Shown here in pieces: positions 1 through 64,000 of a stretch of DNA of 64,000 nt. This stretch comes from Thainema sp. (GTDB lineage Bacteria; Cyanobacteriota; Cyanobacteriia; Phormidesmidales; Phormidesmidaceae). Positions within the stretch are counted from its first letter, which is position 1, and the number at the start of each line of letters is the position of its first letter. The stretch lies in NCBI GenBank assembly GCA_052168235.1, contig JBQLZK010000036.1:11498-75497 (forward strand), read 5' to 3'. A program made the translations under genes and the position numbers. Under the pieces are notes generated by a model. That model did no database searches, was not told the DNA's origin, and was given only the letters and a program-made list of their open reading frames with translations.

Positions 1-52
1 AGCAATGCACCACAACCAAAGAGTTACTACAGCATCTTAGTTTTCGGAAAGT

Positions 53-904
53 TCATTGAATCAGCGATTTGAATTCGGGGTGCTGCTGGAGATTGTTGAA
101 GCTGGCATCCGTGCGAGCCATCATGCGATAGAGGCCAGGGCTGAGGTCGATGGCTCGTCGGAGGTTGCAGATGGCCAGGTTAACTTGATTGCAGAGTGCG
201 TAGGTGCTGGCCTTGCCGTACCAGGCATTGGGATTGTGGTGCTTGTATTTGAGGGAACAGTCGAAGCTTTTCAGCGCTTCTTCATAAGAACCAAGGCGAT
301 TCAAGACGACACCGCGATAGTTCCAGGCGTAGTAGCAGTCCTGCTTGATCATCACTGCTGTGTCGAGACTGTGCAGCGCTTCCCGATAGCGGCGCAGGGC
401 TGCCAGAGCGATGCCTCGGTTATACCAGGCCCGGTAATTTTGGGGCTTGAGCGCCACTGTTTTGTCAAAACTTTCCGCTGCTTCCCGATACTGATAAATC
501 CGAATCAGCGCGTTGCCCCGGTTGTACCAAGCCTTTGGGTCATCCGGACGATATTTGAGCGCCTGATCAAAGCATTCAATGGCAATTTTGTACTGACCCA
601 ACTTGGCCAGGGAAATTCCTTTACCGTGCCAGGCCAGAGCATAGGTGGGCGAAATTTCTAGGCAGCGATCAAAACTTGCGATCGCAGCGTCGTAGGATTC
701 CATCTCGTAGAGGGCATATCCTCGATTGTTCCAAACCTCGTAGTTAGCGGGTTCAACCTCTAAAACCTTGTCAAAGCGGGAGATCGCTCCTTCGTAGCGT
801 CCCAGTTCGTACAGCGCATTACCATGACTGCACCAGGCTTGAGAGTCTGTGGCTGTTTGGTCTGATTGGGTTGAGGTCGAAGAATCAAACACAGGAGATC
901 CCAA
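53..904 (-). CDS. Tetratricopeptide repeat protein
   Basis: About 7 tandem 34-aa TPR units (AWYNRGNAL...A...FDKA); TTG start uncertain. Confidence 0.9.
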   Translation of the reverse strand: MGSPVFDSSTSTQSDQTATDSQAWCSHGNALYELGRYEGAISRFDKVLEVEPANYEVWNNRGYALYEMESYDAAIASFDRCLEISPTYALAWHGKGISLAKLGQYKIAIECFDQALKYRPDDPKAWYNRGNALIRIYQYREAAESFDKTVALKPQNYRAWYNRGIALAALRRYREALHSLDTAVMIKQDCYYAWNYRGVVLNRLGSYEEALKSFDCSLKYKHHNPNAWYGKASTYALCNQVNLAICNLRRAIDLSPGLYRMMARTDASFNNLQQHPEFKSLIQ

Positions 905-1403
905 ATAGTAATGTAACGCCCTTTCTGAGTCCAGTGTTCCCAGTTTTTATCAATGCTTATAAAGTATCGCTGTAGAAAAAGATAAGCAAGGGTAAAGCTC
1001 AATACCTGGACTAAATTTTATCCAGTTGAACCCAAATCGAGCTGGAAATGCGGTTAAATACACGACTCAAAGCCCATTTACCAACTGGATTCTGCTGCTA
1101 TACACTGTCTCAATTAGCCCCAACGACGCTATTTAAATCTAATTAACAAAGAACGTTGACTTACTAACGAAAAAATACGCTGTAAATCTAGCAAAGTTAC
1201 GGATTTTTCCTCCCTAGAAGAGGATGCTTTAGGTATTTCTGCTATTTGATATCAGTACTTTTAGCTAAAGCTTTAACCCGAAAGCTTTTATTTATTTATT
1301 ATTTAAGTGTCCCACACCGTATATCTTTCAGGCAATAGCTCGTTTGCTACTCAAGCAAACATTCAATCTGCTTAATTTTACGTAGAGACCTCACGTTAAT
1401 TGC

Positions 1404-1419
1404 TGTAACTGTGGCTACA
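1404..1419. promoter_or_regulatory. NtcA box TGTA-N8-TACA upstream of the TPR gene
   Basis: tGTAactgtggcTACa; TAAAAT lies 24 nt downstream on the minus strand, slightly longer than the usual 21-23. Confidence 0.55.
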
Positions 1420-1438
1420 AATCAAGGTGTTGCTGAAT

Positions 1439-3760
1439 CTACGAATTGATCACTCTTGACCGTGATTTGATGTGAGGTTTAGCGTGTGACATCACCGATG
1501 ATAGCGGGCGCAGTGAACGACTCTGTTTCAGGTGATTCAGGGTGCGCTGGATGCGGGCGGCATTAACTTCATCCTGCTGGGCTACTAGGCATGCAACGGC
1601 CTGTTCCAAATCCGCGATCGCATCCCCAAGCCGCTCCATCTGGTGATAAATGGCGCTGCGGTAGCAATATAAAAAAGCCTTGTCGGGAGCCTGCTCAATG
1701 GCGCGGCTAATATCTGCGATCGCGGCTGAGAAATGGCCCTGCTGCTGATAAATTCGGCCCCGGTAGAACCACGCGATCGGCGAATTGGGATTGATTTCGA
1801 TGGCGGCCTCAAAGCTCGTCAATGCGGCAGCCCAGTTGCCCTGCTCCATTTGGATCTTGCCTTGGTTACAGTAGGGCACGATTTGATAAGGCTGACACTG
1901 AATGGCTTGGCTGAGGTCGGCTAAGGCTGCAGCGAGATGGCCCGAGTCGTAATAGGCTAGTCCTCGATTGTTGTAGGCCACGGCATCCCGTGGATAAAGG
2001 TGGATTACCTGAGTGAAATCGGCAATGGCTCGGGACTGATCGCCTAAGTCGTAGTGGGTAACGCCGCGATTAAAAAAAGCGGCAGCATCCTGATCATCAA
2101 TTCGAGAATGATGGAATCGCTGGATAAGCCGTCGCACAACGGTTGGATCGGTGGTTTGCAGCTTCAAGCCGACATTGGGAATGACGGCAGATTGGGTCAA
2201 AATGCTGTGCAAACCGAGGACTGCAAAAGTGCGATCGCAGACCAAAAAATTCTCATCAGTGCCCAACACTTTGAAACGGAATCGATCGGCATAGCGCTGC
2301 TTCAAGGGCAGGAGCTGATTGAGCATCGATTGGAGATGCTGACGATGGCGCGGATAAGTATGCCACTGCTGCTGGATGGGAGCTAGCCAGCGGCCCTCTC
2401 TGCGATCGCCACGATGGCACCAGCCAATTTCAACCCGCACCCGTCGTTCGAGCAGCTGCTCTAGTTGGTGAATCACCCCAGCATCCAGTCCGTCTTGGTC
2501 TAACCACGGCCAAACCAGCAAAACCTGATTCTGAGCCTGGGCCAAAATCGATTGCAGCATCTCATGGCTTGCATCGCTAGACGACTGCGCTGACTGATCC
2601 GCTTTCCCCCGGTTGATCACGCTGGCAAAATCAAACAGTAGTTGATGACGGTGGGTCTGCGCGAATTGCTGTTTCGTATTGAGCAATTCTGTTTCCGTAT
2701 CGTCTACCCGTGACGAGAGAACCTGCACCTGCTGCTGAAGAGCAGCCATATCGAGTGCCGTCGGCAAATGATGAGCGATTTGCTGCATGATCGTCTGGAC
2801 AGTGGCTTGCTCTGTCCCCAACTGCGCTTGCTGCATCAGCCCATCTAGTTGGGTTTGGAACTGCACAATTTCGGCCTGTAGACGATCAAACTGGATGGAT
2901 TGAGCCCCCACCACATCAACCATACGCAGCTTTTCATTTAGCATGACCATTGCCTGCTGCAAATCATGCTGCTGCAGTTGTAGATTTTCGAGCTGATGGT
3001 TAAGGGTCATGAAGTCTCGCTTTGGCACCAGCTCGGTCAGCGACTTGATAATTTCAGTCACTTCCTGCTGCACCATGGTTAAGTCATTGGTGCGAATGAG
3101 CCACTGAAGTTTCAGCCCCAGATCATCAATTTGATCTTGGAGGGGATGAATTGTGTTGCGAGCTTCGTGACTGACGCTTTCTAGCCCAACCCGGATTTGC
3201 ACCGCTTCCATTTGCAGCTGGGTCAGAACCGCTTCTAAATGCTCTAGCCGTGACGGGGCTGGAATTTGGTGCAGTCGTGAGTAAACTTGTTTAATGCTCC
3301 ATTCCATCTGGCTGTAGCGGTCTTGCAGATGCTCGGTTTCTTTGTGAATATGGCTGAGGTCAAAATGCTCCAGTTCCCATAAACAGCGATTCACCTGCTG
3401 CTGCAAATCGTCAACCCGATGCATGGCATCCTCCAGGATATGCTGATTGCGGTGGATGATGGCCTGCTGAAACTGATGAAAGGCTTCTGAAGAGGGCGAA
3501 TCTTCCACCTGAGTTTCAACTTGTATCAGTCGCTGAAGCAGGTTAGCTTCGGTGTTGGCCAAACGGCCTCTGGTCTGAAATAGTGCCTGCTGCTGAAAGC
3601 GCTGGCGATTGGCGATGTTGCACCCAGCCAGCAGCGCTAGGGGTGCGATCGCAAACACCACGTTATGCAACACAACGGCAAGGGTGGTTCCTATTCCTGT
3701 CAGCAGGAGCAAGATGTATTCAGTCCAGTCTAGCCAGTGGCGCTTGCGGAGGATCAGCAT
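1439..3760 (-). CDS. Membrane-anchored coiled-coil / PLD-like / TPR protein
   Basis: N-terminal hydrophobic helices, long Q/L-rich coiled coil, PLD-like segment (VLLVWPWL...GTDENFLVCDRTFAVLG), C-terminal TPRs; start set at ATG 3760. Confidence 0.75.
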   Translation of the reverse strand: MLILRKRHWLDWTEYILLLLTGIGTTLAVVLHNVVFAIAPLALLAGCNIANRQRFQQQALFQTRGRLANTEANLLQRLIQVETQVEDSPSSEAFHQFQQAIIHRNQHILEDAMHRVDDLQQQVNRCLWELEHFDLSHIHKETEHLQDRYSQMEWSIKQVYSRLHQIPAPSRLEHLEAVLTQLQMEAVQIRVGLESVSHEARNTIHPLQDQIDDLGLKLQWLIRTNDLTMVQQEVTEIIKSLTELVPKRDFMTLNHQLENLQLQQHDLQQAMVMLNEKLRMVDVVGAQSIQFDRLQAEIVQFQTQLDGLMQQAQLGTEQATVQTIMQQIAHHLPTALDMAALQQQVQVLSSRVDDTETELLNTKQQFAQTHRHQLLFDFASVINRGKADQSAQSSSDASHEMLQSILAQAQNQVLLVWPWLDQDGLDAGVIHQLEQLLERRVRVEIGWCHRGDRREGRWLAPIQQQWHTYPRHRQHLQSMLNQLLPLKQRYADRFRFKVLGTDENFLVCDRTFAVLGLHSILTQSAVIPNVGLKLQTTDPTVVRRLIQRFHHSRIDDQDAAAFFNRGVTHYDLGDQSRAIADFTQVIHLYPRDAVAYNNRGLAYYDSGHLAAALADLSQAIQCQPYQIVPYCNQGKIQMEQGNWAAALTSFEAAIEINPNSPIAWFYRGRIYQQQGHFSAAIADISRAIEQAPDKAFLYCYRSAIYHQMERLGDAIADLEQAVACLVAQQDEVNAARIQRTLNHLKQSRSLRPLSSVMSHAKPHIKSRSRVINS

Positions 3761-4002
3761 GGGAGTGGGTGAGGGGTAGATATGATGGCTCTTTTCCCTC
3801 TTTCCATCCCGCCACCGCACATCAGGATAAGCGACTTAATTTACCGAAAAACACGGAGAAAACTCAGCAACAAAGCGCAATAAAACTTGCTAAGCATCTC
3901 AAGTCTGCGTATGAGAATCCAGGAAATAGTCCCACCTTTATTAGCGCAAAACGCAGGGTGGTTTCGTTTAGACAGAGAATAATTTAGAACGATAAACGTT
4001 GC

Positions 4003-4030
4003 GTAGGGGCGAATGGCCATTCGCCCCTAC
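4003..4030. repeat. REP-like palindrome GTAGGGGCG...CGCCCCTAC
   Basis: gtaggggcgaatggccattcgcccctac; related copies elsewhere in the window. Confidence 0.8.
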
Positions 4031-4111
4031 CAGATCCGTGAAATGGCGACTTTAGAATTTATTTTGCAAAATGAAACCACCCTGCTTATTAGCGCAAGAA
4101 GCGCTATGGGA

Positions 4112-4567
4112 TCAGATCAGCAAATTAAACTCTTTGAGCGCAGGTAAAAAGTTTTTGTTTTCATGGCTGGGGCGACTGAGTTTAATCAGCGCAAATCGCT
4201 GCAGCGGTGTGAGCGACTGCCACTGTGATAGGTTAATCTGGGCATCAAACTCTTCAGCTTTCGCCTGAGTTTGCGGGGGAACGGTGGTGGCATCTAGCCA
4301 GTCTGGATTCGGATCAATATCCAGTGTTTTGGCCGGACTGCCGTTGTACTGTTCCACTAACGATTGAGTGCGATCGCAATAATCCTTCACTTCCCCTGGC
4401 GTTTCACAGGGCAAATTCACCAGCATTTCCCGTTCAGCCTGACTGAACTGGTGCCAGTGTTCCAGCTTCAGCTTCACACCACAGGTATCGAGCTTGTAGC
4501 GCACCTGCATCGGAATGCAGCGGAGAGATTCAACAAAATCAGATTCAAACTTAAAAAATTCAGCCAT
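4112..4567 (-). CDS. narM: Nitrate reductase associated protein NarM
   Basis: FESDFVESLRCIPMQVRYKLDTCGVKLKL and RFALIKLSRPSHENKNF motifs; downstream of narB. Confidence 0.9.
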   Translation of the reverse strand: MAEFFKFESDFVESLRCIPMQVRYKLDTCGVKLKLEHWHQFSQAEREMLVNLPCETPGEVKDYCDRTQSLVEQYNGSPAKTLDIDPNPDWLDATTVPPQTQAKAEEFDAQINLSQWQSLTPLQRFALIKLSRPSHENKNFLPALKEFNLLI

Positions 4568-4578
4568 CGGTTTCAGTC

Positions 4579-5046
4579 TTACTTCATCGAACGTCGCGGA
4601 CTTGTGGCTCGAATGATCCAGTAGCTGATTGATAGAGCAAAAATCGCGACCGCAAGGCCAATGATTTTGGTTCCAGGCGTATTGTCAAAGTCCAGCACAA
4701 TAATTTTTCGCGCCACGGCAATCAGTGAAGTTGCCACTACTAACTCCACATGAATGGAATGATCACGCAGATAGGCCGTGACATTTTCGAGAATTTCCAG
4801 CGCAATCAGGATATTGAGAAACAGCCCAAAAATAGTGATCAAATCAACCGAAAATTGTCCATAGGGTACAACTAACAGCTCTTTCCCTAGAAAAACTATT
4901 AAGTTGATTACCGCCCCGATCAACACCAATACCATCGCAATCGAGAGGATCTTGGAAACAATTACCTCTACAGTTTGCACCAGGCTTAAAAACGTCTGAT
5001 TGCGGGTTGCTCGACGGAAATATCGATAGGGAAGTCGCCATTTCAT
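4579..5046 (-). CDS. PsiE-family membrane protein
   Basis: Four TM helices, LIALEILENV...SLIAVARKIIVLD signature. Confidence 0.8.
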   Translation of the reverse strand: MKWRLPYRYFRRATRNQTFLSLVQTVEVIVSKILSIAMVLVLIGAVINLIVFLGKELLVVPYGQFSVDLITIFGLFLNILIALEILENVTAYLRDHSIHVELVVATSLIAVARKIIVLDFDNTPGTKIIGLAVAIFALSISYWIIRATSPRRSMK

Positions 5047-5195
5047 GGTGGATTCAAAGCGGAATAGTACGGCAAAGGCTGCAACTATCCAACTTTACAT
5101 GGAATTTGCCGACTCTTATATACGAAACGATTAACCTAGTCATTAGCCACAGCATCAATGGAAGTCTCTGGCTATTGAGACCTCCACTCCATCAG

Positions 5196-7433
5196 TCACC
5201 TGAGCGGGGTCACCAGATTGGAACGCGAAATTGCCGCTTCCTCCTCTTTCTCTTGGTAATCGTCTCGATGGGTACTCAGCGGCACAAGCTGCACTGCGCA
5301 AGCTTTCAGCTCTGGCTGCAGGGAATCAGGACAGGCAGCAGAATGGGTCATGGCATTCGCTTCGGCATAATCGGCCCAGAGTGCGCCCCAGTGCATCGGC
5401 ACAAATACCGTTCCAGGCGTAATCGCTTTGGTAACTTTCACCTCAAAGCGGCCAAATCCGCGCCGCGATCGCACTTCAACCCAATCTTGATCGTCAACTG
5501 CTAATCGATCCGCATCTTTAGGATGAATCTCAATAAACGGCTTCGGATGCATTTTGGTGATCTTCTCGATCCGTCCGGTGCGGCTTTGGGTGTGCCAGTG
5601 GCCGTAGAGCCGTCCCACAGTGAGCACAAAAGGATAATCCGGATCGGGCGGTTCTGCCAAACCTTTGGCGTGATAGGCACCAAATTTAGCTCGACCATCG
5701 GGCGTCAGAAACTGCAAGTTCGTGTAGAGCCGCTTCGCACCTCGTGCGGCTGGCGTTTCATCCTGAGTCGAACTATCGGGACAGGGCCACTGAATCGGGC
5801 CTTCTCGCCGTAGTCGTTCGTGGTTGAGTCCGGTCATATCACAAATGCGATCGCGGGTCAGCTGCACAAACTCAGCATAGACTTCGGCGCTGGAGTTAAA
5901 CCAAAATTCTTTTTCAAAGCCCAGACGGCGACCGATTTCAGCAAAAATCTTCCAGTCAGCCTTGGCATCACCAACCGGATCACGAAACGCCGGACAGAGC
6001 GTCACCATTCGTTCTGAATTGGTCATCACGCCCGTTTTCTCGCCCCACTGCGCCGCTGGTAAGAGCACATGGGCATAATCAGCGGTTTCGGTGGGATAGT
6101 AGGCATCCTGATAGATCGTGAACGGCGACTGGCGCAGGGCAGCCTGTGTCCGTTTTATATCGGGCATACTGACAGCGGGATTTGTGGCCGCAATCCACAG
6201 TGCGCCAACGGTGCCGTCTTCCAGCCCCGTGATCATATCCCAAGCAGTGAGGCCGGGAGTGGCCGGAATGCGGCCTTCCGGTAAACCCCAAAGCTGCTCC
6301 ACCTGGCGACGATGCTCTGGATTTTTCACGACCCGGTATCCCGGCAGGATGTGCGACAATCCACCCGCTTCCCGTCCGCCCATTGCGTTCGGTTGCCCCG
6401 TCAGCGAGAATGGCCCCGCGCCTGGCTTGCCAATATTGGAGGTCATCAGGTGCAGATTAATCAGCGTCCGAACCTTGGCAGTACCCTCACTCGACTGATT
6501 AATGCCCATCGACCAAAGCGACAGCACTCGCTCCGACTCAGCCCAGTAGCGAGCCGCTTTTTCTAAATCACTCATGGAAATGCCGCACTGTTGCGCCACC
6601 AACTCCGGCGGATAGTGACGAATCACCTCAGCATAGTCTGAGAAACCCTTCGTACATTCATCAATAAAGATTGTATCCAGCGTTCCCCACCGCATCAGCA
6701 GGTGGGCGATACCGTTAAGTAATTGAATATCCGTACCGGGTTTAATCGCCAGATGTAGGTCGGCGGCCTCAGCGGTTTCGGTACGGCGCGGATCAACCAC
6801 AATCATCTTGACGCTGCGACTTTTCTTGTGGTGCCGCCGCAGCCGATTAAACACAATTGGGTGACATTCAGCCGTATTGGTGCCAATTAGAAAGGCAAAG
6901 TCCGTCTCTTCCAAATCGTCATAGGTACAGGGTGGGCCATCGGTACCGAAGCTCTGAATATATCCGGCCACAGCAGATGACATGCAGAGCCGCGAATTAG
7001 CGTCAAAGTTATTGGTGCCGAGACAGCCTTTCAGTAGCTTCTGTGCGGTGTAATAGTCCTCGGTTTGAAACTGGCCAGAACCATACATACAGATGGCATC
7101 TGCACCCTGAGTATCGAGCACCTGACGCAGCCGAGTGGCGATGTGATCATAGGCTTCTGCCCAGGAAACGCGCTGAAATGGCTCATCCAGCGAATAGCGC
7201 AGCATCGGGTACTTGAGCCGATCTTTGTCGATCGCTTCAGCAATGGTGGCCCCCTTTACACAAACGAGTCCCTTGCTCGATGGATGGTTGCGATCGCCCC
7301 GCACTTGCCAGGTCGGATTACCTTGTTTATCGCGATTGACGGCTTTTCCCGGTAGTGCTGGGGGCAAAACTTCCAAACCACAACCAACGCCACAGTATGG
7401 ACAGAGAGTTTTGGTCGGGGTGGGTGCTGTCAT
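5196..7433 (-). CDS. narB: Ferredoxin-dependent assimilatory nitrate reductase
   Basis: CPYCGVGCG...CVKG 4Fe-4S motif, [19 protein letters not shown], molybdopterin C-terminal domain. Confidence 0.97.
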
Positions 7434-7582
7434 AGTTCCTCCGCAATGGCCGATGCAGCTTTCTTATGAGACTAAGAGACTGGAGCCTAGACTATGCCAA
7501 GCCCCAGTCCGATGGAGTTCAACGCGAACGAATTGCACGAGGCATCAAGTAGAACGTTGATAGAACGGTTCGTAAACGCTCA

Positions 7583-9127
7583 CTAAATGACGCGAGACTC
7601 GCCATCTGCAAAGGCAGGTACGCCCTCAGTATGATATTCTTCCTCGCCTTCATGAAACTCTGCAAAGGAACCTTTCGGCTCGTTCAGGACGAAGGCACAG
7701 AGGAAGCCAACGATGAGCGAGGCAATCCCTAGTGTCTGGAAGAAGATAGCGTTACCAACCGCACCTTCAGGCAGGAAGCTGTAGAGCGTCAGGTAGCAAA
7801 CCGCACCCACGTTACCGTATGCACCGACGTTACCCGCAATCTGGCCCGTGACGCGGCGCTTAATCAGCGGCACGATGGCAAAGGTGGAGCCTTCACCCGC
7901 CTGGACGAAGAAGGAGCAAGCCATCGTCAAGATAACCGCAGCGGGCAGCCACCAGCCGGAACCCACGCTACCCATCATCAGGTAGCCGATACCCATACCT
8001 AAAGTGAGAACCGCCATTGTCCACTTGCGGCTACCCAGCTTATCCGAAATTAAGCCGCCACCCGGACGAGACATCAGGTTCATGAACGCGTAGCTAGCCG
8101 CAATCATCCCGGCAGCCGCTTTGCTCAAGCCAAAGGTCAACTCAAAGAAGGCGGGCAGCATCGAAACAACCGCTAGCTCAGAACCAAAGTTAACAACGTA
8201 GGTGAGTTCGAGAATAGCAACCTGTTTGAACTGATAGCGATCTTCTGCTGGATAAACCTTGCGACCCGTCATCAGGTCACTGTTTACGCTCCATGCCTTG
8301 TATGCCTGGAATGCGTAGAGAGCCGCTAAACCAGCCCAGATGACGTACAGCGTTCCTTGACCATAGAGTCCAACTTTGGTTAAGCGCCAAGCCAGGAGAG
8401 CCAACACGCCGATTAAAGGTACATTCATGGCTAACAGGAACCAGAAGTCGCGCTTGGAGGTGACTTCCATGCCGCCGTGACGACTGGGGCGCTGATAGGT
8501 GCGGCCTTCAGGGGTGTCACTAACGCTGAAGAAGTAGAATACACCGTAGAGAGCAGCGATGATACCTGTACCTGCGATCGCAGCTCGCCAGTTGAGCAGA
8601 GCTTCACCACCAGCAGCCGGAGCGCCGAACGCCAGCCAAGCCGCAATGGTCGGGAGGGTGAATGCCGCAGCCGCTGAACCGAAGTTACCCCAGCCGCCAT
8701 AGATGCCTTCCGCAGTTCCAATTTCCTTGGGTGGGAACCACTCTGCAACCATACGGATGCCGATTACAAAGCCTGCGCCGACGATACCCAACAGCAGACG
8801 GCCAATCACCAAGCCTGTGAAGTCCTGAGCCGCTGCGAAGATGAAACAGGGAATCGCCGCATAAACCAGCAGGACTGAATAGGTAATCCGAGGGCCAAAC
8901 TTGTCCAGCAGCATGCCGATGATAATCCGGGCTGGGACTGTCAAAGCTACGTTACAGATAGCTAGAGTCCGAATTTGGGTAACTTCGAGGCCCATATCTT
9001 CAGCAACCGCAGTTGCCAATGGCGCAAAGTTAAACCAAACAACGAACGATAAGAAAAAAGCAAACCAAGTTAAATGTAAGACGCGGTAGCGACCGTGCGT
9101 CGCTCTCGTTACTAGCTCCGTGAGCAT
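7583..9127 (-). CDS. nrtP: Nitrate/nitrite MFS permease (NarK/NrtP family)
   Basis: 12-TM MFS with GIYGGWGNFG, FGSELA and GNVGAYGNVG signatures; start set at ATG 9127. Confidence 0.93.
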   Translation of the reverse strand: MLTELVTRATHGRYRVLHLTWFAFFLSFVVWFNFAPLATAVAEDMGLEVTQIRTLAICNVALTVPARIIIGMLLDKFGPRITYSVLLVYAAIPCFIFAAAQDFTGLVIGRLLLGIVGAGFVIGIRMVAEWFPPKEIGTAEGIYGGWGNFGSAAAAFTLPTIAAWLAFGAPAAGGEALLNWRAAIAGTGIIAALYGVFYFFSVSDTPEGRTYQRPSRHGGMEVTSKRDFWFLLAMNVPLIGVLALLAWRLTKVGLYGQGTLYVIWAGLAALYAFQAYKAWSVNSDLMTGRKVYPAEDRYQFKQVAILELTYVVNFGSELAVVSMLPAFFELTFGLSKAAAGMIAASYAFMNLMSRPGGGLISDKLGSRKWTMAVLTLGMGIGYLMMGSVGSGWWLPAAVILTMACSFFVQAGEGSTFAIVPLIKRRVTGQIAGNVGAYGNVGAVCYLTLYSFLPEGAVGNAIFFQTLGIASLIVGFLCAFVLNEPKGSFAEFHEGEEEYHTEGVPAFADGESRVI

Positions 9128-9228
9128 GTCACACCTTCCTAAATCATCAGCGAGCAAAACAGTGAGTACTAGGGGCAAATCCTGCTCGAAAACTTACCCC
9201 GTGCGATTGTGCTGTCCTATTGGAGAAG

Positions 9229-10782
9229 TTAGGCTTCCACCATTTCCTGCTTAGGATGAGCATCAAACTTTTCGATCAGTAAATCTCGGAGCAGAGGCTT
9301 CAAGTCCTCACAGGGAATCCCTTTCATCACACAGGTGCCAAGCTGAGCATCCTTGCCCACTTTGCCGCCCATGTAGATATCCACCGCTTCCACCGTCTTG
9401 CCGTCTTTGCGAGTCTTGGTTCCCATGAGGCCAATGTCAGCAACTTGAGGCTGACCGCAAGAGTTAGGGCAACCTGTCCAGTGAATGCGGACAGACTTGG
9501 GTACATCCAGCTCCAGATCCAGCTCATGCACCAGCGCCAGCGCCCGATTTTTGGTTTCAATCAGGGCAAAGTTGCAGAACTGATTCCCTGTACAGGACAC
9601 CAAAGCCCGTTCTAGAGCAGGTGGATCGATGGTGAAAACCTTGAGCAGTGGCTCTTTGAGCAAGTCCTCTAGTCGAGAATCTGGCACGTTAGGAACGATC
9701 AGATTTTGCTCAACCGTGAGCCGAATCTCGCCATCGCCATAGACTTCTGCAATCCGCGCCAGCTCGAACATATCTTTGGCATAGAGCCGACCGATAGGCA
9801 CGTGCAGCCCCACGTAGTTCAAGCCATCCTGCTTTTGCGGATAAACGCCGATATGATCCCGCTTTTCCCAAACGATTTCGTCTTTTTCAGCTTCCGGCTG
9901 GAGATCTTGACCTAACTGCTGCTCAACCTCGGCCCGGAATTTATCCATGCCCCATTCGTCAATCAGCCACATCAGCCGCGCTTTTTGCCGATTCGAGCGC
10001 AAACCGTTGTCGCGGTAAACTTCCAGAATGGCGCGGCTAAGGTCAACTACCTGATCCGGTGTTACCCAGGCATTGAGTGGCACCGCCGCTTCACACCGCT
10101 TAGCGGAGAAGAAGCCCCCCACTAAAACGTTGAAGCCAAAGGTGCCATCCTTGAAGGCCGGAACATAGGCGATGTCGTTGATTTCAGCGTGAACCGAATT
10201 ATCCCGACAACCTGCGATCGCAATATTGAACTTACGCGGCAGGTTGGTAAACGCTGGGTTGCCTTCACCGCCGTTTGTGATCATGTCCTGCACTTGCTTG
10301 ACCAGATCACGGGTATCCATCAGCTCATCGGCGTCAATGCCCGCCACAGGCGAACCTGTGATGTTGCGGACATTGTCCATGCCAGATTGAATGCTGGTTA
10401 GGCCAACCTGCTCAAAGCGGCGGAAAATATCCGGCACGTCCTCAATCCGAATGCCGCGCAGTTGGAGATTCTGCCGCGTGGTGATATCGGCATTACCGTC
10501 ATCACCGTAGCGTTGCACAATTTCCGCCAGCACCCGCATTTGAGCGCTGTTGATGATGCCACTGGGCATCCGCAGTCGCAGCATGAATTTGCCCGGAGTC
10601 ACCGGACGGAAGAAAACGCCCAGCCATTTCAGCCGATGATCGCGATCGTCGGTATCAATCGCTTCCCAGCCGATCTGAGCAAAATGGTCAAGCTCTTGCT
10701 TAACAGCCAGTCCATCCTTCTCAGCCTTAAACTTCTCGAATTTATTAAGCCCGGTTGTCGGTTTTGTGCCTACGTTGGTCAC
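9229..10782 (-). CDS. nirA: Ferredoxin-nitrite reductase
   Basis: LNKFEKFKAEKDGL, TTRQNLQLR, NLPRKFN, CTGNQFC, TGCPNSC; likely GTG start at 10782 after GAGG. Confidence 0.97.
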   Translation of the reverse strand: MTNVGTKPTTGLNKFEKFKAEKDGLAVKQELDHFAQIGWEAIDTDDRDHRLKWLGVFFRPVTPGKFMLRLRMPSGIINSAQMRVLAEIVQRYGDDGNADITTRQNLQLRGIRIEDVPDIFRRFEQVGLTSIQSGMDNVRNITGSPVAGIDADELMDTRDLVKQVQDMITNGGEGNPAFTNLPRKFNIAIAGCRDNSVHAEINDIAYVPAFKDGTFGFNVLVGGFFSAKRCEAAVPLNAWVTPDQVVDLSRAILEVYRDNGLRSNRQKARLMWLIDEWGMDKFRAEVEQQLGQDLQPEAEKDEIVWEKRDHIGVYPQKQDGLNYVGLHVPIGRLYAKDMFELARIAEVYGDGEIRLTVEQNLIVPNVPDSRLEDLLKEPLLKVFTIDPPALERALVSCTGNQFCNFALIETKNRALALVHELDLELDVPKSVRIHWTGCPNSCGQPQVADIGLMGTKTRKDGKTVEAVDIYMGGKVGKDAQLGTCVMKGIPCEDLKPLLRDLLIEKFDAHPKQEMVEA

Positions 10783-11191
10783 GATACTAACCTCTATCCC
10801 TACTGTTGGGCTTTGCTTCAAATACAAAACCTAGATTTCAAAAACCTAGTACGGTTAATTTTGGAGCTATTTTAAGCAATCAATTTTCTCATCAATGTTC
10901 AATTTGAACGTCTAAATTCCACATTGCAACTGCCCCAGCACTTTGATTGAGAAATTCAAGAACTCAAGCCATTGCAACGTCAAACGATTACTCAAATGCT
11001 GCTCAACAAGCTTCCACATCTCAAAAAACAACTACGCAAAAAGTTGGGCTGGCTTTATTTAAATTCTTCCAAAGGAATGATTCTATTTTTAGTCACCAGC
11101 CTCAACACTTAGCTGTTGAAATCTACAAACGCAGGATAAAAATTTGAATAAATTGATCTCCTGAAGTTCTGTAGTAATGATGTCTGGAATC

Positions 11192-11233
11192 AAGTTATTC
11201 AAAAAGAAAGTTGCTTTTTGTAACTTCCACTAC
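11192..11233 (-). promoter_or_regulatory. Class II NtcA-activated promoter of the nirA operon
   Basis: Minus strand GTAgtggaagtTAC (11233-11220), then 22 nt, then TAACTT (11197-11192). Confidence 0.85.
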
Positions 11234-11270
11234 CGTTTTCGTTTTCTGTCGCTTTTTCCGCATAGGGCTT

Positions 11271-11285
11271 ATGCGCAAACCGCAT
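11271..11285. promoter_or_regulatory. NtcB (LysR) box AT-N11-AT
   Basis: ATGCGcaaacCGCAT, centred about 93 nt upstream of the inferred TSS near 11185. Confidence 0.7.
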
Positions 11286-11853
11286 TATGCGAGCAAATTC
11301 GGCGATACAAAGCAGGCTTAAATAGCCTGATTGTGGGCTTTTTAGCGATTTCCGATGCTGCTTAGGCAGCAGATGCGATCGCAAACTTATCGCTTCATCT
11401 AGCGTTCTGAGACAGTTTGAACCACATCAAGGGCAAATTCAGCACTTTTGTCCAATAAACAGCAATAATCCACTAAAACAACAAATTATGGACTTTTGAG
11501 GTTGACGTTTGAGATTCAGCTGAAATATACCTAGAGATCTGGAGAGCAACAGTTGATTGATTTAGGCTCAGCCCAACATCTGAAATCATGACATCGGATT
11601 AGTTTTCTTAATTCAACTGTTCAAGCTGACTTAATTCAAAGAAGCAGAAGATTTTAAAGTCGATGGCAAATTTTGTAACTCCACAAAATAATTAAATTGG
11701 CCCAAATGTATAGACAAGATGCAAAAGCTGAATGACTAGCATTCTCTTTTTGCATTTCAGCCCGCAATTTTGCAACTTTAGTCACAGAAGAAAACAGAAA
11801 CCGTATTCAACCTAAAGAAGAGAGTTGTAATTTGCACCACGCGATTTTTGCTT

Positions 11854-13689
11854 ATGGTTGCCTCGCTTCTTCGTTTCATGGGTTCAATCCGATTAGCCGT
11901 ACCGCTGCTAGTTGCGATCGCAAGTATCCTAGTTTGGGCGACATTTTATGAAACCCAAGTCGGCTCAGCCACGGTGCAGCAGCAGATCTACAAAAGCCCG
12001 TGGTTTGGCGGACTGATGTTTCTGCTGGCCGTGAACCTAGGTATTTCGGCGCTGAGCCGCTATCCCTGGCGCGGTGCCCGCAAGGTCGGCTTTGCCCTGA
12101 CCCACATGGGATTGATTGTGCTGATTGCGGGATCGGCAGCGGTGATTCACCTGAGCGTAGAAGGGATGCTGCTGGTGCGCACCGACAGCCTAGCGAACAA
12201 TCGAGTGCGGGTGGAAGGTGAACTGCTGGAAGTCGCATCACCAGGGCAACCGACCCAGCAAGCAACCATTTACATCAAGCCGGATCATTCGGTATCGCCC
12301 AACCAGTTTGCGGGCTTCAAGCTGCTGAACTATCAGGAAAACACAATCAAATCGGTCAGCTTTACCAATGATGGCGAGGTGGAAAATCCAGCAGTGCGGT
12401 TGAGGTTGAACAGCGATCGCATGGGCCAAACCCTAGAGCGCTGGCTGGCGTTAGCGCCCAGTGGCTATCGACAAATGGAGATTGGCCCAGCCCAGTTGGA
12501 GATGGTGCGAGTTGAGAATGAGGCGGAACTTCAGCAGTTACTCACAGCTCCGAAAGAGTCAGCGACTGGACAGTTTGGCGTTTTGAGCGTGAACAGTCCA
12601 ACTGCGGCTCAAACGACCCAAACCATTGACGTGCAGCCATCACTCCAGCAATCTGTTCGCGTCGGCGATTTGCACATTAAGCTACTGGGCTTCTGGCCCG
12701 ATTTTCGTCTCAATGGTCAAAACCAGCCTGCAACCGCATCTCAACAGTTGCAGAATCCGGCAGTTCAGCTTGAGATCAGCCAGGGTGAGACTCTAGAACG
12801 CTGGTATGTGTTTGCCAAACCTGACTTTGACCCCATTCGGACGCTGGTTTCCGGTGAATCCCTCGACGTGCAAATCAGTTACACGGTTGAACCGCAAGAT
12901 CCAGCGGATTACTTTCGGGTGATTGTCGCACCAGATGAAACGCTGTATTATGCCGCGCGTTCCTCCAAAGGTTTCAAATCTGGTCAGCTCACTGTTGATC
13001 AATCCGTCACGCCGGGCTGGGCCGATTTTCAGATTTCACTAGCGGACTCTTTAGACCACGCACAGGTAAATCGCCAAATTGTGCCCGTTCCGCCTGAATT
13101 TGCGGCAGGCAGTCCCGCCTTGCTCGTCGAATCACCCAGCGGCCAACAGCAGTGGCTACCCTGGGGCGAACCCACTGCGATCGCAACTCCTGATCAGGCT
13201 CACGAATATTACGCGGCTTTCAGTCCCCGCATGTTGGAACTGCCGTTTGCGGTCAAGCTGGACGATTTCATTGTTGAACGCAACGAGGGCAGCGAATCCG
13301 TCGCCATGTGGACGAGCCAAATTCGCATCGACGATCCGCACAACGGTCGCGTTGAGCACCGCAATGTCTGGATGAATCATCCCTCGTGGTATCAGGGCTG
13401 GAAGATTGCTCAAGCGTCTTGGAATCCCGGTGACTTAGAACAATCTACCCTCCAGGTGAAACGGGAACCGCTTTGGGTGACGGTACTGACCTGGAGCGGT
13501 TCGGCCCTAGTGATTGGCGGGATTGCGGTGATGTTCTATGGGCCAGGGCTGATGAAGTCACGTAAATCTCGTAAGGAAGCGGTTAAGGGTGAGGATGTTG
13601 ATGGTGCGATCGCAACTTCTGAACCGTCTCCTGAACAGACGCCCAACCCAACACCAGACAAATCCCCGGTTCTGGCAGGTCGAAATTAA
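11854..13689 (+). CDS. ResB/Ccs1-like cytochrome c biogenesis protein (long form)
   Basis: Three N-terminal TMs with His in LTHMGLIV, large soluble domain, MNHP...GWKIAQASW, C-terminal TM. Confidence 0.8.
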   Translation: MVASLLRFMGSIRLAVPLLVAIASILVWATFYETQVGSATVQQQIYKSPWFGGLMFLLAVNLGISALSRYPWRGARKVGFALTHMGLIVLIAGSAAVIHLSVEGMLLVRTDSLANNRVRVEGELLEVASPGQPTQQATIYIKPDHSVSPNQFAGFKLLNYQENTIKSVSFTNDGEVENPAVRLRLNSDRMGQTLERWLALAPSGYRQMEIGPAQLEMVRVENEAELQQLLTAPKESATGQFGVLSVNSPTAAQTTQTIDVQPSLQQSVRVGDLHIKLLGFWPDFRLNGQNQPATASQQLQNPAVQLEISQGETLERWYVFAKPDFDPIRTLVSGESLDVQISYTVEPQDPADYFRVIVAPDETLYYAARSSKGFKSGQLTVDQSVTPGWADFQISLADSLDHAQVNRQIVPVPPEFAAGSPALLVESPSGQQQWLPWGEPTAIATPDQAHEYYAAFSPRMLELPFAVKLDDFIVERNEGSESVAMWTSQIRIDDPHNGRVEHRNVWMNHPSWYQGWKIAQASWNPGDLEQSTLQVKREPLWVTVLTWSGSALVIGGIAVMFYGPGLMKSRKSRKEAVKGEDVDGAIATSEPSPEQTPNPTPDKSPVLAGRN

Positions 13690-13695
13690 CGTTAC

Positions 13696-13723
13696 GTAGG
13701 GGCAAATGGCCATTTGCCCCTAC
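13696..13723. repeat. REP-like palindrome
   Basis: gtaggggcaaatggccatttgcccctac. Confidence 0.8.
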
Positions 13724-13774
13724 AGGTATCCACTCATTTCACATCAAACGCCATCAAGAGATCAACCCAAAATC

Positions 13775-15511
13775 ATGATGAAAGCGCTGAAATACTTCAT
13801 TGGTCTTTGCCTGGGCATTTTGCTGATTGTGCTGCCGCTCAGCCAGTTTCAGCCCTCGCCGACAGACTCACTGCAAACGCTAGCCGTTCAGCTCGATGGC
13901 CGCAAAAAGCCGCTGGATACCGTCGCTCGTGAAACCGTCGCCAAGATTCACGGTTCCACCCACTACACCTTGAGTAGTGGGGAAAAGCTGGACTATCAGC
14001 AAGCGTACCTTTCCATGTGGTTCAACAACCGCGACTGGAACGACGAACCATTTGTCCTATTCAGCTATCGTCCATTGAAGGAAGCGCTGGGCTTGGATGT
14101 AGAACGCAAATATTTCAGCTTCAAGGAACTGGCCTATTCCGGACTGGGTGAGGTCATCTTAACCGCCCGTCGCAAGCAGCTTGAGGACGAAGACCTAACC
14201 CGCGATCAGCGCGAGGCTCAGACGATTGAAGAGCGTTTAGACCTGATGCTGCGGACGGTCGGTACAGGCAACTTACCGCTGGTGCCCCATCCCAATGACA
14301 TCAAGGGTAAATGGGTCAGCCTAGCCGAGGCCACCGAGTACTACTCACCGGAACAAGCGGCGGCCCTGCAAACCCAGTTTGATCAGCTCAAGCAGGTCTA
14401 CAACCTCAGCGATCGCAACACGGAAACCATTAACGAGATCGCATCGGCACTGCATCAAAATCTGGTAAATCTCAGCCCAGACGTTTACCCTGCACCGAGT
14501 ATTCTCAAGCGAGAAGTGTTCTTCAGCGGCTTTCATCCCTTTGCTAAAGCTTGGATGCTCTATGCGATCGCATTTCTCGTCATGTTACTCGCGCTCTGGC
14601 TAAAGCCGCTGGATTTGTACTGGAGCGCCATTGGTATTTTCACTGCCGGGATCTTGGTGCAGAGCTACGGCTTTATTCTGCGGATGCAGGTGGCAGGTCG
14701 GCCCCCCGTGACCAATATGTATGAGTCGGTGATTTGGGTCGGCTTTGGCATTGCGGCGTTTGCCTTAATTTTTGAGTTCATCTATCGCGCTCGTTATTAC
14801 CTATTAGCCGCTGCGCCGCTGTCGGTGCTGTGTTTGATTTTGGCCGATAGCTTGCCCGCTGTGCTGGATCCGAGTATTGAACCGCTGGTGCCCGTGCTGC
14901 GCGATAACTTCTGGCTGAGTGTCCACGTGCCGACGATTACGCTCAGCTACGCCAGTTTTGCGCTGGCAATGGGTTTGGGACATGTCACTCTGGGCAACTA
15001 TTTATTCACGCCCCAGGCCAAAGATCGAATTCGCAATTTGTCCCAGTTGAACTATCGCGTTTTGCAGGCTGGGGTACTCTTGCTGACAACCGGAATTATT
15101 CTGGGCGGCATTTGGGCGCACTTCTCCTGGGGGCGCTTCTGGGGCTGGGATCCAAAGGAAACCTGGGCGCTGATTGCGCTGCTCTGCTACCTGGCCCCGC
15201 TGCACGGTCGGCTGGTGGGCTGGATCAGCAACTTTGGCATCACGGTAGCCAGCGTGGTTTCCTTCAATGCCGTATTGATGGCCTGGTATGGCGTCAATTT
15301 CGTCCTGGGCACCGGACTGCACAGCTACGGCTTCAGCACGGGCGGCTCAGAACTGATGATTGCCGGGATTGTCGGTCTCGACTTACTGTTCGTATTGGTT
15401 AGCGCGATTCGCTACAAGGGCTGGTTCAAAGCTGCCCCCGCTGCTGATCCTGAGTCACAACCAACAGTCAACATGAGTTCCTTAGCCTCAGATATTGCCG
15501 CTAAACATTAA
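13775..15511 (+). CDS. CcsA/ResC-like cytochrome c synthase with extended N-terminal domain
   Basis: WWD motif WGRFWGWDPKETW, WLSVHV, GLHSY, PVTNMYES; GRKKPLDT in the N-terminal extension. Confidence 0.88.
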   Translation: MMKALKYFIGLCLGILLIVLPLSQFQPSPTDSLQTLAVQLDGRKKPLDTVARETVAKIHGSTHYTLSSGEKLDYQQAYLSMWFNNRDWNDEPFVLFSYRPLKEALGLDVERKYFSFKELAYSGLGEVILTARRKQLEDEDLTRDQREAQTIEERLDLMLRTVGTGNLPLVPHPNDIKGKWVSLAEATEYYSPEQAAALQTQFDQLKQVYNLSDRNTETINEIASALHQNLVNLSPDVYPAPSILKREVFFSGFHPFAKAWMLYAIAFLVMLLALWLKPLDLYWSAIGIFTAGILVQSYGFILRMQVAGRPPVTNMYESVIWVGFGIAAFALIFEFIYRARYYLLAAAPLSVLCLILADSLPAVLDPSIEPLVPVLRDNFWLSVHVPTITLSYASFALAMGLGHVTLGNYLFTPQAKDRIRNLSQLNYRVLQAGVLLLTTGIILGGIWAHFSWGRFWGWDPKETWALIALLCYLAPLHGRLVGWISNFGITVASVVSFNAVLMAWYGVNFVLGTGLHSYGFSTGGSELMIAGIVGLDLLFVLVSAIRYKGWFKAAPAADPESQPTVNMSSLASDIAAKH

Positions 15512-15541
15512 GTTTCCACTTGAGTGAGGAGATAGCCATCA

Positions 15542-16012
15542 ATGGATCGACGCACATTTCTATCCTGGGTGGGTCTAGGCGCGATCGCAACTAGCTTACC
15601 GATTGCGATCGCAGCTTGCACCCCACAAGCAGAAGAGGAAACCACCGCAGAAGCAGAAGCAGAAGCAGAACCCCAACTCGATTCAGCTCCCAGAGCAGAC
15701 GGCTTCATAGCCATCGGCACCGTAGCGGAACTCGACGAAAAGGGATTTGTACGAGATATGGAGTCGGCCATGAGTCCCGCCATTGCGATCGCAGATCCGA
15801 GCGGATCGGGAATAATTGCCATGAACTCCATGTGTACCCATCAGGGCTGTTCCGTTGAATGGAGCGCTGAAGACCAGTTACTCAAATGTCCTTGCCACGG
15901 TTCCCAGTTCAACCCTGATGGCACAGTTGCTCAAGGCCCCGCCGCCGCACCGTTGGAGCGATACGAGGCCAAAGTCGAGGATGATCTGGTCTTGGTCAAA
16001 TCGAGCACATAA
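15542..16012 (+). CDS. Small Rieske [2Fe-2S] protein with Tat (lipoprotein) signal
   Basis: MDRRTFL Tat motif, IAAC lipobox-like, CTHQGC and CPCHGS. Confidence 0.9.
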   Translation: MDRRTFLSWVGLGAIATSLPIAIAACTPQAEEETTAEAEAEAEPQLDSAPRADGFIAIGTVAELDEKGFVRDMESAMSPAIAIADPSGSGIIAMNSMCTHQGCSVEWSAEDQLLKCPCHGSQFNPDGTVAQGPAAAPLERYEAKVEDDLVLVKSST

Positions 16013-16078
16013 CGTCCTGATTTGTCATGTTTCTATCAAACGAATGGTATCGAGCCAGAGTTCATTTTTTATGATTTG

Positions 16079-16179
16079 CTCAGTACTCTGTAAATTTAAG
16101 TTTTGATGATTGATGTGCCGCGCGGAGCGCGGCACATCAATCATCAAAACCCATAAAACTTAGTTGACAGACTACTCAG
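16079..16179 (+). mobile_element. MITE-like element family B
   Basis: CTCAG direct repeats, imperfect TIRs TACTCTGTAAA/TTGACAGACTA, central hairpin; inverted second copy at 36966-37066. Confidence 0.7.
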
Positions 16180-16208
16180 TTGGGATTGAATAATTTAGCG
16201 GTTCAGCT

Positions 16209-17135
16209 ATGGCTGTTTTTACGGTAGACCAAGTTTTAGATCAAATCCAGCAGGGGCTATCTCTGCAAAGAGCCGAGTTAAGCCATATCGACCTACGGGG
16301 CCAAACGCTCGACAATGCCCAGTTTCAGCGGGCATATATGCGGGCAGCCAATTTGTCCTACGCATCCTGTCGGCAGACCAATTTTCAAGCTGCCATTCTG
16401 AATCGAGCGCAATTTACAAAAGCGATTTTAGACGGAGCGCAGTTTGACCAAGCCCAGCTCACTGCCGCCCAGCTCGATCAGGCGATGCTGCGCTACATCA
16501 AAGCGACAGGAGCCAAATTCCACAGTGCCATTCTGACCGGAGCCGATGCCACTGCGGCGCTGTTGAGCGAAGCCGATCTGGCTGAGATTGATGCGGTAGG
16601 ACTCAATTTACAGGAAGCCATTTTATTTAAAGCCAATCTCAGTGCGGCCAACCTGCAAGAAGCCAACTTCGCTAAAGCTAAGGCCAGCGACGCGGTTTGG
16701 ATTGATGCCGACCTGACCAAAGCCCAGTTTCCAGCGGCGATGCTGCAGCGATCGCGGTTTACCTATGCGTGCTTATACAAAGCCAACTTAGCGGAAGCCG
16801 ATTTAATTGGAGCTGATTTGTGTCAGGCCAACCTGCGCCAGGGACTGCTCTGTGCAGCTATGTTCGACCATGCCAATCTGAGTCAAGCTACGCTGGCCGA
16901 GGCTAATCTGAGCCATGCCTCGCTGTTTAGTGCTGATTTGGAGGGCGCTGACCTATCGGATGCCGATCTTTCTGAAGTGAATCTACGCGATGCCAATCTA
17001 GAGGGTGCAATTCTCAAAAACGTCGATTTTTCGCGTAGCACAGTTCATGGAGCTATCTTTACCGAAGCTCAGGGCATTGCCGACGAACAGCGCGCGTTTC
17101 TGCGCCGCAATGGGGCACTAAATGTGCCCAAATAA
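16209..17135 (+). CDS. Pentapeptide repeat protein
   Basis: A(D/N)LxX repeats along the whole length. Confidence 0.92.
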   Translation: MAVFTVDQVLDQIQQGLSLQRAELSHIDLRGQTLDNAQFQRAYMRAANLSYASCRQTNFQAAILNRAQFTKAILDGAQFDQAQLTAAQLDQAMLRYIKATGAKFHSAILTGADATAALLSEADLAEIDAVGLNLQEAILFKANLSAANLQEANFAKAKASDAVWIDADLTKAQFPAAMLQRSRFTYACLYKANLAEADLIGADLCQANLRQGLLCAAMFDHANLSQATLAEANLSHASLFSADLEGADLSDADLSEVNLRDANLEGAILKNVDFSRSTVHGAIFTEAQGIADEQRAFLRRNGALNVPK

Positions 17136-17249
17136 CTACTATCGAATAGTTGGCGGTAGCTTTTCCAGGCTAGTACTGCGTAAAATAACTGCTCAGGGCT
17201 TTTTCTCTTCAGCAGGGATATACCGCACCAGCTTGGAAAACACTACATA

Positions 17250-17858
17250 TTACTTGAATAGTGCAGCAGAGCCGATTCGACCATTCATTACTTCTGCCGA
17301 CTCAACAGCATGTATGACTTCCCAAACGGAGGCAATCATTGCTTCAGCTTCTTCAGCAGAAACCTGCTTTGAAGGTTGAAGAACTTGACCTTCTGAGAAA
17401 CCGACATAAAGCCCAGCTTTTCGCTTGTCAAACATGCCTTTTACAGCATTTTCATCATAATTGAGGGTCGGACTTGGATCTTCTGAGAAGTCAACCGGAA
17501 GTCCTGCCATTCGCTTATCGAATATTGATCTTGTAGCATCTGCATAGTCATCGCCGAAAGTAGCGACCCTATGATTGTAGGCAACCTTAAGATCATGGTT
17601 GCGAAATGCCTTGTTAAATTCTGCTAGAGACACTCGCTCATCAATGTAATCAGCTACAATTTGGGATTTACCCATTTCTTCGTAAGCGGTATAAGCCAAG
17701 CAGTATGCTCTAGCAAAAGCTCCATGATTGAGTAAGATTTCTGCTTCCTTCACCAACTGGTGAGCATTATCTTTGCACGCAAAATACAACTCAAAGCAGC
17801 TCTCTACAGAGAGTTTTAAGTTTTCGGTACTTTCGGACATTTTTTTCGTAGTTTTCAT
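17250..17858 (-). CDS. AbiV-family (HEPN-like) abortive infection protein
   Basis: NA..L..EA.IL, AYEEMGK, H-x-x-K and GLYV motifs; AT-rich relative to neighbours. Confidence 0.7.
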   Translation of the reverse strand: MKTTKKMSESTENLKLSVESCFELYFACKDNAHQLVKEAEILLNHGAFARAYCLAYTAYEEMGKSQIVADYIDERVSLAEFNKAFRNHDLKVAYNHRVATFGDDYADATRSIFDKRMAGLPVDFSEDPSPTLNYDENAVKGMFDKRKAGLYVGFSEGQVLQPSKQVSAEEAEAMIASVWEVIHAVESAEVMNGRIGSAALFK

Positions 17859-18098
17859 AAAAATACGTTCTAAAAATTCGTATAAGCTCTATGTATCTAG
17901 AATAACAACTATCTTGGGCCACCAAGAGGGCGGATATTACGCCATCGTGTAGATATTTGACAAATGAAATCTGAATTTCGGAAAATACAAGCGATTTCGG
18001 TTCTCACTACGCCTCAAGCTATTCAATTAAAAAACTGCTCATTCTACTAGACGTCATCAGAACAAGCAGTTTTAGGAAAGCCCAAAGTCGCAGAATTG

Positions 18099-19376
18099 CT
18101 AATCCAAGTCGCCCAGCTTGCGACGAAACTTGAGCTGGCTGCGGTGATTGGCCACCGATTCCACCAGCCCTAAGGCAATAAAGTTCGTCAGCAGCGCCGA
18201 TCGTCCGTAGCTCATCCAGGGCAGCGGAATTCCGGTTACAGGAGCCAAACCAATCGTCATGCTGATGTTGACGATCACCTGAAACATCAGCATCGATAAG
18301 ACGCCGATTGCTAATAGTGAACCGAAATTATCCTTAGCGTTCTGAGCAATAATCACCAATCGGAGACAAATTAGCCAGAATATACAGATCAGTGCGATCG
18401 CACCTATAAAACCCAGCTCTTCGCCCACTGCCGAGAAGATAAAGTCCGTATGCTGCTCTGGGATGAAGTTGAGCTGCGTTTGCGTTCCGTGATTGAGGCC
18501 TCGGCCCCAAAGCTGCCCTGCCCCAATGGCAATGCGAGACTGAATCAGGTGATAGCCCCCACCGAGGGGATCTTTAGCGGGATCAAGGAACAGAATCAGA
18601 CGGTCTTTCTGGTAGTCATGCAAAATGCCCCAGAATACCTTACCCAAGCCACCGGACACCAGGTTTAAAACCGCCGCGCCGAGTGCGCCTAATAGTGGCC
18701 AAGGCAGGGTGCGCCAGCCAATCAGCATCATCAACGCTGTCCAGATAAACCAACCGGGCAGCAAGAGGCTAAATAAGAGGGCTGCGACAACGGGTGAAAC
18801 CATCAGCACAATCCAGCCCAGTTTAGCGTTGGCCCAGTAGAGCATCCCGAGCGTAATTGCCCCATACACCAGCGATGTCCCCAAATCGGGCTGCAAAAAA
18901 ATTAAAATCCAAGGTACTGCGGTAACCAGCAGCGCATTGACAACTGCCGGAATGGTCGAAGCGGTACGCCGATGCAGCAGTGCGGCCAGCGTAATGATCA
19001 AGCCTAATTTGGCAAACTCTGACGGCTGGATTGTTAACCCACCAATCGAAATCCAGCGCTGTGCCCCTAAACCTACCGTTCCGATAATCATGACGGCGAC
19101 CAGAGAGGCATTCACCGCGCCGTAGATTATCCAATACCACTGCAGTAAACCTTCGTAGCGACTGCGGGCGATCCACATCGCCAGAGCAAAGCCGATACCT
19201 CCTATAAACCAGTGGCTATACCAATCCACCAGCCCATCTTGGAGTTCCGTACTGCGGATCATCAAGCCGCCGCCAACCGTTAGAACAATTGTCAACAGCA
19301 TGAGCAGCCAGTCCATCTGTCGCCACGGACGGATGATGGCACGCCAGCTAAATCGCCGAATGGAATTTTGCAGCAT
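18099..19376 (-). CDS. rodA: Rod shape-determining protein RodA
   Basis: SEDS motifs GAQRWI, QPSEFAK, QPDLGT, PEQHTDFIF. Confidence 0.95.
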   Translation of the reverse strand: MLQNSIRRFSWRAIIRPWRQMDWLLMLLTIVLTVGGGLMIRSTELQDGLVDWYSHWFIGGIGFALAMWIARSRYEGLLQWYWIIYGAVNASLVAVMIIGTVGLGAQRWISIGGLTIQPSEFAKLGLIITLAALLHRRTASTIPAVVNALLVTAVPWILIFLQPDLGTSLVYGAITLGMLYWANAKLGWIVLMVSPVVAALLFSLLLPGWFIWTALMMLIGWRTLPWPLLGALGAAVLNLVSGGLGKVFWGILHDYQKDRLILFLDPAKDPLGGGYHLIQSRIAIGAGQLWGRGLNHGTQTQLNFIPEQHTDFIFSAVGEELGFIGAIALICIFWLICLRLVIIAQNAKDNFGSLLAIGVLSMLMFQVIVNISMTIGLAPVTGIPLPWMSYGRSALLTNFIALGLVESVANHRSQLKFRRKLGDLD

Positions 19377-19462
19377 ATACGTTCTTGGATGTGTTTCTAG
19401 AAGGTTTCCAGTGGGTGCGATCGCAACTATTCAATAAACGTTTGATTCATGATTAGCGTTCC

Positions 19463-19529
19463 GTAGGGGCGGTTTTGGCCGTCCAGTGATGGGATTCCAT
19501 CAAAATTGGTCTATTAAACCCGCCCCTAC
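19463..19529. repeat. REP-like inverted repeat (long form)
   Basis: gtaggggcggtttt...aaacccgcccctac. Confidence 0.7.
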
Positions 19530-19556
19530 ACACAATACCTATTGTGTAGATCCCGC

Positions 19557-20630
19557 TTAAGTCAAAGCAGCCACAGATACCCGTGCCGCAATCTGCTGGG
19601 CAATGCTCATCAGCGCTTTGGCCGAAGCTGAATCAGGGCTGTGCACCACAATGGGAATACCGAGATCGCCCCCTTCGCGCAGCGGCAGTTCTAGCGGCAC
19701 ACAGCCGAGCAGAGGAATGCCCAATTCTTGGGACGTTTTTTCGCCGCCGCCGGAACCAAAGATGTCGTATTGCTTATCCGGCATGTCGGGCGGAATAAAG
19801 TAGCTCATATTTTCCACAATGCCCAAAACTGGCACCTGCATCTGCTGGAACATCCGCAGTCCACGCCGCGCATCGGACAGAGCCACGTTTTGCGGCGTAG
19901 TCACAATTACCGCTCCGGCCATGGGTACGGCCTGAGCCAGCGTCAACTGGGCATCTCCGGTGCCTGGTGGCATGTCCACAATCAGATAGTCTAAATCGCC
20001 CCACTCAGCTTGATAGAGAAACTGGCGGATCACGCCATTCAGCATCGGGCCACGCCAGATCACGGGCTGATCCGGGTCAATCAAAAAGCCCATTGAAACT
20101 AATTTGACGCCGTGATTGAACGCGGGTTCCAGAATTTCTTTGCCGTCTACCTGGCGCACCATCACTTGGGCATCTGCGAGACCCAGCATGGTTGGCGTAT
20201 TTGGCCCATAGATATCCGCGTCAATCATGCCGACTTTGGCTCCGGTTTTAGCCAGCGCCACGGCCACGTTCACGGCCACGGTGCTTTTGCCGACACCACC
20301 TTTGCCGCTCGAAATGGCGAGAATATTTTTAACACCGTCGATTCCTTGCCGATCCGGCAGTGATGCCTTTTGCTGGGGCGTTTCTGCTGTGACTTCGACA
20401 TCGATCTGTTCCACTCCCGGTAGCGATCGCACCGCTCGCTTGCAGTCATCGACAATGAATTCCCGCAGCGGACAGGCTGGAGTCGTCAACACCACGGTGA
20501 AGCGCACTTGCCCATCCTCAACCTGGACATTACGAATCATGTTGAGTTCGACCAGGCTTTTTTGCAGTTCTGGATCTTGGACAGGACGTAGAACTTCTAA
20601 AACGGAATTAGCATCAAGCGTTGTTGACAT
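19557..20630 (-). CDS. mrp: Mrp/NBP35 Fe-S cluster carrier ATPase
   Basis: SGKGGVGKS, DADIYGP, WRGPML, DMPPGTGD, ENMS; N-terminal domain with TTPACP; start ATG 20630. Confidence 0.93.
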   Translation of the reverse strand: MSTTLDANSVLEVLRPVQDPELQKSLVELNMIRNVQVEDGQVRFTVVLTTPACPLREFIVDDCKRAVRSLPGVEQIDVEVTAETPQQKASLPDRQGIDGVKNILAISSGKGGVGKSTVAVNVAVALAKTGAKVGMIDADIYGPNTPTMLGLADAQVMVRQVDGKEILEPAFNHGVKLVSMGFLIDPDQPVIWRGPMLNGVIRQFLYQAEWGDLDYLIVDMPPGTGDAQLTLAQAVPMAGAVIVTTPQNVALSDARRGLRMFQQMQVPVLGIVENMSYFIPPDMPDKQYDIFGSGGGEKTSQELGIPLLGCVPLELPLREGGDLGIPIVVHSPDSASAKALMSIAQQIAARVSVAALT

Positions 20631-20817
20631 TCTTTTCTCCCCCCACCTTTGATGCTGGGGCTCGCAACAGGGTTTATCTGGATCGGTTAGTTTGTGAGTT
20701 GCGATCGCACTGCGATTCCAGTTGCGATCGCTCTCTAGAAATCTTACAAAACTTTTCGTAACGAAACGGAAATAAAGCGCAGGAAAGTTTTGTAAGCACA
20801 CCAAAACATCCCTTTAC

Positions 20818-20918
20818 CTCATATCTTGCACCTTGCACTTTGAGAACCCGAAGAGGTTGTTTTGCCGCCGCATCGCGGCGGCAAAACAACCCTTCTGGGT
20901 TTTGGTGCAAGATGTGAG
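20818..20918 (+). mobile_element. MITE-like element family A with internal hairpin
   Basis: TIRs CTCATATCTTGCACC / GGTGCAAGATGTGAG; related copies at 24037 and 36899. Confidence 0.75.
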
Positions 20919-21002
20919 TTTACGAAAACTTACAATGTTAGGCTGACCCAGTCTGATGGCAGCTCTCAAATCACGGTTCAACTTTCAAGGAAAATCTGTC
21001 TT

Positions 21003-21584
21003 GTGCTCAAACGAAATGTTCTGATTGCCCTATGCTGTCTTTTGTCCAGCGTGTCTGCCGCTTGTGCTGTCTCATCGACTAAATCGACGGAGAGATCAGC
21101 CCCGACTGATCCAGTTAATCAGTCACTGGCAGAACGACCGGGTGTCACTCCCATTGCAGTGGAACAGCTACCGGATTTAGTGATGGGACAGGTGGTTTAT
21201 GTTCCGATCTACTCAGAGATTTACGATTCTGACCCCAATCAGACATTTCAACTTGCTGCAACTCTTAGCCTGCGTAATACCGATTTGGACAGCCCAATCA
21301 TAATTGAGACTCTAGACTACTACGACTCTGGAGGAGCAAAGATCAGCACGTATCTAAGAACTCCCATTCAGCTAGCGCCCTTAGCCTCTTTTGAAATTGT
21401 GGTTGCGAGAAAAGACAGCTCTGGCGGATCTGGGGCGAACTTTATTGTGGAATGGCGAGCAAATGAAACTGTTAGTGAACCGATAGTTGAAGCAATCATG
21501 ATTAGCAGCGCGTCTCAGCAAGGCATGTCGTTTGTGAGTCCAGGGCGAATTATTCAGGAACGACAGCCAGACGATTCACTCTAA
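21003..21584 (+). CDS. DUF3124-type putative lipoprotein
   Basis: GQVVYVPIYSEIY, TLSLRNTD, GGSGANFIVEW; GTG start uncertain. Confidence 0.75.
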   Translation: MLKRNVLIALCCLLSSVSAACAVSSTKSTERSAPTDPVNQSLAERPGVTPIAVEQLPDLVMGQVVYVPIYSEIYDSDPNQTFQLAATLSLRNTDLDSPIIIETLDYYDSGGAKISTYLRTPIQLAPLASFEIVVARKDSSGGSGANFIVEWRANETVSEPIVEAIMISSASQQGMSFVSPGRIIQERQPDDSL

Positions 21585-21614
21585 AAGATTCGCTCTAGAA
21601 GATTCGCTCTAAAT
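21573..21614 (+). repeat. 3 x 14-bp tandem repeat over the stop codon
   Basis: gattcactctaaaa gattcgctctagaa gattcgctctaaat. Confidence 0.7.
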
Positions 21615-21639
21615 GTAAGCATGTAAGCCTAAAAACTAT

Positions 21640-23319
21640 TTGGGATCAAAACTCGTCTCAATGCCATTGAATATCGCGTCCTGTTGTCAACTGTCTAGAG
21701 CACATAATTGGTTGGCCAATACACCGAGCGCCTCTCCCCTAGAGCCGTCCCTGCCGCTACCGACAGAAGGGTTCACTGGGCTGGTGAGTGCCCTGATTGT
21801 GCTGCTGCTGGTTGCGACGGCTGTTGCGCTTGTGACGCGGCGGCTGCGCATTCCCTACGTTGTCGGCTTAGTCCTGGCCGGATTAGCCATCACCAAACAG
21901 GCTCTGCCCGAATCTGTCGGTCTGAATCCCGATGTGATTCTGAATTTATTTCTACCGATTTTGATCTTTGAAGCGGCGATTAATACTGATATCAGCCGTC
22001 TGCGGAGTACGATTAAACCGATTGCGCTTCTGGCTGGGCCAGGGGTGATGCTTTCAGCCGTGATTACAGCGGTGCTCCTTCAGACTTGGCTGGCTCTCGC
22101 CTGGATCACGGCAGCAGCAGTGGGCGTCATTCTCACGATTACAGATACCGTTTCGGTGATTGTGGCTTTTAGAAGCGTTCCAGTTCCGGCGCGACTCACG
22201 ACGATTGTGGAGGGCGAGAGCTTATTTAATGACGGTATTGCGCTGGTGCTGCTCAGTCTGATTACGACCATTCATCTGCAAGGCTCGTTCAGCTTGAGTG
22301 ATGGGATTCAGCAGATGGTGATTGCCTTTGTTGGCGGTGGGGCCTTGGGGGTTGGGTTAGGGTATCTCTGTGTCGGGCTATTTCGTCAATTGGACGATGC
22401 TTTGAGTAACATCCTGCTGACTGTTGCGGTGTCGTTGGGCACGTTTCAAATCGGGCAGGCGTTGAGCGTATCCAGTGCGATCGCAGTTGTGGTTGCAGGG
22501 TTAGTGATTGGTAATTTGGGCTTTCGCAGCACTTCGGCTTCAACTCGTGTAACCCTGTTGAACTTCTGGGAGTATGCCGGATTTGGCGTTAATACCTTTA
22601 TCTTCTTGCTGGTTGGAATTGAGGTGGAACCCCAAATCCTGCTGCAAACGGTTCCGGCAGCTCTGCTAGCCATCCTGGCCTATCAGATTGGTCGCATTTG
22701 CTCGATTTATCCCCTGCTCTTTCTACTGCGTTCCGTTGATCGACCACTGCCGTTACGGTGGCAGCATGTGCTGATTGCCGGAAACGTCAAAGGCTCCTTA
22801 TCAATGGCGCTGGCGCTCAGCTTGCCGTTTACGCTGCCGGGTCGCTCCGATGTGATCACGCTCGTGTTTAGCACCGTCTTAGTGTCCCTTGTCGGTCAGG
22901 GGTTGAGTCTACCCTGGCTGGTCAAACGTCTACGTCTGTCTACTCCCTCTGAGATCCGGCAGCGGATGGAAACGCTACAGCTCAACATGATTACGGCTAA
23001 AGCGGCTCAAGCGGAACTGCACCATCTCCTCAAGTTTGGCAGCTTGCCTAAGCCTCTCTATGAAGAACTGTTTGCCGCCTATCAAGCTCGCATTGCCTCA
23101 TCCGAACGAGAGCTGCGTGATCTCTATAACCAACGCATCGCCGATGGCATGAATACACTAGAGGATCAAGGCTATCTGGACGGCACCCTGCGCCGTCTCT
23201 ATCTGGCCGAAAAAGGGGCAATTAATGATGCGGTTCGTCAAGGCTTACTGTCCGATGAAACCTCTCAGTCATATCTGCGATCGCTGGATGAAAAGCTGCT
23301 ATCGCTGAAGGATGATTAA
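21640..23319 (+). CDS. CPA1-family Na+/H+ antiporter
   Basis: FLPILIFEAA, TDTVSV, EGESLFNDG; true start probably downstream of 21640. Confidence 0.9.
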   Translation: MGSKLVSMPLNIASCCQLSRAHNWLANTPSASPLEPSLPLPTEGFTGLVSALIVLLLVATAVALVTRRLRIPYVVGLVLAGLAITKQALPESVGLNPDVILNLFLPILIFEAAINTDISRLRSTIKPIALLAGPGVMLSAVITAVLLQTWLALAWITAAAVGVILTITDTVSVIVAFRSVPVPARLTTIVEGESLFNDGIALVLLSLITTIHLQGSFSLSDGIQQMVIAFVGGGALGVGLGYLCVGLFRQLDDALSNILLTVAVSLGTFQIGQALSVSSAIAVVVAGLVIGNLGFRSTSASTRVTLLNFWEYAGFGVNTFIFLLVGIEVEPQILLQTVPAALLAILAYQIGRICSIYPLLFLLRSVDRPLPLRWQHVLIAGNVKGSLSMALALSLPFTLPGRSDVITLVFSTVLVSLVGQGLSLPWLVKRLRLSTPSEIRQRMETLQLNMITAKAAQAELHHLLKFGSLPKPLYEELFAAYQARIASSERELRDLYNQRIADGMNTLEDQGYLDGTLRRLYLAEKGAINDAVRQGLLSDETSQSYLRSLDEKLLSLKDD

Positions 23320-23327
23320 AAGGAGAA

Positions 23328-24008
23328 TTAGGGCGAGCACAGTCCCATAAAGTCCAGCATTTTTCGAACGAGTTCCGGTTTTGTGACGGCTAGAATCGTG
23401 GAACCACTTTCCAGCAGCGTACGGCCATTAGGGATAACGAGATCTTCGTGGGGATGGGCCTGATAACCGATGATCAGCGTACCAGCGGGAAATCGAGGAT
23501 CTTGGGCAATTTCGGCCAGGCTGCGGCCCACGATGTAGCACTCTTGCGGGATCGTCAGCTTCAAGACTTCGATTTGTCCCTGTTCAAAGTGCATCATGGC
23601 ATCGACTTGGGGATATTCAATCGCATTGACAACGCGGTTAATCGCCAGTTCTGTCGTGCTGATGATGTGGGTAGCTCCGGCCAGCAGATACGGTTCAGCA
23701 AAATCGCGATCGCGCATTCGCACTACAATCTGTGGCACTTGATAGTGCTTTGAGAGCGTCACCAACGCCAAATTGAGCGCATCTTCCCGCAAGGCGGCAA
23801 TCACCGCTCCAGCTTTACGAATTCCCGCTTCCAACAGCGTTGTTGTGTTGACAGCACTGCCCTCAAACGCCATCACGCCAATTTTTTCACGGGCATACTG
23901 ACAGGCCAAGATGTCTGTATCCACCACTGCAACGGTGTGTCCCATGTGCAGCAGCGTCTTCGCTAGCTCTAAACCCATCATGCCAGCCCCACCAATCACA
24001 ACGTACAA
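23328..24008 (-). CDS. TrkA-family RCK regulatory protein
   Basis: GAGMMG Rossmann RCK_N domain plus RCK_C domain. Confidence 0.88.
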   Translation of the reverse strand: MYVVIGGAGMMGLELAKTLLHMGHTVAVVDTDILACQYAREKIGVMAFEGSAVNTTTLLEAGIRKAGAVIAALREDALNLALVTLSKHYQVPQIVVRMRDRDFAEPYLLAGATHIISTTELAINRVVNAIEYPQVDAMMHFEQGQIEVLKLTIPQECYIVGRSLAEIAQDPRFPAGTLIIGYQAHPHEDLVIPNGRTLLESGSTILAVTKPELVRKMLDFMGLCSP

Positions 24009-24036
24009 GTTTCTGCCTCGTTAACTGCGTTGTACC

Positions 24037-24094
24037 CTTACATCTCGCACCTTGCACTTTGAGAACCCTTCTGGGTTTTGGTGCAAGATGTGAG
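24037..24094 (+). mobile_element. MITE-like element family A, short form lacking the hairpin
   Basis: Matches 20818-20918 except for 43 bp absent at AACCC and a few substitutions. Confidence 0.75.
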
Positions 24095-24170
24095 CTTCCG
24101 AACTAATATAAAGCACCCTGAAACTGCGATCGCAGGTTTCACAGCAGTTCCGACAGAATAGCCAGATTGG

Positions 24171-24611
24171 TTAAGCACAGCAGCCTTGCTTCTGCGCTGG
24201 AGGATTGTCCAGAGAAAAATTAATGTCAGGACTGGTATCAGCAACTTTGAGCACAAAAATTTCCCAGCGATTTTGATCCGGATCAGTTATCCAAACCTTG
24301 TCCTGGAGGGCATAGCAACAGTCGGTATCTTTCTCTTCAAAGGTCACCAGTCCGGCAGCTTGGAAACGTGCGATCGCAGTTTGCACCGCCTCTACACTAT
24401 CCACCTGAATGCCCAAGTGAGAGAGCGATCCGGGACTGGTGTTGTCATTGCTGACATTAAGCGTCAGGTTTAATCCTGGATTATCCAGATCAAACTTGGC
24501 GTAGTCAGCCTTGTGCTTAATTGGCTTGGTATTGAATAAAGTTTGATAAAACGCGATCGAGCGATTCAGATCGGCAACCTTTAAGGCGATGTGGGTTTTG
24601 AAGGGGGACAT
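24171..24611 (-). CDS. arsI: ArsI/CadI-family glyoxalase-fold protein (probable C-As lyase)
   Basis: HIAL, HLGIQV, CCYALQDKVW..DPD..RWE, terminal CC. Confidence 0.85.
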   Translation of the reverse strand: MSPFKTHIALKVADLNRSIAFYQTLFNTKPIKHKADYAKFDLDNPGLNLTLNVSNDNTSPGSLSHLGIQVDSVEAVQTAIARFQAAGLVTFEEKDTDCCYALQDKVWITDPDQNRWEIFVLKVADTSPDINFSLDNPPAQKQGCCA

Positions 24612-24626
24612 GATTTTCTCCTTTGG

Positions 24627-24648
24627 TATTTAGAAAAATATCGAAATA
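24627..24648. promoter_or_regulatory. Putative ArsR operator before arsI
   Basis: TATTTAGA-N6-TCGAAATA; matches the palindrome at 25066-25087. Confidence 0.6.
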
Positions 24649-24676
24649 AAGACGAAATTTTTTTGTTTAGTCTCAT

Positions 24677-25066
24677 TTATGTCTCGTCACAGCAGCCCGT
24701 TGATGAGTCGTCTACCGCACTGTCAGTAACCTCTAGCTCTCCAACTTCAATCACCCGATTGCGGGTGCAGCACTCTTCAAATAGAAAATCAATGAGGGAT
24801 TTGAGGGCTTCTGACCGCACGCTGTACCAAATCCACTGCCGATCTTTTTCAGCGGTGACGATGCCCACCTGGCGCAGTTTGTCGAGGTGATGCGAAAGAG
24901 TTGGGGCAGAGATATCCAGTTCTTTCTGAATTTCTCCAGCCGGCAACCCTTTGGGGTAGGCCGATAGCAGCAGCCGCACAACCCGTAATCGGGACGGTTG
25001 ACCTAATGCAGCAAATGCGGCGGCGATGTCATCAATGGCAGACTGAGAGGAGTTTCCTATTTCCAT
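24677..25066 (-). CDS. arsR: ArsR/SmtB-family regulator with C-terminal Cys pairs
   Basis: ALGQPSRLRV, PTLSHHL wHTH, EECC and GCC. Confidence 0.88.
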   Translation of the reverse strand: MEIGNSSQSAIDDIAAAFAALGQPSRLRVVRLLLSAYPKGLPAGEIQKELDISAPTLSHHLDKLRQVGIVTAEKDRQWIWYSVRSEALKSLIDFLFEECCTRNRVIEVGELEVTDSAVDDSSTGCCDET

Positions 25067-25101
25067 ATTTCGACAATATTCAAAATAAGTTTATCCGTCA
25101 A
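25066..25101 (-). promoter_or_regulatory. sigma70 promoter with overlapping operator, probably leaderless arsR
   Basis: TTGACG-17-TATTGT-6-ATG; palindrome TATTTCGA-N6-TCAAAATA overlaps the -10 box and the start codon. Confidence 0.65.
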
Positions 25102-25212
25102 GTGCAAAGCAAGTACAAAGTTAATAGCGCTAAATCGGTTGCACTCCGGAGGGCAGCGTTCTCCTATATATAATCCAGAGGAGATACCTGCTTGTGCAAC
25201 TGTTTAAATTCA

Positions 25213-25521
25213 ATGGCTGACCGTGATTTGTACTCCGGGCTGATTCGTCTTCATATTCTTCACCATGCTGTTCACGAGCCAATTTTTGGCCTGGGCATCA
25301 TTGAAGAATTAGAGCGTCACGGCTATAAGCTGAGTCCGGGTACTCTATATCCCATCCTGCATGGGTTAGAGCGTAAAGGTTATTTAACTTCCTACAACGA
25401 ACGGTCGGGGCGACAGTCCCGAAAATTCTATCAGGCGACGGCTGAAGGTAAGGCCGCGCTGGACGAAGCGAAGGAGAAGGTTCGCGAACTATTTGGTGAG
25501 CTGTTTGAGGATGAAGCTTGA
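25213..25521 (+). CDS. PadR-family regulator
   Basis: LHILHHA, SPGTLYPILHGLE..GYL, RKFYQAT. Confidence 0.88.
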   Translation: MADRDLYSGLIRLHILHHAVHEPIFGLGIIEELERHGYKLSPGTLYPILHGLERKGYLTSYNERSGRQSRKFYQATAEGKAALDEAKEKVRELFGELFEDEA

Positions 25522-25655
25522 CGCGTGCGCTGTTTGGAAAGCGGTACCTTACAGCATTATCTGTGGTGTATTCTGCACTATAGTTCTTCGTTATCGAGAT
25601 GCGATATTGTGTTTCTAATCAATTCTGTTCTATATCGCTATTACTCGGTTAAGCT

Positions 25656-26882
25656 ATGGCTGCTCCAGAATCTCAGGAATCGAGAAGTCAACCCGACGAC
25701 AAGAATTCTGCACCTTTTTTAGCGCTGAGTCCGACACAGCAGCAGCAACGATTGAAGGAACTAGCGGCAGTATTCTTTCGACTGGGTTGCATCGCTTTTG
25801 GTGGCCCAGCCGCCCATATCGCCATGATGGATGATGAGGTGGTCAAGCAGCGACAGTGGATGAGCCGTGAGCAACTCTTGGATTTAATTGGTGTCACCAA
25901 TCTGCTGCCAGGGCCAAACTCGACTGAGCTAGCCATTCATATTGGCTACGAGCGAGCGGGCTGGAAAGGGTTGTTTGTGGCGGGGAGCTGTTTCATTCTG
26001 CCCGCCATGACGATTGTTTGGATTCTCGCGGCACTCTATGCCCGCTATCAAACTGTTCCCCAGGTAGAGTGGCTGCTGTATGGGATCAAACCTGTCATTA
26101 TTGCGATCATCTTGCAGGCTCTCTTTAAGTTGGGCAAAAAAGCAATTAAGGATAGACCCACGACTATTGCGGCGATCGGCGTGATCGTGGCGTACTTTCT
26201 GAACGTGAACGAGATTCTGCTGCTGCTGCTGGCAGGGCTGGCGGTAATGTTGATCAAGAACGTGCGACGGGGAGGTATTACAGCCTTATTGCTGCCGCTC
26301 TCGGGAACACTGGCCCAAACAGATGCCACGACAGCAACCACAGCAGTTGCCACACCGAGCTGGATTCAGGTGTTTCTTTTCTTTCTCAAAATTGGGTCAG
26401 TACTCTACGGGAGTGGCTACGTGCTGCTGGCCTTTCTACAGCGGGATCTGGTGGAGCGATTAGGCTGGCTGACCTCTCAGGAACTGCTGGATGCGATCGC
26501 AATCGGCCAGTTCACTCCTGGGCCTGTGTTTACCACAGCAACTTTTGTAGGGTATCTATTAGCTGGCAATGCGGGCGCGATCGCGGGCACTGTCGGTATC
26601 TTTCTGCCTGCATTTTTACTCGTAGGAATTGTCAATCCCTGGGTGCCTGCGTTGCGCCGCTCTCGCTGGTTTGGCGCTTTTCTGGATGGAGTCAATGCGG
26701 CCTCACTAGGCTTGATGGCAGGCGTCGTGTTTACCTTGGGACGCACCGCTCTGGTGGACTGGGTGACGATTGTGTTGGCGATTTTAGCTGCGATCGCGGT
26801 TTTTCGATTTAAGGTCAACTCCGCCTGGATTGTATTAGCTGGCGGCATCGTAGGGTTCATTGCTCAGCAACTGATAGGTTAA
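25656..26882 (+). CDS. chrA: Chromate efflux transporter (long-chain CHR)
   Basis: AFGGPAAHIA, PGPNST, GQFTPGP duplicated CHR domains. Confidence 0.92.
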   Translation: MAAPESQESRSQPDDKNSAPFLALSPTQQQQRLKELAAVFFRLGCIAFGGPAAHIAMMDDEVVKQRQWMSREQLLDLIGVTNLLPGPNSTELAIHIGYERAGWKGLFVAGSCFILPAMTIVWILAALYARYQTVPQVEWLLYGIKPVIIAIILQALFKLGKKAIKDRPTTIAAIGVIVAYFLNVNEILLLLLAGLAVMLIKNVRRGGITALLLPLSGTLAQTDATTATTAVATPSWIQVFLFFLKIGSVLYGSGYVLLAFLQRDLVERLGWLTSQELLDAIAIGQFTPGPVFTTATFVGYLLAGNAGAIAGTVGIFLPAFLLVGIVNPWVPALRRSRWFGAFLDGVNAASLGLMAGVVFTLGRTALVDWVTIVLAILAAIAVFRFKVNSAWIVLAGGIVGFIAQQLIG

Positions 26883-26893
26883 ACGAAGTTTTA

Positions 26894-27862
26894 ATGACGC
26901 GACAAACTCTAGAGCAATACCAGATTTGGTTGTACCTAGTAGCGTTGTCACTTGGCAGTGCACTCGGTTGGCGATCTGCTGCTTTCTCAGAGGGTTTAGA
27001 GTATGGCATCTGGCTTACGCTTGGCATCCTGCTGTATGCCACCTTTTGCCAGGTACCACTCATGCATCTAGGGCAGTGCTTTCGCCATCGTCGCTTTATG
27101 GCAGCATTGCTAACGGGCAATTTTATACTCGTACCCTGCGTGGTGTGGGCATTAGTCAATTTATGTCTCAGCGATCCAAAGCTCCAGTTTGGAGTTTTTT
27201 TGGTGCTGCTGGTGCCCTGTACCGACTGGTTTTTAACCTTTACCTATTTAGGACGGGGCAATTTGCCGTTAGCCGTTGCTTCTACTCCTGTATTGCTCTT
27301 AGCACAAAGCCTCGTACTGCCCTTGTATCTATGGTTGTTTACAGATAGACAACTGAGGGGGCAGATCGACCCAACTGTGTTTGTGGATGCTTTAGTGAGT
27401 TTAATTTTGCTACCCCTGGGTTTGGCATTGCTGACCGAGCAATGGGGTAAGATTCATGCCCTAGGCCAACGCTGGTTAACATTCACCAGTTGGTTACCAA
27501 TTCCGCTACTCGCATTAACATTGCTGTTAATTTCTGCCTCCCAAATACAGGCGATTGTGATGGAATCACTCTATGGAATGGGACGTGTGATACTCATTTT
27601 TGTGGCCTTTTTGCTAATTAACGGTTACTTATCACGCTGGATAGGACGGCTCTTTCATCTGGAAACAGCAGTGAATCGCACGTTAGCCTTTAGTTTGGGC
27701 ACCCGAAATTCGTTTGTGGTGCTGCCTTTTGCTCTCGCGCTACCTGATACTTGGTCGGTAGTGGTAACAATAGTAGTACTACAACCATTGGTAGAACTAA
27801 CAGGCATGATTGGCTATCTATGGTGGGTGCCCCAGAAATTGCTAAAAGATACCAGTTCTTGA
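26894..27862 (+). CDS. ACR3-like / bile acid:sodium symporter family transporter
   Basis: VPCTDWF, TRNSFVVLP, QPLVEL. Confidence 0.75.
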   Translation: MTRQTLEQYQIWLYLVALSLGSALGWRSAAFSEGLEYGIWLTLGILLYATFCQVPLMHLGQCFRHRRFMAALLTGNFILVPCVVWALVNLCLSDPKLQFGVFLVLLVPCTDWFLTFTYLGRGNLPLAVASTPVLLLAQSLVLPLYLWLFTDRQLRGQIDPTVFVDALVSLILLPLGLALLTEQWGKIHALGQRWLTFTSWLPIPLLALTLLLISASQIQAIVMESLYGMGRVILIFVAFLLINGYLSRWIGRLFHLETAVNRTLAFSLGTRNSFVVLPFALALPDTWSVVVTIVVLQPLVELTGMIGYLWWVPQKLLKDTSS

Positions 27863-27992
27863 CAAGAGCTTCACCAGGATTTGAGTCGTATATTTTGAGA
27901 TACAAAACGCCCTTCAACTGACACAACTTAATCGCTCGTCAAGCTGGTCAGCGCTACTGTACCCCAGGATGGATTCAGGTGAAATCTTTGGG

Positions 27993-28021
27993 GTAGGGAC
28001 ACGGCAATGCCGTGTCCCTAC
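27993..28021. repeat. REP-like palindrome
   Basis: gtagggacacggcaatgccgtgtccctac. Confidence 0.75.
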
Positions 28022-28136
28022 GAATGGAATGATTGACAGGCTATTTAATTCACGCTCCTAAGCAAGCATTTCATAAAAAGTAAATGATGGGGTTTCAACC
28101 GAATCTCATATAACTCGTTTCATGATTCTCTCCCGG

Positions 28137-29291
28137 TTAGGTGTCGTATTTTAGGCAACGAGGATCGGGCAACGTTGCCTTCTCTGGCTGACGGGGAAAC
28201 CAAAAAGCAGTCCGTTTGCAAACTTCGACCAGCATGAGCATGACCGGGACTTCGATCAGCACACCGACCACGGTGGCAAGTGCTGCACCGGAGTTGAGGC
28301 CAAACAGTGTGACGGCAGTTGCGATCGCAACTTCAAAGTGATTACTCGCTCCAATCAGTGCGGCAGGTGCGGCATCTTCATAGACCAGCTTCAGCTTTTG
28401 GGCAGCAACGTAGGTAATCAGGAAAATAAAGTTGGTCTGAATGAACAGGGGAACGGCAATCAGCAGGATATGCAGCGGATTGTTGACGATCAGTTCGCCT
28501 TTGAAGGCAAAGAGCAAGATGAGGGTAATCAAAAGGGCTGCGATCGCAACTGGACTCAGGTACTTGAGAAAGACCTGATCAAACCAGGCTTTGCCCTTGT
28601 GGCGCAGAATCCAGGTGCGCGAGATCGCTCCTGCGAGTAAGGGAAGGCCCACGTAGACCAGCACCGACAGCACAATCGTTTCCCACGGCACCGTGAGATT
28701 ATTGGCCGAGAGCAACCAGCCGCCCAGCGGCGCATAGAGAAACAGCATCGCCAGCGAGTTAATCGCCACCATCACCAGCGTATGTCCTTGATTGCTGTAG
28801 GACAGATAGCCCCACATCAGCACCATTGCCGTACAGGGGGCGATGCCCAGCAGGATCGCGCCAGCAATATAGGAATTGGCTAGCGAGACTTCAACGCCGC
28901 GAATGATTTCGGTACTCTCCAAGAGTGGACGAAACAGCCAACCCAGAAAGAACTGGGCAAAGGCCACCATCGTAAACGGCTTGATCAGCCAATTCACCAC
29001 CAGCGTCAACATCACGGGTCTGGGCGTTTGGGCCGCTTGCTTGGCCTGAGAAAAATCAATCTTGACCATGATGGGATACATCATGAAAAAGAGGCAAACG
29101 GCAATCGGCACAGACACCTGATAGATGCTCATGGCATCCAGAGCTTCTGCGAGATTGGGAAACGCACGGCCCAGCGCAATCCCGATTAGAATGCACAGGA
29201 TGACCCAAACAGTTAGATATCGTTCAAAAAGACTCAGCGTTCCTCCGGCTTGCACGGCTTTGGATTGCACATTCCGATACTCTTGTGTCAT
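28137..29291 (-). CDS. acr3: Arsenite efflux permease Acr3
   Basis: [40 protein letters not shown]. Confidence 0.95.
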
Positions 29292-29365
29292 ACGTCTACC
29301 GATTCTCTAAACTGCGACAACAAATTAGCTTCCTTGCTCCCCTGCACCGATGCTCACAACCAGGA

Positions 29366-30631
29366 TCAGTCGCCTCCTCCCGCTTTCCAAGCCACATCTC
29401 GACTGGTCTTCGGGTTGGGTAGCTTCAACGTAATCAGTTCCGCCAGCAACACAAACAGCGCCGATGTCCACAGACAGCCCACCAGACCAAAGAACTGAAA
29501 GATCAGACCTGACAACACAGTTCCGGCTAATCGTCCGCCCGAATTTGCCATGTAGTAGAAGCCCACATTCAGCGCTACCTTATCGTCTTCGGTAAAGGCC
29601 AGCACCAGATAAGAATGCACCGCTGAGTTGAACGCAAACACAATGCCAAACGCCATCAGGCCAATCACAATGGTTTGTCCAGGCGGACGGCCTGTTTGCA
29701 GAGCAAGTGCGATCGCAACAGGCATCGCCGTTAAGAATCCCGTCCAGAAGCGAATGGTCTTGGCAGTTGGCGGTTGGCCAGAACCCCAGCGTTTGAGAAT
29801 TGTCGGGGCTAGGGACTGTACGATACCGTAACCAATCACCCAGATGGCCAGAAAGCCACCCACCTGCTCAAACGTCCAGTTCAGCTCGCTGTAGAGAAAC
29901 ACGGGCAGACCGACGACAAACCAAACATCTCTGGCTCCAAACAGAAAGAACCGCGCGGCAGAGAGAATATTGATCTCTCGACTTTTAGAAAAAAGCTGGC
30001 GAAACTTCACTTTAGCTTTGATCTTGCCCATGCCGGACGGCAGCCATCGACTCGACAGCAGCACCAGAAAAAGCCCACCCGCCATGATCAGCAGCGCATT
30101 CACGTAGCCGAATGCCGCCAGCAAAACGCTGCCAATAAAAAAGCCGACCCCCTTCAGGGCATTCTTCGATCCAGTCAGGATAGCCACCCACTTAAACAGC
30201 GATGACTGAGCATCCTGCGGAATCACTAGCCGGATGGCACTTTTAGAACTCATCTTAGTCAGGTCTTTGGCAATCCCCGATAGCGCCTGCGCTGCCATCA
30301 CATAGGGAATTGCCAGCGTCAGCGCCCAGGATTCATTCACGGGTGTCATGAGCAGCAATGCGCCAATTTGCAGCGCAATGCCGCCGTACAGGGTGAGTTT
30401 TACACCAAACTGCGAGCCAATCCAGCCGCCGAACAGGTTCGTGACAATGCCAAAAATCTCGTAAAACAGAAACAGCATCGCCACTTCAAAGGGCGAGTAG
30501 CCAATCGTATAGAAGTAGAGCAGCACCAGCATCCGCAGCGCCCCGTCAGTGAGGGTAAACCCCCAGTAAGCGGCTGTCACAAGAGCGTAGTTGCGAACCC
30601 CAGCTTTATCAAATGTGGTAGAAGATTCCAT
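29366..30631 (-). CDS. arsJ: Organoarsenical MFS efflux permease ArsJ
   Basis: FTLTDGALRMLVL, AKDLTKMSSKS, LTGSKNALKG; directly follows a GAPDH gene. Confidence 0.92.
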   Translation of the reverse strand: MESSTTFDKAGVRNYALVTAAYWGFTLTDGALRMLVLLYFYTIGYSPFEVAMLFLFYEIFGIVTNLFGGWIGSQFGVKLTLYGGIALQIGALLLMTPVNESWALTLAIPYVMAAQALSGIAKDLTKMSSKSAIRLVIPQDAQSSLFKWVAILTGSKNALKGVGFFIGSVLLAAFGYVNALLIMAGGLFLVLLSSRWLPSGMGKIKAKVKFRQLFSKSREINILSAARFFLFGARDVWFVVGLPVFLYSELNWTFEQVGGFLAIWVIGYGIVQSLAPTILKRWGSGQPPTAKTIRFWTGFLTAMPVAIALALQTGRPPGQTIVIGLMAFGIVFAFNSAVHSYLVLAFTEDDKVALNVGFYYMANSGGRLAGTVLSGLIFQFFGLVGCLWTSALFVLLAELITLKLPNPKTSRDVAWKAGGGD

Positions 30632-30674
30632 AGGTTGATCGGATGATGTGAACGATTACACGCCGGATCAATGA

Positions 30675-31685
30675 TTACGCCAACGAAACCGCGACCTTGC
30701 GCGCCAATTCCGCCATCCGATTGGCATAGCCCCACTCGTTGTCATACCAGGCCAGAATTTTCACCTGAGTGCCGTCCACCACCATCGTGGAAAGGGCATC
30801 AATAATGGACGAACGAGGATCATCTTTATAGTCAATCGAGACGAGGGGACGCTCTTCATAGCCGAGAATGCCCTTCAGCTCTCCCTCAGAAGCAGTTTGC
30901 AGGAGCTGATTCACCTCTTCAACAGTGGTAGAGCGCTCAACTTCAAATACGCAGTCGGTCAGTGAGGCATTGAGTAGCGGCACCCGCACCGCCAACCCGT
31001 TCAGCTTGCCGTTCAACTCTGGATAAATCAGGCCAATCGCGGTTGCCGATCCGGTCGTCGTCGGAATTAAGGACAAACTGGTTGCCCGTGCCCGCCGCAA
31101 ATCCTTATGCGGTGCATCCACAATCGTTTGAGTGTTGGTGTTGTCGTGGATGGTTGTAATCACGCCATGCTTAATCCCCAGTCCTTCATGAATTACCTTC
31201 ACTACTGGAGCGAGACAGTTCGTGGTGCAGGATGCAGCGGTTAACAGGTGATGTTCTGAAGGATTGTAGAGGTGATCATTAATGCCATAGACGATGTTGA
31301 GCGCCCCTTGCTTCACCGGAGCGGCCACAATCACCTTTTTAACGCCGCGTTTGAAGTAGGGATCAAGTAGCTCCGTCGTGCGGAACTTGCCGGAAGATTC
31401 CAATACGATATCGACTCCTAGCTCATCCCAAGGTACATCACCGGGAGCTGAGTGTTCACTAAAGCTGATCGGTTGCCCATTGATGAGAATGCGATCGCAA
31501 TCCGCCGCTTCTACCTCCGGTGCCCAGCGGCCATGTATAGAATCAAACTTGAGCAGGTGAGCCGCCGCCGCCGTTCCTCCTTTGACCTCGTTGATGTGGA
31601 CAAAATCCAGCTCTGGCCAGTCCCAGGCCGCCCGCATCAGCAAGCGACCAATGCGGCCAAATCCGTTAATCGCAACTCGTGTCAT
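30675..31685 (-). CDS. gap: ArsJ-associated glyceraldehyde-3-phosphate dehydrogenase
   Basis: [25 protein letters not shown]. Confidence 0.95.
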
Positions 31686-31742
31686 ATAACCTCTAATCCC
31701 AGGTGAATACGGAAATCGCTGCCATAAACGCCATCAACGGTT

Positions 31743-31814
31743 GTAGGAGCGAAGCATTCTGCCACAATCTTTTGCATTCATTACAGACGTATTGCCAGAA
31801 TGCTTCGCCCCTAC
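31743..31814. repeat. REP-like inverted repeat (long form)
   Basis: gtaggagcgaagcattctg...cagaatgcttcgcccctac. Confidence 0.75.
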
Positions 31815-31849
31815 GGGTCGGCATAGGGCAGGTGTGAGCCACGCCTACC

Positions 31850-31875
31850 ATCAAATCAAATATATTTGATTTGAT
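31850..31875. promoter_or_regulatory. Perfect 26-bp palindrome containing ATCAA-N6-TTGAT (ArsR-type operator)
   Basis: atcaaatcaaatatatttgatttgat upstream of gap-arsJ-acr3. Confidence 0.7.
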
Positions 31876-32045
31876 CAAGCAATGCAGAATGCGTTGTCAA
31901 ACTGCTTCATTAAACTTAACTATTGAATTCATCGTCTTGAGATGAAACGAAGGGTTTAACTGCTAAATCTTGATGGCAGTAGTCATATTGGCCAGGACGT
32001 TGGGAGACAATAAAAACGTTCTAGCGTTTTAACGTCTGAACGTTA

Positions 32046-33008
32046 TAGCCGTAGCCATTCTCATTAGGACGCCGCTTGCTTGAGAACCGCTTCCATTGCC
32101 TGGCGTAAACTGGTTGAGGAGGGGAGACGCTTTCGAATGCGGCTTTTTAACCAAGCCCAACACTTCTCAATGCGATTGAGGTCAGGAGAATAAGGGGGAA
32201 GATAAACCAGGTGAGAGTTGGCGGCCTCAATCAGTTCGGCGATCCGTCCGCCTTTGTGAAAGGTGGCATTATCCACAATCACCCAGTCCCCTGGCTGCAA
32301 GGTCGGAATTAAGCAAGTTTCAAGCCAGGTCTCAAAGACCACTCGATTACAAGTTCCTTCAATGGTAAACGGAGCAATCAGCTCAGTGCCTCGATAGCCC
32401 GCGATCATATTGACTCGCCCGTGGCGTTGGCCAGATTTGAGGTCGTAAACTCGTTCACCGATAGGGGCATATCCATAGCCGTAGTCGTCGCGCTCATCCA
32501 TGCCCGATTCATCGACATAGACTCAATGAGTCGCCTTTGGATCGCCGAGTTGAGCTTGAAACTCAGCCCGTTTCCCCTCGTCTCGTTGGCAGTAGCCATA
32601 GGTCTTTTTTTTCGCGTAAAGCCAATCTTTTGCAATGCCCGAGACATCGTTCGTTGGCTGATGGGGTCGGGCCACAAGGCGGCCATCTCCGCTTGCGTTT
32701 TGTCTTGATGCTGCTTGACAAAGCTGCGAAAGGCATCCCAGTCTTTGATTTTGGCTCTTGGATTGGCAGTTGTCCTGACGTTGGCTTTGAGATGCCCTAG
32801 TTCAGCCTTTTGCCGATACCAGCGGTTTATTGTATTGCGGCTGATGCCAAATCCTTCACTCACCTCACTTTTCTTGAGGCCGTTTAACTCAATCGCGTCG
32901 ATCACTTTTTGCCGAAAATCTTCGCTGTAGGGTTGAGCCATCCAATTCCAAGCGCAAAATACTACCTCTTAACCCTAGCTTATGTCCTAACCTAAGTGGC
33001 TACAGCTA
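32046..33008 (-). mobile_element. IS630-family insertion sequence
   Basis: Imperfect 25-bp TIRs (tagccgtagccattctcattaggac vs tagctgtagccacttaggttaggac), TA duplications at 32044-45 and 33009-10. Confidence 0.9.
32064..32941 (-). pseudogene. IS630 transposase: A8 frameshift plus in-frame nonsense codon
   Basis: HTH ORF joins the DDE frame (DES, DNATFHK, YSPDLNRIEKCW) at A8 (32605-32612); TGA at 32523-25 lies before the first catalytic Asp. Confidence 0.8.
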
Positions 33009-33224
33009 TAGATTGCGTCATTGTCTCAAGCAAGTAGCGACGACTATAGCGATCGCACAGGTCTGAGGCACACAGCTCCTGCTTTCTTGACAGTCCAACG
33101 ATCTGAAGCCGGAGAAAATCGAATAACGTTCAAGCCGCTATTCAACGAAACTTGATGTATCGACGAGAGACTTACCATCAAGTTTCGTTGAATTGACATT
33201 CCTGCTACTAAAAACTGATGACTT

Positions 33225-35252
33225 CTAAAATTTTTGGATCTCTTTCCTGAACAGCGGCAAGCGAACCGTAAACGTTGCGCCTTGGTTCTCGCCTGGGCTG
33301 TCCACCTGAACGGTGCCACCATGCAGCTCCACTAAATGGCGCACAATCGCCAACCCCAACCCCAGGCCGCCAAACTTGCGCGTTGTTGTCCCGTCTTCTT
33401 GTCGGAAATATTCAAACACATAGGGCAGAAAATCAGGGTGAATACCTTTGCCAGTGTCTGTGACGATAATTTGAGCATAAGCGGGTGGAGAGGTAGGTGG
33501 GAAGGTGAGTTGGCGAGTAGATGGGTTATCTCCCACTCTCCCACTCTCCCACTCTCCTACTCCCTCGCGCTCCCATGCTCCCACGCTCCTACTCTTTCCC
33601 TCAATCTGCCCTAACTTCACCTCAACTCGTCCACCCTCATCCGTGAACTTCACGGCATTGCTGAGCAAATTCCAGACTACTTGCTGTAGGCGAATCGTGT
33701 CTCCCAAAACTGGCCCCACCGTTTGATCAAAGATAGTTTCAATTTCGAGGGACTTCGCTTCTGCCGCTAATTGCACTGTTTCAATTGCGGATTCAATGAT
33801 CGGCACCAAGTTAACCGGAGCCATATTGAGGCTCAGTTTACCTCGCATGATGCGAGTAATATCTAAGAGATCCTCGATCAGCTGAGTTTGCAGCTTGGCA
33901 TTTCGCTCAATTGCTTCTAAGGCAAACGTTGTTCTGGCCGCATCTAATTTTCCACCCTGAAGCAATCTAGACCAGCCGAGGATGGGATTAAGTGGCGTCC
34001 GCAACTCATGCGAGAGCACCGCTAAAAATTCATCTTTTACGCGATTAGCCGATTCAGCTTCCTCTCTGGCCGCTTCCGCCTGCATTAAGTTTTCAGTTCG
34101 TTCTTGTTCTCGCTGTGATAGCAGATTAGCGGCAAATTCCAGCGACTGTCCTAATACAACGATTTCTCGAATCGAGGAGTTACTGACCTGCGGATGTTCA
34201 CCTCTAGCCAATGCTTCCGCCGCTAGAGCTGCTGAGGTGATGCTGCGAGAAATCTGGCGGGAGAGAATCAAAGCTCCAATGCCGCTGACCAGAAGGAGGG
34301 CCAAACCAGATCCAATCACTAGGCCCATTGCCTTTTGAGTGGGTTGCTGAATCACATCAACGGGTACGGTGACGGCAACTGTCCAAGGTAGATCGCGCAC
34401 TCGGCAGAAGGCGACATACACTTTTACCCCATCTAGTGTCTTATTTCGAAAGATTCCCTCGGTTGTTTTGCCAATATTTTCGAGAAACGATGGTGTGCCA
34501 CGCTGACCGACAAAGCGTTCCGGATCGCGAGTGCGAGCAACAACGATGCCTTGACCATCGACAATTGTGCGCGTCCATTCGCCATCGACTGGGTTCTGCT
34601 CATCCACGACATCAGCGAGAGCTTGAGGTGCGATCGCAGCTGTCAGAACATACTGCAACTCGCCTTCATGTACCACGGGTACTCGTACTGGGAAAGCCAG
34701 ATTTTGTCCTATTTGCCCAAGCGCCAGATCGCCAACTGTGGGTTGTCTCGTCTCAATCAGTCGCTGCAGGCTGGCTGGCTCATTCACGGAAGGTAAAGGC
34801 TTACCCAGAGGTTGTCTGCTGTTCATGAGCTGTTGCCCATCGGGTGATATCAGAATCACGGTCAACCAAGTTGGTTCTGTCTGGGTGACTCGCCTCACCT
34901 CGTCATAGAATCCTTTTAGATTGCCTTGGTAAAGCTGTTCAGAGGCTGCGAGTGCCTGAAGGGTATGAGTGGTGCTTGAAAGTTCGCGCTCAACCGTCGA
35001 GGACAGGGTACGGGCAGATCGCAGCATTCGTCGTTCTGAGGCGGCCTGTTCCTGATTGGCTAGTTGATAGACGACAATAACGGCAAATAATACGACGGGC
35101 AGTAACGTTCCTGCTACGAGCAGAATAAGATACCACCTAAGCGAGAGCATTCGCCCACCCAACAGTGTGGGATAGGGATGCTGATGAGGAGACGGAACCC
35201 ACTTAAGAAGTGCGCTTAAGAATCGAGTCCGCGTAGGCTTTTCTTCCGCCAT
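33225..35252 (-). CDS. Cache-domain sensor histidine kinase
   Basis: Two TMs around a periplasmic domain, SHELRTPL, NLLSNAVKFT, DTGKGI, GLGLGL; start may be at 35150. Confidence 0.9.
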   Translation of the reverse strand: MAEEKPTRTRFLSALLKWVPSPHQHPYPTLLGGRMLSLRWYLILLVAGTLLPVVLFAVIVVYQLANQEQAASERRMLRSARTLSSTVERELSSTTHTLQALAASEQLYQGNLKGFYDEVRRVTQTEPTWLTVILISPDGQQLMNSRQPLGKPLPSVNEPASLQRLIETRQPTVGDLALGQIGQNLAFPVRVPVVHEGELQYVLTAAIAPQALADVVDEQNPVDGEWTRTIVDGQGIVVARTRDPERFVGQRGTPSFLENIGKTTEGIFRNKTLDGVKVYVAFCRVRDLPWTVAVTVPVDVIQQPTQKAMGLVIGSGLALLLVSGIGALILSRQISRSITSAALAAEALARGEHPQVSNSSIREIVVLGQSLEFAANLLSQREQERTENLMQAEAAREEAESANRVKDEFLAVLSHELRTPLNPILGWSRLLQGGKLDAARTTFALEAIERNAKLQTQLIEDLLDITRIMRGKLSLNMAPVNLVPIIESAIETVQLAAEAKSLEIETIFDQTVGPVLGDTIRLQQVVWNLLSNAVKFTDEGGRVEVKLGQIEGKSRSVGAWEREGVGEWESGRVGDNPSTRQLTFPPTSPPAYAQIIVTDTGKGIHPDFLPYVFEYFRQEDGTTTRKFGGLGLGLAIVRHLVELHGGTVQVDSPGENQGATFTVRLPLFRKEIQKF

Positions 35253-35449
35253 CTAGTTCTCACAAGGCGCACTGTAGAGCAAATTTGAAAAAGCTGCGAT
35301 CGCACTACCCAAAAGAATGCTCATCGTCACTCTCCAACCGTTATTGGTGCAATCACTATATTAATGTATGTCTCTGGGACGGTCTCGAATTCGATCAGGC
35401 TGCTCATCACTCAATCTGCCAATCTGCGATCGCACTTTGAAACCCAAAA

Positions 35450-35488
35450 GGGATAGGTTGCTGCCGCGATGCGGCAGCAACCTATCCC
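35450..35488. repeat. Perfect 18-bp-arm hairpin with GAT loop (possible terminator)
   Basis: gggataggttgctgccgc gat gcggcagcaacctatccc. Confidence 0.75.
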
Positions 35489-35503
35489 TCTTAAAGAAAG
35501 TTG

Positions 35504-35911
35504 TTACTTACCTTCTTCGATCTGAGGTGGTTCGACATCAATGGTTTGGACATCTACCGTTTCAACCTCTACGTCAATTGTGCCCGGTGGCGTGAGGCGG
35601 TGAACTTCGCCCGATTCGGCTTTGAGGGGTTCGCCGCAGCTTGGGCAGCGAAATTGAGCATTATTAATCGTTGTGAGGCTGTAGTCACAAACGGGGCAGT
35701 TGTCTTCCACTAAATTGCGGCGCAGCCACCACTGCAAGCCCAGGAACGCGAAAACAGGAGCCAGAATAATGAAGGCCAGTAGCACAAAAAACGACTTGAC
35801 CAGCCAACCTAGCCCCACGGAACCCAGCAGCCAGATGATCGCAAACAGAGCGATCCAACAGCCAAGGCCAGAAAAATTGAACTGCACATTGCGAAAGTTA
35901 TTGGGGTTCAC
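35504..35911 (-). CDS. Membrane protein with zinc ribbon
   Basis: Two TMs, CPVC...CPSC, PPGTIDV. Confidence 0.75.
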   Translation of the reverse strand: MNPNNFRNVQFNFSGLGCWIALFAIIWLLGSVGLGWLVKSFFVLLAFIILAPVFAFLGLQWWLRRNLVEDNCPVCDYSLTTINNAQFRCPSCGEPLKAESGEVHRLTPPGTIDVEVETVDVQTIDVEPPQIEEGK

Positions 35912-36091
35912 GGTGGGGCAGACTCCTTACGATCCAATCGAGTACGCGATTTGAAGTTGAAAGATGCGATCGCGCATTGCGTACGGAATCCGGATGCCGG
36001 ATGCCATACTCCTTTTCTTAGCATAGGAGACGCGTGCTGAATTGAAAGGTACGGCATTCCTAACTTGTATGTATGTTCACATCCTGCTTAA

Positions 36092-36188
36092 AAAAGCTAA
36101 TATTGCCGCCGCGATGCGACGGCAATATTAGCTTTTCGAGTTTATTTTTCGTGAAATGTTTGCTAAGCAAACATTTCACGAAAAATAA
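36092..36188. repeat. Tandem pair of long hairpins (GAT loop; TAA loop)
   Basis: 21-bp arm (1 mismatch) and 22-bp perfect arm. Confidence 0.8.
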
Positions 36189-36215
36189 CCAGTGGGTTCT
36201 CAAGCGGATTTCCTA

Positions 36216-36872
36216 TTAGACGCTGGCAAAGAGTTCTGGAATGTCGTGCTGGGGTGCGGTGGGGCTGGCGACGATCTCGACAATTTTGTTGTTAGCGGTT
36301 TCATGGAGCAACGCCTGAACGGCAACTTGAGCCACTTTGGCACGGGGAATACTGCCCTCAAACAGCGTGTCTGCCGAAGACATCAGAATCGGATCGGCGT
36401 TATCTTCCTCTTTCAAGCCACCGGGACGCACAATCGTGTAGGTTAAACCACTCCGCCCCAAATATTCCTCGGCCTGCTTTTTCCAAACCAGAATCAAGCC
36501 AAACAGATTCAGCGGATGGAAGAACTTGGAGACGCACAGCGACGACACAAGGATAAACGGCTGGATATTTTTCGCTTTTGCCGCATCAACTAAATGCTTA
36601 GTGCCAACAAAATCGACTTTGTAGGGGCCAGTGAGATCAAAACTAGGCGCTGCACCCGTCGCACAGATGATGGCCGTGCAATCTGCGATCGCAGCCTCTA
36701 ATGTTTCCGGTTTTAGAACATCACCAACGACCAGTTCCGCCGCCGCTGGTAAGAGCCGCTGACCTTTTTCTAAATTACGCACCAGTGCCCGCACGGGGAT
36801 ATTGTGCTCGACCAGCAGTTCTACAACACGTCGGCCTGTTTGACCTGTTGCCCCTGCGACTAGTACTTTCAT
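36216..36872 (-). CDS. NAD(P)-binding atypical SDR oxidoreductase
   Basis: MKVLVAGATGQTG, TIVRPGGL. Confidence 0.88.
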   Translation of the reverse strand: MKVLVAGATGQTGRRVVELLVEHNIPVRALVRNLEKGQRLLPAAAELVVGDVLKPETLEAAIADCTAIICATGAAPSFDLTGPYKVDFVGTKHLVDAAKAKNIQPFILVSSLCVSKFFHPLNLFGLILVWKKQAEEYLGRSGLTYTIVRPGGLKEEDNADPILMSSADTLFEGSIPRAKVAQVAVQALLHETANNKIVEIVASPTAPQHDIPELFASV

Positions 36873-36898
36873 CTCGATTACTCCCACAACTTTTTCTA

Positions 36899-37106
36899 CT
36901 CACATCTTGCACCAAAACCCAAAAGGGTGACTTGACCACTGCATTGCAGCGGCCAAGTCACCCTTCTGAGTAGTCTGTCAACTTGTTTTTAATGGGTTTT
37001 GATGGTTGATGTGCTGCGCTGAGCGCAGCACATCAACCATCAAAACTTACTTTACAGAGTACTGAGTCTTATTCGCACGTTTTATAAGCTGAGGTGCAAG
37101 ATAGCG
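36899..37106 (-). mobile_element. Family A element with a different hairpin and a nested family B element (36966-37066)
   Basis: ctcacatcttgcaccaaaaccc...ggtgcaagata ends; the inner element is flanked by CTGAG direct repeats. Confidence 0.7.
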
Positions 37107-37492
37107 AACTGTAGCCAGTGATGCACCTGCTGTAGGCATGGTTTGTTATCAAGAAGAAACGATTTGCCCAGTCTTCAGCATAATGTTACAAATCTACAAG
37201 AATCCTGGAATATACGGGATGAAACTGAATGAATTAGCAGTCACGCAATTAGATTTGAGGTGGTCTTTCCGTGAATTAGCTGTAGATGCCTTCTATAGAC
37301 TCAGGATATGCTGATTATCAGAGTGACACCCTAGCTGTGCAGCTACACAGCCGTTCCTGCTAACCTAGCAACTTCGACTTCAACAGCTTAGCTGCTCGTC
37401 GATTTTTATCTCACTCTGATTTTCCTGTTCTCTGTACGCTATCGTTTTCCACCAATCAGACCACAATCAGAACTCCCGTTATCAAAAGTTCT

Positions 37493-38179
37493 ATGCAATC
37501 GTCCTTCAATCCCCGCTCAGTAAATACTGCCGACGCTGTATTTTTTCCCGATGCAGGTGTTATCGATGCAGGTCAGGTCAATCAGCAAGAGGTCTCGACT
37601 CAGGTTGCATCCGATCCGATTCAGTTCCACGGCAGCTACATTGGCAGCATGGAAATGAACGCCGATCCTGACACCGTCGCCAAATATCTCGACGTTCATC
37701 AGGAATGGTTCCACCGCTGCGCTCATCCGATGACCGTAGATGCGATCGCAACCAACGGTTACGCAATCACCATTGGTCGCTACGGCTCATTTGGCTACGA
37801 GGTCGAACCCAAAGTTGGTCTACACTTACTCCCTCAAGACGAAGGAGTGTATCGGATTCAAACTATTCCCGTTCCCGGTTATGAACCACCTGGATACGAC
37901 GTTGACTTCCAGGCTGCGCTACAGCTCAAGGAGGGCACACCAGAACCCGGTACGGGCATTGAGATTACCACCCATGTCGAATGGGATTTAGATCTCAAGG
38001 TCTACATCAAATTCCCCCGCTTTATCCGGGCACTGCCGATGTCGCTGATTCAGTCTACGGGCGACAAGCTCCTGAATCAGGTTGTCCGCCAGGTTTCCCG
38101 CCGTCTGACCTACAAAGTCCAGGAAGATTTTCACTCCACTCGGGGTCTTCCCCTACCGAAGTCAGCTAAGAAACGCTAG
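37493..38179 (+). CDS. DUF1997-family protein
   Basis: YLDVHQEWFHRCAHPM...YEVEPKVGL, VQEDFH. Confidence 0.8.
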   Translation: MQSSFNPRSVNTADAVFFPDAGVIDAGQVNQQEVSTQVASDPIQFHGSYIGSMEMNADPDTVAKYLDVHQEWFHRCAHPMTVDAIATNGYAITIGRYGSFGYEVEPKVGLHLLPQDEGVYRIQTIPVPGYEPPGYDVDFQAALQLKEGTPEPGTGIEITTHVEWDLDLKVYIKFPRFIRALPMSLIQSTGDKLLNQVVRQVSRRLTYKVQEDFHSTRGLPLPKSAKKR

Positions 38180-38194
38180 CAGCACTCAATTTTA

Positions 38195-38235
38195 CAAAAC
38201 GAAAGCGGACAGCAGTGCTGTCCGTTTTCGTTTTG
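38195..38235. terminator. Hairpin between convergent genes
   Basis: caaaacgaaagcggacagc agt gctgtccgttttcgttttg. Confidence 0.6.
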
Positions 38236-38267
38236 GGTAGTTTTGATTGGGCCAGGATAAACGTTAT

Positions 38268-38295
38268 GTAGGGGCAAATGGCCATTTGCCCCTAA
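38268..38295. repeat. REP-like palindrome
   Basis: gtaggggcaaatggccatttgcccct. Confidence 0.75.
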
Positions 38296-38302
38296 CCCAG
38301 CA

Positions 38303-39466
38303 TTAAATTCGCTGATCCAGCACTCTATCAATCAGGCGCGTGACCTCCGTTGCCATGCGGGCATCGGCACGGCGGGCTTCTTCATCGGGATCGCTAAGGG
38401 CTTGGGCCACCAGCAGCGTGAAGCTGAAGCTGTGCGCCGTACCGGAGACGGGCAAGCCAAATTGAACAAAGGTCGTGTAGCTGAGTTCAGTGCGATCGCG
38501 GATTTGGCTGCGGCCAAAGCCCAGCTTAGACAGGATAACTGGACGGACAGGTTCAACGCCCAACTGTTTGAAGGCCAGATCCACATAGCGAGCCGGATCT
38601 CGGCCTAGCGGCGTGACCAGGCTGGAGAGACTATGCCACTGCGCTCCCGGTAGACGACTGGTGGCGGCCAAATGCCAGTGCCAGCCCAGCATCGTCATTA
38701 GCCGCGTCAGGTCGTAGGCAGAAATTGCGTTGTTACCGCGATGCTCCACATTCGGTGTTGTCAACACAACTCGATTGGTCACGGGATTGACCAGTTCCGG
38801 CTGCTGAAAAAACGGCGGTTCCCCATAGCGGCCCTGAAACATGAGCTGGTGATTACCCGTCAGCTCCCGCAGCCACTGCTGGAGACTCAGCGGCGTGTTG
38901 AAACGCTTCAGGCCCGCAGAGATGGCGTTGGAACTGCCGATAGTGGCGGCATAGGTGACAACGTCATCGGCCAGTTGAGAAAACTGATAGCTGCTTGCGT
39001 TGCCGCGATCGCGAATCCAGAGTTGATCGATGGGCGTAGTCGGTAACAGGCGATTGGCGCGCGTAATCAGATTCAGCAGCGGCACAATTTTGGTCGTACT
39101 CCAAAACTCCACGTTGCTCAGCGCTTGCCGCCCAAACCACTGGGTGCGGATGGGTTCCGCTTCTGATACCGCCATCCCCAGGCATAAACAAGCCTGCTTG
39201 ACATCGGGATGGAGGAAATCTAAGCCCTCCGGCTCAATCACAGGCCGCACATTGATCTGCGGATAGGGTTGCGATCGCACATCTTGACGAGTCGGAATCT
39301 GCGATCGCGACCGAAGCCGATTGCTGTAAGCATCAACGGCAGTGCGGTAGGGTGATTGTTCAATGCCTCGATCCAAAAAGGCCAGCTTTGCAGCATTAAA
39401 TTCCGCTTCCTGGGCCAAAAAGTACTGATACAGTTCGTCATCGGAAAGGGGCTGGCGAAATGACAT
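38303..39466 (-). CDS. Hypothetical protein, possible serine beta-lactamase/PBP fold
   Basis: STTK (SxxK), SSN (SxN), KLG (KTG-like) in canonical order. Confidence 0.6.
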   Translation of the reverse strand: MSFRQPLSDDELYQYFLAQEAEFNAAKLAFLDRGIEQSPYRTAVDAYSNRLRSRSQIPTRQDVRSQPYPQINVRPVIEPEGLDFLHPDVKQACLCLGMAVSEAEPIRTQWFGRQALSNVEFWSTTKIVPLLNLITRANRLLPTTPIDQLWIRDRGNASSYQFSQLADDVVTYAATIGSSNAISAGLKRFNTPLSLQQWLRELTGNHQLMFQGRYGEPPFFQQPELVNPVTNRVVLTTPNVEHRGNNAISAYDLTRLMTMLGWHWHLAATSRLPGAQWHSLSSLVTPLGRDPARYVDLAFKQLGVEPVRPVILSKLGFGRSQIRDRTELSYTTFVQFGLPVSGTAHSFSFTLLVAQALSDPDEEARRADARMATEVTRLIDRVLDQRI

Positions 39467-39485
39467 AGACGTACCGAATTTATCG

Positions 39486-41666
39486 CTAAAAATTGGGCTT
39501 CAGCGGCAATAATACCGTTACCTGCGTCCCGCCAAGCGCATCTGATGACTGAATCGTCAGCATGCCGTTGTGAGCCTCAATGATTCGTTTAGTAATGGCC
39601 AAGCCCAAGCCGTTGCCGGAGGATTTGGTAGTAAAAAATGGCTTGGTCAACTGGGCCAGCGTCTCGGCTGGAATGGGTTCGCCCGCGTTGAACACATCGA
39701 CATGAATCTGCTGCTTAGCGGTGTTGAGGCTGACGGTACAAGTGACGCAGGTTTGAGGCGAAACGGCTTCGCAGGCGTTGCTAATAATGTTAATAAACAC
39801 CTGATGCAGCTTATCGCGATCGCACTCCACCCAGGCGGGCTGATCGGACGGCGTGAGCTGAATGAGTCGTTCAACCGCAGCAGGCATTTCCCGCAGCGGC
39901 ACCAGAATTTCTTCCAGAAACTGATTTAGTTCCAGTCGCTGATACTCCAACTGCTGCTGTTTGGCATAGAGCAAAATTTCGTTCAGCAACCGCTGGAGCC
40001 GCTCCGATTCCTCTAGCGCCAGTTCCAGACGCGCTTGAAATCGCGGCGACAAGTCCAACGACTTAAACGAGTTCAGCCCCATCCACACGGTGGTCAGCGG
40101 ATTGCGAACTTCATGCACGATCATGGCCGCCAGTTCGCCAATTTCGGCCAGCCGCTCCAGTGCCTGCTCGGTCTGCTTGCGCTCGGTGATGTCCCTAGCC
40201 AGCGCTAAGATAAACGACTCGCCACAGGCGGCAAATCGACCTGCCCGCACTTCCACCGGAAAAACGGAACCATCGCGACGCCGATGGGTACCCGTCAGCG
40301 TAATCGGAATACCTGGCTGAAGCTGCTGCCAGAGCTGCTCAAACTCGGCCATTGTGATCTCCTGCTGCACATCGGTGACGAGCATTTGCAGCAGTTCCTC
40401 GCGGGAGTACCCCAGATTTTGGCAGGCTTGCTGATTCACATCGGCAATTTTTCCCGCCTGCGTCACCACGAAAAAGGCATCGGCAGCCTGTTCAACCAGG
40501 GCACGGAACCGCATTTCGCTACCGCGCAGCGCTTCCTCCATTTGCTTGCGCTCGGTGATGTCATTCACGACCGAGAGAATGCAGTCCTGCTGATTAATTG
40601 TGATCCGCTCTGCCGAAAATAAAACAGTGTGGAGCTGATGGTTGCGATCGCAAAACTGATATTCCTGATTAAACACCATGCCCTCGGCCTGAACCTGCCG
40701 CACCATCTCAATTCGATCTTGATGATTCACCCACAAATTAAGCGCCCAGGACATTTGACCAATCACGTCTTCGCGTTCTGCCCCATATAGGGCCAGAAAA
40801 CTCTGATTCACTTCGATGATTTTCCCGGCTTCTAAGGTGCTGATGATGATCGGGTTGGGACTGGAGCGAAAGGCTTTAGAAAACTTCTCTTCCGATGCCC
40901 GCAGACTGGCTTCAGCCCGATCCCGTTCTGCGATCGCATCTGTCACCTGCTGATACATCTGCTCAAAGGCGGCAATCATGTCGCCCAGCTCATCCTGACG
41001 CCGAAACCGCAGTGAGCTGAACTCCGGCGTAGGGTGATTCTGTCTCGCCGCCTGCCCTGCCCGCAGCAAATCCTGGCGCAGCAGCAGAATCGGCGTAATC
41101 AGCATCGGCTCTAGCACAATCAGCGTCGCCATCGTCACAAACAGCGAGATGATCAGCACCAGTCCCGCAATCCGGGCAATAAACAGATAGACTTCCCGCC
41201 GCACACCGGAGGCATCGTGGCGAACGACCAGAATGTATCGTCCGTCCAGCGGCGACATTTCCCACACTGCATCGTAGCGGCGATCGGCCCGATTCAGATA
41301 ATCTGTGCGGCCATTCTGCACAATATCCTGAATAGAAAGCTGGGGCGGTTCGCGAAAGCTGCCGACTAAATCGCCATCGGCTTCATACAGTGCGCCCCCT
41401 TTGACGTTGGGCATCTGCTCAAGTTGCTGGAGTCGTTCTAGCAGTTCGACCCCGGATAGCGCCGGTTCACTTTGGCTAAGAATGCCGGAGGCTTCGGCAG
41501 TTGAAAGTTTTTCTAGGTAGTCCAGTAATTCCCGCTCTCGCCGATAAACGGAGGGGATGAGAATGATGGCTTCAATCACGACAATGCTGGCAAATACCCA
41601 CAGCACAATCCGCCGCGATAGACGCGCTTGGAATAAGTGGAGTAAGGCTTGGGCACGGGTTCTCAC
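39486..41666 (-). CDS. HAMP-PAS-PAS sensor histidine kinase
   Basis: Two TMs, DELG HAMP, two PAS/PAC domains (DITERKQ), HEVRNPL, PFFTTK..GNGLGL. Confidence 0.92.
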   Translation of the reverse strand: MRTRAQALLHLFQARLSRRIVLWVFASIVVIEAIILIPSVYRRERELLDYLEKLSTAEASGILSQSEPALSGVELLERLQQLEQMPNVKGGALYEADGDLVGSFREPPQLSIQDIVQNGRTDYLNRADRRYDAVWEMSPLDGRYILVVRHDASGVRREVYLFIARIAGLVLIISLFVTMATLIVLEPMLITPILLLRQDLLRAGQAARQNHPTPEFSSLRFRRQDELGDMIAAFEQMYQQVTDAIAERDRAEASLRASEEKFSKAFRSSPNPIIISTLEAGKIIEVNQSFLALYGAEREDVIGQMSWALNLWVNHQDRIEMVRQVQAEGMVFNQEYQFCDRNHQLHTVLFSAERITINQQDCILSVVNDITERKQMEEALRGSEMRFRALVEQAADAFFVVTQAGKIADVNQQACQNLGYSREELLQMLVTDVQQEITMAEFEQLWQQLQPGIPITLTGTHRRRDGSVFPVEVRAGRFAACGESFILALARDITERKQTEQALERLAEIGELAAMIVHEVRNPLTTVWMGLNSFKSLDLSPRFQARLELALEESERLQRLLNEILLYAKQQQLEYQRLELNQFLEEILVPLREMPAAVERLIQLTPSDQPAWVECDRDKLHQVFINIISNACEAVSPQTCVTCTVSLNTAKQQIHVDVFNAGEPIPAETLAQLTKPFFTTKSSGNGLGLAITKRIIEAHNGMLTIQSSDALGGTQVTVLLPLKPNF

Positions 41667-41756
41667 AGCCAGCCACAGATGATTACTGCATCACTTATTA
41701 TGTCTCAATCCGTCTCTTTGCTCTCGTCAAAGTTATACAGCGATGTGGATGCAAGT

Positions 41757-41974
41757 GCGATCGCACTTGCTCATGAGACTGCGATCTCACTTGCGGTGCT
41801 ATAACTGGCATGGTTCGCAATGGGAATGTATCTGTGCATTGAATTGCGATCGCATTTCACCATTGAGTCATCAGGAGCGATCGCACTTGGCTGGTGAAAC
41901 TGCGATCTCACTTGCGGTGCTATAACTGGCATGGTTCGCAATGGGAATGTATCTGTGCATTGAATTGCGATCGC
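41757..41974. repeat. HIP1-bounded tandem duplication
   Basis: Identical 76 bp at 41778-41853 and 41899-41974; HIP1 at 41757, 41846, 41877, 41967. Confidence 0.85.
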
Positions 41975-41985
41975 GCTGCTGCACC

Positions 41986-42055
41986 GCAGAACGCTTGGCT
42001 TTGCGGCGTACCGGAGCGCAGCGTAGGTGCGTCCGCCAACAGCCAAGCGTTCTGT
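41986..42055 (-). other. attC-like site of cassette 2
   Basis: ACAGAAC...GTTCTGC, 70 bp, three unpaired bases on one arm, 9 bp after the stop codon. Confidence 0.65.
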
Positions 42056-42064
42056 GATGGTAGC

Positions 42065-42469
42065 TCACTCTGGCAGACCCTCGAACTTTGGCACTTCCCC
42101 TAACTCTCCATCCCAGGCAGCTTTGCTAGATGTGAAAATGTGCGCTGTTGGTAACATAGAGATCTTAGTGTCCAAACACCCTGCGGGAACGACGAGCAAA
42201 CCTGCGATCTGAGTGCTTGGCAATGCTGAACCACACAACTTACAAAAACTTTTATTGTGACGAGTGCCCGGAAGCGTAAAGGAAGTCACAGCATCGGGAC
42301 CCGACTGCCAGATCAATTTAGCTGACTGTGAAAATAGATTTGCCGCATGAGCAGAACCTGTGTCCTTTTGGCAATGCTGGCAATGACACAGGTAAAAGCT
42401 ATCGAAGTCGCCTTTTACCTCAAACCTCACAGTGCCACACAGGCAAGAACCGAAATAATCAGTCATCAA
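42065..42469 (-). CDS. GFA/CENP-V family zinc protein (cassette 2)
   Basis: GSCLCG, CHCQHCQK, FCKLCGS, HIF..SKA.W. Confidence 0.88.
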   Translation of the reverse strand: MMTDYFGSCLCGTVRFEVKGDFDSFYLCHCQHCQKDTGSAHAANLFSQSAKLIWQSGPDAVTSFTLPGTRHNKSFCKLCGSALPSTQIAGLLVVPAGCLDTKISMLPTAHIFTSSKAAWDGELGEVPKFEGLPE

Positions 42470-42499
42470 AACCCCTTCTACAGCCTGTGGGCAAATTAC

Positions 42500-42588
42500 A
42501 CATAACGCTCCGCTTCACCCGCCGCAGACACCCTTTCGGACTCAACTAGCGGTCTCTACACGGTCGGTGTGCAAGCGGATTATTAGGC
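42500..42588 (-). other. attC-like site of cassette 1
   Basis: R'' GCCTAAT, arm CCGCTTgCACaCCGaCCG pairing with CGGCGGGTGAAGCGG, R' GTTATGT; 89 bp. Confidence 0.75.
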
Positions 42589-42595
42589 ATCGCTA

Positions 42596-43489
42596 CTATA
42601 GCGTACATCTCCGAAGCTCTATGAATTCTTCATCAGTTAAAGAACCTGTTTTTCCAAGTCTTTCGTTAATTCTTCTTGCTGTGGGATCGATATCATGAAC
42701 CGCATGCGCATAGTAACAGTGTGGTCGTATGAACTCAATAACAAACGGCTGGTTTTCTACTGCTGATCGCACCCATACTTCTCCTGGCACATCAAATACC
42801 AAATAAATATCTTTACGATTTTCCACTCCAAAAATCTCTGTAACTGCTGCAATAAGCTTATTAATTGCAACAGGAGCTATGGATTCAAAATCGTAGTCTT
42901 CATTGTAGTGAATGCTTTCGTGCCGAATTGGCATTAATTCGCGGAATAAATTTACAGCATTTTCGGGAACTAATTGCCAGTCAGCAATCAGGTCTAGCAT
43001 TTTTCCCCAGTCATCAAAACTAGATTTCCGGTAAATCTTCTTATACTCAGGATGTGACTTGAAATAGCCTCGTGTCTTTAGCACAAGTCGATTTAGGATT
43101 CTTTCTGCTAAACAACAGGTTGATGTTACTGCTGGGTAAAAGTATCCCAGACAGTAAGTGTTAATAATTTGTTGAATTTTGTATGCATATTCATCAATAA
43201 GAGCAATTGGAGGATAGTCAATTTTCTTCCATCGCTCAAATTTCTCCATGAAATCAGTCGATCCAAGTTCAACTTTTAGTTGCTTCTCAATTTCTACAGT
43301 CAATTCTTCTAACTCTGAAGAGCTAAAAATCCTGCGTCGTGTATCAACGTGAAATTGAACAAGCCGGTATCGACGATCAAGAGAAGGACAAAGAAAGTTT
43401 ATTGCTTCCTCGCCCCGGTTTTGTTTCTCAGAAACAGAAATCGTATGGTTTTGTCCACACACTAGACAAGCTATATCAACATTAATCAT
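42596..43489 (-). CDS. Hypothetical protein with Rx4H HEPN-like motif (cassette 1)
   Basis: RHESIH, N-terminal CxxC...C; AT-rich. Confidence 0.65.
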   Translation of the reverse strand: MINVDIACLVCGQNHTISVSEKQNRGEEAINFLCPSLDRRYRLVQFHVDTRRRIFSSSELEELTVEIEKQLKVELGSTDFMEKFERWKKIDYPPIALIDEYAYKIQQIINTYCLGYFYPAVTSTCCLAERILNRLVLKTRGYFKSHPEYKKIYRKSSFDDWGKMLDLIADWQLVPENAVNLFRELMPIRHESIHYNEDYDFESIAPVAINKLIAAVTEIFGVENRKDIYLVFDVPGEVWVRSAVENQPFVIEFIRPHCYYAHAVHDIDPTARRINERLGKTGSLTDEEFIELRRCTL

Positions 43490-43521
43490 CCAAAAATCTT
43501 CTTACATTAAATTCAACGATT

Positions 43522-43601
43522 TGTATGCCTAACAATTATTAGACTGAATCTTTCTGTATAAGATCCCTCATTGGGCGATTAAGCTGAAAAATTCAGTATA
43601 A
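43522..43601 (-). other. attI-like / dif-like site with two direct repeats
   Basis: GTTAGGC core at 43533-43527; TGTATGCCTAA-CAATTA-TTAGACTGAAT; 24-bp repeats at 43538 and 43578. Confidence 0.5.
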
Positions 43602-44074
43602 CCACCCCACAATTCCAAACTCACGCTGTTTAGAGTTTATTTATCATCCCTCAATATATATTCACTCCATGCTGTCGTCTCAGTACGATCGCAAATTTTG
43701 CAGAGTGCATTGATGGAATGTAACGCCTTTTCTGTTTAAATCTGAGGTGAGGCTGATATTTGGAAAAAGTGCGATCGCACTGACCTAGTATTTCTGTCAG
43801 TGAACCTAGATTGACTCCGCAGACCAAATCTCGTACTGTGAAACGTTAAGTTGCCATGCAAACATCACCTGCACTCGGCAACTGGATACCAAAAATCTAG
43901 TCAACGCGACCCAGAATTGCTGACACCAACTCTGAGCCGCTAACCCCAACGTTGGTCTAGCAACGCAGGGCTCAGGAGATTATAACCCTCCTGTAGCCCC
44001 CCTGCTTTGCGCTTCAAATCGCGGGGGGGCTAGATTTTTGGCTTTCCTCCGAAAGTCAAAAACAGGAGAACACA

Positions 44075-44356
44075 ATGACATATTTCATCCTCGGTGCTGC
44101 CACCAACGCAGCGCCACAGCCTGCTGCGACCCATACCAGCGTTCCACAGCGCGACAGTCGCCATCCCCTGCGGATTATCCTGCTCGGCACTCGCCCCGAC
44201 ATCATCATCACTGTCAAAAACCTGCATCGACGCGGCTTTGCCGAAGCCAACGAATGGAGCCAGCCGATTCCCTGCCCCAGTGCAGGCGACGTGGCGCGGC
44301 TCCTGCCCCGTCACCCCGATGATCAGCTCAGCATCCTGACTCGCTATCTGAGCTGA
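44075..44356 (+). CDS. Small cyanobacterial hypothetical protein
   Basis: AGGAG RBS; LH.RGFAE..EWS.P...SILTR pattern recalled from cyanobacterial hypotheticals. Confidence 0.65.
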   Translation: MTYFILGAATNAAPQPAATHTSVPQRDSRHPLRIILLGTRPDIIITVKNLHRRGFAEANEWSQPIPCPSAGDVARLLPRHPDDQLSILTRYLS

Positions 44357-44372
44357 TTGCCCTCACCTCTTC

Positions 44373-45254
44373 TCATGATGCCTGCCGAAACATCCCATGT
44401 CCGCGCAGCAAGTCCAGGAACATGAAGACAGCGGGCGAGAGCAGTGTATCAGACAGTGTGACAGCACCGATGACGCGTTCGAGTGGTACAGGTAGCGATC
44501 GCACTTGCACCCCGTCGGGAATCGGTAATGCAGCCAAGCGAGGCAAGATGGCAGCTCCCAGTCCCTGAGCGACCATGCTGACAATGGTGGAATCTTCCTT
44601 AATCGTGTAGGCCACGGTCAGCGGTTGATTCCACCTAGCCCAGTGTTCGCGCACGGCAGAGGTGCATTCGGCATAGTTGAGCAAGATAAACGAGTGCATC
44701 GCCAAAGCCTGCCAGGTCAGCACGTCGGGGACGGGGCCAGCGGCTTCTGACAGCAGCGCCACATATTCATCGCGTACGATTTCCCAGCTATCAAATTCGT
44801 CCGATCGCGGCAGGGGAACGAGGCCAATATCGACCTGGCCTTCCCGCAGCGCTTGCTCAATCCCTGCCGGATCGTTTTCCACGATTTCCACTTCTACGGT
44901 GGGAAACCGATGACAAAACTGAGCAATTTTCTGCGGCAGGATATGGGTGGCAACGCTGCGAATCGAGGCAATCCGCACCCGCCCACCGTGCAGACCCTTC
45001 TCACGATTCACCTCATGCTCCATGCTGTCCCGCAGTTGCACAATCTGCTCCGCATGGGCAATCACCCGCTCACCAATCGGTGTAGGACGTGCGCCGAATC
45101 GTCCCCGTGACAGCAGCGCCACACCTAACTCGTCTTCCAAAGCTGCGATCGCACGACTGACGGCTGACTGGGACAGATCCAGCGTCTGAGCCGCCAGGGA
45201 AAAGCTGCCGCAATTGACAACCGCCAAAAGAATCCGCAGGTGAAAAATGTTCAT
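44373..45254 (-). CDS. LysR-family transcriptional regulator
   Basis: GSFSLAA..L..SQSAVSRAIAALEDELG plus substrate-binding domain. Confidence 0.95.
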   Translation of the reverse strand: MNIFHLRILLAVVNCGSFSLAAQTLDLSQSAVSRAIAALEDELGVALLSRGRFGARPTPIGERVIAHAEQIVQLRDSMEHEVNREKGLHGGRVRIASIRSVATHILPQKIAQFCHRFPTVEVEIVENDPAGIEQALREGQVDIGLVPLPRSDEFDSWEIVRDEYVALLSEAAGPVPDVLTWQALAMHSFILLNYAECTSAVREHWARWNQPLTVAYTIKEDSTIVSMVAQGLGAAILPRLAALPIPDGVQVRSLPVPLERVIGAVTLSDTLLSPAVFMFLDLLRGHGMFRQAS

Positions 45255-45390
45255 CTAGGCTATCTATTCGCTTTCTGCATAGATGTGAACCGCCAAGAGT
45301 TTTGATCTTCGAGAAACCGCCAGGTTAGCGTGTAGCTACCCGTGAAATTCTTGACTTTTATTTACATTTAACAAGGCGGCCAATCCAATC

Positions 45391-45885
45391 ATGTACGAGT
45401 TAATACCCTTTGAAAAATTCCGCGATACGCCCAACGTTCGCTTTTTTGATATCACGATTTCCAGCTCCAACGCCCGCGATCTAGTTTTTCACGACGGCCC
45501 AGCCACCAGCCCCAACAACTCGGAAATAGGCCATTGGCAGTTTTACCTGCATCCCAATCAGGAAGACAATCTGCTTGCCCTCAGCGGTGGTCGCACCTTC
45601 TGCCTAGTCAATTTGGCCTGGGAGCAGCCCGTGCATATTGTGCGACTGGATGCCAATCAGGATATTTTAAGAATTCCACCAGGAACGTTCCATCGCTCCG
45701 TGTCTGATCCCAATGGCTCCCTGGTGCTGAATCAGGCCGTCCGCACCCAACGCGCCACCGTCGCCAGCGAGTTCCGCGTCTACAACAGTGGCGACATTCC
45801 TCGCCTACAAGATGTACTCAACGCTTATCAACCCTGGAATCACGTTTATTTTCATCAGTGCGATCGCACTTACCGAGCCGCATAA
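45391..45885 (+). CDS. Cupin-fold hypothetical protein
   Basis: FYLHPNQEDNL, LRIPPGTFHRS; divergent from the LysR gene. Confidence 0.75.
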   Translation: MYELIPFEKFRDTPNVRFFDITISSSNARDLVFHDGPATSPNNSEIGHWQFYLHPNQEDNLLALSGGRTFCLVNLAWEQPVHIVRLDANQDILRIPPGTFHRSVSDPNGSLVLNQAVRTQRATVASEFRVYNSGDIPRLQDVLNAYQPWNHVYFHQCDRTYRAA

Positions 45886-45902
45886 ACTTACGCATTGCCG
45901 CT

Positions 45903-45958
45903 CAAAATCTAAAATCCAAAACCCAAAATCCAAAATCGGTATCTCCAAATCCAAAATC
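45903..45958 (+). repeat. Heptamer tandem repeats (AATCCAA type)
   Basis: caaaatctaaaatccaaaacccaaaatccaaaatc; also at 50077-50155. Confidence 0.75.
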
Positions 45959-46079
45959 TCGGCACAATTGTGCCAACAAACGGTGGACTCAAAAATAGCT
46001 GTAAAGTTTCTGCCCTGATAGCGGGAGTTTTTCGCTAGGATCTAAACCGCTCCACTGTGCCGCATGTAGGTATTCAACG

Positions 46080-47312
46080 TTGGCTGTTCCGAACCTTTGG
46101 TTATTGGTAGGTCCCCCTGTGATTGGTGGTGTAATTGGCTATTTCACCAATGACATCGCCCTCAAGATGCTGTTTCGACCCTATCGCCCGATTTACATTG
46201 CGGGTAGACGATTACCCTTCACCCCTGGCTTAATTCCCAGCAACCAAGAACGCTTAGCGCAGCGGGTTGCCGACACGATTATGGGTTCGCTGCTCACGCC
46301 AGAGGAGCTACAGCGACTGGCGCGGCGGCTGCTGCAAACCGAGCGGATGCAGGCCGCCATTTACTGGCTGCTGCAACTGGTGCGCGAGCAGATCCAAACC
46401 AGTTCCAAAGATCGCACGGTGCAGGTGATTGCCAATATTCTGCGCGATTTCTTTGGCGAATCTCTGCCGCGTCTGCTGAAGGTGCTGGCCCGTCGCAGCG
46501 ATTTTCTTGAAGATCAGCTCAATCAGCTGTTCGATCAGGTTTTGCTGGAATTTCAGCTCAGCGATCGTCAAGCCGATCAGCTCTCCATCTGGATTTTGCA
46601 GGTGGTGCTGCCACCGGACACGATTCGGCAGGCTATTGTTGATTTCCTGACCGATCGCAATATTCAAACCATTGACGAAGGGTTCCGTGAACGCACCAGC
46701 GGCACCTACTGGGTTGTTGCCAATCTATTCGGCCTGCGAAATGCCCTGACCCGTCTACGCACGTTCTGTTTAGACGACCGGGAAGAGAGCAACGCCCGGA
46801 TTGCTGAATTAATTCAATCCCTGGGCGTCAAAGATCGGCTGAAGGAATGGCTGCAAAACTTCACCCTGCAATCGCTGCCGGTTTCTACCGTGCGCCAGCT
46901 CCGGAAAACGGTGAGAGAAACGGTCAGGGCCTATATCCGCGATCGCGGATCGGATGTGCTGCAAAGCCTTGGTGAATCAATTGATTGGGAAAATATGGCT
47001 GCCCTAGTGGTCAACAGTCTCCAGCAGTCTGAAGTGGTGAACAGCTCCCTCGATCCGGTTAGTCAAGAACTAGCGCTGGTACTGGAGCGATATCTAGAAC
47101 GAGATCTGGAAAATATCGTCGCCAAAGCCATTCCCATTTTGAATATCGACCAGGTGATCATTGACCGAGTGAAATCAACCTCACCTAAAGATTTAGAAGT
47201 GGCTGTTCAGACAATCGTGAAAAACGAACTACAGGCCATTGTGAACCTGGGGGGTGTACTCGGTTTTATCATCGGTGGATTTCAAGCAGTTTGGCTGATC
47301 CTTCAGTCCTAG
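46080..47312 (+). CDS. DUF445-family membrane protein
   Basis: [29 protein letters not shown]. Confidence 0.88.
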
Positions 47313-47325
47313 GTGATCTCCAACT

Positions 47326-47441
47326 AAAAAGGGGCGCGATGCGCCCCTTTTTGATCGGTTGTATCAAGTCTTTGCATAAGAGCCCAATTTATTGTTTGTG
47401 AACCGTTTGCGAAGCAAACGGTTCACAAACAATAAATTGGG
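47326..47441. repeat. Pair of perfect hairpins (GAT loop, 12-bp arm; GAA loop, 28-bp arm) between convergent genes
   Basis: 47326-47352 and 47383-47441. Confidence 0.8.
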
Positions 47442-47461
47442 TTTTCAACTAGGCTTGGATA

Positions 47462-49765
47462 TTATTCGGAGTCTTCCGCTGCTGCTAACGCCGCTTGTGT
47501 TTTCTCTCGATCGAGCTTGAAGACCACCACACCCAGCGGAGGTAGACAAACATCTAACGAGTGATAGTGTCCGTGTGCGCTCCAATCATCAGCCCACTTG
47601 CCGCCGTAGTTGCCCATACCGCTGCCGCCGTACTCTTTGGCATCGCTGTTAAACAGCTCTTTGTAATAGCCCGGTAGCGGTACGCCCACTTTGTAATGGC
47701 TGTGGGGCTGCGGCGTAAAATTGCAGACTGTGACCGTGAAGTCTTCTTCGTAGCCGTTGACCTTGCGCATGAAGGAAATCACGCTGTGGCTGTTGTCATT
47801 ACAATCAACCCACTCAAAACCATCGTAGGAGAAGTCATCCATGTAGAGGGATGGCTCACTGCGATAGAAGTGGTTGAGGTCGGTCATGAACTTCTTGAGC
47901 TTTCGGTGCGGCTCATACTGGAGCATATCCCACTCCAAATCACCCCACACATTCCACTCGCTCCACTGGCCATACTCCATGCTCATGAACAGCGTTTTCT
48001 TGCCAGGGTGGGTAAACATAAAAGTGTAGAGCGCTCGCATATTGGCAAACTTCTGCCAGCGATCGCCCGGCATCTTGCCCAGCATGTTGCTCTTGCCGTG
48101 TACCACCTCATCATGGGAGAGCGCCAGCATAAAGTTTTCGCTGAAGGCGTACATGATGCTGAACGTCAGGTTGTTCTGATGGAACTGGCGGAACCAGGGA
48201 TCCATCGCGAAGTAGTCCAGCATATCGTGCATCCAGCCCATGTTCCACTTCAGGTTGAAACCCAGACCACCCACATAGGTTGGCCAAGACACCATCGGCC
48301 AGGATGTTGATTCCTCTGCGATCGACAACGAGCCAGGATAGTAGCTGAAAATAACGTGGTTGACCTGTCGGAGGAAATCTGCCGCTTCAATATTCTCGCG
48401 ACCGCCATACTCATTGGGAAGCCACTCGTCCCGCAGGTAGTCAAGATAGAGCATGGATGCCACTGCGTCGACTCGAATACCGTCGATGTGATACTTGTCG
48501 AACCAGAACAGAGCGTTAGCAACTAAAAAGTTACGCACTTCATTGCGGGCGTAGTTAAAGACCAGCGTACCCCATTCTTTATGCTCACCTTTGCGCGGAT
48601 CGCCGTGTTCATAAAGGTGCGTTCCATCAAATAGCGCTAGACCATGCCCATCTTTCGGGAAGTGACCCGGTACCCAGTCCACCAGCACACCAATACCGTT
48701 TAGGTGACACTGATCAATGAAGTACATCAGGTCTTCCGGCGAACCATAGCGGGAGGTGGCGGCGTAGTAGCCTGTCACTTGATAGCCCCAGGAGCCATCA
48801 AACGGGTGTTCGGCAATGGGCAAGACTTCAATATGAGTGAAGCCCAGTTCTTTCACATAAGGAATTAACCGATCGGCAAGTTCCCGATAAGTTAAGAATC
48901 GCGCACCCGGCTTCAAATCTGCCGCTGCGACGGGCGGAATAATGTTGCCGTGGGCATCACGACCGGGATTATCCCAGTCGCCGTGCATCCAGGAGCCAAG
49001 GTGAACTTCATAGACCGATATCGGCTGCTTGAGCGCATCGCGATCGCGCCGTTGCTCTAGCCACTCTTGGTCATGCCATTCAAAAGAATCTAAGTCCGCC
49101 ACAATGGAGGCCGTCTTGGGCCGAACCTCCTGCTGGAAGCCATAGGGATCGGATTTTTCGTAGATGTGTCCGGCGTAGTTTTTGATTTCGTACTTGTAGT
49201 GAGTGCCATAATCCAGGTCAGGAATGAAGAGTTCCCACACGCCGTTGCCGAGCTTGCGCATCTGATGTTTACGACCATCCCAGTAATTGAAGTCACCCAA
49301 AACCGATACATTGCGAGCATTGGGTGCCCAAACCGCAAAGTAAACACCTTTGACATCATCAATGGTTAGAACGTGAGCACCGAGCTTCTCGTAGATCCTA
49401 TGGTGATTACCTTCGGCAAATAAATGAAAATCCATTTCCTGGAACTGGCAGTCCCGGAATGCATAGGGGTCGTGGATGGTGCGTTCGTGTTCTCCCTCTT
49501 TGACGCGAAGCTGATAGTTTTTCAGATCGAAGTCTTCGATAACGCATTCAAAGAAGTGGGGATGATGAACAGACTGCATCGGGAATTCTTGCCGCTCTTC
49601 TGGGCAAACAACCGTTACGGCGCTGGCTTCGGGCTGATAGGCTCGCACAACCCAAACCGAATGGCCATTTTCCTGAATACGATGCGGACCCAGTACCTCA
49701 AACGGATCATGATGATGGTTCCAAACAATGCGATCGATTTGGTCTGGAGCAACGGACATCACCAT
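47462..49765 (-). CDS. glgB: 1,4-alpha-glucan branching enzyme
   Basis: [42 protein letters not shown]; start 49765 or 49759. Confidence 0.97.
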
Positions 49766-50169
49766 AGAATCTACCTTCCTAGCCTGATTAAGCTGATTTG
49801 AGAAAATGGTTGCTGGCTTAAAAATACAGCGTCGCTGGCAACATTTGTTAAAAGAACTGCAATAAACCGTATCAAATTCACGGGGAACACTCAAATAATC
49901 TATTGCGTTGGGAGTCGGAGAGGAAGAATCGGAGGGTGGATTTGTGGAGGGTGGGAGAGCGTGGGGGAGTGGGGGAGTGGGAGCGCTATAAAGAAAGTGA
50001 GGCGAGAGGAATGAGGCGTAAAAAGGGCTGTAAGGCTCAGAGCTACTTGTCCTTAACACTCAGCATTCAGCACTCTAAATCCAAAATCCAAAATCCCCAG
50101 TACTTAGCACTCAAGCCTTAGTTCTCTAAATCCAAAATCTAAAATCTAAAATCCCCAGCGCTTTGCGCT

Positions 50170-50511
50170 TTATTTCAGCAGAAACGGAAAGAAGGTGCGG
50201 ATGGCGCGGCGGAGGCGGAGGAGGACAATGATTTCTTGAATTTGGGCGGCGACGACAGGATCGGTGGGGTCTTCTTGTAAGAGGGCTTGGAGTTCGGCGT
50301 ATTCGGCAGCGGTGAGCAGTTCGCCGTCAATGGGCGATCGCGCTTCGGTGATGATTTCGGTGCGGAGAATTTCTTCGGGGGTATCTTCGGGTGGAGGGAG
50401 ACAGCGACCAAGGGATGTGAAGCTGGTGGATAGGATAGTGCTCAGAGCTGAGATCGCAACTCTTCTGCTCCATGTTCTGCGCTGTTTGTGCTTGATCTGC
50501 CGTTGTTGCAT
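50170..50511 (-). CDS. Conserved cyanobacterial hypothetical protein
   Basis: LPPPEDTPEEILRTEIITEARSPIDG..LTAAEYAEL. Confidence 0.7.
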   Translation of the reverse strand: MQQRQIKHKQRRTWSRRVAISALSTILSTSFTSLGRCLPPPEDTPEEILRTEIITEARSPIDGELLTAAEYAELQALLQEDPTDPVVAAQIQEIIVLLRLRRAIRTFFPFLLK

Positions 50512-50556
50512 AGGGACGGATACGGTACACGGTGTTTAAATTTCTGACCAATCAGA

Positions 50557-51681
50557 TTAATACAACTCATACTTCATCAGTTGGCAGGGAAGTGAGCCGT
50601 TGTAGACCGGAAAGCGCTGGGCGGATTTGAGGCCAATCGTTTTCGACAGCTCTTTGTTGCCGCTGAGGACGAAGGCTGTCCAGCCTTTGAATCGCTGTTT
50701 GAGTACGTCTCCCAGAAGCTTATAGAATGCACCCAGATCCTTGGCCGATCCGAGTCGCTCACCGTAGGGCGGATTGCACATCAGGATGCCACTATCGGCG
50801 GGTGCTTCCACGTCGGCCAGTTCAGCAATGCTGAACTGCACCCGGTCGGAAACGCCGCAGTTTTTGGCATTGGTGCGAGCCTGCTGGATGACATCGGAGT
50901 TGAGATCGCAACCACCGATCCAGCTTGCCAGTTGCTCAGAGCGAGCAACCTGCGCGGCGGCCACCAACTGGTCAAACAGCTCAGCGTCGTAATCGGGCCA
51001 GGTTTGAAAGCCAAAGCGATCGCGAAATAGACCGGGTGCAATATTCAGGGATTTTAGACTGGCTTCCAGCGGTAGTGTTCCTGAACCACAGAGCGGATCG
51101 AAAAAAGGCTGATCCACTTGCCACTTGGAGAGTTGAATCAACGCTGCAGCCAGAGATTCCTTCAGCGGTGCTGCGCCGACGGCTGGCCGATAGCCGCGCC
51201 GATGCAGACTGCTGCCGGAACTGTCTAAGCTGACCGTGGCGCGATCGCGATGCAGATGCAGGTTAATCTGCACGTCGGCGGCTTCGGTATCGACATTGGA
51301 GCGCTCATCAAACTGCTGCTGCTGCTGGTCAACGATGGCGGTTTTGGTCTGGAGCGCGGTGAAGTGGGTATGGTTTAACTGCTGGGTTTTGCCTGTGGCT
51401 CGCACTGACAGGGTTTGCGCTGGGGTAAGATAGAGCGCCCAGTCGATTTGCTGGATACCGCTGTAAAGCTCGTCGGTATCGCGACAGGGGAATTCCGCGA
51501 TTTGCAGCAGAATCCGAAACGGCAGCCGCGCCCAGAGATTGACCCGATATAGCAAAGTGCGATCGCCTGTGAACGATACGCCGCAAAAGCCCGGTTCTAC
51601 GGCATCTGCGCCCAACTGCCGCAGTTCCTCAGCCGCTAACTCTTCCAGTCCCCGCGCTACCGTAGCAAAATAGTGTGTCAT
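50557..51681 (-). CDS. THUMP-domain RNA methyltransferase (RlmL-like)
   Basis: LHRRGYR, APLKESLAA, DPLCGSGT, NPPYGER. Confidence 0.9.
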   Translation of the reverse strand: MTHYFATVARGLEELAAEELRQLGADAVEPGFCGVSFTGDRTLLYRVNLWARLPFRILLQIAEFPCRDTDELYSGIQQIDWALYLTPAQTLSVRATGKTQQLNHTHFTALQTKTAIVDQQQQQFDERSNVDTEAADVQINLHLHRDRATVSLDSSGSSLHRRGYRPAVGAAPLKESLAAALIQLSKWQVDQPFFDPLCGSGTLPLEASLKSLNIAPGLFRDRFGFQTWPDYDAELFDQLVAAAQVARSEQLASWIGGCDLNSDVIQQARTNAKNCGVSDRVQFSIAELADVEAPADSGILMCNPPYGERLGSAKDLGAFYKLLGDVLKQRFKGWTAFVLSGNKELSKTIGLKSAQRFPVYNGSLPCQLMKYELY

Positions 51682-51756
51682 ACAAGATTGTGAGAAGTGC
51701 GATCGCAATACCAATCCAACGGAGGAAGGCAGATTGAATAAGCTGAAATTTCTGGG

Positions 51757-51785
51757 GTAGGGGCGCGGCATTGCCGTGCCTCTAC
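51757..51785. repeat. REP-like palindrome
   Basis: gtaggggcgcggcattgccgtgcctctac. Confidence 0.7.
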
Positions 51786-51953
51786 GAGTTGGATAATCTA
51801 CAGATTATTGAATCCACCACCTTAAGAAGGACGCAGGCTTCTACGTCCCGTGTAAATCCTAAACAAAAACAGCGAACCGCATCTAGCAGTCCGCTGTTAC
51901 CGATTTACATCATACGGTTCAAAATCCAGTTGCCAACCACGTTTTACATTTTT

Positions 51954-52019
51954 GTAGGGGCGGGTTTCGTTGACCAATTTGATTAGAACCCGCAATTGAT
52001 CGGCTAAACCCGCCCCTAC
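51954..52019. repeat. REP-like inverted repeat (long form)
   Basis: gtaggggcgggttt...aaacccgcccctac. Confidence 0.75.
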
Positions 52020-52039
52020 GGTAAACGTGCATCAACAAC

Positions 52040-53677
52040 TTAAATTGTGCAGCTCAAATCGCCTGACTTCTGGGTAAACAGCAGATTTTCGCGATAGTCC
52101 ACTGGGCAATCAATCACCACTGGCACATCCTGCTGAAGTGCTTCTTGCAGCGTCGGGATAAAGTCCTCCGTCTTCTCAATCCGGTAGCCCTTCAGTCCCA
52201 TGCTTTCCGCGAAGCGCACAAAGTCTGGATTGGTGAAGTGAATAAACGCAGACTCGCCATACTGGTTAAGCTGCTTCCATTCAATCAGACCGTAGCCACC
52301 GTCATTGAAGATGATGGTAACAAAGGCTGTCCCCACTCGCAGCGCCGTTTCCAACTCCTGACAGTTCATCATAAAACCGCCATCGCCCGTCACCGCGACG
52401 ACATTGCGGCTAGGGTGAACCAGTTTAGCTGCGATCGCACCTGGAATCGCGATACCCATCGCCGCAAATCCGTTAGAGATAATGCAGGTATTAGGCGATG
52501 CGCCGTGATAATTGCGGGCCATCCACATCTTGTGAGCGCCCACGTCGGAAATTACGATATCTTCTGCCCCCATTACCTGCCGCAGATCGTAGATCAGCTT
52601 TTGCGGCTTGACTGGAAAACCGTTGTCGTTGGCATACTGCTCGTAGTCCGAGCGGATATCTTCTCGCAGTTCAAGGGAGCGGGGAGCAGGCCGTCCTTGT
52701 CGATTAGCCCGCTTCAGAATTTCCGTCAGTGAATCCGCAATATCGCCAACAACTTCAACACGAGGAATATAGCTGCTGTCAATTTCGGCAGGCGTCAGTC
52801 CGATGTGAATGATGGGAATCTGGCCATCTGGATTCCAGCGTTTGGGCGAATATTCCACCAGGTCATACCCCACCGCAATCACCAAATCGGCACTGTCAAA
52901 GCCACAGCTAATGTAGTCGCGCTGCTGCAAGCCCATTGTCCACAGAGCGAGCGGATGGGTATAGGGAATGAGACCCTTGCCCATAAACGTGTTAGTGACA
53001 GGAATATTGAGCTGGGTAGCAAATTCCGTCAGAGCGTGGCTGGCATTGTCTCGAATTGCCCCATTGCCAACCAGAATCAGCGGATTCGTCGCTTGAGAAA
53101 TGGCAACGGCTGCCTGCTGGACGCTTTGCAGCGAGGCATAGGTTTTTTCGCGACTGTCCCGCTTCAGGGGATGCCCTTCGGCAGGCATAGCGGCAATATT
53201 TTCCGGCAGGTCAATATGAACGGCTCCCGGCTTCTCGGTTTGAGCCAGTTTGAAGGCCTTGCGGACAATTTCCGGCGTATTGCTCGGTCGGACAATCTGC
53301 GCGTTCCACTTGGTCACAGGCGCAAACATCGACACCAAATCCAGATACTGGTGCGACTCAATATGCATCCGATCCGTCCCAACTTGTCCGGTAATCGCGA
53401 CGAGGGGAGCGCGATCAAGGTTTGCATCGGCCACACCCGTCATCAAGTTCGTGGCCCCAGGGCCAAGGGTAGACAAACAAACCCCGGCCTTACCCGTCAG
53501 CCGACCGTATACATCAGCCATAAACGCCGCCCCCTGCTCATGGCGCGTCGTGATGAACTGAATCGATGATTTTTTTAACGCGGCGAGAATCGCTAAATTC
53601 TCCTCACCCGGTAGCCCAAAAATATACTCAACACCTTCATTTTCCAAACATTGAATTAGCAATTCAGCCGTATTCAT
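52040..53677 (-). CDS. ogdA: ThDP-dependent 2-oxoglutarate decarboxylase (acetolactate synthase-like)
   Basis: FGLPGEEN, RHEQ, GDGGF; directly downstream of an SSA dehydrogenase gene. Confidence 0.8.
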   Translation of the reverse strand: MNTAELLIQCLENEGVEYIFGLPGEENLAILAALKKSSIQFITTRHEQGAAFMADVYGRLTGKAGVCLSTLGPGATNLMTGVADANLDRAPLVAITGQVGTDRMHIESHQYLDLVSMFAPVTKWNAQIVRPSNTPEIVRKAFKLAQTEKPGAVHIDLPENIAAMPAEGHPLKRDSREKTYASLQSVQQAAVAISQATNPLILVGNGAIRDNASHALTEFATQLNIPVTNTFMGKGLIPYTHPLALWTMGLQQRDYISCGFDSADLVIAVGYDLVEYSPKRWNPDGQIPIIHIGLTPAEIDSSYIPRVEVVGDIADSLTEILKRANRQGRPAPRSLELREDIRSDYEQYANDNGFPVKPQKLIYDLRQVMGAEDIVISDVGAHKMWMARNYHGASPNTCIISNGFAAMGIAIPGAIAAKLVHPSRNVVAVTGDGGFMMNCQELETALRVGTAFVTIIFNDGGYGLIEWKQLNQYGESAFIHFTNPDFVRFAESMGLKGYRIEKTEDFIPTLQEALQQDVPVVIDCPVDYRENLLFTQKSGDLSCTI

Positions 53678-53887
53678 TAGATTCCCTCTCTAGGTATGTC
53701 CTCACAGTTAGGTATCGGCAGTGGGTAGTAGCCAATTGTGTAGCGTGTGCGATCGCAATAGATGAGGCTTAATTTGCGATCAATCGTGGCGGATGCAGTG
53801 AATATACGATTGCCAGGTTTCCGACCCTGTGACTTGTGTTACTAGATTGCCCATCTGGAGCGAACTAGCACCGTTATCTCAATAGAC

Positions 53888-53903
53888 TGTAACGAGGATT
53901 ACA
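53888..53903. promoter_or_regulatory. NtcA box between ssaD and ogdA
   Basis: tGTAacgaggatTACa. Confidence 0.55.
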
Positions 53904-53918
53904 AAACTAGCCCTCGCC

Positions 53919-55283
53919 TCACTTCACCCAAACCGTCTTGATATTGACGAACTCGTGAATCCCTTCGCTGCCCAGTTCGCGGCCATAGCCTGACCGCTTG
54001 ATGCCGCCAAAGGGCATGCGCGGATCAGATTTAACCAAACCGTTGATAAACACCGCTCCGGCCTCCAAATCGCGAATCAGCCGCATTTGCTCGTCCTCGT
54101 TAGTTGTCCAAGCGCTGGCTCCCAAGCCAAAGGAGGTCTTATTTGCGATCGCAATTGCCTCGTCAATGGACTTGACGGTAAACAGCAACGCTACAGGCCC
54201 AAAAAACTCTTCAATATCCGCCGGACTGCCAACCGGAATATCGGTCAAGATTGTGGCCGGATAGTAGTTACCTGGCCCATCCAGCGGTTTGCCACCGATC
54301 AGCACCCGTGCGCCCAGATCGACGCTAGCTCGTACCTGTTGGTCCAAATCGTCCCGAATGCCGGGAGTCGCCAGTGGCCCCAAGTCCGTATCTTCCAACA
54401 TCGGGTCGCCCATCTTCAACGCGCTGAACTTCTCAAACATGCGCTTTTCAAAAGTTTCGGCGATGCTTTCCGCTACGATGAACCGCTTGGCGGCAATACA
54501 GGACTGACCGTTATTCAACATCCGAGCCGTGACTGCCGTGTCAACTGCCGCGTCTAAATCAGCGCTTTCCAGCACGATAAACGGATCGCTGCCGCCCAGT
54601 TCCAGCACTGTTTTCTTGATCTGTTGTCCAGCCGCAACAGCAAGACTTGCACCTGCGGCTTCACTACCCGTCAGCGTAGCGGCTTTCACTCGGTCATCTT
54701 CCACAATGGAGCTAACTTGACTCGCACCAACCAGCAGTGTTTGGAAAACGCCCTCTGGAAAACCAGCCCGGCTGAATATTTCCTCAATCGCCAGCGCACA
54801 CTGCGGCACGTTCGACGCATGTTTCAGTAGCCCTACGTTACCCGCCATCAGGGCCGGAGCGGCAAACCGGAACACCTGCCAAAACGGGAAGTTCCAGGGC
54901 ATGACGGCTAGCACCACGCCCAGCGGCTGATAGGACACATAGCTGCGGCTAGCGTCGGTTTCCACGACCTTATCGCTGAGGAATTCTTCAGCATGTTCAG
55001 CGTAGAACCGACAGACCCAGGCCGACTTTTTCACTTCTGCGATCGCAGATTTAATTGGCTTACCCATTTCCAGGGTCATGATTTCGCCAAAGCGCTGCTG
55101 CTCATCTTCCAGAATTTGCGCCGCCTTTTGCAGCCATTGCGATCGCGTTTTGAAATCAATCAGCCGATAAGCTTCAAATGCAGCGTGCGCCTTAGCGATT
55201 CGCTGTTCAACCTCCTGAGCTGGCAGTGGTTCGAAGGTTTTAATCGTTTCTCCCGTGGCCGGATTAATGCTTGCAATTGCCAT
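53919..55283 (-). CDS. ssaD: Succinate-semialdehyde dehydrogenase
   Basis: [37 protein letters not shown]. Confidence 0.88.
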
Positions 55284-55968
55284 GACCTGATCTCCTAGTA
55301 TCGCGCAACAGTCTGAGTCAACATTTGAACCTAGCCATATTGGCTAAATTACAGAGTTCATGCTGTCAGACAACGAATCGTTTGTTCCGCACTTTAATCA
55401 GTTGAATAATCTAAAAACTGTTGATAAAGATCCGCGACTTAATTACTTAATTGTTCGTCTCTTTCTAGATGCTGGCAGACATTTACCAACTGTGGCTGAG
55501 ACGCTCAACGAGTGCGAAAGCTGTATGCTGCCTAACTTCTATGTTCCAATATGGCCAGTGGAATTCACGGTAAACGTATAGATTGTTTTTATTCTTTAAG
55601 GTTTAGCGTTAAGGAATGTATCAAGTCTCTAATTTCGGTCAAGAAGAATTTAATTTATTGGATGATTTTGCTAGCTGGCTCAGAGAACATAATTTTGTCC
55701 TAACTCTGAAACAAAATCTCTTGTCATACGACTTTAATAAATAGGACTCGTTAGCAGTCCTCAAACAATCACTACCTGAATACCACTACTGTTGTGCCCA
55801 ACCGGGTGTGCCAAATAAGTTCTGATAGTTCTGATAAATAAAGCCTGATTAAACAAAATTTAAAGAACTTAGCGGCAATTGCCCGCCAAGCGATTGAACC
55901 GTGGATGATTTGGGTATGGTGTGTTTAACGCAAAATTCATAGCGTGTGATTTAGAAAAAGGGGTTGGC

Positions 55969-57051
55969 ATGGATTGGAGTCATCTAATAAGCCTGGTGCT
56001 TGGGCTTGGATGTGGAGCAGTCAGTACTGCTCTCCTGTTGCGATCTCGCCTCACGTCGCCGGTGATTCCCCTCGTCCCCTCTCGCTCTGGCTCAATTCAG
56101 CCTAAATTAGCCAAGGGAACCCCCAAGGAGACCTCCAAGGACTCAGCATTAACCCACTGCACCGAGCAAATCAAGCAGGCCGAACAACTGGAGCGCCAAC
56201 TGGTTGAGCTACAGCAGACCTACTTTCGAACCCTCGAACTGAGTCAGTTTAAGGCTGGATTTCTGGCCCGCACCTCTCACGAACTGAGATCGCCCCTCAA
56301 TGGCGTAATTGGCATGCATCAGCTCATTCTGGCCGATCTATGCGATAGTCCAGAGGAAGAGCGCGACTTTCTGCAGCAAGCCCATACCTCAGTGCTCAAG
56401 ACGCTAGGGCTACTAGATGAGCTGATTGCCATTTCCAAGATCGAATACGGAACGGGCAGCTTGTGTCTAGAGCCAGTCCAGCTCGCAGAACTGTTCAAGG
56501 AAGTGCAAGCCTCTGTTCATTTACAGGCCGATAATCGCAATCTGCGGCTGCAGGTCGTCGTACCAGAAGTCAATGTTGAAGTTCTAGCTGACTGGAAACA
56601 ACTGAGACAAGTTCTGGTTAGCCTGCTGGATACGGCGATCTCCCACATGGACAGTGGGCAAATTTGCCTGCGTGTTCACCCGTCAGCACCCACTGAACCC
56701 GTGCGCATTTGGTTGGAAGATCAAAGACCCGCATCCGCTTGGTATGAAGCGTTTGATTTATTAAATGCCAGCGACCAATCGATCCAGTCCATTCAAGCGA
56801 ATCAAAAAGTTGTTCCGGCCGTGATTGAACAAATCCTGGCTGAAACTGGCGATAGCCTGCATCCTTCAATGGGTCTGGGGTTGCTGATGAACTACATCTC
56901 GTTGCACTGTATGGGCGGCAAACTGGCTGTTCTGCAAACACCGATCACACATGTAAAGGACAATCTCGCGGTTCTGTCTGCTCCAGATCCGTTGGCGGGC
57001 GATGAATGGCCGAATCTGACTCGGCTGGAATGCTGCTTACCTCGACCGTAA
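55969..57051 (+). CDS. Histidine kinase-like protein with degenerate ATPase domain
   Basis: TM, SHELRSPL; N box reads LLDTAI and no DxGxG is present. Confidence 0.75.
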   Translation: MDWSHLISLVLGLGCGAVSTALLLRSRLTSPVIPLVPSRSGSIQPKLAKGTPKETSKDSALTHCTEQIKQAEQLERQLVELQQTYFRTLELSQFKAGFLARTSHELRSPLNGVIGMHQLILADLCDSPEEERDFLQQAHTSVLKTLGLLDELIAISKIEYGTGSLCLEPVQLAELFKEVQASVHLQADNRNLRLQVVVPEVNVEVLADWKQLRQVLVSLLDTAISHMDSGQICLRVHPSAPTEPVRIWLEDQRPASAWYEAFDLLNASDQSIQSIQANQKVVPAVIEQILAETGDSLHPSMGLGLLMNYISLHCMGGKLAVLQTPITHVKDNLAVLSAPDPLAGDEWPNLTRLECCLPRP

Positions 57052-57174
57052 TCGATTCAATTCAGTCATCCCGGCTAAGAAGCGCGGATTTAATAAGGTG
57101 AGGCTCAATAACCACTACAAACCCAATTTGGTAGCCTAAGATGTCTAAGGAACGCGATTGCCGATGATGCAGTA

Positions 57175-57936
57175 ATGACTTATCCAACCAATGATGACTA
57201 CTTAGGTGATGAGGCAGCTTTGCCCAACGCCCGCGATCGCAATTCGAATCAACCCTCTAGTTCGGCAAGTCAACCGCCCAGTAGTCGTTCGGTTTCGCCC
57301 ATTGGCCCGCTGGCAATGGTGGAAACTGCTTTTTTAGCCAGTACAGCCAGCCTGATTTGGCTCGTTAACTATTACTTTCCCGCTGGCCCACTGCTCCGTA
57401 TTTTCTTTCCCCTCCCGATCTCGATGGTCTATCTGCGCTGGGGCGGACGCTCGGCCTGGATGTCAGCCCTCGTATCTGGGCTGCTCCTCTCTGTGCTGAT
57501 GGGGCCACCGCGCAGCTTATTATTTTTTATTCCCTATGGGTTACTGGGCGTCCAGCTCGGCGGCATGTGGCGACGACGGTCAGGTTGGCCAATTTCCATT
57601 GCTATCGGCTCAATCATCGGCAGCTTTGGCTTCTTTTTCCGGCTGTGGCTACTCTCGGTTTTGCTGGGAGAGGATCTGTGGGTTTACATTACTACCCAGG
57701 TCACACAGCTGATTGAATGGGTTTCGACACATTTGGTCAATTTTGGTCTACTCGGCGTGGGTGCCCTGGGCGAACCAAGTCTGATGCTGATCCAAATCGT
57801 CATGCTCATTCTGGTTCTCATCAGCAATATTGTGTATGTCTTTACGGTTCACCTAGCGGCGTGGCTATTATTGGAGCGATTAAAAATTTCAATGCCTGCT
57901 CCGCCACAGTGGGTTCAGGTCTTGCTGGATGAATAA
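57175..57936 (+). CDS. DUF2232-family membrane protein
   Basis: MVETAFLAS, LMGPPRS. Confidence 0.8.
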   Translation: MTYPTNDDYLGDEAALPNARDRNSNQPSSSASQPPSSRSVSPIGPLAMVETAFLASTASLIWLVNYYFPAGPLLRIFFPLPISMVYLRWGGRSAWMSALVSGLLLSVLMGPPRSLLFFIPYGLLGVQLGGMWRRRSGWPISIAIGSIIGSFGFFFRLWLLSVLLGEDLWVYITTQVTQLIEWVSTHLVNFGLLGVGALGEPSLMLIQIVMLILVLISNIVYVFTVHLAAWLLLERLKISMPAPPQWVQVLLDE

Positions 57937-58218
57937 GATTGAGCGTTTAAGCAAACCCCAAAAGCCATCCAAGACGGTATTTAGCAGACATCTTCTGGGC
58001 TTTTTACATCTGCGATCGCATGATCCCAGCTTGATCCCCACGCTTGACGCAACCTTTTGTTACTCGGCTAAAATAAAACCTTTGAGTACAAAAAGCACAT
58101 TCTGACCCAGCAATAGTCACCGTCAGAGGGGTTCGGCCAAGCCGTAACCCTCTGACACCAAGACTCCGACTGGATACCTTTTATACTGTCGTGTTCCCAG
58201 CGAAGGCGCTGTGTCTGC

Positions 58219-59250
58219 ATGAATCAACTCAATAGCGCATTGACGCTGTTCATGAGCCTACTGGTGGAAGCCATGCCCTTCTTGTTATTGGGGGTTGCTT
58301 TCTCTAGCATTCTGAAGCTGTTCATCAACGAGCGTCGATTGGTGGAAGCCATGCCCAAAAACCCCTTGATGGGGGCACTAGCCGGAAGTCTAGTGGGCTT
58401 TCTCTTCCCCGTTTGCGAATGCGGAAACGTTCCGGTTGCGCGACGACTCCTAGTGCAAGGCGCACCGTCTTCCGTCGCCATTGGTTTTTTACTCGCCGCA
58501 CCAACGGTAAATCCCATCGTCTTCTGGGCCACCTGGATTGCCTTTCGCGATCAGCCGGAAATGGTCTTTCTCCGCATCGGGCTGTCGCTGCTGATTGCGG
58601 TTTTAGTCGCCTGGATCTTCAGCTTTCAAGACGATCTGCGTCCATTCATGCAGCCAAATGTGGCCAAAATGATGCCGGAGCGTGAGCGAGCGACGGCAAA
58701 GCCACGTTCCAGCGCAGGACAATCCACTTCTCCTTTATTGCAATCCGGCACGTTTCTCATTGGTCAACCCGGAGAACCCATTCCTTTCAATCCTGCAACT
58801 GCCGAAACCCTCGCCGCCAATCCCGCCCTCAGCCTGCCGATGTTCCAGCGGCTGTCGCTCCTAGTAGACAACATGGTGCAGGAGCTGCGAGAACTGGGTG
58901 GGGCATTGGTAATCGGAGCTGCGATCGCATCTGTTGTCCAAGTTGCCATGCCCCGCGAGATTATTTTGGGCTTGGGGCAAAGTACGGTGCTGTCTATCCT
59001 GGCCATGATGATTCTGGCCTGGGTCGTTTCGATTTGCTCGACGGTAGACTCCTTCTTTGCTCTATCCTTCGCTTCAACCTTTACCAGCGCCTCACTACTG
59101 GCATTTTTAGTCTTTGGGCCAATGGTGGATGTCAAAAATATTGGTCTGTTGCTGACGGTATTCCGATGGCGCGCCATTTTCTATCTATTTGCCCTGGCCG
59201 GCTTACTCACCTTCCTATTTACCCTCTTGCTCAGTTCCTACATTAGCTAG
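58219..59250 (+). CDS. DUF318 permease (YcgR-like)
   Basis: EAMPFLLLG, PVCECG, SICSTVD, GPMVD. Confidence 0.88.
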   Translation: MNQLNSALTLFMSLLVEAMPFLLLGVAFSSILKLFINERRLVEAMPKNPLMGALAGSLVGFLFPVCECGNVPVARRLLVQGAPSSVAIGFLLAAPTVNPIVFWATWIAFRDQPEMVFLRIGLSLLIAVLVAWIFSFQDDLRPFMQPNVAKMMPERERATAKPRSSAGQSTSPLLQSGTFLIGQPGEPIPFNPATAETLAANPALSLPMFQRLSLLVDNMVQELRELGGALVIGAAIASVVQVAMPREIILGLGQSTVLSILAMMILAWVVSICSTVDSFFALSFASTFTSASLLAFLVFGPMVDVKNIGLLLTVFRWRAIFYLFALAGLLTFLFTLLLSSYIS

Positions 59251-59442
59251 GGTTGTGTGATGGATATCGGCAGGTTCACAACTCGCCTTCTATACCAATC
59301 ACTGCGAACCATTCCGCTCCTAACCCATCAACCATTTACTTCCTGTTCATCGTTCATGGTTAATAGTGTTCAACTCCGAACTTGCCCAGATCGGCTCACT
59401 CTGACTTTTTAACGCCTAATCCGTTTTGGCTCCTACACACCT

Positions 59443-60249
59443 ATGAAGACTGAACCCAATCAAACGGCTGCTGAACAGCGCTCTATCAAACGGAAACGGC
59501 CCGTTGGTCCAAGGCGGCTCCATTGGCGATCAATCGTCGATATTTTGGTCTTGCTGACCTGGGGCATCATGCTGCTGCGCTTTTGGTGGACGGGCAAGAT
59601 CAACATTTTGCTGCATCCCGACTACATGTGGCTCTCGAATAGTGCGGGCGTGGTGCTGATTGCAATGGGGTTGCTCAAGCTGGTGCAGCTCCTCCGCAGC
59701 AAGTCACAACCGCCCTCCCTGCCCCACCTCAGTCTGTTTCCACCCGGAATCAGTAGCGCCATTCTCTTAAGCATCGCCGTATTCGGTTTGCTGTTTACGC
59801 CTCGGCCCTTTGCTAGCGAAACGGCGATGGCACGGGGTATTTCCGAAGGCATTCCAGCCACCCGCGCCCAGCCGCAGCAGTTTGGCAATTTCACCAAACC
59901 CGAAGAGCGGTCTCTAGTGGGCTGGATTCGGACGCTGACAGTGTATCCAGAGCCGGATGAGTATGCCGGACAGCCCGTGAATATTGACGGTTTTGTGATT
60001 CACAACCCCGATTTGCCGGACAACTACCTTACCTTGGCTCGCTTTATCATCACCTGCTGCGCTGCCGACGTGTATCCGGTTGGTTTGCCGATCAAGCTGC
60101 CGGACAATCGCTCAGCCTATCCACCGGATCAGTGGTTCCAGGTGAAAGGCCAGATGATCTCAGAAACATTGAACGGCGAGCGCACACTAGTCGTTCAGGC
60201 TGAATCCCTAACGGAAATTCCGGAGCCGGAGAATCCCTATGACTACTAA
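59443..60249 (+). CDS. TIGR03943/DUF1980 permease subunit (YcgQ-like)
   Basis: LLHP, RFIITCCAAD, PENPY. Confidence 0.85.
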   Translation: MKTEPNQTAAEQRSIKRKRPVGPRRLHWRSIVDILVLLTWGIMLLRFWWTGKINILLHPDYMWLSNSAGVVLIAMGLLKLVQLLRSKSQPPSLPHLSLFPPGISSAILLSIAVFGLLFTPRPFASETAMARGISEGIPATRAQPQQFGNFTKPEERSLVGWIRTLTVYPEPDEYAGQPVNIDGFVIHNPDLPDNYLTLARFIITCCAADVYPVGLPIKLPDNRSAYPPDQWFQVKGQMISETLNGERTLVVQAESLTEIPEPENPYDY

Positions 60250-61759
60250 TCGCCTCAAACAATCATGGGTGCAACCGCTGGATCGAATCGCGATCGCAAT
60301 TATGGCTGTTCTCATCGTCGTAATCGGGATTGTGCTAATCAGTGGTGAGCATTCCACCCCCCGCATCCGGCAGTTTAGCTGGGACGGCCAGCGCATCGGC
60401 GCGGAGGATACGGCCTTTATCCTGACGTTCAACCGCCCCATGGATCGGCAAAGCGTCGAGTCTAACCTCCAAATTGAGCCGGAACTGCCGGGTAAATTTA
60501 GCTGGGCAGGTCGCCGCATGGCCTATACGCTGGAAAATCCTGCTCCCTACGGTGAAACTTTTCAGCTTACTCTCACTAACGCCACCGATCGCTACAGTGA
60601 GACCCAAGCCGATCGACCGGAAATTGAACCGTTTCAAACCACATTTCAAAGTCGCGATCGCGCATTTGCATTTATCGGCACCGAAGGCAGCGAAGCTGGA
60701 CGACTGGTACTGTACAACCTGACGCAAAAGAGCAGCCATCTTTTGACACCGGAAAACCTGTCGGTTTTAGATTTTGAAGCCTATCCGGCAGGCGATCGCA
60801 TTTTATTCTCCGCTGTGGATAAATCCACTGGTGATAACAGCATTCTCAGCCAGGAACTTTATACCGTCACCACTGGCCTAAATGCTGAATCCTCACAATC
60901 TGGTTGGCAGTGGCTGCCCTGGCGCAAGTCCAACACAGCGACACAGCTCAAATCGGGCAGCATTGAAAAAATCCTCGACAACCAGCAGTATCAAAACTTG
61001 AAGTTTGACCTATCCCCGAATGGTGAAACCATTGTGGTGCAGCGGGTCAATCAGAATGACCCAGCTGATTTTGGCCCCTGGATCATCCGTCAGGGTGAGC
61101 AGCCTCAGCCTATTGAAACCGATCCCGGTGGCGATTTCCTGATTACGCCGGATAGCACCGCACTGGTGCTAGCTCAGGGAGAAGGGCTGGCTATCCTGCC
61201 CCTCCAGCCGGAAACCGAACCGCTAGATTTCTTGCCTCAGTTCGGGATGGTGCTCAACTTTGCCCGCGACGGTTCGGCAGCAGCAATGGTGAAATTCAAC
61301 ACCGACTATACGCGATCGCTGTTTGTCGTGACCAACCAAGGCGAAGAAATCGAGCTGTTGCGCACGGAAGGCTCTGTTCTCGATGCTCAGTTTTCGCCAG
61401 ATAATCAGACCCTTTACTGTGTTCTTACCACGCTGCTGCCGGGAGACGAGTATGTGGAGCAGCCATTTTTAACCGCAATTGATATGGAATCAACAGAACG
61501 AACAGATTTAGTGTTGCTGCCAAAACAGCAGTCGGTGCAAATGAGCGTGGCCCCCGATGGCTTAGGACTTTTATTTGATCAGTCGGTCGCGTCTAATAAT
61601 GCAACCAATGAGGCTTTACCGCAAACGGAAGATGGCCGCGTAATCACGGCCAGTCAGCTTTGGTTTCTCCCTCTGCTGCAAGACGAAAATGGTCAATTGA
61701 TTAACGCCGATCCTGAAGCGCTATCACTGACTGGCGTCTATCCCCGATGGCTACCGTAA
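60239..61759 (+). CDS. Membrane-anchored Ig-like / beta-propeller protein
   Basis: N-terminal TM, LTFNRPMD Ig-like motif, SPNG/SPD TolB-like repeats; overlaps the upstream gene. Confidence 0.7.
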   Translation: MTTNRLKQSWVQPLDRIAIAIMAVLIVVIGIVLISGEHSTPRIRQFSWDGQRIGAEDTAFILTFNRPMDRQSVESNLQIEPELPGKFSWAGRRMAYTLENPAPYGETFQLTLTNATDRYSETQADRPEIEPFQTTFQSRDRAFAFIGTEGSEAGRLVLYNLTQKSSHLLTPENLSVLDFEAYPAGDRILFSAVDKSTGDNSILSQELYTVTTGLNAESSQSGWQWLPWRKSNTATQLKSGSIEKILDNQQYQNLKFDLSPNGETIVVQRVNQNDPADFGPWIIRQGEQPQPIETDPGGDFLITPDSTALVLAQGEGLAILPLQPETEPLDFLPQFGMVLNFARDGSAAAMVKFNTDYTRSLFVVTNQGEEIELLRTEGSVLDAQFSPDNQTLYCVLTTLLPGDEYVEQPFLTAIDMESTERTDLVLLPKQQSVQMSVAPDGLGLLFDQSVASNNATNEALPQTEDGRVITASQLWFLPLLQDENGQLINADPEALSLTGVYPRWLP

Positions 61760-61829
61760 AGCTCTCTCACAATAGCAATTGTTGAGCGGTTTAAGGCATT
61801 CCTAAACCTTGATCTTGAATTGCTGGACT

Positions 61830-63335
61830 TTACAGGGTACGAACTTCTTCCTGGAGCTTGAGAAGTTGTGCTTCTGCTTCCAGCGGCTTATAAGTCAGTC
61901 TGGACACGACTACAAACGCAATTAACCCGACCAAAGGGCTAATTAACGTGGGAAATCCATCAAAGTCGGCGGTCAAAAACCCATTTGGGAGATAGAACAG
62001 CGTGTTCTCAATGCCAAACATGGTTGGCATTAGAGCAAAGAAAATCAGCCGGGTGATAGAACCCGCAATGATACAAGCCAATGCGCCCTGCCGAGTCGAT
62101 TTCGTCCAGAATAAACCGCCCAGCAGTGGCACCACCAGTCCAGCAAATCCTAGATCAAATCCCAGCAGAAGCAGCACGCCCGTTTGAGGTACCCGCAGCC
62201 CCAGAAACACACCCAGTACAGTGATCACAATCGCCATGAGTCGAGTGATTAGCAGTAAGCGATCACCACCGTTAGCGTGGCCCACGCCTACTCCATGTCG
62301 AATCCCCAAAACATTGTGGGCCAAAACTGAAGATGTACCTAAAATGGCTCCATCTGCCGTAGAAAGCGAAGCCGACAAAATTGCGGCCAGCACTAGCAAA
62401 CCTAGTACGGGCGGAACGACATTCAGCAGCAGTGTAAATAGCACTGGGCCATCACCCACCACCCCAACTTGTTCAAAAATACTGTTGGCTGACAGCGCAA
62501 TGACGGAAAACGGTAGCCCCACAATCAACGTGCCAGCAGAAGCGACATAGCAGGCTTTCTGAGCTGTTTCTGGGCTATCGGCCGCAAAAATACGAGCCAT
62601 GAAATCAATTGCCACCATGTTGCCTAATCCTAGTGCTAAGATGCTGGCCCAGTTAATTGCCGCTCCTGAACTGACGGATGTCAACTGCTCTAGGGCGAAA
62701 GGACCAGTGCCAGGAGCAATGTTGAGCCCAAAGTTAACTAGAACATAAGTCAGCAGTCCTAACGCACCAACTAAAGCAATCAAGATTTGAATTGCGTCAG
62801 TGTATGCTACAGCAAACAGACCACCAGACACAGTGTAAGCAAAAACAAGAGTTGCCAGTAATAGAATGCCACCAACGTAGCTAGTGCCCAAAAAGGTTTG
62901 GAACATATAGCCCCCGGCAACCAGGTTACCTGCCAGTAAAAATGAAAAGCTGACCGACATAATGCAAGCAGCAATCAACTCGACTCTGCGACCGTATTTG
63001 ACTCGATAAAAATCAGGAATTGTAATCAGCCCCATGCGATTCATGGGTTTAGCTAAGAATGTGCCAGTCAAAAACAAACAGAGCGATAAACCAATTGGTA
63101 GAGCAGCTCCAGCCCAAAAGCCAAATTCTGAAGACAAATCGGTATTTCCTAGGGTGGCATTAGAGTCTACCGATTGCGCCATTAAAGTAGCCGCAGCTAA
63201 TGGCAATGCGAGCCCTCGTCCAGCGACTAAAAAATTGACGCTATCTCCTTTTATTTGTTTAGAAGCCCAGACACCGATACCTAACGTTCCCAACAGAAAA
63301 GTAATAATTCCATAGGAAAAAGCTGAATGTTCCAT
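61830..63335 (-). CDS. Sodium:solute symporter family transporter
   Basis: FLVAGR, TIPDFY..KYG, YT.SGG..AVAYTD.IQ, SASLSTAD. Confidence 0.9.
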   Translation of the reverse strand: MEHSAFSYGIITFLLGTLGIGVWASKQIKGDSVNFLVAGRGLALPLAAATLMAQSVDSNATLGNTDLSSEFGFWAGAALPIGLSLCLFLTGTFLAKPMNRMGLITIPDFYRVKYGRRVELIAACIMSVSFSFLLAGNLVAGGYMFQTFLGTSYVGGILLLATLVFAYTVSGGLFAVAYTDAIQILIALVGALGLLTYVLVNFGLNIAPGTGPFALEQLTSVSSGAAINWASILALGLGNMVAIDFMARIFAADSPETAQKACYVASAGTLIVGLPFSVIALSANSIFEQVGVVGDGPVLFTLLLNVVPPVLGLLVLAAILSASLSTADGAILGTSSVLAHNVLGIRHGVGVGHANGGDRLLLITRLMAIVITVLGVFLGLRVPQTGVLLLLGFDLGFAGLVVPLLGGLFWTKSTRQGALACIIAGSITRLIFFALMPTMFGIENTLFYLPNGFLTADFDGFPTLISPLVGLIAFVVVSRLTYKPLEAEAQLLKLQEEVRTL

Positions 63336-63480
63336 TGGTCAATTTCCAAATTCAACATTGCAATTTCGCACCAGTCATGAAGTATCAGCAAGCAATAGGG
63401 CCAAAATCCAAAAAACGAAAAGTTCCTACCAGGGCTATTTCTCGGTTTTTAGTTTGAGTTTATTTATGCCAATTTACTTA

Positions 63481-63544
63481 CAACAAAAGCCCAGGAAAAA
63501 GCTGATGACCTAACAAAGGCCAGCATGCTTCTCCCGGGCTTTTA
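63481..63544 (-). terminator. Riboswitch expression-platform terminator
   Basis: AAAAGCCCGGGAGAAGC pairs with GCTTTTTCCTGGGCTTTT and overlaps the aptamer 3' end. Confidence 0.7.
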
Positions 63545-63642
63545 TCCCTCCGTGAACCAGCTTGGCACTGCTATACCTGGGCTGGCTGCATCTCTTGGAC
63601 CAAACACCTAATTAGCTTTTAGGCTGGAACCCTAGATGCAAA
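63528..63642 (-). ncRNA. Guanidine-I (ykkC-yxkD) riboswitch
   Basis: TGCATCTAGGGTTCC...TGGTCCAAGAGATGCA...ACGGAGGGATAAAAGCCCGGGAG. Confidence 0.88.
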
Positions 63643-64000
63643 ATCTTAGACTGGTTGTTTTGAAGTAACTAAATAGAACTGGCGAAAGCTGTAGAAAAAT
63701 CGCTGTTTTTCTTTAATTACTTCCCATACATTTCTATCAGCAGGCAATGGATGAATAAGTGTCTCTTGCTACGTATTAATTGTAGAAATGTCTGAAATAT
63801 CAATATCTTCTGACTTTTCAATAAAAATCAGCACTAAAAAAATCAGTACTGATATTAATATGAAATCCGGCTAAAAATCTATAACCTATCAATGTGAAAT
63901 GCTTGCCTGGTAAGTATTTCACATTGACGTTAGCAAGTGGTGCCTGGCGTTGCTGAATAGGTAGATGATTGTCTAAGGTGATCAGAGAAGACGCTTTGAG

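Follow-up and report, generated by a model that had tools for sequence, protein, structure and literature searches.

An integrase-less cassette array in the cyanobacterium Thainema sp., very probably a decayed chromosomal integron

How do two genes, each closed by an attC-type palindrome, come to stand side by side in a cyanobacterial genome with no integrase gene next to them? The question is raised by a locus of Thainema sp., a Leptolyngbyaceae-like filamentous cyanobacterium, that lies within a window of 64,000 nt (the whole stretch of DNA analysed, GCA_052168235.1 JBQLZK010000036.1:11498-75497, to which all coordinates refer). A neighbouring gene has its best named relatives in Kovacikia and Leptolyngbya, at 74% amino-acid identity, and the assembly of the window's own genome (G000) is 99.99% complete in 205 contigs. 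The locus is very probably a decayed chromosomal integron with two genuine cassettes, an attI site and a stub of intI, and operationally it is an integrase-less cassette cluster (CALIN).

Read in the order of the minus strand, the region opens with a LysR-type regulator gene (44373..45254; Pfam HTH_1 and LysR_substrate), followed by a dispersed repeat of about 600 nt (43765..44367, minus strand), which lies between this gene and the intI stub, at the place where intI is expected, and recurs at least 14 more times in the genome (78-91% identity). A short spacer separates this repeat from a conserved platform of about 180 nt (43711..43533, minus strand), which adjoins the first of the two cassettes. 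Between the last attC site and the histidine-kinase gene on the distal side of the array (39486..41666, minus-strand reading order) lie two direct copies of a HIP1-bounded sequence (41757..41974, minus strand), 96% identical over 98 aligned nt with a period of 121 nt in blastn self-matches. These copies are the distal flank of the array and no cassette; in a congener (G001, 99% complete), related copies come after attC-like sites.

Cassette 1 (42506..43532, minus strand, 1027 nt) consists of a 43-nt leader, ORF1 (42596..43489, minus strand, 297 aa, stop codon 42596-42598) and attC1 (hairpin 1, 42500..42588, minus strand), in which the R'' box GCCTAAT, a 3-nt unpaired spacer and a variable loop precede the R' box GTTATGT. 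Cassette 2 (41992..42505, minus strand, 514 nt) consists of a 36-nt leader, ORF2 (42065..42469, minus strand, 134 aa, stop codon 42065-42067) and attC2 (hairpin 2, 41986..42055, minus strand), a short, fully paired variant of 70 nt with R'' ACAGAAC and R' GTTCTGC. Both are read from the same strand, with one ORF each and the attC at the 3' end; R'' begins 7 nt past the stop of ORF1 (at 42588) and 9 nt past that of ORF2 (at 42055). A preliminary description of this DNA had reported two same-strand ORFs, each with an attC-type palindrome within 10 nt of its stop, and on re-reading the sequence this arrangement and all of its hairpin, cassette and motif positions were confirmed.

The ends of both cassettes carry the mark of recombination. 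Cassette 1 starts as G(43533)↓TTAGGCAT (43532-43525; the arrow marks the crossover), and its R'' sequence ATGCCTAAT (42590-42582) is complementary to this start at 8/8 bases plus a G.T wobble, while cassette 2 starts as G(42506)↓TTATGTG and is complementary at 7/8 bases, with one mismatch, to its own R'' sequence CACAGAAC. A consensus promoter scan called no promoter within either leader, and its sole call inside cassette 2 lay on the plus strand, opposite to ORF2. Each unit is thereby a single promoterless ORF with a 3' attC and a start complementary to its own R'', and such complementarity reads as the footprint of a circular cassette recombined at G↓TT.

Both sites are imperfect inverted repeats with R'' at the 5' and R' at the 3' end, in which the R box, spacer, L stem, extra bases on the R''/L'' arm and loop of an attC site can all be recognised. 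Their predicted anatomy is the canonical one, with the R box closed by AAC/GTT, the spacer unpaired, the stem of the L type and the loop variable. Unpaired single bases occur on the 5' (R'') arm of the coding strand in both hairpins, the stems of attC1 having single-base bulges there. The R'' of attC1 ends in AAT, not AAC, its last base T forming a G.T pair with the G of R', and R'' and R' of attC2 deviate from RYYYAAC/GTTRRRY; AAC/GTT is near-invariant in the family alignment (28-29 of the 30 rows with letters, one gapped row excluded). Folded as single-stranded DNA of the coding strand and compared with dinucleotide shuffles, the hairpins gave z-scores of -2.69 (1/200 shuffles as good) and -3.08 (0/200), and the fold z-scores of attC2 were -3.08 and -3.93.

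Neither attC1 nor attC2 had significant sequence relatives in the genome by blastn. Platforms elsewhere in the genome are followed by same-strand ORFs, each in turn followed by an imperfect palindrome of 86-89 nt whose ends are of textbook form, such as GTCTAAC...GTTAGAT. An RNAalifold consensus of seven sites, the window's two included, reads, in order, R box (6 bp), unpaired spacer (3 nt), stem (6 bp), bulge, second stem (6 bp) and variable loop, and 12/18 of its pairs show compensatory changes among the 7 sequences. A generic count of AAC...GTT-flanked hairpins was tried as an attC test and set aside: under a loose filter such hairpins were not enriched (2992, against 781-4309 for other triplets), and stem-scored hairpins were commoner (900 against 204-636), an excess that stems from other repeat families. 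Since this count was swamped by those families, covariance models were used instead.

The first model, R1, was trained on seven sites, with attC1 among them. The second, R2, was built in this analysis from six attC sites of other arrays of the same genome, leaving out the window sites to avoid circularity, and all 64,000 bases were searched with it on both strands with filters off. Its best match was attC1 (42497-42591, minus strand, 37.8 bits, E 1.1e-7) and its second attC2 (41983-42058, minus strand, 18.1 bits, E 0.022), followed by a third at 14.5 bits (E 0.2), out of 15 matches at E<=10 in the 64-kb window. By E-value, itself a rough measure here, attC2 alone is marginal, and its assignment as a probable attC is carried by where it lies (9 nt past a stop), by its strand and by the conservation of the flank downstream of it. 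With R1, attC1 scores 71 bits, as a member of that training set.

Pairing was counted over 31 aligned matches from 22 sources, comprising 26 sites and 5 reverse-strand rows of the same sites. In this alignment, which is fitted to the model and so favours pairing, standard pairs are formed in 88.2% of cells, compared with 25.6-39.8% when partners are slid; over the same model-fitted 31 rows the covariation score is 0.352, compared with at most 0.097 for slid partners, and was reached by 0/500 shuffles. A scan of 41000-45000 against Rfam at E<=10 returned four chance matches (eukaryotic lncRNA, miRNA and snoRNA families), none of them relevant; Rfam is not known to hold an attC family.

These results leave very little room for the view that the hairpins are ordinary terminators or dispersed palindromic repeats and the ORFs ordinary chromosomal genes, which we find hardly credible. 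Such a view could appeal to a genome that is rich in hairpin repeats, to AAC...GTT hairpins that belong mostly to other families and to the commonness of hairpins after stops. However, the promoter/terminator scan called no T-tract terminator at either site, both sites fit a structure model whose pairs show compensatory changes, the two ends of each cassette complement each other, and the precise presence or absence of cassette 1 and the different content of the orthologous locus, both described below, are foreign to it.

The two genes differ in how readily they can be named. The 297-aa protein of cassette 1 matched no family in Pfam, NCBIfam or PADLOC; its own family has 115 members at E<=0.001, all without a Pfam domain and, where named, called 'hypothetical protein'; several phyla are represented among the few members that carry an organism label. 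With a Zn-ribbon and a putative HEPN-like part, it is probably, judging from fold or family, a HEPN-type RNase-like defence or toxin protein. A search for related loci confirmed 1/37 pattern matches, and a metagenome-assembled contig carries a 61%-identical homologue between two attC matches (28.9 and 29.6 bits), inside a series of same-strand ORFs. The ORF of cassette 2 matches Pfam PF04828 (GFA) at 91.7 bits and, from its family, probably encodes a GFA-family zinc enzyme. Sister arrays in the genome carry TIR-Mrr, trypsin-NACHT, HNH, VapC-like PIN, MazF and DUF433-PIN cassettes, a gene content of the kind described for chromosomal integrons (10.1101/2024.07.02.601686).

The origin of the array can be read from the platform. 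Its larger part is an intI-attI intergenic region of about 135 nt (43533..43668, minus strand), which ends at the crossover G and abuts the intI stub (43669..43683, plus strand), a start codon and four further codons, the rest of intI being deleted. Four more copies of positions 43683..43571 occur elsewhere in the genome (C41, C71, C80 and C1), with 85-88% identity over 112-114 nt, making at least five close platform copies, two of which have longer N-terminal intI remnants. The C41 copy overlaps the start of a 107-aa ORF that is the genome's only TIGR02249 match (positions 1-62 of 315, 69.6 bits), and the remnant at C71 is shorter and frameshifted. The stub in the window aligns with the first codons of the C41 ORF, an IntI N-terminus, and with the other platform copies. 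Furthermore, in relatives the sequence immediately upstream of an intact intI resembles the C41 platform (L013, 83% over 165 nt; L015, 76% over 208 nt), which argues that the platform is the intI-attI intergenic region of this lineage.

Within the platform, a TATACT motif (43595-43600), a hairpin unit of about 41 nt (about 43551-43590) and the attI core TCTAATAATTG (43533-43543) follow each other. Three tandem units, each GCCTAAT...GTTAGGC, precede the core in most copies, and one does so in the window and in its ortholog in G001. The core shared by all platform copies is TCTAAT-AAT-(A/T)-G↓TTA, directly after which the alignment is lost, and the crossover G of the window is 43533, exactly where cassette 1 begins. 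Platform homology and the G↓TTA breakpoint in the five paralogues and the G001 ortholog thus place an attI at the integrase-proximal end of the array, with its recombination function predicted. TATACT is -10-like and invariant in all platform copies, and a consensus promoter scan of 43533-43711 called no promoter in the platform; the array is probably read from a platform promoter, with TATACT as the candidate.

No intact intI was found in the G000 assembly, in which TIGR02249 yields the one N-terminal fragment at C41, and an integrase could hide in sequence left out of the 205 contigs. No tyrosine recombinase was found within the window region. PF00589 and TIGR02249 have matches on other contigs, and none of the 5 PF00589 matches in the genome is a TIGR02249 match at E<=0.001. 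The preliminary description had taken the locus for integron cassettes with no integrase in the window and had named a covariance model and a search for an IntI-like integrase as ways to check this; the first and second rank of the hairpins with R2 and the genome-wide TIGR02249 and PF00589 searches uphold that reading. A functional intI beside the array, as in a complete integron, is replaced here by five codons.

Integron integrases and the window's attC type are common in related cyanobacteria. TIGR02249 exceeds its curated cut-off (265) in 30/61 genomes (G000 and 60 relatives), mostly at 440-489 bits, and has matches at E<=1e-10 in 49/61, many of them fragments. R1 has matches at E<=1e-5 in 56 of these 61 genomes, with 70 candidates scored per genome. 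In G000 itself at least 20 matches were obtained at E<=1 when 150 of 1664 first-look candidates were scored: 7 were the training sites, one was a near-duplicate of one of these, one was a reverse-strand row and 11 were new, three of the new sites lying on one strand of C58. Among 12 intact-intI loci of relatives, compared over 1.5-kb flanks only, R1 sites are present in five (L015, 69.3 bits; L007, 65.6 bits; L013; L009; L010), and each of the five has its attC-model sites upstream of intI and on the other strand.

With two attC sites 533 nt apart and no integrase within 4 kb, the array falls under the definition of a CALIN in IntegronFinder, which asks for at least two attC sites with no intI nearby (Cury et al. 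2016, PMC4889954). The CALIN-type array of the preliminary description therefore stands as a definition, and does not stand as an array at a secondary site, because an attI platform and an intI stub are present. A cluster built away from attI, at a secondary site, through an integrase whose gene lies elsewhere, a route discussed in PMC4889954, would agree with a window that has no integrase. We nevertheless hold it to be very improbable, since cassette 1 adjoins a conserved attI core and an intI stub that are homologous to platforms beside intact intI in relatives.

The preliminary description had also looked to related strains, and comparison with the congener is informative: the orthologous locus holds a different cassette. 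The kinase flank is 92% identical between G000 and G001 and the platform 87%, synteny ending at the dispersed repeat of about 600 nt. The G001 platform shares with that of the window its intI junction, its single unit of about 41 nt and its core, and after G↓TTA comes one cassette that encodes a 225-aa GNAT acetyltransferase. This cassette starts with TTATACGGC and its attC (68.9 bits with R1, 65.9 with R2) opens with the R'' sequence GCCGTATAAC, complementary to the start at 10/10 bases; the flank behind the R' of attC2 recurs after the last attC of G001. A search of G001 did not detect the cassette-1 protein, and GNAT has only paralogues of at most 37% identity in G000. No intact intI is present in G001 either, a single fragment (positions 1-63) matching the C41 stub at 92.7%.

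A second orthologous pair of platforms (G000 C1 and G001 C80) shows the same pattern of turnover. Identity is 89% over flank and platform, and similarity again breaks off at G↓TTA, after which G000 has two cassettes before the shared part (an HNH endonuclease and a PIN toxin-antitoxin pair) and G001 has one (a 228-aa ORF, with R'' complementary to the start at 10/10 bases). Both arrays then carry an RHH-MazF cassette, 86% identical.

Natural variation in metagenomes adds a form of the window locus with the first cassette missing. Contigs of four metagenome runs were aligned to 41900-43750 at 85% likeness, and in a soil run (X9) one 718-nt contig of depth 3.6 spans 43750-43530 and passes directly to 42502-42164. 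The skip is of 1027 nt with 4 ambiguous letters, exactly cassette 1 (42506-43532), so that cassette 2 stands directly at attI, and the platform part of the contig includes the truncated intI junction. As evidence this joint is good but not conclusive, being one low-depth contig in one run, from a relative (about 90-97% identical), and possibly a chimera. Further X9 contigs have attC1-like sequence joined to other DNA. In two other runs, from wastewater and a bioreactor (X1, on a 35,650-nt contig, and X3), a copy of cassette 1 that is about 95% identical (52 differences in 1065 nt) matches only 42503-43567, with unlike sequence on both sides. This match extends 35 nt beyond the cassette start into the attI core, which is unexpected under a pure cassette move. 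In these contigs, cassette 1 varies as a discrete unit between G↓TT crossovers. A word search of sequencing runs found no run with more than 0.17 of the words, with no RNA run listed and the strain's own reads not found.

Taken as site-specific recombination, the attC of a circular cassette, folded from the bottom strand, would have recombined with attI through an IntI-type tyrosine recombinase, and by this mechanism of attI x attC recombination cassette 1 would have entered in front of cassette 2. Three cassette sets occur on one and the same truncated platform (cassettes 1 and 2, cassette 2 alone, and GNAT), which argues for site-specific events at G↓TT after the loss of intI. Because the intI truncation is common to all variants, the enzyme would most likely have been supplied in trans. 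That an integrase acted in trans, from another integron or from a transient element, has in our estimate a slightly better than even chance. The preliminary description had likewise proposed loading in trans, for the reason that no recombinase is in the window; that reason is insufficient, and it is the comparative differences in cassettes on a truncated platform that speak for the proposal.

The decayed integron could also be explained with no action in trans, if the cassettes were loaded where the integron worked and whole alleles were later imported by homologous recombination, for example through natural transformation, with the platform and the distal flank as arms. Such an import would account for the retention of both sides of the variable part in the two congeners (the platform and the flank past the last attC), for distal cassettes that are common to the second pair, and for the 35 nt of attI core that the X1 and X3 copies share beyond the cassette. 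Moreover, all intI remnants, the C41-type stub included, appear common to G001, which leaves no sign of a resident enzyme after the two separated. However, the differences fall precisely at G↓TT and all three forms share the truncated intI junction, so allele donors would need truncated platforms too, or crossovers within about 180 nt. On balance we regard import as rather unlikely, and prefer the reading of a decayed integron whose platform received cassettes through an integrase in trans. The array today is probably frozen.

Joining these observations, we offer a broader picture tentatively, as something short of an even prospect: filamentous cyanobacteria would hold several orphan attI platforms per genome, with intI deleted before the two species split and cassettes still gained and lost at the attI crossover through an integrase in trans, itself lost or transient. 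The attI would then consist of one to three tandem hairpin units of about 41 nt, each with a GTTAGGC core, perhaps miniature attC-like sites.

The locus shares its features with several known systems. Like the CALINs of Cury et al. (2016, PMC4889954), it has a pair of same-strand attC sites separated by about 530 nt, promoterless ORFs and no intI within 4 kb; it differs in that its origin is readable, with a five-codon intI stub and attI still attached. That paper names intI loss as one origin of CALINs and records intI pseudogenes near only 15/279 of them, in a search that needed more than 50% profile coverage and would thereby have passed over this five-codon stub. Similarly, the pseudo-integrons of Nemergut et al. 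(2008, PMC2426708) are chromosomal, with an inactivated intI, several loci per genome and cassettes without assigned function, and the toxin-antitoxin and defence-like cassettes of the sister arrays here are a further likeness. In contrast to them, the arrays of G000 are very short (2-3 detected attC each) on at least five dispersed platform copies, and although the truncation reaches down to a few codons and is common to two species, these do not carry the same attI-proximal cassettes. In related cyanobacteria with complete integrons, the attC type and the attI-region sequence upstream of intI are those of the window, whereas the window itself has no integrase and one hairpin unit instead of the three in most copies.

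A phrase search of the literature found no paper worded as being on cyanobacterial integrons or integrons in cyanobacteria. The earlier remark that arrays in this phylum are little studied is fair as far as dedicated papers are concerned, and less so otherwise, because integrons in Cyanobacteria are on record (PMC4889954, PMC8618304, PMC2426708) and a covariance model for cyanobacterial attC has been published (Ghaly et al. 2021, PMC8352920). Good descriptions likewise exist of CALINs and of intI pseudogenes (PMC4889954, PMC2426708). The decayed integron is real but fairly ordinary for related bacteria, and the concept of integrons is unchanged by it.

To summarize, the locus shows how an integrase-less cluster arose, with the docking site and the stub still attached, a state that is seldom visible. 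The natural before-and-after forms of one cassette insertion make the loading of integrase-less platforms in trans testable, and, for a phylum in which integrons appear in surveys, the array contributes cyanobacterial cassettes whose genes are likely to act in defence or as toxins.

Besides the array in the window, the Thainema genome carries sister arrays in which defence- and toxin-type cassettes are found, at three excerpted loci (L003 11141-13386, L004 9973-12930 and L024 156-5900). Their cassettes encode TIR and Mrr_cat, an HNH endonuclease, PIN pairs and RHH-MazF pairs, as well as an 870-aa trypsin-NACHT protein and DUF433 with PIN_10. Other copies of the platform (the intI-attI region), more degenerate or fragmentary, occur at C125:8210-8378, C4:35481-35602, C60:47584-47638 and C56:51049-51089 of the same genome, with 75-85% identity, and on contig C4 an attC match of 52.3 bits lies on the same strand about 1.9 kb downstream of the degenerate copy.

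In most platform copies the attI region holds three tandem hairpin units of about 41 nt each (for example L002 2360-2480 on contig C41; also on C71, C80 and C1), whereas the window and its ortholog in the congener genome G001 have one unit. Each unit has GCCTAAT...GTTAGGC ends and a single extra base on the 5' arm, features in which it resembles a miniature attC site. The units may serve as repeats that an integrase binds, or as sites of recombination.

Beside the intI stub, the position expected for intI is occupied in the window by a dispersed repeat of about 600 nt (43765-44367), recognised by nucleotide matches elsewhere in the genome and in the congener. At least 14 further matches are present in the Thainema genome at 78-91% identity, 10 of them nearly full-length (about 600 nt) and the remainder partial, and at least nine are present in the congener. 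Within the repeat, a conserved non-coding leader of about 300 nt precedes a conserved 93-aa ORF (44075..44356, + strand), for which a Pfam search returned no family. The repeat may represent a mobile element or a small gene family. Synteny between the window and the congener is lost at this repeat, and an extra module lies upstream of the congener platform (L022 1940-2942, on G001:C15), inserted at the position where the intI stub of the window ends; it comprises an ORF of 250 aa together with an attC-like site that scores weakly (26.3 bits) and a copy of the 121-nt repeat described next.

The 121-nt repeat forms the distal flank of the window array, where two direct copies (41757-41974; 96% identity over 98 nt, period 121 nt), bounded by HIP1 sites (GCGATCGC), directly follow the last attC. 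In the congener, related copies come after attC-like sites, and one of these copies lies upstream of the platform. In both genomes the last attC is followed, past R', by a conserved short flank (GCGGTGCAGCAG).

Any naive AAC...GTT palindrome search of the Thainema genome is dominated by an abundant hairpin family with TGAAAAC...GTTCTTA-type ends, present in tens of copies (C1:275815-275887 and many other places), which is unrelated to attC. In the soil-metagenome run X9, contigs were found with a sequence like attC1, the attC hairpin of cassette 1 (window 42503-42585; 83 nt, 10 differences), flanked on both sides by unlike DNA, and the same attC type therefore serves other cassettes elsewhere.

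What the first reader, a model, noticed from the sequence alone, without database searches (positions are those of the whole stretch)
61830..63642. Guanidine-I riboswitch controlling a sodium:solute symporter
Seen: a ykkC-type aptamer with an overlapping terminator (ON-switch layout) about 190 nt before an SSS gene. Established: this class usually controls Gdx/SugE exporters, carboxylases, hydrolases or ABC importers. Inference: a Na+-coupled importer of guanidine or a guanidino compound for nitrogen scavenging, an unusual transporter class for this role.
Basis: partly seen in the sequence, partly recalled or inferred. Interest (0 to 1): 0.7.

Follow-up and report, generated by a model that had tools for sequence, protein, structure and literature searches.

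The report
Guanidine-switched sodium symporter, candidate importer
A guanidine-sensing RNA switch in a cyanobacterium turns on a sodium-type membrane carrier that, across many genomes, travels with the guanidine-splitting enzyme, which makes it a strong but untested candidate for a new kind of guanidine uptake protein.

Summary
Rfam finds one Guanidine-I aptamer at 63646..63529 (- strand; 83.2 bits, cut-off 63). Its P3 3' strand is shared with a strong terminator hairpin. A 501-aa sodium:solute symporter (SSS) gene starts 193 nt downstream.

- Of 77 assessable related genome loci, 65 link the SSS to guanidine. In 56 it has its own riboswitch, and in 9 it sits in a gdmH-hypA-like-hypB-like-SSS operon.
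- High-GC metagenome contigs, whose named relatives are Rhodococcus and Mycobacterium, show the same link. There a Guanidine-III switch sits on the divergent gdmH.
- GdmH is present in 43 of 49 genomes where the SSS stands alone.
- An NtcA-type box precedes most of these switches.
- The nearest solved relative is the choline carrier CHT1. Its sodium site is kept, its six cage aromatics are all replaced, and an invariant Asp appears in the TM1 break.

Most likely this is a Na+-coupled guanidinium importer feeding GdmH. I found no paper describing it. This scan reached the same reading twice before on other genomes.

The parts
63759..63772 (-). NtcA-type box with one mismatch (GTAGCAAGAGACAC, that is GTA-N8-CAC), 126 nt upstream of the aptamer; putative nitrogen-control site of the promoter
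   Evidence: Orthologs carry GTA-N8-TAC or GTA-N8-CAC at the same offset: 35 of 54 have a perfect box (shuffles mean 3.1, max 10), and 47 of 54 have a box with at most 1 mismatch at -185..-100 (shuffles mean 22, max 31). Binding by NtcA is inferred. The simple sigma-70 scan found no promoter in 61500-64000.
63529..63646 (-). Guanidine-I (ykkC subtype 1) riboswitch aptamer
   Evidence: RF00442, 83.2 bits against a cut-off of 63, full model. My own CM R1 gives 106.8 bits. Covariation across 43 orthologs. The P1 bulge reads AAGA, with the subtype-1 adenine kept.
63480..63546 (-). Intrinsic terminator hairpin plus U-rich tail; its 5' arm is the 3' strand of P3, so the two structures are mutually exclusive
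   Evidence: Fold of 63548..63470: -39 kcal/mol, z -6.41, 0 of 200 shuffles as stable. The same stem appears in the MFE of the whole leader. Hairpins of the same design, with compensating changes, are predicted in the own-riboswitch orthologs folded.
63336..63479 (-). Spacer between terminator and start codon, about 100 nt longer than in most orthologs; SD-like TTTGGAAA lies shortly before the ATG
   Evidence: Sequence read. The distance from aptamer end to ATG is 81-123 nt in most orthologs and 193 nt here. The content of the extra stretch was not explained.
61830..63335 (-). SSS-family transporter gene (501 aa, P0001), candidate Na+:guanidinium symporter; monocistronic, with the downstream gene convergent
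   Evidence: Pfam SSF E 9.7e-32. AlphaFold2 model with mean pLDDT 91.1 and pTM 0.90. Best Foldseek hit is CHT1, TM 0.80. The neighbours are unrelated. It is the only copy found in the genome by tblastn.

Best explanation
This is a transcriptional ON riboswitch of the Guanidine-I class in the leader of a single-gene operon for a sodium:solute symporter.

How the switch works. Without guanidine, the 3' strand of P3 pairs into a long terminator hairpin and transcription stops before the gene. When intracellular guanidinium binds the aptamer, P3 is held, the terminator cannot form, and the carrier mRNA is made. Transcription probably starts at an NtcA-type, nitrogen-limitation promoter, so the gene would need both nitrogen shortage and guanidine.

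What the carrier does. The carrier is most likely a Na+-coupled importer of guanidinium. It would supply the Ni-dependent guanidine hydrolase GdmH, encoded elsewhere in this genome, alongside the ABC importer GimABC. Urease would then release the remaining nitrogen.

Shown and inferred. Shown are the aptamer, the terminator, the gene family and the conserved genomic linkage. Inferred are ligand binding, NtcA control, sodium coupling, the substrate and the direction of transport.
For: (1) Aptamer and terminator.

(2) Genome loci. Of 80 related genome loci, 56 have a Guanidine-I match no more than 450 nt upstream of the SSS. In 7 of these a divergent gdmH-like gene has its own switch. Nine more have the order gdmH-like, HypA-like, CobW/HypB-like, SSS, 7 of them with the switch upstream of gdmH. 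Three loci cannot be assessed.

(3) Metagenome loci. Of 80 loci fetched with more distant relatives (first query sequence from Rhodococcus), 33 hold a switch match. Twenty-six of those 33 are high-GC contigs, with either switch-SSS divergent from a GdmH homolog (53-62% identical to this genome's GdmH) or switch-gdmH-SSS (63-70%).

(4) Rfam confirmation. RF00442 is above its cut-off in 11 of 12 loci tested. Guanidine-III RF01763 lies in front of the divergent gdmH in 3 of them. Two unrelated guanidine sensors therefore flank one gene pair.

(5) Co-occurrence. GdmH is present (83-92% identity) in 43 of 49 genomes whose SSS has its own switch but no adjacent gdmH. The window's own genome has a switch-gdmH-hypA-like-hypB-like-SBP-permease-ATPase cluster and urease.

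(6) NtcA-type box. Synechocystis gdmH and gimABC are NtcA-controlled (PMC12704784, abstract and passages).

(7) Protein.
- The nearest solved relatives are CHT1 choline carriers: E 4.5e-21 by sequence and TM 0.80 by fold.
- The CHT1 Na2 residues A60, V63, A343, S346, S347 align to A53, V56, A322, S325, T326.
- The six cage aromatics align to S55, A60, L83, L133, A242, L389.
- The CHT1 chloride loop VGGGY reads VDSNA here.
- D57 is present in 160 of 160 clade members, against Gly in 10 of 10 distant representatives. It lies in the predicted TM1 helix break.

(8) Tree. A clade of 160 sequences (support 0.944) holds 106 guanidine-linked members from both GC groups.

(9) Open question it could answer. 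The Synechocystis study reports an unidentified additional guanidine uptake route (PMC12704784).
Against: - No transport, binding or expression data exist for this gene or any relative that I could find.
- Twelve of 77 assessable genome loci and 28 of 70 assessable metagenome loci show no switch or gdmH next to the SSS. The family may therefore include members with other control or other substrates.
- Six of 49 genomes gave no GdmH hit. They are assemblies of unknown completeness.
- The window's NtcA-type box has one mismatch, and the simple sigma-70 scan found no promoter.
- This genome already has a GimABC-like importer, so a second importer is not strictly required.
- Import of a toxic compound under positive feedback needs balancing by GdmH.
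- Pocket assignments rest on alignments at 22-24% identity and on the model's secondary structure, not on a ligand-bound structure.
- D244 and R248 are also conserved in distant SSS proteins, and D394 aligns with D411 of CHT1, so only D57 is clearly clade-specific.
Confidence: 0.7

Rival explanations
1. The carrier imports substituted guanidines (methylguanidine, guanidino acids, agmatine-like compounds) rather than free guanidine. Free guanidine released from them inside the cell then keeps the switch on.
For: Guanidine switches also head operons that release guanidine from methylguanidine (PMC12508155, abstract in the listing). A Rieske oxygenase gene follows the gimC-like gene in this genome's gdmH cluster.
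Against: The recurrent partner is GdmH with its nickel chaperones, which acts on free guanidine. No guanidine-releasing enzyme gene recurs next to the SSS in the 80 genome loci. The large aromatic pocket residues of CHT1 are replaced by small or aliphatic ones, plus an Asp. That suggests a small substrate, but this is inference.
Confidence: 0.12
2. The carrier moves urea or another neutral nitrogen compound, for example recapturing urea made by GdmH. Guanidine serves only as the signal.
For: The SSS family includes the urea carrier DUR3. Urea is the product of GdmH and is close in shape to guanidine. DUR3 appears among the fold matches (rank 32, TMq 0.67).
Against: DUR3 is a far weaker match than CHT1 in the fold search and is absent from the sequence search of solved structures at E <= 0.001. 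The clade-invariant D57 in the TM1 break favours a cationic substrate (inference). Cyanobacteria usually take up urea with their own ABC system (recalled, not tested here).
Confidence: 0.08
3. The carrier lowers guanidine stress instead of feeding assimilation, for example by efflux or by moving a protective solute. That would resemble the Gdx exporters that most guanidine switches control.
For: Most guanidine riboswitch-controlled transporters described are exporters (PMC9574504, abstract in the listing). Guanidine is toxic above 5 mM in Synechocystis (PMC12704784). This genome has only one borderline SMR match, with no Guanidine-I match beside it.
Against: SSS carriers use the inward sodium gradient for uptake, and the Na2 site is kept. 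The gene sits in operons with the catabolic gdmH and behind NtcA-type boxes, which is the logic of nitrogen acquisition. On plasmid pREB7 it follows an ammonium transporter gene.
Confidence: 0.06
4. The aptamer is a ykkC variant that senses another ligand (ppGpp, PRPP, a nucleotide), so the gene is not guanidine-controlled.
For: ykkC subtypes share one fold and differ at only a few pocket bases (PMC6031431, PMC6003355, passages). The first base of the P1 bulge is A here where the Rfam consensus has G.
Against: The subtype-2 mark is a pyrimidine at the A46/A55 position. Here the bulge is AAGA, and AGAG is invariant in 43 of 43 aligned orthologs, while the first base varies between G and A among them. 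No P0-type conserved extension was noted. The gene context is guanidine hydrolase, and Guanidine-III switches sit on the partner gene in three loci.
Confidence: 0.02

Closest known systems
GimABC (Sll1080-1082), the ABC guanidine importer of Synechocystis sp. PCC 6803 (PMC12704784; abstract and passages read)
   Same: Same proposed job: bringing guanidine to GdmH under nitrogen limitation. Same genomic company: gdmH with hypA-like and hypB-like genes. In some loci the SSS occupies the position after ghaB where gimABC sits in this genome.
   Different: GimABC is an ATP-driven, binding-protein-dependent system with nanomolar affinity, shown by ITC and mutants. The SSS is a single-polypeptide secondary carrier with no experimental data. 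The two are unrelated in sequence and fold. This genome has both.
Guanidine-I riboswitch - gdmH - ghaA - ghaB unit of Synechocystis (PMC12704784; PMC8390497 seen in listing only)
   Same: Same riboswitch class, same terminator-type ON logic, and the same combination with an NtcA-type promoter element. The window's genome carries such a unit on another contig.
   Different: Here the switch controls a lone transporter gene instead of the hydrolase operon.
High-affinity choline transporter CHT1 / SLC5A7 and bacterial CHT (PMC11589582 passages; bioRxiv 10.1101/2025.09.30.678764 abstract)
   Same: Nearest solved relatives by sequence (E 4.5e-21) and by fold (TM 0.80). They are Na+-coupled carriers of a small organic cation, and the Na2 site residues are conserved.
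   Different: None of the six choline-cage aromatics is kept. The chloride-binding loop VGGGY is VDSNA here, with an invariant Asp. The ten distant bacterial representatives keep W55, G57 and W133, as CHT1 does, and fall outside the guanidine-linked clade.
Gdx / SugE small multidrug resistance guanidinium exporters
   Same: A transporter under a guanidine riboswitch that handles the guanidinium cation.
   Different: Gdx is a 4-TM dimeric H+ antiporter that exports guanidinium (PMC9574504, abstract in listing). The SSS is a roughly 13-helix LeuT-fold symporter found with catabolic genes.
DUR3 urea transporters (SSS family)
   Same: Same superfamily, and the substrate is a small planar nitrogen compound close in shape to guanidine.
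   Different: A weak fold match only (rank 32) and no sequence match at E <= 0.001. The substrate is neutral, and the family is eukaryotic and proton-coupled (title and abstract of bioRxiv 10.1101/2025.05.20.653754, in the listing).

Membership tests
Guanidine-I riboswitch (Rfam RF00442, ykkC subtype 1) | Covariance-model score at or above the curated gathering score, over the full model | tested here: met
   83.2 bits against 63; positions 1-107 of 107; not truncated.
Guanidine-I riboswitch (Rfam RF00442, ykkC subtype 1) | Helices P1, P1a, P1b, P2 and P3 supported by covariation | tested here: met
   43 orthologous aptamers: 94.2% of cells paired, 16 of 25 pairs changed on both sides, and 0 of 500 shuffles reach the score. 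The P3 pairs never vary.
Guanidine-I riboswitch (Rfam RF00442, ykkC subtype 1) | Adenine (A46 in Reiss numbering, A55 in Burkholderia) in the P1 bulge; subtype 2 has a pyrimidine there | tested here: met
   The bulge is AAGA in the window, and AGAG is invariant in 43 of 43 aligned sequences. The rule comes from passages of PMC6031431 and PMC8457001. Placing the paper's numbering on the bulge is my inference, but the bulge holds no pyrimidine at all.
Guanidine-I riboswitch (Rfam RF00442, ykkC subtype 1) | Expression platform that lets ligand binding turn the gene on | tested here: met
   The terminator shares the P3 3' strand; -39 kcal/mol, z -6.4. The same design appears in the orthologs folded.
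Guanidine-I riboswitch (Rfam RF00442, ykkC subtype 1) | Selective binding of guanidinium | not testable with these tools
   Needs in-line probing or ITC.
Sodium:solute symporter family (Pfam PF00474, TC 2.A.21) | Profile match above the curated cut-off over the whole domain | tested here: met
   110.8 bits against 22.8; profile positions 1-406 of 406.
Sodium:solute symporter family (Pfam PF00474, TC 2.A.21) | LeuT-type fold with broken TM1 and TM6 helices | tested here: met
   AlphaFold2 model with pLDDT 91.1 and pTM 0.90, with helix breaks at residues 56-57 and 242. The top 40 Foldseek hits are SSS carriers, with CHT1 at TM 0.80.
Sodium:solute symporter family (Pfam PF00474, TC 2.A.21) | Na2 site (two backbone positions in TM1, one in TM8, plus Ser/Thr-Ser/Thr in TM8) | tested here: met
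   A53, V56, A322, S325, T326 align to CHT1 A60, V63, A343, S346, S347. In the clade of 160, S325 is kept in 156 and T326 in 160. Sodium dependence itself cannot be tested here.
PutP / PanF / ActP equivalogs (NCBIfam) | Score above the equivalog cut-off | tested here: not met
   PutP 113.7 against 515.5; PanF 73.8 against 328; ActP 29.1 against 1099. It should not be called a proline, pantothenate or acetate symporter.
CHT-type choline transporters (SLC5A7) | Aromatic cage W62, Y67, Y91, W141, W254, W406 and chloride loop VGGGY | tested here: not met
   0 of 6 aromatics are kept (S55, A60, L83, L133, A242, L389), and the loop reads VDSNA.
Guanidine assimilation gene set of cyanobacteria (gdmH, ghaA, ghaB, gimABC) | Recurrent physical or regulatory linkage with gdmH and a guanidine riboswitch | tested here: met
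   65 of 77 assessable genome loci. 42 of 70 assessable metagenome loci. GdmH found in 43 of 49 genomes.
Guanidine assimilation gene set of cyanobacteria (gdmH, ghaA, ghaB, gimABC) | Demonstrated role in guanidine uptake or growth on guanidine | not testable with these tools
   Needs genetics and transport assays.

The most novel reading that the evidence does not exclude
The gene founds an unrecognised family of secondary guanidinium:Na+ symporters. The family would derive from CHT-like organic-cation carriers by loss of the aromatic cage and gain of a fixed carboxylate (D57) where CHT1 binds its chloride co-ion. It is spread across Cyanobacteria and high-GC bacteria as a standing part of the GdmH guanidine-assimilation regulon. 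It would be the kind of ATP-independent uptake route whose existence the Synechocystis work inferred but did not identify.
Probability: 0.6. Interest if true: 0.7.

Novelty: new variant of a known kind. Interest (0 to 1): 0.6.

Why it matters
Guanidine has only recently been accepted as a natural nitrogen source. The described uptake route is an ABC system, and the cyanobacterial study that characterised it noted a second, unidentified route (PMC12704784).

A riboswitch-tagged secondary carrier found in two distant bacterial groups would:
- add a new transporter class to guanidine biology;
- give generic 'sodium:solute symporter' annotations a specific, testable substrate;
- offer a single-gene uptake module for guanidine-inducible expression systems and for engineered guanidine-using or guanidine-producing cyanobacteria;
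- give a natural example of how an organic-cation carrier pocket is rebuilt for a small planar cation.

Tried and rejected
- Subtype-2 reading of the aptamer: rejected on the bulge sequence and the gene context.
- Proline, pantothenate or acetate symporter: rejected, because the NCBIfam equivalog scores are far below their cut-offs.
- Choline carrier: rejected, because 0 of 6 cage residues are kept.
- Guanidine-related neighbours in the window: none. ArsP_1 permease, DUF1980 and an unassigned 506-aa protein are convergent.
- Other SSS paralogs in the genome as an outgroup: tblastn found only the gene itself.
- Sigma-70 consensus scan: no promoter-like site in 61500-64000.
- RNA evidence: no RNA holder was listed by the look-up of sequencing runs.
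- Literature. Four searches found no paper that links an SSS carrier to guanidine: guanidine + riboswitch + 'solute symporter' (0 papers), ykkC + symporter (10), guanidine + symporter + riboswitch (15) and 'guanidine hydrolase' + symporter (1). Of these hits I read passages of PMC2211319 and PMC7985839 only and judged the rest by title and abstract.
- The word 'symporter' is absent from PMC12704784, its preprint, PMC12186494 and PMC12623156.
- Nelson et al. 2017 (PMC5360189) and Funck et al. 2022 (doi 10.1038/s41586-022-04490-x) are not held. Their gene-association lists and all supplements were not seen and could mention this carrier.
- Pocket geometry could not be examined because model coordinates are not returned. 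No complex prediction was attempted.
Full report
OBSERVATION

A gathering-threshold Rfam scan of the whole 64-kb window returns one hit. It is RF00442 Guanidine-I at 63646..63529 on the - strand, with 83.2 bits against a cut-off of 63, E 2.4e-13, covering model positions 1-107 of 107. A permissive scan of 63300-63800 up to E = 10 adds only a meaningless miRNA match.

The leader read on the - strand shows that the 3' strand of P3 and the tail (AAAAGCCCGGGAGAAGC) can pair with GCUUUUUCCUGGGCUUUU, followed by GUUGU. Folded alone, this hairpin has -39 kcal/mol, z -6.41, and 0 of 200 shuffles are as stable. It is also part of the minimum-energy fold of the whole leader.

The next ORF, 63335..61830 (-), encodes 501 aa (P0001). 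It matches Pfam SSF PF00474 at E 9.7e-32 over the whole profile. The aptamer ends 193 nt before the ATG.

The window ends at the end of its contig, so only 354 nt lie upstream of the aptamer. Downstream the next gene is convergent. The neighbours are an ArsP_1 permease, a DUF1980 protein and an unassigned 506-aa protein, none with a visible link to guanidine. The carrier gene is therefore a single-gene unit.

WHICH ykkC SUBTYPE

Passages of PMC6031431 and PMC8457001 state the following:
- Guanidine-I RNAs carry a conserved adenine, A46 or A55 depending on the construct, in the P1 bulge.
- All subtype-2 RNAs (ppGpp, PRPP and others) have a pyrimidine there.
- Sorting on this position alone separates the gene contexts.

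The Rfam consensus bulge is GAGA. The window has AAGA. In an alignment of 43 orthologous aptamers, the last three bases and the closing G (AGAG) are invariant, and the first base alternates between G and A. The P3/S-turn core ACGGAGGGAUAAAAGCCCGGGAGA equals the consensus.

How I placed the papers' numbering on the bulge is my inference. The bulge contains no pyrimidine at all, so the subtype-2 signature is absent under any placement.

Covariation on the 43 sequences is strong. 94.2% of cells pair, 16 of 25 pairs change on both sides, 0 of 500 shuffles reach the covariation score, and sliding the partners drops pairing below 47%.

IS THE PAIRING WITH THE CARRIER CONSERVED?

P0001 has more than 1200 homologs in the word-indexed protein search. 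The best 120 are 71-89% identical, and every one that carries a source name is cyanobacterial. A scan of one genome per species found 270 relatives, and the best 80 loci were kept (L003-L082).

I built a covariance model from the 43 aptamers (R1) and searched it over all 80 loci. I combined the hits with ORF clustering and Pfam assignments, which gives this classification:
- 56 loci have a Guanidine-I match on the same strand no more than 450 nt upstream of the carrier gene. In 7 of these a divergent arginase-family gene of about 397 aa (GdmH-like) has a second switch of its own.
- 9 loci have the order GdmH-like, HypA-like, CobW/HypB-like, carrier. In 7 the switch lies upstream of the first gene; in 2 the contig ends there.
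- 3 loci have too little upstream sequence to judge.
- 12 loci have no adjacent switch. L004, L016 and L039 belong to the closest group and seem to have lost it. L080 has a switch 1.1 kb upstream. L078 has gdmH and a switch a few genes away.

So 65 of 77 assessable loci tie this carrier to guanidine sensing or to the guanidine hydrolase operon. In one locus (L064) the carrier sits between the hypB-like gene and the genes of an NMT1-type ABC system.

The terminator design recurs with compensating changes in the own-riboswitch loci folded.

BEYOND CYANOBACTERIA

A full HMMER search of 1.84 billion cluster representatives finds only 133 with E <= 1e-30. Named relatives at 44-51% identity come from Mycobacterium sp., Rhodococcus sp., an Altiarchaeales archaeon and Sedimentisphaerales.

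R1 matches 34 places in 33 of these loci.
- Twenty-six of the 33 are contigs of 64-78% G+C.
- In 18 of the 26 the switch lies 23-51 nt before the carrier gene. In 16 of those 18 a GdmH homolog (53-62% identical to this genome's GdmH) is divergent.
- In the other 8 the order is switch, gdmH (63-70% identical), carrier.
- Ten further loci have gdmH, hypA-like or hypB-like genes adjacent. Nine of them have no detected switch, and L135 has one 703 nt upstream of the carrier gene.
- Ten loci are not assessable and 28 show no link.

Rfam at gathering thresholds confirms RF00442 in 11 of 12 loci tested; L095 is the exception. It also reveals Guanidine-III (RF01763) directly in front of the divergent gdmH in L097, L114 and L116. 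Two structurally unrelated guanidine sensors thus face each other across one intergenic region, one on the hydrolase and one on the carrier.

At least two metagenome loci repeat genome loci (L158 equals L050, L128 equals L066), so the two sets are not fully independent.

TREE

The tree uses 177 sequences. Four genome loci with fewer than 400 aa readable were dropped: L039, L046, L055 and L058. The tree was made with FastTree LG+gamma and rooted on ten representatives of 25-31% identity. It places all loci in one clade of 160 (support 0.944). That clade contains 77 own-switch, 19 gdmH-operon and 10 gdmH/gha-adjacent members from both G+C groups. The window lies in a subclade of 62 (support 1.0), of which 58 have their own switch.

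THE REST OF THE PATHWAY

In the window's genome, a second, sub-threshold RF00442 match (37.6 bits) lies upstream of an arginase-family gene. The cluster reads switch, gdmH (395 aa), HypA-like, CobW/HypB-like, NMT1-type binding protein, permease, ATPase. That is the Synechocystis gdmH-ghaAB-gimABC layout. A Rieske oxygenase gene follows.

Reading the sequence shows why the score is low. The true 5' part of the aptamer (GCUUCUAGGGUUCCGG) lies about 100 nt further upstream, separated by an insertion in P1b that contains a long perfect hairpin. A perfect GTA-N8-TAC box precedes it.

Urease alpha is present. There is only one borderline SMR match.

Among 49 genomes whose carrier has its own switch but no adjacent gdmH, 43 have a GdmH ortholog (83-92% identity) elsewhere. 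The other six are assemblies of unknown completeness. The ten switch-less loci were not included in that search.

NITROGEN CONTROL

I examined the 200 nt upstream of the aptamer in 54 cases: 53 own-switch loci plus the window. L036, L052 and L054 were dropped because my P1 pattern did not find them.
- 35 of 54 carry a perfect GTA-N8-TAC palindrome, mostly at -114 to -171. Shuffles give a mean of 3.1 and a maximum of 10.
- Allowing one mismatch at -185..-100, the count is 47 of 54. Shuffles give a mean of 22 and a maximum of 31.

The closest relatives of the window share the variant GTATCA-N4-GACAC at about -125. The window has GTAGCAAGAGACAC at -126 (63772..63759).

This is the recognition pattern of the cyanobacterial nitrogen regulator NtcA, which controls gdmH and gimABC in Synechocystis (PMC12704784, abstract and passages). 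Binding here is inferred. The simple sigma-70 scan found nothing.

THE PROTEIN

NCBIfam equivalogs for PutP, PanF and ActP are far below their cut-offs, so the source name 'sodium/proline symporter' seen is not supported.

The closest solved structures by sequence are the choline carriers CHT1/SLC5A7 (E 4.5e-21) and then vSGLT. An AlphaFold2 model from a 42-sequence alignment has mean pLDDT 91.1 and pTM 0.90. It shows helix breaks at residues 56-57 and 242, the TM1 and TM6 breaks of the LeuT fold. Foldseek ranks CHT1 first (E 4.5e-17, TM 0.80), followed by SGLT2, SiaT and NIS. DUR3 urea carriers come only at rank 32 (TMq 0.67).

Mapping the residues reported for human CHT1 (PMC11589582, passages) through the HMMER alignment gives:
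- The Na2 site A60, V63, A343, S346, S347 corresponds to A53, V56, A322, S325, T326.
- The Na3 residues D188, D349, S350 correspond to D180, D328, G329.
- The six aromatic residues around choline correspond to S55, A60, L83, L133, A242, L389.
- The chloride-binding loop VGGGY corresponds to VDSNA.

Within the clade of 160, the residues D57, N59, A60, T61, W74, L133, N228, A242, D244, F393 and D394 are invariant. The ten distant representatives instead have W55, G57 and W133 in 10 of 10 cases, so they look like choline-type carriers.

The guanidine-linked clade therefore looks like a derivative of organic-cation carriers. It has lost the aromatic cage and gained a fixed carboxylate in the TM1 break. 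I read this as a pocket for a small cation that is held by hydrogen bonds to carboxylates, which suits guanidinium. This step is inference from alignments at 22-24% identity. D244 and R248 are not clade-specific, and D394 aligns with D411 of CHT1.

MECHANISM PROPOSED

Under nitrogen limitation, NtcA starts transcription about 100 nt upstream of the aptamer. Without guanidine, the terminator forms and the transcript ends near 63480. With guanidine in the cell, the aptamer holds P3, transcription continues, and the carrier is made. The carrier then uses the sodium gradient to bring in more guanidinium, which GdmH and urease turn into ammonia.

Positive feedback of this kind is already known for riboswitch-controlled ABC guanidine importers in enterobacteria (PMC12186494, passage). 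A secondary carrier beside a high-affinity ABC system is a common arrangement for nutrients (general knowledge).

COMPARISON AND NOVELTY

The riboswitch and the carrier superfamily are both known. The pairing, and a guanidine role for an SSS carrier, appear in none of the papers I could search or read. Public records name the gene only generically, for example 'sodium:solute symporter family protein' on plasmid pREB7 of Acaryochloris marina, where it follows an ammonium transporter gene.

Two key papers, Nelson 2017 and Funck 2022, and all supplements were not available to me. Priority therefore cannot be excluded.

Two earlier notes of this scan (e1-7609060, e1-3577091) reached the same reading on other genomes. 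My counts above were made independently of them.

VERDICT

I file it as a new variant of a known kind, with interest 0.6.

Noticed in passing
L002 about 1501-1736 (-), equal to G000:C34 about 31990-32225; NtcA-type box about L002 1802-1815: This genome's gdmH riboswitch scores below the Rfam cut-off (37.6 bits). The reason is an insertion of about 100 nt holding a long perfect hairpin, which sits in P1b between the true 5' part (GCUUCUAGGGUUCCGG) and the rest of the aptamer. A perfect GTA-N8-TAC box lies upstream. Large P1b or P2 insertions also occur in L034, L037 and L066.
   Followed up: partly
L083 845-1975 (-), equal to G000:C34 24844-25974: A Rieske/ring-hydroxylating oxygenase gene follows the gimC-like ATPase gene at the end of the gdmH cluster. 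It might act on a substituted guanidine.
   Followed up: no
L097 3693-3757 (-) and 3880-3986 (+); L116 1551-1619 (-) and 1738-1847 (+); L114 4682-4747 (-) and 4865-4973 (+): In high-GC metagenome contigs, a Guanidine-III switch on the divergent gdmH and a Guanidine-I switch on the SSS gene face each other in one intergenic region of about 300 nt.
   Followed up: partly
L015 / L164 (Acaryochloris marina MBIC11017 plasmid pREB7, 44110-45612): The switch-SSS unit lies on a plasmid typed as conjugative, directly after an ammonium transporter gene and near an IS6-like transposase. The chromosome (L079) carries a second copy, 71% identical, without a switch and preceded by an MFS gene.
   Followed up: partly
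P0001 residues D180, D328, G329 (alignment columns): The residues aligned to the CHT1 Na3 site vary within the clade. D180 is Asp in 104 of 160 and Ala in 51. D328 is Asp in 104, Asn in 32 and Ser in 20. Part of the family may bind two sodium ions and part only one.
   Followed up: no
L080 4766-4921 (+): This aptamer has the bulge AACA instead of GAGA or AAGA, so the conserved G is changed. It lies 1.1 kb from the SSS gene, with a repeated ORF (cluster 386) in between. It may be a disrupted unit.
   Followed up: no
L028, L031, L041, L044, L047, L048, L051, L053, L056 (downstream, convergent); L074, L079 (upstream, same strand): An MFS transporter gene of about 470 aa (cluster 6) recurs next to the SSS gene in 11 loci. 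A DUF981 gene (cluster 9) recurs divergently upstream in 9 loci. I did not examine whether this is shared ancestry of the neighbourhood or a functional link.
   Followed up: no
window 63336-63479 (-): The spacer between terminator and ATG is about 100 nt longer than in most orthologs. It contains a second weak hairpin followed by a T-run (around 63440-63405).
   Followed up: no
L004 5680-5991, L016 5868-5997, L039 2326-2900: Three close orthologs (85-86% identical) have no riboswitch. Their upstream regions hold short tandem or inverted repeats instead, which suggests secondary loss.
   Followed up: partly
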